A stretch of DNA of 37,150 nt, taken from NCBI GenBank assembly GCA_004195315.1, contig SDWL01000001.1:1-37150 (forward strand), given 5' to 3'. Source of the stretch: Lutibacter sp. Lineage in GTDB: Bacteria; Bacteroidota; Bacteroidia; Flavobacteriales; Flavobacteriaceae. Positions within the stretch are counted from its first letter, which is position 1, and each line of letters opens with the position of its first letter. Below the pieces are notes generated by a model. That model worked only from the letters and a program-made list of their open reading frames with translations, searched no databases and was not told the origin of the DNA. Both the position numbers and the translations under genes were made by a program. This document shows, one piece after another, positions 1-37,150 of this stretch.

Positions 1-99
1 GCCACCACTTTGCTCGTACCATATAGTTACATAACCATTACCAGCTCCAACCCAAGTTTCTAAAGTACCGTCTGTTATTTCAGTTTGTGTAACATCTAT
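1..99. repeat. 99-bp exact terminal direct repeat (left copy)
   Basis: 1-99 is identical to 37052-37150; an ORF stays in frame across the join, consistent with an assembler overlap of a circular or permuted genome of 37051 bp. Confidence 0.95.
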
Positions 100-261
100 A
101 GTCGCATTATCACTATCTCTTGTTACTTGTATTACATTTGTTACACCTGTTTTTAATTGCCTTAACGAATAAGCAATTTGAGCATTTGGATAATCATCTA
201 ACAAATAACTTTGAGCTATTTGTGATTTCCTCCACAAACTATTTTTATTTCCTACTATCAT
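1..261 (-). CDS. 5' part of a tail fibre/spike-like protein (AYSLRQL...YVTIWYEQSG motif) spanning the contig junction, 274 aa in total
   Basis: ATG at 261; reads MIVGNKNSLWRKSQ...AYSLRQLKTGVTNVIQVTRDSDNAT...GNGYVTIWYEQSGG, then continues in frame from 37051 to 36488. The motif resembles arabinofuranosidase-B-catalytic/ConA-like domains seen in phage virion proteins (from memory). Confidence 0.7.
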   Translation of the reverse strand, partial: MIVGNKNSLWRKSQIAQSYLLDDYPNAQIAYSLRQLKTGVTNVIQVTRDSDNATIDVTQTEITDGTLETWVGAGNGYVTIWYEQSGG

Positions 262-263
262 AA

Positions 264-449
264 TTATCTTGGGTCTACTGATGATTGATAAACTGGAGGT
301 GTTACGCTATGAGCGTGATACGTTATGTAATTTGTAATACCTGCACTTAAATCTATAGTTGCTAAATCTCTTGCTGCATTTACACCTACTGGATGTTCTA
401 GAGTATATTCGCCGACCTGTCTAAATTTAATTCTAATACCATAATTTAT
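264..449 (-). CDS. 61-codon open frame with no ATG/GTG/TTG start (ATA start, -1 frameshift extension, or gene remnant)
   Basis: INYGIRIKFRQVGEYTLEHPVGVNAARDLATIDLSAGITNYITYHAHSVTPPVYQSSVDPR* exactly fills the gap between two genes and stops 2 nt before the next ATG. Confidence 0.45.
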   Translation of the reverse strand: MNYGIRIKFRQVGEYTLEHPVGVNAARDLATIDLSAGITNYITYHAHSVTPPVYQSSVDPR

Positions 450-1444
450 AGTTCTACTTCGTGTCCTTCTGCTACAATTTCTAAGCTTGCTAATCCTGTT
501 AAATTATCTTGAATTATAAACTCTAAATCTTCACCTGATTTTAATCTTTTTGAAACACCTAATTTATCTTGCCCTGTAAATGTTAACCGTGCTGTAAATC
601 CGTGCTGTCCTTGTACTGGATTTGTTGCTGAGTATGGTATGTAATCAAGCGTAATACCAGCTATCTCGCCATTGCTTTTAACATTCGATATATTTTGTAC
701 AGTTCCATCTCTGAACCTTAACGCAACACCTCGTATTAATTTAGTTAAATCACCAAATTTTGCTAAACTTACAGCAGTAGAAGTGTAGCAAGTCATTATA
801 ATTCTAGTTATGTCATATTCTAAATTTAAACCCGGCACTATTCCTAAGCCCCTAATACCAAATATAACAGGTGTTATAGAGCCATCTACAGCCATTTGAG
901 TAGTTGTCACATCTACAATAGTTCCAATTGGAAATTCGAAATCTATTTGAGAATCTAAAGTAACCGTTAATACGTTTATTGACACTATATTTCCTAAATA
1001 AACCCTACCACTTCCGACATCAAATAAAATCAAAAACGATGTTAAAGGTATCATTCCAACTGTACTAGCAACCTCAATATCATAAGTGAATTTAGTTGCT
1101 TGTGTTGTTAATATAGTAGAATCTGTTACTCTATTAAATTTTGTTATTAATGATGGTGTTGTTTGGTTTTGAATTTTTACATCAATCTCTTTGTTTCCTG
1201 TTGACTTTTCTATTAAATCTGTGAATATGGTTTGACTTTCATAAGCTATTCCATTTTCATCTAATATATCCGAATAATGAATAGTTAAAATTAATTCATC
1301 AACACTCTTTTTATAAAATGCATAAATACTACCGTTAATCTCAGTATAAATATTTGACGTTGTGTTACGAATGTCGTCTGTAATATCTGTATCTTCAGCT
1401 ATTACTAATATATTATTTACATTTACCCATATCCTTTTAGCCAT
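446..1444 (-). CDS. hypothetical virion protein, 332 aa
   Basis: long ORF in the structural operon, tightly coupled to its neighbours. Confidence 0.75.
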   Translation of the reverse strand: MAKRIWVNVNNILVIAEDTDITDDIRNTTSNIYTEINGSIYAFYKKSVDELILTIHYSDILDENGIAYESQTIFTDLIEKSTGNKEIDVKIQNQTTPSLITKFNRVTDSTILTTQATKFTYDIEVASTVGMIPLTSFLILFDVGSGRVYLGNIVSINVLTVTLDSQIDFEFPIGTIVDVTTTQMAVDGSITPVIFGIRGLGIVPGLNLEYDITRIIMTCYTSTAVSLAKFGDLTKLIRGVALRFRDGTVQNISNVKSNGEIAGITLDYIPYSATNPVQGQHGFTARLTFTGQDKLGVSKRLKSGEDLEFIIQDNLTGLASLEIVAEGHEVEL

Positions 1445-1446
1445 AA

Positions 1447-1827
1447 CTATATAGCTTTAACAAAAAGATTTACAGTACATACATAGCTTATAGCTGTGTT
1501 TTTCAGATAATCTCCAGATCCATTAATTGATGATAAATTATGAGTTAAACCCACTAAATCAGCATAAGCCGTAACTGTCGCTGTTGCTAAGTAGTCAGCA
1601 GCTAAAATATCAGTTATTTGCTTTGTTATACCTATAGTAGCATCATTTATAATTGCATCCATTGTAGATGATCCTGTTGCTGTTTCTACAGTAGATTTCA
1701 ATACATTTAAATGTATTGTTCTGCTATATTGAAAATCTGATATTTCAGTTACAGTTGGTCTTGTGTATCCACTAGGTAATTCGTTTGATGATAAACTGTT
1801 TTTTGTTCCGTTGTTTACTATTGCCAT
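1447..1827 (-). CDS. hypothetical structural protein, 126 aa (Thr/Ala/Ser-rich)
   Basis: ORF track and structural operon context. Confidence 0.75.
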   Translation of the reverse strand: MAIVNNGTKNSLSSNELPSGYTRPTVTEISDFQYSRTIHLNVLKSTVETATGSSTMDAIINDATIGITKQITDILAADYLATATVTAYADLVGLTHNLSSINGSGDYLKNTAISYVCTVNLFVKAI

Positions 1828-1850
1828 AATATTCTTATTTTATTGTTATT

Positions 1851-2417
1851 TTAAATGTATCTTTTTAAATATGGATCGTAAGAACGATGACTTGAACCTC
1901 CTATTTTTGAGATTCTAAAACCACCACCCCTAACGTTACAATTACCCACCCATAATGGATAATCTGTTGAATTTCTGTCTAAGAATAACTTCACACTTTC
2001 CCAATAATTGAACGCCAATTGTTCGCTCATTTTAGATGTGTTCTTCTTTCCGTCTGTGCTTACTTGCCTACTACTACCATCGTTATTTAACTTTTCTATA
2101 TAACTGAAAGGCGTATCTATTTGACTGCCATAGAGCACATATCTACTATGTGCGTAGTGTACTAATACTGGTATTAAACCCTGATTTGTATATGTTATTC
2201 CGTTATATTCGTAGTCGCCACCATTTAAGAGAGCCTGATAAACTACATTTTCATAATTTCTTATGAAATCGTTGTAAAATTCAGAACCCATTAAAGGTTG
2301 TAAATCTGCAAATTGAGCGTCATCAATAAACTGATTTAATAAATTAACAGCTGTATTATCAGCAGTTTTACTAATTTGTTTATATTTTGCTATATCAGTC
2401 CTTGTTATCAGCCTCAT
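1851..2417 (-). CDS. putative head-tail adaptor/connector protein
   Basis: directly after the portal; FIDDAQFADLQPLMGSEFY and LIPVLVHYA resemble Bacteroidota phage DUF6712-like adaptors. Confidence 0.55.
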   Translation of the reverse strand: MRLITRTDIAKYKQISKTADNTAVNLLNQFIDDAQFADLQPLMGSEFYNDFIRNYENVVYQALLNGGDYEYNGITYTNQGLIPVLVHYAHSRYVLYGSQIDTPFSYIEKLNNDGSSRQVSTDGKKNTSKMSEQLAFNYWESVKLFLDRNSTDYPLWVGNCNVRGGGFRISKIGGSSHRSYDPYLKRYI

Positions 2418-3588
2418 TTTCTACGGTTTTAGGTTCGGGTTTAATACTCTCTTCATCAATTAATGGTACTATCTTAACTTCTTTTGGTGCTTTAAAATTA
2501 CGCATCAGCATCTGTATAACTTGCTCTACTTCCGTTCTTAACATAGATGTATTTTCTTGATACCCTATCTTCATCTCTTTTAAAGATTCACCACTATTTC
2601 CGAACATAGATTCTGTGCTTCTAACCATTCCGTCAGGTAAGCTATGAAATGCCATTAATATATTTTTAAATACACTTAATTCTGTTGATTCATAAAGTTT
2701 ATCATTTACAGTACTAGGTACATCTATTATTTTAATAGCGTCATCAAATTTGTCTGAATCGTGATTTAATTCAACATGCATTCCTTCTCCAGCATTTTCA
2801 GCACCATAAAAACCTGTTGTTACTTTTTTAAAGTTTTCTCTTTCATCTCCAGCTTCTCTATACTCTTCAGGTGTATTATAATCTTCAATTTTACCTATTA
2901 ATGGTTTTGTTATTATTATTTGTTTTCCTGAGAATCCATTTCTAAGTATTCTATTTTTATAAATACTAGACTGAGCTTCTGAATCGCAATCATATTGAAC
3001 CGCATCAATAGTGCTTAATGCGTAGTTGTATTCGTCATCTAAATTAACATATAATATTTGACCTTTGTATTTATCCCAAGAACCAGCAAATTCAACTTGC
3101 GCATCAATTACATCCTTATTAGGATTGAATACATTTATAAAATCAATATCATCAACTTTCAATCTTTTATTTGTGAAATTATCACATACACCTATCTTAC
3201 CGTTGTATTTTACATCGTCTTTTTCACCTAATCTACAATGTGTATAAGGAATTACATCGAACGAATCATACCCATAGTTCATATTGTAATTTATATGAAT
3301 AAATACACCTCTTTGTTTGGATATGTTTTTAGCTACTTTTTGAGTAAATTTTAATAATGTAGTTCCTTTTTTACCTACTATTGTTTTATTTTCTTCATCT
3401 CCGAACCCTTTACCTACAATATAAGATGATAAAACATTTGAAGCACTCCTAGCCGTAACAGAATTATTTATAAAACGCTCTATACGTTCTGCATAAGCGT
3501 TATCTATACCATTGCGAATTATACCAGCCCTTTTATCGAACTCCGTAGGTCTATTGTCAATATCTAATAATTGAACTTTAACGCTCAT
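2395..3588 (-). CDS. portal protein
   Basis: 397 aa; N-terminal GIDNAY...S...SYIVGKGF, central NGFSG and GAENAG segments resemble Flavobacteriia phage portals. Confidence 0.7.
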   Translation of the reverse strand: MSVKVQLLDIDNRPTEFDKRAGIIRNGIDNAYAERIERFINNSVTARSASNVLSSYIVGKGFGDEENKTIVGKKGTTLLKFTQKVAKNISKQRGVFIHINYNMNYGYDSFDVIPYTHCRLGEKDDVKYNGKIGVCDNFTNKRLKVDDIDFINVFNPNKDVIDAQVEFAGSWDKYKGQILYVNLDDEYNYALSTIDAVQYDCDSEAQSSIYKNRILRNGFSGKQIIITKPLIGKIEDYNTPEEYREAGDERENFKKVTTGFYGAENAGEGMHVELNHDSDKFDDAIKIIDVPSTVNDKLYESTELSVFKNILMAFHSLPDGMVRSTESMFGNSGESLKEMKIGYQENTSMLRTEVEQVIQMLMRNFKAPKEVKIVPLIDEESIKPEPKTVENEADNKD

Positions 3589-4025
3589 TATTTCTTATTT
3601 TTACGAGTTCTTTTTATATCTTTTTTAGGTTCAACAACCTCTTTAATTTCTTCTTTTGTTTCAAATTTTTGATAATATGAGTCTGGTATTTTATCAAATA
3701 ATAATTTACCGTGTGGATGATTCTCAATTAAATCAATAGCTTGTTCAACGGTTAAATCAGCATTTCGACAAGGTTTACCTGTTGTTTTTGATTTAATGTT
3801 GTTATATTTTAGTTTTAACACATAACCGTGTTTTTCTGTATTTTCCATTTTGTTTGAATATTCGTTTATAAAATCTTCATAATATTTAGCTAAACATTTC
3901 CCACAACTTGGGTTTATAGACCCTCCGAACTTAGCTTTGTAATCTTTTAAAAATTGACTAAGGAGTCCGTTCTTAGATTTATCTCTAAAAATAGACCCCT
4001 TGTCATATTTTAACCATTTAATCAA
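3588..4025 (-). CDS. hypothetical protein with a CxxC motif
   Basis: TTG start; INPSCGKCL; lies between the tail tube and portal genes. Confidence 0.7.
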   Translation of the reverse strand: MIKWLKYDKGSIFRDKSKNGLLSQFLKDYKAKFGGSINPSCGKCLAKYYEDFINEYSNKMENTEKHGYVLKLKYNNIKSKTTGKPCRNADLTVEQAIDLIENHPHGKLLFDKIPDSYYQKFETKEEIKEVVEPKKDIKRTRKNKK

Positions 4026-4028
4026 CTA

Positions 4029-4613
4029 TTATACAGTCGCAAATTTACCGTCAAACGCTATTTTTGTTGTAGGGTAATCCGTTTCAATTAAATTAATAGG
4101 TAATGTATCTTCTTCATACCCATCAATAGATGATGCTTCAAATGATATAGTACCATCGTTTTCCTGAGAATCCCAAACCATAGCCGTAATTTTCAGTCCT
4201 CTTTGCCATCCTAAAACTTCAAAAGCGTCTTTTTGTCCTACACCTTTGTATAATTTTTCAACAACAACAATATATAAATCATCAGTCATATTATTAGCTG
4301 ATAGTTTATTTTCAGCACTTGGAGTTAAAACAACCCCTTTAAATAAATGCTTATGTTTGTCGAATGATGTTTCTTTTGGTACTAATTCAGATGACGCTCC
4401 AAATATTTGATTCATTCCTTCTAAACTAAAACCAGTAGTAGCACTTTTAGTTGCTAAATTTGTTATAGTTCCAGTTACTTTATCGTAAACACTTGCAATG
4501 TAGTCAATATCACTACGTCTTATAAGTACTACGTTTGTTTCTAATCCTCCAGATGCTTTATTCTCGCAATCCTTTATAATATCGGCTTGTAAGCCGCCAC
4601 AATCTAATGCCAT
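4029..4613 (-). CDS. putative major tail tube protein
   Basis: 194 aa directly after the capsid gene; N-terminal C...DC...GG and FEVLGWQRGL resemble Bacteroidota siphovirus tube proteins. Confidence 0.6.
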   Translation of the reverse strand: MALDCGGLQADIIKDCENKASGGLETNVVLIRRSDIDYIASVYDKVTGTITNLATKSATTGFSLEGMNQIFGASSELVPKETSFDKHKHLFKGVVLTPSAENKLSANNMTDDLYIVVVEKLYKGVGQKDAFEVLGWQRGLKITAMVWDSQENDGTISFEASSIDGYEEDTLPINLIETDYPTTKIAFDGKFATV

Positions 4614-4633
4614 AATTCTATATATTTTTTAAA

Positions 4634-5686
4634 TTAATATGCTACTACTGTCAAGTAAGATTCACCGTGTTTAGCATCTAAGAAATAAGCGTAATCCACA
4701 ATATTAGATTTATCTTTTCTCTCGTACCAAGATTCTACATTCTGCATATCACTTTCACTAAGTGTTGCAACTGGAATATTCGAAGGAACTGTTAACAATG
4801 CTCTATGAGGTAACACAGTTACGGTTAAATCATTTTGATAAGCTAATATGTTTCTATCCCAAGAATCCATTTTTATAACGTCTAAACCTCTATATTTCAT
4901 AGATAGCATACCGTTTTCTAATCTCTCAATTATACCTCCACTAGCTTGTGTAGTTTCAATATAAGTTAAAAAGTTATCCCAAATAGAACGAGTTACTAAA
5001 AATTGAGCGTCTGGCTGTTCTAATAGTCTCGTATCAGCAGCTTCATACATTCCTTGTAATACGGTTTTTGATTTACCAGCGTTTAATGCTTGTGCAGCAT
5101 AAGATATACCAGCGTTTTCTGCAATTGGAACTACTTTAACTCCAGCATCTGCAAATATTTGCTCAAACAATCCATCAAATTGATTCCATATACCAGCGTT
5201 AAATCCTGCTATTGTAAAATCACCACCCGGTTGTATTGCTGCGTTTTTAGCACCAAACCAAATTTTCGCATTGATTGAACGTAAAAGAGCGTCAACAATT
5301 TTAGCAACTAATACCCCAATTTCTTCTGATCCAATTCTATCAAAGAAGTCTGGATTAGCTTTTTGTGCTCTTCGGAATAATTTTAATAATTGGTTTAAGT
5401 CATTTGCACAATGCGTATAACGACCACCAATTAATACAGGTTCCCAAAACTTTTCTGTTAAAACAAGTGTATCTTGTTCCGCTGGGGTACAATCAGTAAA
5501 CGCCTCACCACCTATTGCTAAATTTGCAATAAATACAATTTGCTGTTTCATTGACACTCCTGTCATAATATCGTGCACTCTTGACAATTGAGTGTCTACG
5601 AATACTTTTTCGAATACCGCTTCCGATACTGATTCTGCTTCTTTTGCGTTTAGCGACAATGCGCTTACATCTATTTTACTTGCCAT
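4634..5686 (-). CDS. major capsid protein
   Basis: 350 aa immediately downstream of the Clp-type protease/scaffold; KIWFG and FDGLFEQI motifs. Confidence 0.8.
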   Translation of the reverse strand: MASKIDVSALSLNAKEAESVSEAVFEKVFVDTQLSRVHDIMTGVSMKQQIVFIANLAIGGEAFTDCTPAEQDTLVLTEKFWEPVLIGGRYTHCANDLNQLLKLFRRAQKANPDFFDRIGSEEIGVLVAKIVDALLRSINAKIWFGAKNAAIQPGGDFTIAGFNAGIWNQFDGLFEQIFADAGVKVVPIAENAGISYAAQALNAGKSKTVLQGMYEAADTRLLEQPDAQFLVTRSIWDNFLTYIETTQASGGIIERLENGMLSMKYRGLDVIKMDSWDRNILAYQNDLTVTVLPHRALLTVPSNIPVATLSESDMQNVESWYERKDKSNIVDYAYFLDAKHGESYLTVVAY

Positions 5687-5687
5687 T

Positions 5688-6743
5688 TTAATTTACTTTT
5701 GATTTAAAATTTGTTCTTGATTCTTTATTACCTACTTCTTTTTTCGGTTGTTTGGTCTTACCATCTATTTCAAAGCTAGATGTTACTTGGTTTTTCAATT
5801 CTGTAAAATCCGTTTCAATTGCTTTGAACTGTACATCTTTAGCTTCTAACTTATTAGTAAGTTCTAATTTTTCAGCTTCTAATGTAGCGACTAAAGTATT
5901 TTGTAACTCCAATGAAGCTACAGCTTTTTCTAGTTCACTATCAACCTTAACTTCTACTTTCTCGGTTAAAATACCGTTTTCAAACTTCCAAATCTCACCG
6001 TTTGGCATAGTTACGTCTCCTTGGGCTTTCTTACCATCAATTATGGCATCGTCACCCACTAGTGGATCGTTATCTGTAGATACATTTTTAAAATCTACAT
6101 TAACACCGTTAGCATCCTGTACAACCTTGTTGTCTGGTGCTTTTTCTTTAGGGAAATACTTATTGAAAAACTTAGTTAAAAGATTTTCAGCACCCTCTTC
6201 TGTCAATTGTTCACTCATATTTTTATTATAGTTATTATCTAATATTGCAACTGCTTGGAATTTTATAATTTCATTTACAAAACCTTTATCTTTTAAAAAT
6301 TCAATATCTAAAAATTCATCTTTAGTCATTAAATCAATAACGTCTTCTTTAGTTATGTTTGTCTCATTTACATAAATATCAACTAATTTAGATTCAATAC
6401 TTCTAAGTTCTTTTGCAGTCTTTTCTAAGTCCTCAGCATTACCTACACTTATATTTGAAGGTAAGTGTATTAAAAAATTATCAGTTGAGTTAATAGTTCT
6501 ATTCTTACCAGCTAAAAATATAACCGATGCAATACTAGCAACTAATCCGCTTGAATGGGTATTAACCTCTTGATCTAAGCTTTTGAAATAGTTGTAAATT
6601 GCTAAACCTTCAAATACAGACCCACCTTGTGAGTGTATATTTACGGTTAATGGCGTATTTTTATCTGAATTACTTACTTTTTCAATGGTGTTTTCAAGTG
6701 TAATATCACTTCCAACCTCACCAATAAGCCAAATTTCATTCAT
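5688..6743 (-). CDS. ClpP-like prohead protease with C-terminal coiled-coil scaffold
   Basis: IHSQGGSVFEGLAIYN, GLVASIASVIFLAG, FLIHLP: ClpP/S14 Ser-His motifs. Confidence 0.9.
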   Translation of the reverse strand: MNEIWLIGEVGSDITLENTIEKVSNSDKNTPLTVNIHSQGGSVFEGLAIYNYFKSLDQEVNTHSSGLVASIASVIFLAGKNRTINSTDNFLIHLPSNISVGNAEDLEKTAKELRSIESKLVDIYVNETNITKEDVIDLMTKDEFLDIEFLKDKGFVNEIIKFQAVAILDNNYNKNMSEQLTEEGAENLLTKFFNKYFPKEKAPDNKVVQDANGVNVDFKNVSTDNDPLVGDDAIIDGKKAQGDVTMPNGEIWKFENGILTEKVEVKVDSELEKAVASLELQNTLVATLEAEKLELTNKLEAKDVQFKAIETDFTELKNQVTSSFEIDGKTKQPKKEVGNKESRTNFKSKVN

Positions 6744-6832
6744 ATAATTAGTATTAAATTAATATACAATAATACGAAATTAACACTGTTATCCGTTACA
6801 ACTTGTTTTGTAATGGTAAAATAGTATTAAAC

Positions 6833-6865
6833 AAAAAAAAGGCACTAAAAATTAATTTAGCACCT
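6833..6865 (-). terminator. intrinsic terminator
   Basis: minus strand AGGTGCTAAA-loop-TTTAGTGCCT followed by a T-run, downstream of ORF 6892..7119. Confidence 0.7.
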
Positions 6866-6891
6866 AAGAAACGAAACATTATTTTTTACAT

Positions 6892-7119
6892 TTAACTTTC
6901 CATTATATTAATAGCATTTCGTATTGTATTTTCGTGAACTTTAAAATCTTCTGAAGCGTTAGAAATAGCCTGAACTTTATCATTCTTTTTTAACTCTTCT
7001 TTATATTTTTCATAATAACACTTTCTGTCTAATACGCTTAACGGTATTAAACCTTTTTGTAGTAGTTTAAAAAATAAAGGATTATTTTCAGCTTCTAATA
7101 TCAATTCGTATCTTGTCAT
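6892..7119 (-). CDS. small protein with a possible C-terminal HTH
   Basis: AISNASEDFKVHENTIRNAI has helix-turn-helix spacing. Confidence 0.6.
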   Translation of the reverse strand: MTRYELILEAENNPLFFKLLQKGLIPLSVLDRKCYYEKYKEELKKNDKVQAISNASEDFKVHENTIRNAINIMES

Positions 7120-7136
7120 ATATTATTTTAATAGTT

Positions 7137-7376
7137 TTACCATTTTTTTAGTGGACATTTATCAGTACTTCTAATCTTAGCTATTAAAGGACATCCACAC
7201 TCTCCACACCTGAATCCTATAACATTTATTAATTCATCGTTAATTACGCTTAATATATCACCGTACTCCTTTAATTCACATTTATTACATATTTCTGAGC
7301 GTCTTTTATGCTCTTCTGTTGTGTTACCTTTTATAACTTCAATCCACGCATTTGCTATTACTATTGGATTACTCAT
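7137..7376 (-). CDS. small Cys-rich (Zn-binding) protein
   Basis: CNKC...CGECGCPLIAKIRS...CPLKKW. Confidence 0.75.
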   Translation of the reverse strand: MSNPIVIANAWIEVIKGNTTEEHKRRSEICNKCELKEYGDILSVINDELINVIGFRCGECGCPLIAKIRSTDKCPLKKW

Positions 7377-7556
7377 TTAATTAAGTTTAGCTTTAAGTAC
7401 ACTAATCCATAATATTGTAGCTTTAAAGAAATTATTTTCTTTAAATATAGACCTTTTTAAGTGCATTAAAGCTAAATGAAATTCTAACGAAGCACCTCTA
7501 TAAGTTTTATAATTTATATCCAACCTATCTTCTAAATTTAATAATGGTTTTTTCAT
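7377..7556 (-). CDS. hypothetical protein, 59 aa (below ORF-track cutoff)
   Basis: hand translation MKKPLLNLEDRLDINYKTYRGASLEFHLALMHLK...; stop abuts the next ATG. Confidence 0.6.
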   Translation of the reverse strand: MKKPLLNLEDRLDINYKTYRGASLEFHLALMHLKRSIFKENNFFKATILWISVLKAKLN

Positions 7557-7648
7557 TTAGTTATGGTATTTGCTTTTAATAATTGCATAATAAAGTTTTA
7601 TCGTTAATTCGCAATTTACAAAATTAATACATAAAAACCTAATAATAA

Positions 7649-10600
7649 TTAAATATTAGCACCACTTACTATATCAACTTGATTAATCTGAGCGTCTGTT
7701 ATATCGCTTTCAATTGCTACTATTTTAATATCGTTAATTTTCTGTGCTAACAAATCAAATTGATCGTTAATCTGGCTATTTTGTTGTATGGGCGCTGTAA
7801 TACTTGATGGCGCATCTACAACTCCACCATCTGCAAATCCCGGCACACCAATTGAACTAAAGAAAGCGTGACCTCCAGCACGTTGTTGTAATTCATCATT
7901 TAGTATAACTTCACCTTTTTTAGCTTGTATTAGTACGTCATCGCCTCCGCTATTACGCATTGAAGTAGGTATATTAGTCCCACTTGTTATTGTTCCTGAT
8001 TTACTATGTGGAACTTGACCCCCTTCATTAAATGCGCTTGTGGCTGCTGATATTGCGGCTGCTGTTATAATTTTAGCTGTAGCAATCTTTGCTTTAGCAC
8101 CTAAACCTATATTTTGAGTTATAGCTAATGGTATTGTACCTAAGTTTGCTGGGAAACCTACTGCATTTGCAGCAGCTAAGTTACGAGCTTGTGAAGCTGC
8201 TGTTGATATGTTTACCGCTGCAATTTCTGCTTTAGCACCTAATATAATACTAAGTATCCTAGAAGCTAAACCATCGCCTAAAATCTTACCTAAAGCACCT
8301 TGTAACGCTGATGAAACTCCTTTTTTAGCATCTGCAACAACTTTATCTAATGCTAAATCTTCTTTATTAAATTGTTTTTGTAGTTTTACTTCTTCTTTTC
8401 TTTTTTTATCAGCATCTTTTTTATCTTGTGCATCTTTTTTAGCTTTAATTTCATTTGCTATAGTATCGTGGTTTAATTGTATTTCTTCTAATTCTAATCT
8501 ATGTTCTTCATTTATTAAAATTTCTTGTTCATTTTTTTTATCTTCTGTTATTTGTAACTCTTCTAGTTCTAATAAATCCTTTTCTAATTTTTGCTCTGCT
8601 TTTAAAGTATCTTTTTCTAACTGAGTTTCGGCTTTTTTTATTTCAATTTCGTTTAATAAATCAATTTTATCTTGCTCAAATGTAGCTAAATCTTTTTTCT
8701 CTTGTTCCCTTTGTTCTTCTGATGCTTTCTTTTCTCTTTTTAATCTAGCAGCCTTTTCTTCTGCTGTTTCACCTCCTGTGGGTACTATTGGAACTATTGT
8801 AGCTGCGTCTACTTCTGCTAGTTTTTCTTTAGCTGTCTTTTCACCTTCTAATTGTGCTATTATTGCTGTTCTAGTGTCAATTTCTTGTGATATAGCAGCC
8901 CTAGCATTTACCCTACTTGTTATCTCGTCATCTGTAAGATTTCTAACATTTTTTATTGCGTTTCCTAACTTAGTATATGTAAATGATATTTCAACAAATT
9001 TACCGTTTTGTTTTTCTAATGATAAAGCGTGAGTATTAAATTTAGAATTTAAAGATTCAATAGCGTCTGTTTCATCCTCAATCGCTTCTTTATTTTTTAT
9101 TTTTAATATGTTTTTTTGCTCATCTACAAATGCTCTTGCAGCCTCAGTAGATATACCCAATGCAACACCATATTTATCAAATTCAGTAACAGCACTAGGT
9201 ATATCTTTACTAATTTGATTTATAATCTTATTTAATTCTGTTTGTTCATCTTTAGATTTAATAGTTTTAGATTCTAGTTCGTCATACCTAGTTAGTAGTG
9301 GATTTATATCAGATTCTAAATCATTAATATTATTTTGTAAATCAAAAAACTGAGTTGATAAATCTTGTGCTGGTGTTATAGCACCCAATAACGATGATGT
9401 AAAATCTATTAAACCACGAACAGCACCACCAAAAAAACCAGTCCCACTTTCAATTGATAATATAAAACCTTGCCACGCTGAAGTTAATAATTTTAAAGAA
9501 CCATCTAAGGTGTTTAATTCCTTCGCAGCCATTCTTTCGGCAGTACCCGCAGCACCCTGTAAGGCAATATCTAATTCTTTTGTAGCATCTATATTATTTG
9601 CTAATACCGTAGCTGAAACCGCAGCACGTTTACCAAACTCATCATTAGAAGCTGTTAGTTTATCTTGACTACCTTTTATTTTTTCTATTATTTCACTATA
9701 ACTTAAACCTTGCGCAGCACTTTCTATAAATATATTTCTAAGTGCAGTAGCTGAGGTTGATGTATCAATACCGCTATCCGATAGTTTACCTAATAACGCA
9801 GTTAAAGTTGTAAAATCTATTCCCGCAGCATTTGCAGCACCCGCAACAATAGGTAATCCTTTTTCTAACTTCTCAAAGTTCAATGCACTCTTTGCTGTTG
9901 CAAGAGACATTATATCTAATATTTCAGGAGCATCCGATGTGGCTAAATTATCAAAACTATTAACCATTGCACCTGTTAGAGTTGCAGTTGCTGATAGTTC
10001 GCTGTTCATTGCAATAGAACCGTTAATAGTAGCTTCTGTCAAATCTATTATTTCCTCTTGCGTAAACCCTAATCTTGCAAACGCTATCTGTAAGTCGGTT
10101 ACTTGCTTAGCTGTTTTTACAGTTGTAGAACCTAACCTTTCAGCCTCATTTCTAAGGTCTGCCATTTCGTTAGTGTTAATCTGAAGAACCCCAGCTAATG
10201 TTGCGTTTGACTTTTCAAAGTCTTTAACTATATTGAAAGCCTCTTTAAACCCTCTTATAAACCCAAATATTAAAGCAGTAGCCCCTAAAAATCCACTCGC
10301 CATACCTTTTAAAGCATCTGAATATTTACCTACACTTCTTTGATTTTGACCTACTGAACTATCAACCCTTTTTAATTGTGAATCTAATTTATTAACTTCA
10401 ACCCTAGCTGCTTTTGCTTGTCTACTATTTATCCCGAACTCAACAGCTAAATTCTTAGCGTTTGTACGTGCGATTATTAAAGTTCTACTAAGTTTAGCAT
10501 ACGGTGTTTCCATCGCTATAATAGCAGTCTTTTGTTGGTTAAACTCAGAACGCAACTTTTTTAATTGCACCTCGTTCTTAACAAACTCCTGAGTGTTTTC

Positions 10601-10732
10601 TTTACCAGTAGCCTTTAGTTTTTGCTGAGATAGTACTAATGTATCAATAGCCTTTTTAGTCGTTTCAGCAGCCTTTAAAAAAGCCTGAGTGTTAATATTT
10701 AATTCTGCTACTGTGATTCTTTGGACTGCCAT
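7649..10732 (-). CDS. tail tape measure protein
   Basis: 1027 aa, Ala-rich and helical; TP901-type core (AERLGSTT...LARLGFT...DIMSLATAKSALN...FGKRA) and GFADGG motif. Confidence 0.9.
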   Translation of the reverse strand: MAVQRITVAELNINTQAFLKAAETTKKAIDTLVLSQQKLKATGKENTQEFVKNEVQLKKLRSEFNQQKTAIIAMETPYAKLSRTLIIARTNAKNLAVEFGINSRQAKAARVEVNKLDSQLKRVDSSVGQNQRSVGKYSDALKGMASGFLGATALIFGFIRGFKEAFNIVKDFEKSNATLAGVLQINTNEMADLRNEAERLGSTTVKTAKQVTDLQIAFARLGFTQEEIIDLTEATINGSIAMNSELSATATLTGAMVNSFDNLATSDAPEILDIMSLATAKSALNFEKLEKGLPIVAGAANAAGIDFTTLTALLGKLSDSGIDTSTSATALRNIFIESAAQGLSYSEIIEKIKGSQDKLTASNDEFGKRAAVSATVLANNIDATKELDIALQGAAGTAERMAAKELNTLDGSLKLLTSAWQGFILSIESGTGFFGGAVRGLIDFTSSLLGAITPAQDLSTQFFDLQNNINDLESDINPLLTRYDELESKTIKSKDEQTELNKIINQISKDIPSAVTEFDKYGVALGISTEAARAFVDEQKNILKIKNKEAIEDETDAIESLNSKFNTHALSLEKQNGKFVEISFTYTKLGNAIKNVRNLTDDEITSRVNARAAISQEIDTRTAIIAQLEGEKTAKEKLAEVDAATIVPIVPTGGETAEEKAARLKREKKASEEQREQEKKDLATFEQDKIDLLNEIEIKKAETQLEKDTLKAEQKLEKDLLELEELQITEDKKNEQEILINEEHRLELEEIQLNHDTIANEIKAKKDAQDKKDADKKRKEEVKLQKQFNKEDLALDKVVADAKKGVSSALQGALGKILGDGLASRILSIILGAKAEIAAVNISTAASQARNLAAANAVGFPANLGTIPLAITQNIGLGAKAKIATAKIITAAAISAATSAFNEGGQVPHSKSGTITSGTNIPTSMRNSGGDDVLIQAKKGEVILNDELQQRAGGHAFFSSIGVPGFADGGVVDAPSSITAPIQQNSQINDQFDLLAQKINDIKIVAIESDITDAQINQVDIVSGANI

Positions 10733-10735
10733 AAT

Positions 10736-11164
10736 CTAAACTTCTGTTATAGTTAAATCCCCTATTTCAAATTTAGGTGTATCTGTATTGCTTATTGTTA
10801 TTGAGGAAACTAAACCGCTACCTATTAAATCACCCCCTGTTAACGCTGTTCTAACTCCAAAATGAGTTATTGTAGAACTCCCACCTGTAGCAATTGGAAA
10901 TGTAATTATACTTGCGTTTGTTGCTGTATTATCGCTAACTGTAAACCCTACAACACTCCTAGCTATAGAACGCCTTGCATAACTTATATATGTAGACTCT
11001 GTCCCAACATCTGCTATTGTCGGGTCGCTTTCATATAAAGCTATATAAAAATTTCCAGCAACTGTTGAGCCTCTTAATCCTGTTGCATCTCCTATGTTTG
11101 ATCCGTTAACATTTTGAAATGTTAATTTTAAATACGCTGTTCTATGTAAGCTACTTCTACCCAT
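10736..11164 (-). CDS. small tail/fibre-associated protein
   Basis: YIALYESDPT...SYARRSI...ITFPIATGG...ITHFGV...GGDLI pattern typical of phage tail proteins. Confidence 0.65.
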   Translation of the reverse strand: MGRSSLHRTAYLKLTFQNVNGSNIGDATGLRGSTVAGNFYIALYESDPTIADVGTESTYISYARRSIARSVVGFTVSDNTATNASIITFPIATGGSSTITHFGVRTALTGGDLIGSGLVSSITISNTDTPKFEIGDLTITEV

Positions 11165-11176
11165 TTTATTATTTAT

Positions 11177-13336
11177 TTATATTATACAATCTTGTTTTGA
11201 AATTACTCTACCATTATTTAAAATTTCTATATATGATAATCCGTTAAGCTTATAAAATAAAGCACCACCAATTTTTACAATTGACCCTGCTGCATCTTCA
11301 AAAATAATATCATTTAATGAAGGTAGCGCACTTGTTCCGTTATGCCAAAACGTAGTATTTGCGATTTGACCGCAAACTAAAAACTCTGATATTCCTGGGT
11401 CTGACATTTCAAATTCTGTAAATGTTTGCTCTCTTAAAGTTGCAGAATATAGTGATGAACCACTATAAGAACCTGTCATACTACCAAACTCTAACTTACT
11501 TAAAGTAGCAGCATATGTAGAAGCTCCGTTATAATTACCAATCATTGAGGTGGTGACAATTGCACTTATATTAACCTCTATTAATTCTGCTGTTGTTGTT
11601 TTATTATTTTTAAAGTTGGATATCTTATTTAAGTAATAATATTTACCAGTCTGTTTAAAATATTTTAATTTAAAAAAGTCTAAATTATAAATATCAATTA
11701 GAGATAGGTTTAACTTTAATTTTATAGTCTTATAATTATCTAATATTAATGACAACTCACTATAATAAGCTGACAATTCATCATTATAATTAGTAAAGTT
11801 TAACAAGCCTACTTCACCACCAAAAGATGATATTGAATCATCTAAATCGCTGAACTTATATAATATTGTATCTACTACTTTTAATATTTTATACACTCTT
11901 AACCCATCATTCTCTACTGGTGTTATAACTTCATCTTTAAGCTCCCAATGATTATGTATATAATACTTGTTATTAGTTAATACAGACGCTTTAAATATTG
12001 AATTTACTACTGTTTTAGTGTTGGTTAAATTAATATTATCTATTGTTATTGCAGCATCTCCAAAATCGTCATCGCTATCATCATAATTATACCTAAAATA
12101 ATTATTCTGTGCATAACTGGAAACATAGCTTTCATTTGAAAAATCAGAGTATTTATCAGTCCAATCTTCACTTATACTATTACTACCATATAAATCTTTA
12201 GATTTTATAAATTCAAACTCGTTTTTATTTCTTGTTTTCCTGAATATTAAACTAAACCTTTGCATTACATCCTTTACAAAGTCAATTCTTTTAGTTTTAC
12301 CTATTAACTCATTAAAATCAATAGGAATCCAAACATCAAGAAAATAAATAACTTTAAAAGTATTTAGTGTGAAATCTATTAAATAATCAGGAGTGTTAAA
12401 TTCTGCTGTTATCTGTACGTGAACACTTATAACATCATTATCTTCGAACTTAATAGTTTCCGTTATATCATAAGCACCGTTTATAATAGGAATAGACGCT
12501 AAAATGCTTGTACTATTCTTTTTTATTTTAAGTATAACATTTTCTCCATATGATAAATTAAGAACACCAGACAAATCAACTTCGTGTACTCCTGTATCTA
12601 TAGCTGTCCAACTACTAATCTCATATTCCTTTATCGTTGGAGTTAAATATGTATCGTCACGCGTTATTATTGAGCTAGTGCTGCCTCTAAAATCCCTATC
12701 TGTTTGGGCTTCCCTATTATAACCTTTACACATTGAAATAACACGACTATTAAAATCAGATTCAGAGAATACATCACCGATTACAGTATATCCCTCTTGC
12801 TCAAATATCATACTAAATAGAGTATGTACAAAGAATGAAGGAGTAATTAAGTCTAAGTTAAAGACATTCGTGCTAGCAAACTCATAATATCTACTGAAAG
12901 CATAGATATAACCATCTGTATTACTTAACGAATTGAAAAATAATACCTCTCTTAAATCGTGATTATATGCAGAAAAATCTAACGTGTTTAATACTTTATC
13001 ACCTAATAAATCAGTCATTGATATATTACCATCATAAATAACTAAATTGTAATAAAAGTTCGTGTTTTTTATAACACCCTTACCGTCTGAAATTAATTCA
13101 ATACCATCAATAATATATTTAACTTTTACGCTTCCATACTGCAACCTTGTTTTAGTTCCTGTTATTCCTAAAAACTCCATTACTCTTATATTATTTGGAG
13201 TCTTAGCTATCTTAATATTATTAGAATAGTTAGCCTGTCTATCTTTTACCTCTGCTAAATCATTAATTTGTAATGTTCTAGATATTGAGTTACTAGGTAA
13301 TTCTATTCGTATGTTATTTATATATAATTTACCCAT
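11177..13336 (-). CDS. tail tip/hub protein
   Basis: 719 aa; TLQINDLAEVKDRQANYS...P.TPNN N-terminus and LDFFKLKYFKQ...YYLNKI segment resemble Bacteroidota siphovirus tail proteins. Confidence 0.7.
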   Translation of the reverse strand: MGKLYINNIRIELPSNSISRTLQINDLAEVKDRQANYSNNIKIAKTPNNIRVMEFLGITGTKTRLQYGSVKVKYIIDGIELISDGKGVIKNTNFYYNLVIYDGNISMTDLLGDKVLNTLDFSAYNHDLREVLFFNSLSNTDGYIYAFSRYYEFASTNVFNLDLITPSFFVHTLFSMIFEQEGYTVIGDVFSESDFNSRVISMCKGYNREAQTDRDFRGSTSSIITRDDTYLTPTIKEYEISSWTAIDTGVHEVDLSGVLNLSYGENVILKIKKNSTSILASIPIINGAYDITETIKFEDNDVISVHVQITAEFNTPDYLIDFTLNTFKVIYFLDVWIPIDFNELIGKTKRIDFVKDVMQRFSLIFRKTRNKNEFEFIKSKDLYGSNSISEDWTDKYSDFSNESYVSSYAQNNYFRYNYDDSDDDFGDAAITIDNINLTNTKTVVNSIFKASVLTNNKYYIHNHWELKDEVITPVENDGLRVYKILKVVDTILYKFSDLDDSISSFGGEVGLLNFTNYNDELSAYYSELSLILDNYKTIKLKLNLSLIDIYNLDFFKLKYFKQTGKYYYLNKISNFKNNKTTTAELIEVNISAIVTTSMIGNYNGASTYAATLSKLEFGSMTGSYSGSSLYSATLREQTFTEFEMSDPGISEFLVCGQIANTTFWHNGTSALPSLNDIIFEDAAGSIVKIGGALFYKLNGLSYIEILNNGRVISKQDCII

Positions 13337-14490
13337 TAAACCTGAGTGTATTGGTTAATCTCAATAGTTAATTTAAAATCAATAAATTCTCTTTTAGTAT
13401 TTAGTATAATTTGAGATGCGCTCTTAATTTTGACAGTCTGCCAACTATCAACTGTTACGGCATCACCATAACCACCGTTGTACATTTCAATTCTAGGGCT
13501 TACTAATATATCTTTAATCTGTAGCATCTCATCATTGCTTAAATTACTCCCTAGTAACTCCCTAGTATTCGTTGCTGTTCTCCCTAGTATTAACTCAGTC
13601 GCATACGTGTTATCAATACTTTCAAAATCTACATTAAAACTATCTAATGTTTTGACAGTTGTCTTTTCTTTGTGTATTGGATTGAATAGCCAATAACTCC
13701 AACTCCCTTTATTGTTGAACCACTTTAAATAAGTACCCCCACAATTAATATCTTCTAATTTAATAGTTAAATTTTCTGTTGTAGTTCCTATTATTGTAAT
13801 ATTATTATAACCAACATTTAAAATATTACCACTTACAGAAGTTATCCAACAAGGATTATTCTCATAAGTACCACCATCAGCAATAACCCTATCTTCAAAT
13901 ACAACACGTTCATCAACTGTAGATAATGAACTATCACCTAATGACAAGAAAATCCTATCTGTATTTGTTGATACACTTGTTAAATCAACAAATAAACTTG
14001 TATTTGTTATTGTTATATTGCCATCTGAATAATGACCAATATCAAATGGGTAGCCTTTAAAAGCGGTAAGTATATTAGGTGTTAGTATTTGTTGTTCACT
14101 TAATAATCTATTACTAACGTTCGCTATTTGCTCAACAGATTTTATAAATACATAAGTTTCTGCTATTTGTTCTGTTGATGTATCTGAAAATGTGATTGTG
14201 TAGGTGACTAAAAAACTACCATTTAAACTGTTGTCTACTTCTAAATTTGTAGTAGGCAGTATTTCATCTTTAAAATTATTAGTGTTAATTAAAGCACTTA
14301 TAACTTCTCTATAATTAAATTCAAAAACATTATTTATTGGTGTTATTTCAAATGGTAATGTTAATCCGGGTATATCTACTGAACACTTAACAGAATCGAG
14401 TACGTTATCCGAACTAAATTGAACAACATTATTATTATAAGCGTTTAACAATTTTAATGTTGATATTGATTTTGAAAAAGTTATAGCCAT
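13336..14490 (-). CDS. distal tail-like protein
   Basis: YLKWFNNKGSWSYWLF and ILVSPRIEMY motifs; adjacent to the hub gene. Confidence 0.65.
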   Translation of the reverse strand: MAITFSKSISTLKLLNAYNNNVVQFSSDNVLDSVKCSVDIPGLTLPFEITPINNVFEFNYREVISALINTNNFKDEILPTTNLEVDNSLNGSFLVTYTITFSDTSTEQIAETYVFIKSVEQIANVSNRLLSEQQILTPNILTAFKGYPFDIGHYSDGNITITNTSLFVDLTSVSTNTDRIFLSLGDSSLSTVDERVVFEDRVIADGGTYENNPCWITSVSGNILNVGYNNITIIGTTTENLTIKLEDINCGGTYLKWFNNKGSWSYWLFNPIHKEKTTVKTLDSFNVDFESIDNTYATELILGRTATNTRELLGSNLSNDEMLQIKDILVSPRIEMYNGGYGDAVTVDSWQTVKIKSASQIILNTKREFIDFKLTIEINQYTQV

Positions 14491-14492
14491 AT

Positions 14493-14762
14493 TTAATTGT
14501 GGTTAGGTGTTTTTGGGAACACTTCAAAATTATCCCATTCTTTCGGTGGTGTATTTTTGAACCATACATTAACATTAAATGTTTCCCCTTTTTTAATTAA
14601 AATACTTTCAGATGTTTCTTCATCGTATTCATATTTGTCTTCAAATCCAATTACAACTATCCCATCAATTAGGTTTGATGTTGTTTGTCCTTCTTTTAAT
14701 TCTAAAGTATTTATTAATTCTTTAGCTTTTATTTCTGTTGGGAAACTATATCTATGTATCAT
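14493..14762 (-). CDS. hypothetical protein, 89 aa (possible fibre chaperone)
   Basis: follows the fibre gene; C-terminal FEVFPKTPNH. Confidence 0.65.
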   Translation of the reverse strand: MIHRYSFPTEIKAKELINTLELKEGQTTSNLIDGIVVIGFEDKYEYDEETSESILIKKGETFNVNVWFKNTPPKEWDNFEVFPKTPNHN

Positions 14763-14764
14763 AA

Positions 14765-15676
14765 TTAATTCATTATTATTTTATTAATGTTACCAAATGG
14801 AGCTGTATAAGTTGGAGGTATAACAGTTATAGGTGGTTGGTCTACGTTATCAATAGTTTCAATAATTTCAGTTACTCCTACTGGTGGCGCTACTGTTACA
14901 ACATCTGCTAACCTTGTAACTGTTGTGCCTTGTGTTGGTATGTAACTTGAATCGTCTGGTGCTAATTTTGCTCCCCAAATATATAAGCCTTTTGTTATAT
15001 CACCTATATATACAGAATTCCCATCAGTATTTGCAACGTGTAACCTTACAAACCCAACGGTGGCACTACTTGTGGCCCTAACTACCGAACATTTATACCA
15101 ACCATTTACGAGTTCTATTGTAGAAACAGCCCCCCCCCCCCCTAGTGTTACGCCTAAAACGCCATTAGAAATATCAAAGAATGATTGCGAATTAAATCCA
15201 CCCATATCTATTTGTATATTGATGAAATCCCGCCCTAATCCGCTTTTTGCATATATTACAAAAGTATAATCTTGACCACTTATCGGTGTTATTAAGACGC
15301 TTTGAACTCTATGAACATTATTATCAATTGTCTCCATTAAAGCGTCTGCATTAACAATTCCGCTTGGAGAGCTTATAACATCTGAATTAACCGTGACAAA
15401 TAATTTAGTCCATGAATTAAATACCTCGCTCCATGTCATTAAATTAGTAGATTGTGGTTCATTTAACAACACCCCACAACCACCATCTGTAAAATCTATC
15501 CTAGGTACATTAGGTTCTGCGTATTTTATAATCCCATTACTATCTACATAACTTCTAATTCCTGATGCTGTAGGGTTTGATACTGTGAAGTCGCCTGAGC
15601 CATCCGTTGGTAATTGGCTATATAATTTAGTAGCTTTAATTCCACTAGGGAACATTTGTAAAATTGGTATTGCCAT
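14765..15676 (-). CDS. fibre/spike protein with a carbohydrate-binding-like domain
   Basis: NVPRIDF...LLNEPQSTNL...NGWYKCSV...LYIWGAKL...SSYIPTQGTTVTRLAD signature of phage spike/fibre domains. Confidence 0.7.
   Translation of the reverse strand: MAIPILQMFPSGIKATKLYSQLPTDGSGDFTVSNPTASGIRSYVDSNGIIKYAEPNVPRIDFTDGGCGVLLNEPQSTNLMTWSEVFNSWTKLFVTVNSDVISSPSGIVNADALMETIDNNVHRVQSVLITPISGQDYTFVIYAKSGLGRDFINIQIDMGGFNSQSFFDISNGVLGVTLGGGGAVSTIELVNGWYKCSVVRATSSATVGFVRLHVANTDGNSVYIGDITKGLYIWGAKLAPDDSSYIPTQGTTVTRLADVVTVAPPVGVTEIIETIDNVDQPPITVIPPTYTAPFGNINKIIMN
15130..15142. repeat. C13 (G13 on the coding strand) homopolymer
   Basis: 13 consecutive C, encoding LGGGGA in the fibre gene. Confidence 0.9.
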
Positions 15677-15677
15677 A

Positions 15678-16130
15678 TTATTTGTTTATTAATCTTAAAT
15701 CTTGTTGTAATCTCGTTACTAATGTTAGCGTCAAACTTACACCAACCTTGTCTATTATCCTTTGTATTCTCGATGTTGTTACTACCTTAGAAATCAAACC
15801 AACACCTCCATAACCTTGCCTATTCCATCCTTCTTTATGAATCTTACGAGTAATAAGAAACGCTAACGTACTATTATCGCTATCATTCTTAATGTTACTA
15901 ACAATACCTTTATCTCTAATCCATTGCTTAATGTCATCAATTAACTTACCGCCACCCTTAGAACCTCCTGAGTTTGTTTTACCCCTACCATATTCTAACT
16001 GCTCAAATACTGAACTACCTACTAACTTAACATTATCTTTATTAACTTGAACTTCCAAACTATCAGCAGTCTTACCAGATGCCCTCATTCCTAAGCTGTC
16101 ATACTCTCTTATTAAGTCATTCTTTAACAA
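15678..16130 (-). CDS. putative tail completion/neck protein; frame is open upstream to ATA at 16169
   Basis: RASGKTADSL...LEYGR...IKQWIRDKGI...LAFLITRKIHKEG. Confidence 0.65.
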   Translation of the reverse strand: MLKNDLIREYDSLGMRASGKTADSLEVQVNKDNVKLVGSSVFEQLEYGRGKTNSGGSKGGGKLIDDIKQWIRDKGIVSNIKNDSDNSTLAFLITRKIHKEGWNRQGYGGVGLISKVVTTSRIQRIIDKVGVSLTLTLVTRLQQDLRLINK

Positions 16131-16165
16131 CTCAAACTCACTATCTAATATTTCGTTTGTTGTTG

Positions 16166-16606
16166 CTATAGCGTTACAATTGAATAGGTTACTATTACGC
16201 CATCGCCATTAAAATCTCCAGCGTTTATTGTGTCAATGATTGACCAATTTGTTATTTGATAATTACTACATCCTATTAAATCTTCTAATTTTTGTAACTG
16301 TATTTCAAGTAACGGTTTAATACTACATTCGTATTTACCAGCACTTGAATCAACTGATAATTGGTTATGATAAACTTTATCTATATCTGACTTAACTAAT
16401 AACATAAACGAGCCGTTAAATGTAACCTCACCATCACCTCCGAATGGTGATTTAGCTTTTAATCGTGTAACAGGGTCAAGCAATAAATACACCCTATCAG
16501 CATCTAAGTCACTAACTAATAAATTATTATTAGATACATTACCATAACTAAAAGACCACTTTAACGTGTCGCAATGATCCTCCAAAACTTTTACTAAATC
16601 TACCAT
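16166..16606 (-). CDS. putative tail terminator protein
   Basis: 146 aa next to the neck-like gene; call based on size and context only. Confidence 0.5.
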   Translation of the reverse strand: MVDLVKVLEDHCDTLKWSFSYGNVSNNNLLVSDLDADRVYLLLDPVTRLKAKSPFGGDGEVTFNGSFMLLVKSDIDKVYHNQLSVDSSAGKYECSIKPLLEIQLQKLEDLIGCSNYQITNWSIIDTINAGDFNGDGVIVTYSIVTL

Positions 16607-16607
16607 A

Positions 16608-17162
16608 TTACTTTAATTGCGCGTACTCTCTCTGTACATCGTTATTTAATTTATTAGCTAACAGAATAGGAAATACTGTTGTGTACTTCCATTTTCCTAT
16701 TTCATCAGGTGACGTGTTGAACTGTTCGGCTAAACGCATCTTTGTTAGTAAATGGCTTACTACCTTTAATTTCTCACCAGCATTTACCCGCATCATTTTA
16801 GGATCAGGAATACCAGACAACACCTTACTCTCAGTATTAATTAATTTAATAATATAATCGTTGATATATTTCTTAGTCCTAAACAAATCAAATATAGAAG
16901 TGTTATAAAATTCAACGTTGGCATTAACATCGTAACTACCTAACTTAAACAATTGTATATATAAGTCTTTTATATTATCTATCGTAGCGTTATTCAATAT
17001 ACCTTGAACAATCTTTACATCATCAAATGTAAACTTAGTAACATCAAACCTTTTACCGTTAAATACGTTATTAGGTGTTAGAGTATCAACAAATATATCA
17101 TACTCTGAACTGTCTAATAATTCAAAATATTCTTTAATTGATATGTTTTCTATACTATACAT
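16608..17162 (-). CDS. hypothetical protein, 184 aa (possible tail assembly chaperone)
   Basis: LAEQFNTSPDEIGKWKY resembles the C-termini of tail chaperones; weak. Confidence 0.6.
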   Translation of the reverse strand: MYSIENISIKEYFELLDSSEYDIFVDTLTPNNVFNGKRFDVTKFTFDDVKIVQGILNNATIDNIKDLYIQLFKLGSYDVNANVEFYNTSIFDLFRTKKYINDYIIKLINTESKVLSGIPDPKMMRVNAGEKLKVVSHLLTKMRLAEQFNTSPDEIGKWKYTTVFPILLANKLNNDVQREYAQLK

Positions 17163-17334
17163 TTGGATAGTTAAATATTATATTATCATAATCGAACAAA
17201 TCAATCATATCTTTACACCATTGTAGGTTTTTACTCTTATGTACGTATGTTGATATATTATTACTGTAATTACAATAATAAATACTATCCTTATGGTTAG
17301 TTTCTTCTATTGTCCAACCTTTATAATTTATCAT
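17155..17334 (-). CDS. hypothetical protein, 59 aa
   Basis: ATGA overlap with the terL stop; hand translation MINYKGWTIEETNHKDSIYYCNYSNN... Confidence 0.55.
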   Translation of the reverse strand: MINYKGWTIEETNHKDSIYYCNYSNNISTYVHKSKNLQWCKDMIDLFDYDNIIFNYPNV

Positions 17335-18695
17335 ACAATTGCTCTTATAAATCCTTTATTATTGTTTATTAAATTCCTCTCTATTGAGTATGACGTCAAA
17401 TCTATATGCTCATCGTGTTTAGCATTTGGAAATGTAGCAACTTGTTTTAAAAACGCATCATTCCAATTACCCCTAACTAATTTAACTCTGCCCCCTTCAA
17501 TGTAAGGACTTGAACTCCTAGCCCTTTCAATCTTACTAACCTTTACAAATTCAGTCTGTAACTCCTTAACATTTAATCTCGTTTCTTTTTTTAATAACTG
17601 AGCTAATGACTTACCAGATGCTTTAGGTTCTAATAATATTAGTCTTACATTTAATCCAGTAGCATCAATATGTGGCTTTATAAAATCTCTTAGTTCTGGC
17701 ATCTCTAAATACTTGTCTATGCTTGACCAAATATATAAGTCATTCTTATAACTTCCTGATATTTGTATTCCAGTAGGATCATTTAATGTTACCTTTGTAT
17801 ACGCACCATCAATATACAATTCCCATTTAACATTGTTAGGCACTTCAGATTTATCAACTATTTCAAACCAAGCCTTTCTCCATTCACCTCCTTCATCTGG
17901 TGCTGGGGTCTGCATATATTGACCAGCGAATGTATAACGATCCGCTTGTCTAATCTGTTCTAATTCTTCAAATGTATGTTTATCCTCCCATAATGGTTGC
18001 TTATTGTCATCTAAAGCTGGTAAATTCAAGTGATACCAATCTTCACCAGAACCACCATCTAAAAGAAACCCACTCAGATCATCCTCATGTAACCTTTGCA
18101 TAATAATTATGATAGGCGTATCCCTATCATTTACCCTTGAACGTATTGTATTGTTATATCTATTATTAACAGCTTTGCGTTTAACATCGCTAAACGCATC
18201 ATCAGGTTTTAATGGATCATCAATTATAATAGCACCTCCAAAATCACTAAAACTATTATCCTTCCTTATATCAGGTAATCCAGCACCGAAACCAGTTATA
18301 GCACCACCAGCAGCAGTAGCATACAAACCCCCACCATCTTCTGTGAACCATTTCTTTTTACCTTGGGCATCTTTCTTCAGGTCCATACCCCATAACGACT
18401 GAAAAGCTTCACTTTGCATATACTCTTTAGCTTGACTTGAATTATCTAATGCTAAATCATCTGAATAAGATAGGTGTATAAACTTTGCTTGTGGGTTGTT
18501 GGCTAATCCCCACGGTATAAACATTTTTACAGCTATTTCAGTCTTTCCATATCTAGGGGGTATGTTAATTATTAGCCTTTTTATTTCACCTCTCGCTACC
18601 TTTTCTAATGTCTCAGTAATAGCAACAAAATGAGGAGCGACTTTAAAAGCCCTCCTTGTGTTTTCTTTAAACATATACCGAGTAAAGAAAAGCAA
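17331..18695 (-). CDS. terL: terminase large subunit
   Basis: Walker A NIPPRYGKT, Walker B IIIDDP, IIMQRLHEDD, GQYMQTP and C-terminal FPNAKHDEHID nuclease motif. Confidence 0.95.
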   Translation of the reverse strand: MLFFTRYMFKENTRRAFKVAPHFVAITETLEKVARGEIKRLIINIPPRYGKTEIAVKMFIPWGLANNPQAKFIHLSYSDDLALDNSSQAKEYMQSEAFQSLWGMDLKKDAQGKKKWFTEDGGGLYATAAGGAITGFGAGLPDIRKDNSFSDFGGAIIIDDPLKPDDAFSDVKRKAVNNRYNNTIRSRVNDRDTPIIIIMQRLHEDDLSGFLLDGGSGEDWYHLNLPALDDNKQPLWEDKHTFEELEQIRQADRYTFAGQYMQTPAPDEGGEWRKAWFEIVDKSEVPNNVKWELYIDGAYTKVTLNDPTGIQISGSYKNDLYIWSSIDKYLEMPELRDFIKPHIDATGLNVRLILLEPKASGKSLAQLLKKETRLNVKELQTEFVKVSKIERARSSSPYIEGGRVKLVRGNWNDAFLKQVATFPNAKHDEHIDLTSYSIERNLINNNKGFIRAIV

Positions 18696-18715
18696 ACTGT
18701 TTTCACATTTGTATT

Positions 18716-19033
18716 TTAGTACTCTGTCTCTAATGCTTTATTTAACATTTTAACCTCCTCTTCTGATAATTTACCAGCTTCAAAGTTTCTGTTAATATTT
18801 TCTATTACTTCTTTAGGTTTACCAAATCTGTACTCCATATACAATTTAAGAGCGTTAAAGTTTCCGTCTTTTATTAGATCTTTAAGCTTCTCTATTACAT
18901 CATCCTGATTAATTATATTATCAAGCTTCTCAATTAAACGCAACTCATCCGCTTTTGGTTTACGCCCAGCGTTTTCTCTTACACCTCCGTTATCTTTTCT
19001 TTTATCCATAATTGAAATAGATTGTTTAATCAA
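18716..19033 (-). CDS. terS: terminase small subunit (probable)
   Basis: NGGVRENAGRKPK and YRFGKPKE motifs, directly upstream of terL. Confidence 0.75.
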   Translation of the reverse strand: MIKQSISIMDKRKDNGGVRENAGRKPKADELRLIEKLDNIINQDDVIEKLKDLIKDGNFNALKLYMEYRFGKPKEVIENINRNFEAGKLSEEEVKMLNKALETEY

Positions 19034-19254
19034 TCCTTTAACTCTCTTTTTATATCCCTTTCATAGCAAAATATAGCATCATCGCATAAGTCTTCAACTT
19101 GTCCGTTATACGTGCTAATAAGTCTCCATTCATACGTTTTAGTCTCATTCATACTATCAGTTTGCGAAACTGTTACATACAATGTAGGCTCTATATATTC
19201 AGTTGAAATAATATACTCATCTTCCATATATGTATCTTTACCTATCGCTATCAT
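19030..19254 (-). CDS. hypothetical protein, 74 aa
   Basis: ATGA overlap with terS. Confidence 0.65.
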   Translation of the reverse strand: MIAIGKDTYMEDEYIISTEYIEPTLYVTVSQTDSMNETKTYEWRLISTYNGQVEDLCDDAIFCYERDIKRELKD

Positions 19255-19268
19255 ATTTATTTATTTTA

Positions 19269-19465
19269 AAAAGTTCTTTGCCTAAATTTCAGTAGGATAT
19301 TAAATTACATCATTTGATTATTTGGGATGCGACCACAGAATTTAATACATATACAATAAACACAACTGCTGATACAGTTTACAGATGAACAGCACCATAG
19401 CTATTGTATGGTTAGGCTCTGCGATAGCAAATTAGTCTGTATTTACCTTCAATCAAAGAACTTTT
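19269..19465 (-). ncRNA. candidate structured non-coding RNA or leader
   Basis: closed by a 12-bp perfect inverted repeat AAAAGTTCTTTG/CAAAGAACTTTT; several internal stems; no ORF of 60 aa or more. Confidence 0.45.
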
Positions 19466-19618
19466 ATTTATATTTCAAACCTACCTTTCAATCTTCGGGT
19501 ATCTATTGTGCCCTATGAAAGATAGGAAAACTATGAAAACGCTAACATACGAAATATAAATGAATAAAACAAACTTTTTATTAGTTATTTTTAAAAATAA
19601 ATTATTTTATTATTTTAG

Positions 19619-19648
19619 TTGTTTATTTAAAAAAGATTTATATATTTG
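19619..19648 (+). promoter_or_regulatory. Bacteroidota primary-sigma promoter (early operon)
   Basis: TTG (19619-21), 19-nt spacer, TATATTTG (19641-48) fits the -33/-7 TTG-N19-TAnnTTTG consensus. Confidence 0.8.
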
Positions 19649-19675
19649 CGTATAATTAATTTAAAACTATAAGAA

Positions 19676-19816
19676 ATGAAAAAATTTACAGAAACAACAA
19701 CACAAGAAGAAACAGTATTAGACACAATGATTAAAGATGCTCAGTGGAATTTTGATTATCATACAAGAAAATTAAAAGAGTACGAAGTAGTATTAAATAT
19801 CTTAAATAAAAAATAG
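19676..19816 (+). CDS. hypothetical protein, 46 aa, first early gene
   Basis: hand translation MKKFTETTTQEETVLDTMIKDAQWNFDYHTRKLKEYEVVLNILNKK. Confidence 0.6.
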   Translation: MKKFTETTTQEETVLDTMIKDAQWNFDYHTRKLKEYEVVLNILNKK

Positions 19817-19817
19817 T

Positions 19818-20030
19818 ATGAAATCAGAAAATTACAAAGGGGTTGATTTTGCAGATCCGAAACATCCAAGATTTAAGAATATTAAAAAAAGATGGGTAGC
19901 TCAGTTACAATATAGGGGTGTTAGATGGCGATGTCACTATCTTACAGAGCGTGAAGCTGCAATAGGTTATGATATGAGATTAATTAGATACGGATTAGAG
20001 CCGATAAACATTTTAAAAAAAGTAGTATGA
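19818..20030 (+). CDS. AP2-like DNA-binding domain protein
   Basis: YKGV...KRWVAQLQY...YLTEREAAIGYD. Confidence 0.7.
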   Translation: MKSENYKGVDFADPKHPRFKNIKKRWVAQLQYRGVRWRCHYLTEREAAIGYDMRLIRYGLEPINILKKVV

Positions 20031-20317
20031 ACAAGCAAGAAATTTTAAACGGTATTAAATCTATTAATTTAGATTGCTCAGACTTTGATCAAAACTTTGA
20101 AGGCGACCAACATTCAACATCAACTTGCAAAAAAGGAGTTGAAACAGAAAACTATAATATTGAAATAGAATTTGAAGAAATTGTAATGTGGACTGGGTAT
20201 GACGACTATGAGTTTGAAGCATTATTTTTAAGTGATGTTGTTATTATAGATATACACGGAAAAGATTACAGCGACAAAATTACAGATAACGAAATATTAA
20301 ACTGTATAAATTATTAA
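20027..20317 (+). CDS. hypothetical acidic protein
   Basis: ORF track, overlapping start/stop. Confidence 0.7.
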   Translation: MNKQEILNGIKSINLDCSDFDQNFEGDQHSTSTCKKGVETENYNIEIEFEEIVMWTGYDDYEFEALFLSDVVIIDIHGKDYSDKITDNEILNCINY

Positions 20318-20319
20318 TT

Positions 20320-20640
20320 ATGAAAAAACTATTATTATTGATGTTGATTAGTTCAGCATCTTACGGACAGATAGCAGAGGATAAGAAATTACATTTTATA
20401 GTTGGTGCTGGTGTATCGGCTATTACATACGTAACAGTATTAGAAATTACCAACGACACTAAAAAGGCTTTTTGGTATTCTTTCGGAATGTCGGTATTAG
20501 CGGGTGTAACAAAGGAATTAATAGACCAGCGAGTGTATAAAGGATTTGATAGTAAGGATATATTAGCTACTTCATTAGGTGGAGTGTCAGTATCTTTTAC
20601 ATTTAATTTATTTGACAAACAACAAAAGAGAAGAAGATAG
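20320..20640 (+). CDS. membrane protein, YfiM/DUF2279-like
   Basis: signal peptide, DKKLHF, GVTKELID, DILATSLGG. Confidence 0.7.
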   Translation: MKKLLLLMLISSASYGQIAEDKKLHFIVGAGVSAITYVTVLEITNDTKKAFWYSFGMSVLAGVTKELIDQRVYKGFDSKDILATSLGGVSVSFTFNLFDKQQKRRR

Positions 20641-20641
20641 T

Positions 20642-20806
20642 ATGAGAAAACAATTTTGGAATAGTATAGATGAGCATCCAATAGTAGGAGGTTATTATAG
20701 AAGTTGGGAAGAAGAACTAAAGATTAAAGAGAACATTAAACAACGTAAAGAAAAGAAACTTAAAGAAAAGAAACTTAAATCAATAAAAAATGAAAACAGT
20801 TTATAA
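20642..20806 (+). CDS. hypothetical basic protein
   Basis: ATG at 20642 just after the upstream stop (the track starts it at 20579). Confidence 0.55.
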   Translation: MRKQFWNSIDEHPIVGGYYRSWEEELKIKENIKQRKEKKLKEKKLKSIKNENSL

Positions 20807-20978
20807 AATTATTATATCAATAGCAATAATAGCCTTATTTATGGCGGTAGTATATTATGGAGTTCAATTATTCTTTTGGATATTGTATTTATTATTAAAA
20901 TATCCTGTTTATTTTGGTTCTGCATTTGTTTTAATCGTTTCTTTGTTGTATATTCGTAAAACATTAAAAACTAAATAA
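20790..20978 (+). CDS. small membrane protein
   Basis: two hydrophobic segments. Confidence 0.65.
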   Translation: MKTVYKIIISIAIIALFMAVVYYGVQLFFWILYLLLKYPVYFGSAFVLIVSLLYIRKTLKTK

Positions 20979-20980
20979 TT

Positions 20981-21595
20981 ATGGAATTAAAAGAATTAAA
21001 AAAAGTTATACCTCATAAATGGAGAGTGCAAAGTACTAATGAATATAATTCTCAATGTGTTGCTTATGTAGACGCAAGAGATGTGCAAGATTTATTAGAT
21101 GATGTTTGTGGTCCTGAAAATTGGCAATGTAAATTTCAAGAGCATAAAGGTAATTTATTTTGCAGTATTGGAATAAATATAGAGCAAAGAAGAAATGATA
21201 ATAGTGTTGACAGTATGGGATGGGTTTGGAAGTCAGATTGTGGAACTGAAAGCAATATAGAAAAACAAAAGGGAGAAAGTTCTGATGCTTTTAAACGTGC
21301 TGCTGTTATGTGGGGTATTGGTAGATTTTTATATTCTAAAAAGATTATTAAAATTAAAGAAGTTATTAAAGATAATAACGGTAAATATCACCCAGCACAA
21401 AATGGGAAACGTATTTGGGATGTAAATAAATATTGTAATGACTTAAATAAAAAACAAAAATTAGACGCTAAAGGTATGGACTTCTTAATTACACGTGGTA
21501 CAGTTGAACATATTAGCGATGCTTTTAAATTAAGAGATATTGAACCAGCACAAAAACTTTTATTAGATAAGCGATTAGCAGAATTAAAGAAATGA
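20981..21595 (+). CDS. Rad52/22-family (Sak-like) single-strand annealing protein
   Basis: AYVDARDVQDLLDDVCGPENWQ...KGESSDAFKRAAVMWGIGRFLY. Confidence 0.85.
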   Translation: MELKELKKVIPHKWRVQSTNEYNSQCVAYVDARDVQDLLDDVCGPENWQCKFQEHKGNLFCSIGINIEQRRNDNSVDSMGWVWKSDCGTESNIEKQKGESSDAFKRAAVMWGIGRFLYSKKIIKIKEVIKDNNGKYHPAQNGKRIWDVNKYCNDLNKKQKLDAKGMDFLITRGTVEHISDAFKLRDIEPAQKLLLDKRLAELKK

Positions 21596-21627
21596 AAAAT
21601 AGATTTATTAATTAAAACATTTGACTT

Positions 21628-21840
21628 ATGCCAACGGTAAACGCAACATTTAAAATAGATGAATTTCAACTTACAGAATTTGATAGTTGGTTTAGAAATC
21701 ATTATGATGTAGTAGATTTAAAAATACTACCCAATACAGAACAGTTGTATTTAAGCGACCCAATATTTAAGAAATTGGTACACAACGTTAGAACGTGTAC
21801 TAAATTGAGAGATGAGTATATTAATAAAGTTAATATATGA
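21628..21840 (+). CDS. hypothetical protein
   Basis: ORF track, coupled to the next gene. Confidence 0.65.
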   Translation: MPTVNATFKIDEFQLTEFDSWFRNHYDVVDLKILPNTEQLYLSDPIFKKLVHNVRTCTKLRDEYINKVNI

Positions 21841-22250
21841 AATTCACAATAGTTAAACAACTTAACAACACTTTTAAAGTCGCTTACGATACTGACTACG
21901 ATAAAATAAAACGTATAAAAGTAGGTGACTTTTTAGAATGTGAAATTAAGAAGCCTCGAAATTATATGTTTCATAAAAAGTTCTTTGCATTGCTTAATAT
22001 GGTTTATCAAAACCAAGAAAGGTACAATAGTATAGATCATTTAAGGAATGATTTAACCATTGAAGCTGGATATTACACACTAAGGTATAACTTAGAAGGA
22101 AAACAAATATATGAAGCTGATAGTATCTCATTCTCACAAATGAATGAAGAGTCTTTTAGTGAATATTATAATAAATGTTTGGATGTTATAGTGAAATATT
22201 TTAATTTTGACAAACAAGATATAATTGAAAACGTAGAACAATATTTTTAA
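21837..22250 (+). CDS. DUF1367-like protein
   Basis: KPRNYMFHKKFFALL...EAGYY...SISFSQMNEESFSEYY. Confidence 0.75.
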   Translation: MKFTIVKQLNNTFKVAYDTDYDKIKRIKVGDFLECEIKKPRNYMFHKKFFALLNMVYQNQERYNSIDHLRNDLTIEAGYYTLRYNLEGKQIYEADSISFSQMNEESFSEYYNKCLDVIVKYFNFDKQDIIENVEQYF

Positions 22251-22260
22251 ACAATAAATT

Positions 22261-22437
22261 ATGAGATTAATAACAGAAGAAGTCGGTAGAAACAGAGAGG
22301 GAATTAGATTAGTTAGAAATTATTTTATGTATGATGACAAAACTAATTATTTAGTAAAAGCACAGTCTTATTATACTAGAGAAGAAAAAAAATTAGCTAA
22401 ATTAAATTACAAAAAATCAAATAAATTATGGAAGTAA
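22261..22437 (+). CDS. hypothetical protein, 58 aa
   Basis: hand translation MRLITEEVGRNREGIRLVRNYFMYDDK...; fills the gap. Confidence 0.5.
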   Translation: MRLITEEVGRNREGIRLVRNYFMYDDKTNYLVKAQSYYTREEKKLAKLNYKKSNKLWK

Positions 22438-22784
22438 ACGGAAGTATTAAAAGAATTAACGAAACTAAAACATACGGAGAAAGTGGTTTTAGAAAAAGGG
22501 AAATGGTTTTAACGACAAAAGACCAATACCCTCAAATGTTAAACATTGAATTTGTGCAAGATAAATGCGATATCTTAGATAAATATAAAGTAGATGACGA
22601 GGTTAAAATATCAATTAACTTAACTGGTAGGGAATGGATAAATCCACAAGGTGAAGCTGTTTATTTTAACGCTATACAAGGATGGAGGATTGAGAAAATG
22701 GAAGGTATGCAAACACCACCACCATTAGCACCTGTTGGAGATGCATTGAATGAAAGTAATGAAGTTTCAGATATCCCATTTTAA
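22428..22784 (+). CDS. DUF3127 family SSB-like OB-fold protein
   Basis: FRKREMVLTT...QYPQ...EFVQDKC...GREW...YFNAIQGWRI and acidic C-terminal DIPF. Confidence 0.85.
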   Translation: MEVNGSIKRINETKTYGESGFRKREMVLTTKDQYPQMLNIEFVQDKCDILDKYKVDDEVKISINLTGREWINPQGEAVYFNAIQGWRIEKMEGMQTPPPLAPVGDALNESNEVSDIPF

Positions 22785-22786
22785 TT

Positions 22787-22966
22787 ATGGAAAATCTACC
22801 ATTTGTAATATGGCTTATTGGTTATCCTTTAGCAAGTTCTATTACTAGATATTTAGCACAAAAAACTAAAAGATTAAACAAAGAAGAACCTTATAGCTAT
22901 AATGTTTTACTTGCAGGATCTATAATTGATTTAATAATATGGATTGTAATAGCTAATATATTATAA
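22787..22966 (+). CDS. small membrane protein, 59 aa
   Basis: hand translation MENLPFVIWLIGYPLASSITRYL...LIIWIVIANIL. Confidence 0.55.
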   Translation: MENLPFVIWLIGYPLASSITRYLAQKTKRLNKEEPYSYNVLLAGSIIDLIIWIVIANIL

Positions 22967-23514
22967 TGACTAAGATAAGAAAAAAGCGGTGTAAGTTATG
23001 TAATAAACAATTTACGCCGTTTAATTCTTTTCAGCGAGTCTGCTCAGTAGGTTGCGCCATTGAATTAACTAAACAAATTAAGAAAGAAAATGACGCTACT
23101 ATTGAGTTACTTGTAAAGAAGAAAAAAGAACGTGTAGCATTAGGTACTGTTTTAGGCTACACAAAAACAAAAGTTCATCAGTACATTAGACTAAGAGATA
23201 AACATAAGCCTTGTATAAGTTGCGGTACTGAATGGAAAGATGATTTTGACGCTGGACATTTTTATTCAGCAGCAAAATACACATCGATTAAATTTGATTT
23301 ACATAATATAAACGGTCAGTGCATTCAATGTAACAGATTTAAAGAAGGGAACTTTGACGAATATAGTTTAAACCTACCTAATAGAATTGGTATATCAAAC
23401 TATAACAAACTTGTTAAACGTGCTAAAAATAGTAAGAAAACGATTAAGAAGTATAATAGAGAGGAACTTAAAGAAATACAAAATGAAATCAAAAGAAAAA
23501 CTAAAGAGTTATAG
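22966..23514 (+). CDS. ninG: NinG/Rap-family recombination endonuclease
   Basis: YIRLRD...CISCG...DAGHF...NINGQCIQCN. Confidence 0.9.
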   Translation: MTKIRKKRCKLCNKQFTPFNSFQRVCSVGCAIELTKQIKKENDATIELLVKKKKERVALGTVLGYTKTKVHQYIRLRDKHKPCISCGTEWKDDFDAGHFYSAAKYTSIKFDLHNINGQCIQCNRFKEGNFDEYSLNLPNRIGISNYNKLVKRAKNSKKTIKKYNREELKEIQNEIKRKTKEL

Positions 23515-23620
23515 ATTTGATAGTAATGAATGGTTTGATGTAATAGTTGAAGCAGAAGATTTTGAAAGAGCAAAAATTAGATATAATAAATTATTACGTA
23601 AAAAAGAACATAGAATATGA
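23483..23620 (+). CDS. hypothetical protein, 45 aa
   Basis: MKSKEKLKSYRFDSNEWFDVIVEAEDFERAK...; internal ATG of track ORF 23387..23620. Confidence 0.5.
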   Translation: MKSKEKLKSYRFDSNEWFDVIVEAEDFERAKIRYNKLLRKKEHRI

Positions 23621-23775
23621 CATCACATATACACTCATCAAAAAAACACAAAGGTATATTCTTTGTAAACGGAAAAATAATAAGTTTAAGAGATTATAGG
23701 CTATGTAGATATAACGATTTAACACCAGTGGAAATAGAACACTTTGAGCACTATTTAAGAGCTAACAAATTATAG
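23617..23775 (+). CDS. hypothetical protein, 52 aa
   Basis: ATGA overlap; hand translation MTSHIHSSKKHKGIFFVNGKII... Confidence 0.5.
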   Translation: MTSHIHSSKKHKGIFFVNGKIISLRDYRLCRYNDLTPVEIEHFEHYLRANKL

Positions 23776-23776
23776 T

Positions 23777-24154
23777 ATGAAAACAGAAAATGAAGTTGAA
23801 GATGTTTTATTTTATTTTTACAATAACAATGATAACAGGTCAGCAGTTATTGCTAAGAAACTTAATATCAATTTATCTAAAGTTAGTCAAATTATAGAAT
23901 TAGATTTGTCTAAAAAACGTAATTATATGCCTAGCCTTAAAGTGGAAAGAAAAGGTAGTATTAAAAACAGAAAGCCTATTAGAGCGTATAATGATGACGA
24001 CAAACTACTCGGTGAGTTTCCATCTCTTTTAGATTGCGCCAAAAAATTAGGAGTTAATCCAGGCTGTATATCAAAATATTTATCAGGATTAGGAGGAGAT
24101 GGTTTATTTATTACCCATAAAGGACAACGTAAAATAAGATATGAGTTATTGTAA
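23777..24154 (+). CDS. DNA-binding protein with HTH and NUMOD1-like domains
   Basis: IAKKLNINLSKVSQII and KPIRAY...LGEFPSLLDCAKKLGVNPGCISKYL. Confidence 0.7.
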   Translation: MKTENEVEDVLFYFYNNNDNRSAVIAKKLNINLSKVSQIIELDLSKKRNYMPSLKVERKGSIKNRKPIRAYNDDDKLLGEFPSLLDCAKKLGVNPGCISKYLSGLGGDGLFITHKGQRKIRYELL

Positions 24155-24242
24155 CTTTTATAGATACTTTTAGTACTTATGTCGATACTTTTAATTTATA
24201 ATAAATTAGATTATATGATATATATTTTGTATATTGAGAGCT

Positions 24243-24330
24243 GTTACGGTTTGGCGACATAGTAACTTAAAATATTTAAACCTTACAACGATAGTATATG
24301 CCAAACCATACTTGAATTGTAAGGTTTTTT
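24243..24330 (+). promoter_or_regulatory. two-hairpin leader with complementary loops and a terminator
   Basis: GTTAC/GTAAC hairpin with GGTTTGGC in its loop; AAACCTTACAA/TTGTAAGGTTT 11-bp stem plus T-tract with GCCAAACC in its loop. Confidence 0.65.
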
Positions 24331-24348
24331 AATATAATAATATTTAAT

Positions 24349-24621
24349 ATGAAAGAATTAAAAGAGTATTTTGTAGGAATTGGACAAGTTAAAGGTTACA
24401 TTTTTAATCAGGTTAAAGCGTCAGATTATGCTTACTTGTACGAAGTATCAGAAAACAATGTATTACATTATGAAGTTTTTAAACGTCGTGAAAACTCACT
24501 TTACGAATGTGTATCATATCCAAGTGATAAAGCATTTGGAGTTTGGGCTTGGACTTGTAACACTTTAGAACGTGCTGAAGATAAGTTTAACGAAATTGAG
24601 CTTAATGAATTACTTAAATAA
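24349..24621 (+). CDS. hypothetical protein, 90 aa
   Basis: ORF track; HYEVFKR...YPSDKAFGVWAW. Confidence 0.75.
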   Translation: MKELKEYFVGIGQVKGYIFNQVKASDYAYLYEVSENNVLHYEVFKRRENSLYECVSYPSDKAFGVWAWTCNTLERAEDKFNEIELNELLK

Positions 24622-24630
24622 GTTTAGAAT

Positions 24631-25338
24631 ATGGCTAAGGATTTACCATACTTTAAATTTTTCTGCTCAGAGTGGAACGATGGAGATATAACACTTGAAA
24701 CTTATGAACATCAAGGATTGTTTATAAATATATGCTCTTACTATTGGAGCAATGAATGTAATTTACATTTTGATAAATTAATTAAAAGGTTTAGAAGTTG
24801 TGAAGAACTTATAGATGATTTAAGTGCTGCTGGTTTGTTTAAAATAAAACAAGATAGATTTATATCAATTAGTTTTTTAGATGAACAAAGAGAAGAGCGA
24901 GATGAACAATCTAAAAAAAGTAGTAAAGCTGGAATAGCAAGTGCAAAAGCTCGTAAATTAAAGAAATTACAACAAGAAACTAACATAAGTTTAACACAAA
25001 TTGAACATCCGTTGAATTTTGGTTCAACAGAAACTCAACCATTAAGAGAAGAAGAGAAGAGAAGAGATAAGAAAAAAGAAGATAATATAATTAATAATAG
25101 CCAATTTATTAAAAAATGTTTAGATAATAAACAATGGATAGAAGTAATAGCTATGCAAAATAAAATAAAAATTGATGTTATTAAAATATTTATTACTACA
25201 TTTGAAAACCATTTAATAACAATGGAAGAACAAAAGAAAAGTATAAAGGATTTTAAAGTACATTTTACTAATTGGTTAAGCAAACAAAACTTATCACAAT
25301 TTAGAGTAAAGAAAATAGGTAAAACAAATCAAATATAA
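24631..25338 (+). CDS. putative replication initiator (DUF1376-like N-terminus)
   Basis: MAKDLPYFKFFCSEW...QGLFINICSYYW, AGIASAKAR, C-terminal HFTNWL; directly upstream of the primase-helicase. Confidence 0.7.
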   Translation: MAKDLPYFKFFCSEWNDGDITLETYEHQGLFINICSYYWSNECNLHFDKLIKRFRSCEELIDDLSAAGLFKIKQDRFISISFLDEQREERDEQSKKSSKAGIASAKARKLKKLQQETNISLTQIEHPLNFGSTETQPLREEEKRRDKKKEDNIINNSQFIKKCLDNKQWIEVIAMQNKIKIDVIKIFITTFENHLITMEEQKKSIKDFKVHFTNWLSKQNLSQFRVKKIGKTNQI

Positions 25339-27176
25339 TGGAGATAAACGGATTTGAAATAAATGAATATAATATATACGGAATAGCTGAAAAGTCTAAA
25401 ACTTCAATTTGTCCTAAGTGTTCACAAGATAGAAAAAAGAAAACAGATAAATGTATGTCTGTACATTGGGATACTGGATTGGGACAATGTAATCATTGCG
25501 GAGAAACTATACAACTACATACATATAAATCAAAGCAAGTTATAAAAGAGTATGTAAAACCAATCCTAAGCCATCCTAATATAGATTTAAGCGATAAACT
25601 ATTAAGTTATATGTTAGACGTTAGACGTGTAAGTAAAAGTGCGTTAAATACGTTAAAAATACGTGAATCAAAAGAATGGATGCCTCAAACAAAAAAAGAT
25701 GAAAATGTAATATGTTTTGATTATTATTTAGAAAATGAATTAATTAACGTAAAATATAGAGATGCACGTAAAAATTTTAAACTTTTTAAAGGTGCTGAAA
25801 AGATATTTTACAATATCGACAACATAGCAACATCAAGGGAGTGTATAATTGTTGAAGGTGAAATTGATGTACTTTCATTTGTTACTGCTGGGTATATTAA
25901 TTGCGTATCAGTTCCTAATGGTTTTAATTTAAAAGGTGACGTTAGTTTAGATTATTTAGATAATTATTATAATTACTTTGAAAATAAAGAAGTTATTTAT
26001 TTAGCTGTAGATAATGATGCAGCAGGAATACACGGTCAAAAAGAATTAATTAGAAGGTTTGGAGCTGAAAAATGTAAATTAGTAGATTTTAAAGATTGTA
26101 AAGATGCTAATGACTATCTTATTAAATATGGTAAAGATGAACTTTCAAACGTTATTGTAAAAGCGAAAGATGTTAAGATTGAAGGTGTATTTAGTGTTTC
26201 TGATGTACGTAAAAGTATGTTATATTCATATAAGAACGGACAAAATAGAGGTACAACAACTTATATTGATGTTGTAGATAAAGCTTTTACATGGAGAGGT
26301 GGAGAGGTTAATTTATGGACTGGATATAATAATGAAGGTAAGAGCTTATTGTTAAATCAGATGTGTACTATTAGGGCTTATTGGGAAAGTGCAAAAGTAG
26401 GTATTTTTTCACCTGAGAATATGCCAATAGATGATTTTTTTAATGATATAGTTGAAATGTATATAGGTAAAAGTTGTGATCCTTTTTACACTAATAATTA
26501 TATGAGTGAAGAAGAATTCAACGAAGGTATGGATTTTGTGGATAAAAATTTTTTCCTAATACACCCAGAGAAAGATTTTAAACTTGAATCCATTTTTGAA
26601 CGTGCAAGATATTTAGTAAGGAAAAAAGGTATTAGAACTTTAATAATTGACCCTTACAATACTATTGAACATAAAATGAGAAGTGGTGAGCGTGAAGATT
26701 TATATATAAGTAGATTTATGTCAGATTTAAAGCGTTTAGCAGTTGAATTGAATATTAGTGTTAATTTAGTTGCTCATCAAGTAACACCTAAGAAAAATGA
26801 AAATGACGAAGGTCGCTATCATAAGCCAATGTTAAATAATATTAAGGGTGGTGGTACATTTTCAGATAAAACAGATAATTCTTTATTTGTATGGAGACCA
26901 AATAGAGCCTTAGATTTTAAAGATAGTGAAGTTATTTTTGGTAGTCAAAAAATTAAAAAGCAAAAGTTAGTAGGTATTCCTCAGGATATTGATAATATTG
27001 ATTTTAATGTAAGAATGAATAGATATTTATTTAATGGTATAAGTCCATTTACTAAAATTGATTTTCATAGAAAAGGAATTAATATTGATGAAATAAAAGA
27101 AAAACCATTACCTATAATAGACGTAAAAGATGCTTTTGAAACAGAAGCTACAAGTCCAGATGATTTTGATTTTTAA
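25338..27176 (+). CDS. bifunctional primase-helicase (T7 gp4/Twinkle-like)
   Basis: Zn finger CPKC...CNHC, TOPRIM IVEGEIDVLS and DND, KDAND, Walker A TGYNNEGKS, IIDPYN, LVAHQ. Confidence 0.92.
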   Translation: MEINGFEINEYNIYGIAEKSKTSICPKCSQDRKKKTDKCMSVHWDTGLGQCNHCGETIQLHTYKSKQVIKEYVKPILSHPNIDLSDKLLSYMLDVRRVSKSALNTLKIRESKEWMPQTKKDENVICFDYYLENELINVKYRDARKNFKLFKGAEKIFYNIDNIATSRECIIVEGEIDVLSFVTAGYINCVSVPNGFNLKGDVSLDYLDNYYNYFENKEVIYLAVDNDAAGIHGQKELIRRFGAEKCKLVDFKDCKDANDYLIKYGKDELSNVIVKAKDVKIEGVFSVSDVRKSMLYSYKNGQNRGTTTYIDVVDKAFTWRGGEVNLWTGYNNEGKSLLLNQMCTIRAYWESAKVGIFSPENMPIDDFFNDIVEMYIGKSCDPFYTNNYMSEEEFNEGMDFVDKNFFLIHPEKDFKLESIFERARYLVRKKGIRTLIIDPYNTIEHKMRSGEREDLYISRFMSDLKRLAVELNISVNLVAHQVTPKKNENDEGRYHKPMLNNIKGGGTFSDKTDNSLFVWRPNRALDFKDSEVIFGSQKIKKQKLVGIPQDIDNIDFNVRMNRYLFNGISPFTKIDFHRKGINIDEIKEKPLPIIDVKDAFETEATSPDDFDF

Positions 27177-27194
27177 AAATAATTAAAAAAAGTA

Positions 27195-27224
27195 TTGTTT
27201 ATTGAAATAAGTTTTGTAGATTTG
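27195..27224 (+). promoter_or_regulatory. Bacteroidota primary-sigma promoter heading the cassette array
   Basis: TTG (27195-97), 19-nt spacer, TAGATTTG (27217-24). Confidence 0.8.
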
Positions 27225-27253
27225 ATTATTATTAACAATTAAAAATATATATT

Positions 27254-27403
27254 ATGACACGTTTAGAGAGATTAGATAAAAAATGTTGGAATGTAACAGT
27301 AAATATGAACGGTAACGGTGCAACAGCCACTAAAAATAACGGATTAATAAAGGTTACAGGTACAAGTATAACTAATTTGCATAAAAAAATAATAGGTTAC
27401 TAA
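27254..27403 (+). CDS. hypothetical leader protein, 49 aa
   Basis: MTRLERLDKKCWNVTVNMNGNGATATKNNGLIKVTGTSITNLHKKIIGY; its TAA stop overlaps the first TAAC of the array. Confidence 0.6.
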   Translation: MTRLERLDKKCWNVTVNMNGNGATATKNNGLIKVTGTSITNLHKKIIGY

Positions 27404-27482
27404 CTGTATAGTACATAAAATAGTACGAGTAAAAAAACAACAGATTTTAAAATATTAATTTAATAAATAAATACAAAAAAAG

Positions 27483-27935
27483 ATGAAAAAAACATTAGTA
27501 ATAAGTGCTTTCCCTGCGACTGGAAAAACCTATTTTTTTAATAATACAAAACTAAATGTATTAGATAGCGACAGTAGTAATTTTGATAAAAAAGACTTTC
27601 CAAATAATTACATAGAACACATAAAAAAAAATATTAATAAAGTTGATATAATTTTAGTCTCAAGCCACAAAGAAGTTAGAGATGCACTTGTGAAAAACGG
27701 TATTGATTTTATGTTAGTATATCCCAAGATTGAATTAAAAGACGAATATATCCAGAGATATAAACAACGTGGAAGCAATGAAGGGTTTATACAATTAATA
27801 ACAGATAATTGGGATGTATGGATTACTGAATTAAAAACACAAGTATGTTGTACAAAAATAGGATTAACAAAAAATGATTATTTAAGCAATTTTATTAACA
27901 ACTATTTAAATAAAAAACAGATATTATGGATTTAA
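27483..27935 (+). CDS. P-loop NTPase/kinase-like protein
   Basis: VISAFPATGKTYF Walker A variant, LDSDSS. Confidence 0.75.
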   Translation: MKKTLVISAFPATGKTYFFNNTKLNVLDSDSSNFDKKDFPNNYIEHIKKNINKVDIILVSSHKEVRDALVKNGIDFMLVYPKIELKDEYIQRYKQRGSNEGFIQLITDNWDVWITELKTQVCCTKIGLTKNDYLSNFINNYLNKKQILWI

Positions 27936-28237
27936 CAAAAGAGATTTTAAAAAAGATTGGAGAATACGAAACATTTAACCAAGAAGCGGAAGATTGTAAT
28001 TATGTGAATAAAATTTATTGGCAAGATTTAGCCAAAGACTTGAATGATTTATTTGCTTTGCACGGAGTTATACGGCAAAGCGAACAGTTAAAGGACAAAT
28101 ATGTATTAAGTTTTGAGGATTGGAGAAGTTTCTTATTTAAATACACTGATACGACCTACTTAATTGGAGATAGAGAGGTTTCAGAATATGAACTACCTGA
28201 AATATATAAGGAAACCCTTAGAAAGTTAAACCTTTAA
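27926..28237 (+). CDS. cassette protein crossing the GTT site at 28067
   Basis: ALHGVIRQSEQL is encoded by the site. Confidence 0.75.
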   Translation: MDLTKEILKKIGEYETFNQEAEDCNYVNKIYWQDLAKDLNDLFALHGVIRQSEQLKDKYVLSFEDWRSFLFKYTDTTYLIGDREVSEYELPEIYKETLRKLNL

Positions 28238-28298
28238 TTGCGTATAACTGCTTTGCGAAATGATTAGTACGAATAAATACAAAAGTAAATATCGAATT

Positions 28299-28493
28299 AT
28301 GGAATGGATTAATATAGAAGAAAAGTTGCCATTAGAAAACAAAAGACAACAAAGTGAAGATGTACTTGTTTATAATGGAATGAGTGAAATGCAAGTTGGT
28401 TATACATTAGAGGGTTTTTGGCAAGACTATTACGGTGGTAGAAATATAGAAAAGGTTACGCATTGGAAACCATTACCCGAAGCACCTAAGTAA
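28299..28493 (+). CDS. DUF551-like protein
   Basis: MEWINIEEKLP...VTHWKPLPEAPK; ATG 28299 preferred over 28260. Confidence 0.8.
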   Translation: MEWINIEEKLPLENKRQQSEDVLVYNGMSEMQVGYTLEGFWQDYYGGRNIEKVTHWKPLPEAPK

Positions 28494-28956
28494 GTATTAA
28501 TTATTTTGAATAGTTGTTATTAGTTTTTGCGAAAAAGGAACGTAGTTATAAATAATAATACTGTTAAATAACCAAGAAACCTTTTAATTACAAAACAGAT
28601 ATCGTTGCAAATATTAATTATCAACTTAATAGTACATGAAAAGTAACGGATAAATTAAAAACGATTAAGTAGTTATTTTTTATGTACATAGTTGGTGTTT
28701 GTGTTGGAATAGATGAATGACGTTAATTAATAAAAATAATACAACGGTAATTAATAACAATTACTCTAAACACATAAAGACAACCAATATAAACTCCAAC
28801 TGGATTTAGAGTATGAATTTTAAAGAATTCAAAACAAGCACATTTTAGATGATTAACACACTTAAACATAGTGACAGTATAGGCTTAGCAGAGAATTCAA
28901 ACTTTAATAAATTATTTTGATAGTTACCCGAAGTAAAGGACAAAAATAAAAATATT

Positions 28957-29148
28957 ATGGGAAATAAAAAAAGAACAGAAAAAGAATTAGACAAGATGTT
29001 AGAAAGTATTTTTGGTAAAAACAAAGATTTAGGTTTAAGCACAAAGAAAAAAACTTTTTGCGAATGCCAAAACCCAATTTACAATTACCCTGAAATGGTT
29101 TGGTGCGATAACTGTACTAAAGAAATAGTAGATAAGCCAAAAGAATAA
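28957..29148 (+). CDS. small CxC...CxxC Zn-finger-like cassette protein
   Basis: FCECQ...WCDNC; lies wholly inside GTT...AAC segment 28923-29173. Confidence 0.7.
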   Translation: MGNKKRTEKELDKMLESIFGKNKDLGLSTKKKTFCECQNPIYNYPEMVWCDNCTKEIVDKPKE

Positions 29149-29222
29149 AGTTAAACCTTTATTACGGGTTAACTTTACTGCGTATATGGCAAGATTTTTA
29201 AATAAAAAAACACAAAACAAAA

Positions 29223-29531
29223 ATGGATAGAAGTGAGATTTTAGATAAGATAGAAGAAATACAAGACGACGTTGACGCAAAGGGATTTATGGGGAGTAAC
29301 GAAAACGATCTTTGGAGAAGAGAGGCGATAGCAGACTATATAATTAAAAATTTTGTTATATGCTCGAGTTCTCTACAGTTAAAGGAAAATGAAACACTAA
29401 CTTTCGATGAATGGTATAAAACATTTGGATATTCAAAAACAATTGCACAAACCTATATAAAAAGAGGAATAAGATATAGTGAAGATGCTATGCGTAGTAT
29501 GTATAAGACAGAATATTTACATCAGCTTTAA
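29223..29531 (+). CDS. cassette protein crossing the GTT site at 29368
   Basis: KNFVICSSSLQL is encoded by the site. Confidence 0.75.
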   Translation: MDRSEILDKIEEIQDDVDAKGFMGSNENDLWRREAIADYIIKNFVICSSSLQLKENETLTFDEWYKTFGYSKTIAQTYIKRGIRYSEDAMRSMYKTEYLHQL

Positions 29532-29622
29532 TTGTTTAGAACTTTACACGATATGACCTTTTAAAAAAATAGGAATGCAAATGGCGATAGCCAAATATTA
29601 ATAATTAAAATAACAAAATATT

Positions 29623-29835
29623 ATGATAACAGAAGAATTATTTTATAACAAAGAATTATGTGATATAATTAGAGATATGGTTTTAAAAAGTGCTTGTAAT
29701 TTTGAAGATGCAAAAGAATTATTAGAGTTATCTTCTGATTATAAAAGGGATTCATTTATTATTAAAAAGCTAAAAAACTGTGGAGTTAGCACAAGAGAAG
29801 TAAGAAGAATAATATGTATGATAAATAACAGTTAA
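29623..29835 (+). CDS. hypothetical cassette protein
   Basis: inside AAC...GTT segment 29540-29882. Confidence 0.7.
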   Translation: MITEELFYNKELCDIIRDMVLKSACNFEDAKELLELSSDYKRDSFIIKKLKNCGVSTREVRRIICMINNS

Positions 29836-30032
29836 TAAAACGTGTAGATGGCTAATTTTTTTAATTGGTTATATTGAGAGTTAGTAGCTTTTTTAGGGAA
29901 GTTTTTCTAGCAGAAAATAAAAGTTAAACAAACATTGGTTAAATATAGAAGCGAACAAACACGGCGTAATATGCTAAAATTGCTTACTAACTGAATAGTA
30001 TAAGAAATGAATTAATAAAAACAAAACAAATT

Positions 30033-30182
30033 ATGAGAAAGCAATTTGAAGATGAAAAGAACCTTACCAAAATTGATTTTTGTGAGTGTATTAGCAGAAC
30101 AGGAATAGTTGGAGAAGAGTTTGAGCAATGGACTTGCCCTAGTTGTAAAAAGATAGTGTTTAACAAAAATAGAATGTACTAA
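30033..30182 (+). CDS. small CxC...CxxC Zn-finger-like cassette protein, 49 aa
   Basis: MRKQFEDEKNLTKIDFCECISRTGIVGEEFEQWTCPSCKKIVFNKNRMY. Confidence 0.65.
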   Translation: MRKQFEDEKNLTKIDFCECISRTGIVGEEFEQWTCPSCKKIVFNKNRMY

Positions 30183-30245
30183 GTAATTTATTTTTTATAC
30201 ATAGTTATTAAATTGTTAAAGAATAAAAATAAAACAGATATTATT

Positions 30246-30437
30246 ATGAACGCAAAAGACACAGCAAAAAGAATTGTAGACAAATTTATTTTATTAGGAG
30301 CTGCACCATTTGTAGCTAAAGAATGCTCATTATTTTTAGTAGATGAATTGATTGATGAAAAAAAACACGATCAAAAATGGCATTGGAATAGAAACGGACA
30401 TTGGTTTCAGGTAAAACAAGAAATAAATAAACTTTAA
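30246..30437 (+). CDS. hypothetical cassette protein
   Basis: MNAKDTAKRIVDKF...AKECSLFLVDELI...WFQVKQEINKL; ATG 30246 preferred. Confidence 0.75.
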   Translation: MNAKDTAKRIVDKFILLGAAPFVAKECSLFLVDELIDEKKHDQKWHWNRNGHWFQVKQEINKL

Positions 30438-30491
30438 TTGTTTAGAACTGTACACATAAATGATTAGTAAATAACAAAAAAAATAATAATT

Positions 30492-30791
30492 ATGAGAATA
30501 TCAGAAAAAGTTTTAAGAGAAGAATTAGAAAGACAAGAAATATTTTTAAAAACAGAGAAGAATTTAGGGTTTAAGATTAGTATAGAAAATAAAATACTGG
30601 AGTTGAAACAGGATTTATTAATTATTTGCAAGAGTTCTCTACAGTTGCCGAGTTTAGATGAAGTAAATGCCGAGATTGTAGATGTTGTTGGTAGAAATAA
30701 ACTATCGAAAAAACTTATTTTAACAAATAATGAATGGGCTGGGTTTGAGATAGGTTTCCGTAAATGTTACAAGTGGTTACTTAATAGGTAA
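30492..30791 (+). CDS. cassette protein crossing the GTT site at 30634
   Basis: DLLIICKSSLQL is encoded by the site. Confidence 0.75.
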   Translation: MRISEKVLREELERQEIFLKTEKNLGFKISIENKILELKQDLLIICKSSLQLPSLDEVNAEIVDVVGRNKLSKKLILTNNEWAGFEIGFRKCYKWLLNR

Positions 30792-30855
30792 TTGTTTAGA
30801 ACTTTAGAGTGTTTGGCTATTTTAAGTAAGTATTAACAAATTTAATTTATATAAA

Positions 30856-31077
30856 ATGAAAAAAGATATAGGAATAATTATTACAAATAAAGATGATGTT
30901 AAATTAGCTAAACGTATAGTTAGCAACCGTTTTAAAATTGGTTCTAAATGGAAATACAAGTACTATAAAGATGTGGAAAGAGAAATAGCATCTGAATTTG
31001 GAAGATATAAAGTAAAAATGACTAATGGACAAGTATTTTCTAAAATATTCCTAACCAAACATTATACACCATTTTAA
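30856..31077 (+). CDS. cassette protein crossing the GTT site at 30919
   Basis: KLAKRIVSNRF is encoded by the site. Confidence 0.7.
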   Translation: MKKDIGIIITNKDDVKLAKRIVSNRFKIGSKWKYKYYKDVEREIASEFGRYKVKMTNGQVFSKIFLTKHYTPF

Positions 31078-31121
31078 TATGTTTGCTAACTACATTAGAA
31101 TATGAATTTTAAAAATAAATT

Positions 31122-31286
31122 ATGGTTAGAGATATAACAGATATTATACAAACACTTTTAATATTGTACTTACTTTTTAGAGTAAGACAACAAGGTGGAT
31201 TAATAAACGAGATAACTAAAGAACTCTTAAAAACAGTAAGGAAAGTTTTTAATTGTTTATATGCAATAGTTGGTATTATGTTTTAG
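31122..31286 (+). CDS. small cassette protein, 54 aa, crossing the GTT site at 31269
   Basis: MVRDITDIIQTLLILYLLFRVRQQGGLINEITKELLKTVRKVFNCLYAIVGIMF. Confidence 0.55.
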   Translation: MVRDITDIIQTLLILYLLFRVRQQGGLINEITKELLKTVRKVFNCLYAIVGIMF

Positions 31287-31426
31287 GGTATTTATCCTAG
31301 CAGAATATTAATAAGACGATTACCAAAGGACAGAAAACAATTAGGAAAAACACATAGTAATATGCTAAAATTAATTGCAACTGTACACGTAAATGATTAG
31401 ATTTTAATAAACACAAAAGCATTACT

Positions 31427-31738
31427 ATGAATACAGATAAATTAGTAGAAATAAGACATAGAATACTGAACAATATAAAAGATGACAACCTTGAAGTTTT
31501 ATGGGCTTTAAATGATTTAGATACACTGATATATAAAGAAGAAAATTTAATTATTTGCAAGAGTTGTCTACTGTTAAACAATAGTTTGAAAGAAGGCGAT
31601 ACTGTAATTTATAATAGTGAAAAATTTACAATTAATTTCATAGAATTAAAACATAAAGTTGCAGATATTACAAGTGAATGTAAAACCCTTATATGTGGAA
31701 ATGTGCCATTGAGTAAATTAACAAAAATTGTTTTATAG
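31427..31738 (+). CDS. cassette protein crossing the GTT site at 31563
   Basis: ENLIICKSCLLL is encoded by the site; the C-half LKEGDTVIY looks SH3/KOW-like. Confidence 0.75.
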   Translation: MNTDKLVEIRHRILNNIKDDNLEVLWALNDLDTLIYKEENLIICKSCLLLNNSLKEGDTVIYNSEKFTINFIELKHKVADITSECKTLICGNVPLSKLTKIVL

Positions 31739-31896
31739 TTTACAACTGTAAATTATATGATTTGTACGGTGGCCACAAAATGCAAATTATAGATAATAAA
31801 ACAACGGCCGAGCCTATTACCATTGATTTTTATATAAGGCCAAAAGATAGTATAAATTATATGAATAGTTATTATTAGTTAAAAAGAGATACAAAA

Positions 31897-32106
31897 ATGA
31901 GTTTATTATATAAGAAAAAAGAAGATATAAGTACAGAAGTAGAGTTTAAACAACTTAAAGATGGAAAAATAACATTAGAGTTTAGTGCTGACTGTGGAAA
32001 GTTTGGGACTGACGAACCCCTTGATGGATATATACTAACACCTGAAAGATTATTACAAATTTTACAAGAAAGGGCTGATATTACAGACGAAGAAATGGAG
32101 TTTTAA
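31897..32106 (+). CDS. hypothetical acidic cassette protein
   Basis: inside GTT...AAC segment 31868-32117. Confidence 0.7.
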   Translation: MSLLYKKKEDISTEVEFKQLKDGKITLEFSADCGKFGTDEPLDGYILTPERLLQILQERADITDEEMEF

Positions 32107-32165
32107 TTAATTTTAACTGTACACGTATAACAGAATAACGATTTAATAACTAAAATTATAATATT

Positions 32166-32438
32166 ATGAATAAAGATTTTAAAATAGTAGAAGTTTCTGA
32201 AAATGAGTTTATAGTATACAAAAAATATATAGATAAAAAAACAATTGGCTATTTATGGTGGGAAAAAACAATAAACATTGATAGTTGGGAAAGGATAACA
32301 AAAAAAGGAGAAAGACTAAGTTTTAATAACTACATTTTTCAAATACAAACCTATGATTTAATAGAATATACTAATATTGAAGAAGCAAGGAAGTTTATTA
32401 AAGACGTAAATAAATATCCTAAAAAACACACTATATAA
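32166..32438 (+). CDS. hypothetical cassette protein
   Basis: inside AAC...GTT segment 32115-32471. Confidence 0.7.
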   Translation: MNKDFKIVEVSENEFIVYKKYIDKKTIGYLWWEKTINIDSWERITKKGERLSFNNYIFQIQTYDLIEYTNIEEARKFIKDVNKYPKKHTI

Positions 32439-32468
32439 TTACTAAAGTAAGTTATACTGTTATGCGGA

Positions 32469-32581
32469 GTTAACTGTGGGCTTTGGGAGGAAATGGAACG
32501 TAGATAATAAATAAAAGAATTACGAATAAATTAAAAGACAGTTATTGTTGAGGTGCAAGGCAAACCCAACTCACTTTTAAC
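32469..32581 (+). repeat. 113-bp non-coding cassette segment, copy 1
   Basis: roughly 85% identical by eye to 32772-32884. Confidence 0.9.
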
Positions 32582-32638
32582 TGTATTAGATAAAATTTAG
32601 TTTTAGGTAAAATATAAAAATAAATTAATAAAAAAACA

Positions 32639-32776
32639 ATGACACTAAGAGAACAATTTAGAAAAGAAAAAAACATAATAGGTGGAAAAAAATGGATTAA
32701 TTATGTAAACTGGGGTTCTTACGAAAAAGATTATGTAAACTGGCTTGAAGCTAAAATTAATTTTATTGATAGTTAA
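32639..32776 (+). CDS. small cassette protein, 45 aa, ending at the GTT site
   Basis: MTLREQFRKEKNIIGGKKWINYVNWGSYEKDYVNWLEAKINFIDS*; the stop is formed by AGT TAA across the site. Confidence 0.6.
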   Translation: MTLREQFRKEKNIIGGKKWINYVNWGSYEKDYVNWLEAKINFIDS

Positions 32777-32884
32777 CTGTGGGTTTTGGGAGGAAATTGA
32801 ACGTAGATAATAAATAAAAGAGCTACCATAAAGACTAAAACAATTATTGTTGAGGTTCAAGGCAAACCCAACTCACAGATTAAC
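32772..32884 (+). repeat. 113-bp non-coding cassette segment, copy 2
   Basis: GTTAACTGTGGG...CCCAACTCAC...TTAAC, duplicate of 32469-32581. Confidence 0.9.
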
Positions 32885-32940
32885 TGTATTACGAAATGAT
32901 TACACTTTAAGGAATATTGACAAATTAAATAAATAAAGAA

Positions 32941-33162
32941 ATGAAAAAAATGAATTTTGCTATTAGATTAGCTGGAGCGTTAATAATATATTGGATAATA
33001 TACAACACTTACTTTGGTTGGAATGAAAAACCACTTAGTCAAACAGAATTAAACTTAGACAATATTTATAAATATGGAATGTACTTTTGTACTTGGCTTT
33101 ATTTTTTGCCACTTTTAGATGTGTACGAACGTTTTATAGAAAAACACGAACGTAAAAGTTAA
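32941..33162 (+). CDS. two-TM membrane cassette protein
   Basis: two hydrophobic segments; inside segment 32882-33176. Confidence 0.7.
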   Translation: MKKMNFAIRLAGALIIYWIIYNTYFGWNEKPLSQTELNLDNIYKYGMYFCTWLYFLPLLDVYERFIEKHERKS

Positions 33163-33302
33163 TTATTTTGATAGTTAGCATTAGTTAAAGACAAGTACAA
33201 AAAAGTTAGCGTTTAAACAAAACAAGATAATTGGCATTAAGTAGTTGAGGTTTTTGCAATGTGAACTTTAATTAACTTGCTAACTACTGATAAAAAAACA
33301 TT

Positions 33303-33560
33303 ATGCAATACAAAACAGTAACATTATCAATACATTACGAATTGAAAATAAGATTTAAACATTGTAATTATATAATGTTTACTGATGATTTGAAAAGTGT
33401 GTTTAATTATAAATCAGGTAGTGAAATTACAACATCTAACAATATGAAAAGAGGGTTTTGGTTTAATCGTAAATTTTATATATTAGATAAAATAGAAGAC
33501 ATGATTGAATTGATACCGAAATACGAATATAATTATAATGATATATTGACAAATTTATGA
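33303..33560 (+). CDS. hypothetical protein, 85 aa
   Basis: first ORF after the array. Confidence 0.7.
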   Translation: MQYKTVTLSIHYELKIRFKHCNYIMFTDDLKSVFNYKSGSEITTSNNMKRGFWFNRKFYILDKIEDMIELIPKYEYNYNDILTNL

Positions 33561-33994
33561 AAAAAATAATAATAATATTAGTAGTTTTAATGTTGATTAG
33601 TTGTAGGTCGAAAAAAGAATACATACATACAACATCAAATGATACTATCAGGATTAATAGCATTGTAAAGATAGTTCCTAAACAGTTAAACAGCTTAGTT
33701 ATTGATAATGTTTGCGATTCAATAGGTATAGCAAATCCGTTTAACTATACATTCATATCTAATAATGTTAAAGGAACTGTAAAAAGTGAACATAACAAGA
33801 TTAAAATCGATGTAAATATAGATAGTATTGTTAATTCTTTTAAAGAAGAATATATAAGTAGTTTTAAAAGTAAAAATAAATTATTAATTGAAGAAGTTAA
33901 AAGACCGTTTAATTTGTATAGTATATTATTAAATGTTATATTAGCGGCTTGGATATTTAGGAAACCTATTTTTAGATTAATTAAACCTATATAA
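33557..33994 (+). CDS. lipoprotein with C-terminal TM, candidate unimolecular spanin
   Basis: MKKIIIILVVLMLISC lipobox and C-terminal LYSILLNVILAAWIF. Confidence 0.6.
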   Translation: MKKIIIILVVLMLISCRSKKEYIHTTSNDTIRINSIVKIVPKQLNSLVIDNVCDSIGIANPFNYTFISNNVKGTVKSEHNKIKIDVNIDSIVNSFKEEYISSFKSKNKLLIEEVKRPFNLYSILLNVILAAWIFRKPIFRLIKPI

Positions 33995-34021
33995 TTATAG
34001 TTAATAACTTATAAAATAAAT

Positions 34022-35140
34022 ATGAGCTCAAGAAGATTATCACCAGAAGTAGCAACACAATTAGGATTAGAAATTAAACCAATTAACAGAGAAAAGGAAG
34101 CTTTCGGAAATCCTAAATATTATTTAAGTAAAAAACAATTAAAAAAACTAAATAAATTAAGAGAAGGAATTTTTAATAGCTGCGATACATTAGACGTAAA
34201 TACTGAAAATGTTAAACATTTATGGAAAAAAACAAAAGAAGAAAGCGTATTTATTAAAAACCCTGACTATGTAGAGAAAATAGAAGTTGAATTTTCAACT
34301 CTTAAAGATGATTTAATAAAAGACTTAAAGCAATACAGCCCTAAGTTTACTAAATTAATTAGAAAAAAAGATACTGAAAGTTATTTACTTGTTATCGATC
34401 CTGCTGATATTCACATCGGTAAACTTGCATCAGGCTTTGAATGTGGTGAGGATTATAACAACCAGATAGCAGTACAAAGAGTTTTAGAAGGTGTGAAAGG
34501 TATATTAGATAAATGTCAAGGTTTTAATATAGACAAAATACTATTCATTGGAGGTAATGATATATTACATATTGATACACCTAAAAGAACTACTACAAGT
34601 GGTACTTTTCAAGATACAGATGGAATGTGGCATAGTAATTTTTTAATAGCTAAAAAGTTATATGTTGATGTTTTAGAATTATTAATTACTGTTGCCGATG
34701 TACATTTTGATTTCAATCCATCAAATCACGACTATACAAATGGATTCTTTTTAGCCCAGGTAATTGAAACATACTTTAAAAATTGTAGCAACATAACTTT
34801 TGATTGTAGTATATCACATAGAAAAGGTTTTAAGTACTTCAATAATTTAATTGGAACAACTCACGGAGATGGCGCAAAGATGCAAGATTTACCTTTGTTA
34901 ATAGCTACTGAATACCCTAAAGAATGGGCAAGTACTAAACATAGATATGTATATACTCACCACGTACATCATAAAGTGTCAAAAGATTATATAGGTTTAA
35001 CTGTTGAGAGTTTGAGAAGCCCAAGCGGAACTGACAGTTGGCATCATAGGAATGGTTTTGAACACGCTCCAAAAGCTATTGAAGGATTTTTACATCATAA
35101 GACACAAGGACAAATAGCAAGAATAACACATATTTTCTAA
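34022..35140 (+). CDS. calcineurin-like metallophosphoesterase
   Basis: DIHIG, GGNDILH, SNHD, HGD, HHVHH motifs. Confidence 0.85.
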   Translation: MSSRRLSPEVATQLGLEIKPINREKEAFGNPKYYLSKKQLKKLNKLREGIFNSCDTLDVNTENVKHLWKKTKEESVFIKNPDYVEKIEVEFSTLKDDLIKDLKQYSPKFTKLIRKKDTESYLLVIDPADIHIGKLASGFECGEDYNNQIAVQRVLEGVKGILDKCQGFNIDKILFIGGNDILHIDTPKRTTTSGTFQDTDGMWHSNFLIAKKLYVDVLELLITVADVHFDFNPSNHDYTNGFFLAQVIETYFKNCSNITFDCSISHRKGFKYFNNLIGTTHGDGAKMQDLPLLIATEYPKEWASTKHRYVYTHHVHHKVSKDYIGLTVESLRSPSGTDSWHHRNGFEHAPKAIEGFLHHKTQGQIARITHIF

Positions 35141-35200
35141 AATAATTAGTTTATATCAAATAAATTTTATAATTTAGCAAAGAATTTAAAACTTAACATT

Positions 35201-35302
35201 ATGAATAAATTAGGAATAGCACTTTTATACGCAGTTTGCGTTACGTTTACATTAGTATTCACAACTTTTACTATTTACGCATTTACATTAATGTTATGTT
35301 AA
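35201..35302 (+). CDS. 33-aa hydrophobic peptide
   Basis: MNKLGIALLYAVCVTFTLVFTTFTIYAFTLMLC with an A-rich leader. Confidence 0.4.
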   Translation: MNKLGIALLYAVCVTFTLVFTTFTIYAFTLMLC

Positions 35303-35359
35303 CGGTTGGGAGCGTCTATCATACCCATTTTTGAGGTTACTTAGTGGATTGAGTAATTG

Positions 35360-35387
35360 AACCCTTTACACATTGTAAGGGGTTTTT
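35360..35387 (+). terminator. intrinsic terminator between convergent operons
   Basis: ACCCTTTACA-CAT-TGTAAGGGGT followed by a T-run. Confidence 0.75.
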
Positions 35388-35430
35388 GTATAGTTATAAG
35401 TATATAAAAAAAATAAAAAGTAGACACGTA

Positions 35431-35784
35431 TTAATACAACCAAGTAACATCTTTAGTTTTTTCAGCGTCAATATCACAATGAATAAAAGTCTTTGCTATA
35501 CCTATACGATTGAATCCTACTTGTTTTAATGCGTTTTCTATTACAAAACGACTTCTGCTATCAATACATTTTATATCACACGCTAAACCCCTTAAATGAC
35601 TTGAATCGGGAACGCCTTTAATTTTTATATTATGCTTTTCTGTACGGTAACCACTATTAATAATAAATGGAATGTTCGCAATGTGACGAGCTTCATCTAA
35701 CATAGATAAAAAAGTACTATCCATATTAACACCTGAACCTTTTAAATCAGAACTATCAAATTCATTTATGTTAAAATACCTCAT
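35431..35784 (-). CDS. endolysin, peptidase M15 family
   Basis: INSGYRT...HN...SSHLRGLACDI...RIGIAKTFIHCD. Confidence 0.9.
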   Translation of the reverse strand: MRYFNINEFDSSDLKGSGVNMDSTFLSMLDEARHIANIPFIINSGYRTEKHNIKIKGVPDSSHLRGLACDIKCIDSRSRFVIENALKQVGFNRIGIAKTFIHCDIDAEKTKDVTWLY

Positions 35785-35930
35785 TTTTTTTTATTTAAGA
35801 AATACCATTTATTAATAGTGTATCCTATGGTTATAACTAATAATAATATTTTTAAAATATTGTCTAAATTTGTAAATTGTGCTGTTAATAATGATATTCC
35901 ATTTATGAAATATAATTTTAAATCACTCAT
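35781..35930 (-). CDS. small membrane protein, holin/antiholin candidate, 49 aa
   Basis: MSDLKLYFINGISLLTAQFTNLDNILKILLLVITIGYTINKWYFLNKKK; ATGA overlap with the endolysin. Confidence 0.65.
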   Translation of the reverse strand: MSDLKLYFINGISLLTAQFTNLDNILKILLLVITIGYTINKWYFLNKKK

Positions 35931-35941
35931 TCCGTTGTGGG

Positions 35942-36121
35942 TTACTTTTTAATTCTATTATATAAATCTATTACTCCTTGTGTTCCGATATACATTAATG
36001 CTATATAAACCCACTCAGAACCGCTAATACTTCCTTTTAAAATTAACATAGTTGCAACTACAAAAACTGTTAATTTTTTACTAATTGTTAAGTTTAAAAT
36101 TTTATCAATATATCCTTTCAT
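35942..36121 (-). CDS. holin candidate, 59 aa, two TM
   Basis: MKGYIDKILNLTISKKLTVFVVATMLILKGSISGSEWVYIALMYIGTQGVIDLYNRIKK. Confidence 0.65.
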   Translation of the reverse strand: MKGYIDKILNLTISKKLTVFVVATMLILKGSISGSEWVYIALMYIGTQGVIDLYNRIKK

Positions 36122-36486
36122 AATTCTTTTAATTTCAAATGATACTCATCTTTTAACGCCAACCTTTCTTGAAGTATATTCTCAGGTATTAAGCTACCAT
36201 CAATCATATTTCTTTCAATCGCTTCTTTCATTCCTACAATATCACTAATCCTCTGCGAATATTCAGACCTTAAATTAATCTGTTTTTGTTCGAGTGATAA
36301 CTCAACCTTTTCAATTATTGGAGCAACATAATCATAAAAACCAAAGCGTGATAAATCAGCGTGATAACTTATGTTTGTGTTATTCCATACTTTTGGAAAT
36401 CTATTTTCTGTAAATCTCACTTCTTCACCTACTTTTTTAAGTGGCAAATTGTGATTGTTTTCTGCTGTTATTATTATTGCTTTCAT
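36118..36486 (-). CDS. hypothetical protein (possible fibre assembly protein)
   Basis: follows the fibre gene; IPENILQERLALK resembles fibre chaperone C-termini. Confidence 0.6.
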   Translation of the reverse strand: MKAIIITAENNHNLPLKKVGEEVRFTENRFPKVWNNTNISYHADLSRFGFYDYVAPIIEKVELSLEQKQINLRSEYSQRISDIVGMKEAIERNMIDGSLIPENILQERLALKDEYHLKLKEL

Positions 36487-36487
36487 A

Positions 36488-37150
36488 TTAATATATGTTA
36501 TAGTATGCGTTTATATTTGCTTCAATTCCTGATTTATTGATAGTTTGGTCGGAACTATATACTATAAATTCCTTTAACTTACTTTTTGCTGAATGTGAAT
36601 TTAATGTATAAATATCAGGTATTGGTTTTAAATTCCAAGTTCCATTTGCAGAAAAATCAATATTTGAAATAGTTATTAAAACATCTTGATTTATAACATA
36701 ATTATCATATAAATCATTTCTTGTAGCTGACGGAATTAAAGCGTTATTCTTATGATATAAAGGTGAGCCACAACCTACGTGAGGTGAAGTATTAGCACCA
36801 TTATCCATAACACCTAAAAATACGGTTGAAAACGCATCATATATAATACCTGCTCCAATTTCATCTGAATTACGAACTGCAAATAAAGTTCCGTTAGTGT
36901 TGTTTAAACCTGTTGTTCCAAAAATATTAAAGTCGCTTTTTATTTCATCACCTGTATAATTTATATAAGGTAATCCATTTTCAATAAGTAATACGCCATT
37001 AGAAACTATTAAATTAAAATTTCCTAAAATTTCTAAATCTGTTCCTGTAATGCCACCACTTTGCTCGTACCATATAGTTACATAACCATTACCAGCTCCA
37101 ACCCAAGTTTCTAAAGTACCGTCTGTTATTTCAGTTTGTGTAACATCTAT
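36488..37150 (-). CDS. 3' part of the junction-spanning fibre-like protein
   Basis: frame open from the window end to 36488; track ORF 36488..36808 is only its C-terminus (KEFIVYSSDQ...IEANINAYYNIY). Confidence 0.75.
   Translation of the reverse strand: MDVTQTEITDGTLETWVGAGNGYVTIWYEQSGGITGTDLEILGNFNLIVSNGVLLIENGLPYINYTGDEIKSDFNIFGTTGLNNTNGTLFAVRNSDEIGAGIIYDAFSTVFLGVMDNGANTSPHVGCGSPLYHKNNALIPSATRNDLYDNYVINQDVLITISNIDFSANGTWNLKPIPDIYTLNSHSAKSKLKEFIVYSSDQTINKSGIEANINAYYNIY
37052..37150. repeat. 99-bp exact terminal direct repeat (right copy)
   Basis: identical to 1-99. Confidence 0.95.

Follow-up and report, generated by a model that had tools for sequence, protein, structure and literature searches.

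What is the row of small genes at 27402-33284 of this flavobacterial phage genome, and how could its members be exchanged in a phage that encodes no recombinase? The window analysed here, the whole 37,150-nt stretch of contig SDWL01000001.1 (Lutibacter sp. assembly GCA_004195315.1), corresponds to a complete, circularly complete 37-kb siphophage of Bacteroidota type. An earlier note had read the region as an integron-like, shufflable array of double-hairpin cassettes. Our analysis points, with high probability, to 15 two-part cassettes in a recombinase-less phage, moved by an integron-like tyrosine recombinase from the host or another phage.

Layout and folding of the cassette array

Fifteen A segments (AAC to GTT) and 15 B segments (GTT to AAC) tile 27402-33284 without gaps, and all 31 junctions carry a core (16 AAC and 15 GTT, the first GTT at 28067), with an invariant context of AAC-T (16/16) and A-GTT (15/15). 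The gap-free tiling of the earlier note is thereby upheld, every core lying where it had been placed or implied, and the four segments it quoted all agree with the sequence. A segments follow a fixed geometry of AAC, 6-nt spacer, stem, loop, stem, 3-nt spacer and GTT (6/3 hereafter), the left arm being offset by +3 in 10/15 and by +4/+5 in 4/15. Five A stems comprise 15-17 contiguous pairs, the remainder containing 1-2 nt bulges of varying position; 11/15 A segments are longer than 141 nt, and segment lengths cluster in steps of ~60-75 nt. The units, all of one polarity by both the core parse and a boundary-blind parser, are as follows.

27402..28248, + strand: unit 1, hybrid A of 668 nt with non-matching arms, B of 182 nt; ORFs 27483-27935 (phrog_4182) and 27926-28237, reading through GTT 28067
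28246..28625, + strand: unit 2, A of 270 nt with ORF 28260-28493 (DUF551), B of 113 nt without a gene
28623..28800, + strand: unit 3, A of 71 nt, B of 110 nt; gene-free, folding best of all units
28798..29173, + strand: unit 4, A of 128 nt, B of 251 nt with ORF 28957-29148
29171..29542, + strand: unit 5, A of 200 nt, B of 175 nt; ORF 29223-29531 crosses GTT 29368 at codon 49
29540..29991, + strand: unit 6, A of 343 nt with ORF 29623-29835, B of 112 nt without a gene
29989..30448, + strand: unit 7, A of 218 nt (ORF 30033-30182), B of 245 nt (ORF 30246-30437) with poorly matching arms
30446..30802, + strand: unit 8, A of 191 nt, B of 169 nt; ORF 30492-30791 crosses GTT 30634
30800..31090, + strand: unit 9, A of 122 nt, B of 172 nt; ORF 30856-31077 crosses GTT 30919
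31088..31381, + strand: unit 10, A of 184 nt, B of 113 nt; ORF 31122-31286 stops just beyond GTT 31269
31379..31746, + strand: unit 11, A of 187 nt, B of 184 nt; ORF 31427-31738 crosses GTT 31563
31744..32117, + strand: unit 12, A of 127 nt, B of 250 nt with ORF 31897-32106
32115..32581, + strand: unit 13, A of 357 nt with ORF 32166-32438, B of 113 nt without a gene, a paralogue of the unit 14 B
32579..32884, + strand: unit 14, A of 196 nt, ORF 32639-32776 stopping across GTT 32772, B of 113 nt without a gene
32882..33284, + strand: unit 15, A of 295 nt with ORF 32941-33162, B of 111 nt without a gene

Arm pairing was examined as the duplex energy of 30-nt arms (DNA parameters, + strand). Cognate A arms average -8.7 kcal/mol against -4.8 for non-cognate pairs, the own partner ranking first in 12/15; for B arms the values are -10.3 and -5.4 kcal/mol, with the own partner first in 9/15 and among the top three in 15/15. 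The observed cognate energy sum was reached by none of 100,000 partner permutations (p<1e-4). Similarly, the best chain from the boundary-blind parser, which at its thresholds recovers 20/30 segments, scores 135 on the + strand, compared with 10 on the - strand, 13-15 in three further regions of the window and a maximum of 24.8 across 100 block-wise dinucleotide shuffles. Covariation of each arm with its own partner, as previously proposed, therefore exceeds both swapped partners and shuffled sequence. The accompanying claim that arms differ between segments stood in part: several fall into sequence families (e.g. A 30446/31379 and B 32469/32772). Also as earlier suggested, the A at 27402 pairs weakly, its own arm being no better than a stranger's (rank 13/15); the array is composed of 14 intact A segments and this one hybrid, while the B at 30204 is likewise weakly paired (-5.4 kcal/mol).

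The 6/3 strand folds better at 15/15 window sites and at 18/18 sites of the host chromosome, and the side of the crossover in related phages agrees with this. Window A arms contain more G-T than A-C pairs (31 vs 6), but swapped partners do so to the same degree (27 vs 8.5), and the excess thus reflects arm composition. In whole-segment folding at 37 C, the arm stem is predicted for only some units. The core is predicted to be paired (P>=0.5) in 8/15 units modelled as circles versus 1/15 in their array contexts; for the units at 27402, 28246, 29989 and 32882 it is not predicted to form at 37 C even as a circle.

Exchange of whole units and possible exchange of protein halves

Comparison of near-identical isolates (seven records of Freya and five of Danklef, both Polaribacter phages) revealed that array differences start and end at AAC in 7/7 cases, with 3-7 shared bases, and correspond to gain or loss of whole A+B units; no inversion of units was found among these relatives. 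Five of the seven end at one AAC located 49 nt before the Freya recombinase, although the junctions of Freya_1, 2 and 8 (3/7) coincide with the origin of the record, where assembly of mixed lysates may have produced them. For example, Freya_6 contains, and Freya_5 lacks, a 472-nt unit that is exactly A293+B185, its 293-nt A holding a homologue of ORF 32941 (51% amino acid identity). In Danklef, whose own recombinase gene is truncated, isolates differ by a 781-nt unit lost or gained at AAC. PF00589 is encoded by none of five array-bearing phage records tested, which, together with the Danklef variation, is in line with action in trans. Among Freya-type recombinase loci in IMG/VR, an array lies upstream of 6/6 (five distinct), ending ~0.1-0.4 kb from the recombinase, and Polaribacter phage P12002L also carries arrays of the window type. 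None of 80 related loci examined shares the window's array locus, no close relative or sequencing run of the window phage was found, and the variation described here is that of related phages. These whole-unit changes favour the earlier integron-like, shufflable reading with A+B as its unit. Its expectation that breakpoints fall at the cores holds for AAC in all differences between isolates; GTT-side partner exchange was seen in the comparison of two species, Danklef and Freya, but in none of the isolate comparisons.

ORFs of the window cross 7/15 GTT cores and 0/16 AAC cores (Fisher p=0.002), a pattern also found in other phage arrays (27/82 GTT vs 1/92 AAC). Genes occur within A segments and not merely between sites, as the earlier note had maintained, and they also run across A segments. 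They lie on the folding strand in the window, as they do in 83/88 long B segments of other phage arrays. Of 72 homologues of ORF 29223, 58 match its front half only, 10 its back half only and four span both; the 42 tails that follow front-half homologues form 38 clusters, or about 38 unrelated back halves, where these homologues are known as proteins without DNA context and short tails under-cluster. One back-half match (P0050) is probably due to chance. Further, protein P0057 joins a front half like that of unit 14 to a back half of the unit 5 type, and phage L007 carries a 188-nt A, 70% identical to the A of unit 8, followed by a different B. These comparisons support the view that A and B may also swap partners at GTT, and it is likely that the array builds new small proteins by mixing and matching halves.

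Candidate recombinases and a proposed mechanism

No recombinase or PF00589 gene was found in the whole circularly complete phage genome. Three features outside the array are relevant to how it might be serviced.

22428..22784, + strand: ssDNA-binding protein gene (phrog_4932)
27217..27224, + strand: candidate -7 promoter box TAnnTTTG upstream of the array
33282..33305, + strand: terminal AAC; the 85-aa ORF that comes next belongs to no known family

The ssDNA-binding protein gene shares 80.6% DNA identity with a gene on a chromosomal contig (C102) of the same assembly, and its product is a possible helper of the cassette system. TAnnTTTG is a motif that we take to be the Bacteroidota-type -7 promoter; this box, one of six + strand matches in 27000-33600, is only suggestive of a promoter for transcription of the array starting at its far end. 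The terminal AAC occupies the position of the attI-like entry site of Freya-type phages, which is followed there by a recombinase. It resembles the Freya site only in position and in a loose AT-rich character, and its position suggests a possible attI function.

A profile search of the host assembly (G000) identified 25 site matches, 21 of them full length, with the same 6/3-spacer geometry and outer stems that pair without gaps. The 6/3 strand of these 21 sites contains 56 G-T and no A-C pairs. It is the non-coding strand, 23/25 adjacent ORFs being opposite, so the folding strand follows site polarity and not transcription. Genes of these chromosomal arrays occupy the intervals between sites, on the strand presumed not to recombine, and read away from attI. 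Contig C381 of the host encodes a XerA-like tyrosine recombinase without the IntI insertion; the contig ends at this gene, and linkage of enzyme and array is seen only in relatives. Among 11 orthologues, seven have such sites directly downstream (40 sites, 121-128 nt) with none of this family upstream, and the other four lie 0.2-1.1 kb from a contig end. The host enzyme has 22 residues where VchIntIA has 65, its catalytic Arg-to-His distance is 89 (phage type, 84-87; VchIntIA, 132), and its TIGR02249 score of 194.7 bits falls below the cut-off of 265. In a phylogenetic tree, array-linked enzymes are separate from XerC/D-like sequences, and those of phage type group by themselves, outside the host group, with strong support (99/99 and 100/99). 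Core contexts also differ between host (AAC-G..T/G-GTT) and window (AAC-T..A-GTT), and the host enzyme may therefore not be the one acting here.

We judge the array to be integron-like without an integrase of its own, and not a canonical integron; the enzyme and the circles are what we infer. The enzyme is likely not IntI but an I2-less tyrosine recombinase from outside this phage, with the XerA-like cassette recombinase of the host, acting in trans, as the likeliest candidate. The + strand would fold when single-stranded and be the recombined strand, and an excised unit would form a single-stranded dumbbell circle whose AAC/GTT core is held closed by the long B stem, favouring insertion over excision. 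Crossover at AAC would gain or lose whole A+B units, in relatives mostly at one entry site beside the recombinase, and an occasional crossover of the other strand at GTT would give an A a new B and thereby provide the front half of a protein with a different ending.

Alternative explanations and known systems

A small phage-type recombinase (Freya clade, ~265 aa), brought by a co-infecting phage or encoded by an ancestral one, might instead move the array, or the array might now be inert after loss of that gene, with the host enzyme uninvolved; we regard this as possible but unlikely. The separate grouping of phage-type enzymes, the core context, the Freya-like polarity of an array that ends where Freya has its enzyme, and the decayed appearance of unit 1 and the unit 7 B all speak for it. 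Conversely, the 88%-complete host assembly contains no Freya-type gene (the best match is the host enzyme, 32%), 14/15 A stems are intact, suggesting continued use, and Danklef varies despite its truncated enzyme. Repeated elements between small early genes, such as T4-type promoter stem-loop cassettes and lambdoid linkers, promote module shuffling and rely on shared sequence and homologous recombination. The arms could analogously be short homology linkers reshuffled by the phage's Erf/Rad52-like annealing protein, NinB and Rap, and arm sequence families exist. However, breakpoints in relatives, all of which end on AAC, have no more than 3-7 bases in common, arms covary by structure with their own partner and not with neighbours, and in chromosomes sites of this family neighbour a tyrosine recombinase gene. 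Such linkage by homology is improbable as the overall explanation, although it may account for GTT-side swaps even if not for those at AAC. Shufflons or other invertible segments were ruled out, the units being of one polarity and relatives differing by gain or loss.

That the stems act in mRNA, in processing, stability or translational control of each small gene, with the cassette appearance a by-product, seems very improbable. RNA parameters do favour A-arm pairing on the coding strand (-15.0 vs -6.5 kcal/mol), and the start codon of ORF 28260 sits within a left arm; against this, an Rfam search of the sites gave no match up to E 0.1, and the relatives' DNA breakpoints at cores and the non-coding folding strand of chromosomal sites largely refute a primary mRNA role, while a secondary RNA role in the phage may exist. 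We give equally little credence to the sites being standard attC of a canonical CALIN on which IntI acts. In the available text of Nivina et al. 2016 (PMC5027507), attC sites have an unpaired central spacer of 5-6 nt per arm and lengths of 57-141 bp. Fold-back AAC/GTT sites, AAC crossover, apparently on the better-folding, G-T-rich strand, complementary cassette ends and an entry site next to a tyrosine recombinase, the last in Freya-type phages and in chromosomes of relatives of the host, are shared with integrons as described there. By contrast, the present sites have a 6/3 spacer, an outer stem with apparently few or no bulged bases, loops to ~300 nt with genes or gene halves, cassette-end pairing of ~10-20 bp versus 7, genes on the folding strand towards the entry site, and GTT partner exchange; array-linked enzymes lack the I2 insertion, and none is encoded in the window phage. 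A canonical integron was accordingly rejected, there being no I2-bearing IntI, spacer and length falling outside attC rules, and genes lying within sites.

The window has the layout of a CALIN (>=2 cassette sites, integrase not nearby), though its sites depart from canonical attC. Virulent phages including P12002L were reported by Qi et al. 2023 (PMC9892861) to carry CALINs, likewise clusters of cassette sites without an integrase; in the text available, sites are treated as ordinary attC, and P12002L_attC1, of the 6/3 type, was the sole one of six tested that IntI1 failed to recombine. In that text we found no account of genes in loops, extended stems, a dedicated recombinase or protein-half shuffling, and "Bacteroid" and "Flavobacter" have no occurrences in its main text as available; our literature search returned no description of this system beyond these phage CALINs. 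CTXphi and other IMEX (Escudero et al. 2016, PMC4792948, as far as the text was available) similarly use a folded strand, a stem without extrahelical bases and a host-borrowed I2-less Xer-type enzyme, but there XerC/D integrates whole genomes at dif, whereas the present system shuffles numerous small units within an array. The phages of Bartlau et al. 2021 (PMC8776804), Freya and Danklef, share with the window phage A/B arrays and a homologous cassette gene, differ among isolates at AAC, and, unlike it, encode their own recombinase, which the accessible text takes as a sign of a temperate lifestyle; "integron" does not occur in its main text as available.

We tentatively extend these findings to a second, hitherto undescribed integron-type system in Bacteroidota and their phages, in which I2-less Xer-like recombinases would act on dumbbells with two exchangeable loops, crossover at AAC would move whole cassettes, crossover at GTT would splice front halves of proteins to different back halves, and a circle-wrapped ssDNA-binding protein might set ~65-nt loop steps. 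Such a system would be largely missed by standard integron surveys; the available IntegronFinder 2.0 text names one complete Bacteroidetes integron. An I2-less enzyme recombining hairpin cassettes would bear on how Xer-like ancestors gave rise to integrons, and sites filled with genes and fixed in loop size on cassette genesis, both named as open questions in the available part of PMC4792948. With Freya isolates and a cultured host, the system is directly testable. If true, the mosaics of tiny hypothetical genes found in Bacteroidota phages would in large part reflect programmed, site-specific gene swapping and building.

Architecture of the array and the phage carrying it

The earlier note described the array (27402-33284, + strand) as a gap-free alternation of A segments (AAC to GTT) and B segments (GTT to AAC), and 16 AAC and 15 GTT cores indeed tile the region as 15 A+B units. 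Its claim that each arm covaries with its own partner was likewise borne out: A arms pair at -8.7 kcal/mol with their own partners versus -4.8 when swapped, B arms at -10.3 versus -5.4 kcal/mol, and none of 100,000 partner permutations matched the observed pairing. Against shuffled controls, a parser blind to segment boundaries scored 135 in the array versus at most 24.8 in 100 shuffles; the opposite strand scored 10, and other window regions 13-15. A segments range from 71 to 668 nt; the first, at 668 nt, possesses a typical left and a typical right arm which do not match each other, and is therefore probably a hybrid. All 16 array ORFs (45-150 aa) lie on the + strand, and no Rfam match was found in the array. 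In unit 1, the 150-aa ORF 27483-27935 belongs to phrog_4182 and begins with a P-loop-like stretch; large phages of Proteus, Xanthomonas, Bacillus and Tenacibaculum carry DNA-level homologues of it, and the ORF may thus have been taken up from outside the cassette system.

The window corresponds to contig C292 of its assembly (G000), and a 99-base terminal repeat gives a 37,051-base circle. Based on its predicted products (portal, terminase, tape measure, primase/helicase, Erf/Rad52-like, NinB, Rap and ssDNA-binding proteins), we assign the phage to the siphophages. The array is flanked by the primase/helicase gene on one side and a lipoprotein-like gene on the other; no tyrosine recombinase gene was found in the window using PF00589, PHROGs or Pfam. 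A chromosomal contig of G000 carries a gene 80.6% identical to that for the ssDNA-binding protein, and array-gene homologues are present in Polaribacter phages, from which we infer a Bacteroidota host. Two junction motifs of the window had no matches in IMG/VR, while an AT-rich A-GTT motif identified 120 loci, one of which, a contig of phage L007, carries an array. Among 34 primase-linked and 46 phosphoesterase-linked loci no close relative with the window array was found, and hence no variation of that array was seen among these 80; three of the primase-linked loci possess an array at another place. A search with ORF 30492 returned, among three candidates, a self-match only.

Segment lengths are also bunched. 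In the window, B segments measure 110-113 nt (n=7, none with a gene of its own), 169-184 nt (n=5) or 245-251 nt (n=3), with a 68-nt period. When the window is pooled with 47 other loci, the A segments of 180-205 nt (n=21) sort into 19 unrelated clusters and the B segments of 160-195 nt (n=34) into 31. Best periods were 76 nt for A (32 clusters) and 62 nt for B (99 clusters), with p=0.0005 versus ±40-nt jitter; the two values are unequal, and the null addresses bunching and not strict periodicity. Lengths bunch near 55, 86, 123 and 190 nt (A) and 62, 110, 175 and 250 nt (B), including segments with unrelated interiors. Wrapping by single-stranded DNA-binding protein (SSB) as a rule for these steps is speculative, since 65 nt is wrapped in E. 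coli and flavobacterial SSBs are reported in PMC3991886 at 31-32 or 45 nt.

Exchange of units at AAC and of halves at GTT

A homologue of ORF 32941 (51% identity) was identified in Polaribacter phage Freya_6, inside an A segment of 293 nt (295 nt in the window). Freya arrays end 49 nt upstream of a 271-aa recombinase gene, and comparison of 7 of 10 fetched isolates gave six array differences: Freya_6 exceeds Freya_5 by 472 nt (A293+B185), Freya_10 exceeds Freya_9, Freya_8 and Freya_5 by 307, 902 and 3198 nt, respectively, and the arrays of Freya_1 and Freya_2 end earlier. All six differences begin and end at AAC, with 3-7 bases shared, and five end at the AAC preceding the recombinase. Similarly, a 781-nt methylase unit, also bounded by AAC, distinguishes Danklef_1 and _5 from Danklef_2, _3 and _4. 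Three Freya junctions fall at the record origin and are possibly assembly products; 4 of the 7 Freya and Danklef junctions are internal. In these relatives, crossover occurs at AAC, with an entry site beside the recombinase, and this gain and loss of units supports the integron-like, shufflable array proposed in the earlier note. Freya-type recombinases in IMG/VR are likewise preceded by arrays. PF00589 was encoded in none of five other array-bearing phage records tested, three of them <90% complete.

Some Freya and Danklef cassettes (L079, L088) possess apparent promoter-like boxes of their own and at least two genes, one with an adenine methylase. In Danklef_5 (L088:7970-8483), the first third of the recombinase gene is missing and the remainder directly abuts the left portion of an A site; the array still varies among isolates. 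In two other phages (L100:1-380 and L007:5734-5790), the array terminates in AAC-TACTATTA and a homologous small gene comes next; this may be a secondary entry site that has been conserved.

ORFs span 7 of 15 GTT and none of 16 AAC cores in the window, and 27 of 82 GTT and 1 of 92 AAC cores in other phage arrays. One of them, ORF 29223, crosses GTT at codon 49; among its 72 homologues, the match is confined to the front in 58 and to the back in 10, and spans the joint in 4. The 42 tails fall into 38 clusters and the 11 heads into 9, counts which are upper bounds because these are homologous proteins without DNA context and short tails under-cluster. The back half of ORF 29223 recurs as that of a Danklef cassette gene with a different front, and protein P0057 combines a front resembling ORF 32639 with a back of the ORF 29223 type. 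At the DNA level, phage L007 pairs an A segment resembling that of unit 8 with a different B, units 13 and 14 carry paralogous B segments after unrelated A segments, and two block ends between Danklef and Freya lie at GTT. Together, these comparisons indicate that A and B halves swap partners at GTT.

Chromosomal sites and host-type recombinase

In the G000 chromosome, 25 profile matches were identified to a 123-126-nt site possessing the 6/3 geometry of the window (6-nt spacer after AAC, 3-nt spacer before GTT). A sequence profile was used so that sites would not be preselected for the 6/3 offset or for G-T pairing. Among 21 full-length sites, the 6/3 strand carries 56 G-T versus 0 A-C pairs. 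Of 25 adjoining ORFs, 23 lie on the strand opposite 6/3; the phage has its genes on the 6/3 strand itself. Which strand folds therefore tracks the polarity of the site, a point in favour of single-stranded DNA over mRNA as the main substrate. By their geometry, the A segments are recombination sites of a chromosomal cassette system. The chromosomal cassette array is fragmented over C11, C26, C47, C51, C90, C147, C169, C239, C275, C322, C386, C409, C427, C428 and C460, and several of its cassettes (380-430 nt) lack any ORF of at least 70 aa.

Its probable recombinase is encoded at C381:753-1916 (L003), a XerA-like enzyme of at least 388 aa without the IntI insertion (I2); Freya-type enzymes group separately from such host-type enzymes. 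Contig ends at L001 and L003 share adapter-like sequence, resulting in spurious 'MCIRD' starts and a clipped recombinase C-terminus. Of 14 orthologues found in relatives, 11 were examined: 7 have 6/3 sites directly downstream (40 sites) and none of this site family upstream, and the other 4 lie close to a contig end. In 4 of 6 relatives examined (L061, L066, L067 and L070, from G023, G005, G022 and G006), a conserved entry-site-like stretch lies between the recombinase stop and the first cassette, comprising AAC, TTATAT and, ~50 nt further, a CCGG/CGGG motif; recombinase and cassette genes there share direction. A second XerA-like group of 347-365 aa was also identified (L055-L058, from G018, G013, G020 and G002), and in G020 a 131-nt site of similar geometry lies downstream of the recombinase.

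Proposed mechanism and relation to integrons

In the mechanism we propose, the + strand of the array would fold and excision would release an A+B circle in which the unit's own B arms lengthen the core stem. Own flanks outpair array flanks in 14 of 14 cases, and the core is predicted to be paired in 8 of 15 circles versus 1 of 15 array contexts. Such an extended stem would compensate for the long loop and bias the reaction toward insertion. Nivina et al. (PMC5027507) show that either strand of an attC site recombines when extrahelical bases are absent, and many window stems lack bulges. Were excision to take place on the other strand, the product would be a B+A circle whose re-entry creates a new A-B pair, which would account for the fusions of protein halves. 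CTXphi offers a precedent, described in PMC4792948, for a borrowed enzyme without I2 acting on a bulge-free stem. Against this mechanism, the core of four units is predicted to stay open even when circular, the core context in the window is unlike that of the host, and the window array itself showed no variation among the 80 related loci.

The array works like an integron and departs from the definition in enzyme, in spacer and length, and in gene placement. Since no annotated IntI occurred among the plasmid matches listed (25 of 418), PMC5027507 served as the source for the geometry of canonical attC sites. Phage CALINs (cassette-site clusters without an integrase) were described by Qi et al. 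2023 (PMC9892861), including P12002L, in which we identified arrays of the window type. Their P12002L_attC1, the sole site of six not recombined by IntI1 in that report, is a 6/3 site; P12002L attC2, which was recombined, lacks the 6/3 geometry as cloned. For Bartlau et al. (PMC8776804), the recombinase of Freya points to a temperate lifestyle. IntegronFinder is reported to detect no integrons in Elizabethkingia (PMC11523902), and PMC8618304 names Bacteroidota among phyla with integrons, without detail in the passage concerned. Beyond the CALINs of Qi et al., we found no published account of this cassette system. Taken together, the array is real and likely an integron-like one that is live or was so until recently; it likely represents a Bacteroidota-wide and apparently undescribed variant.
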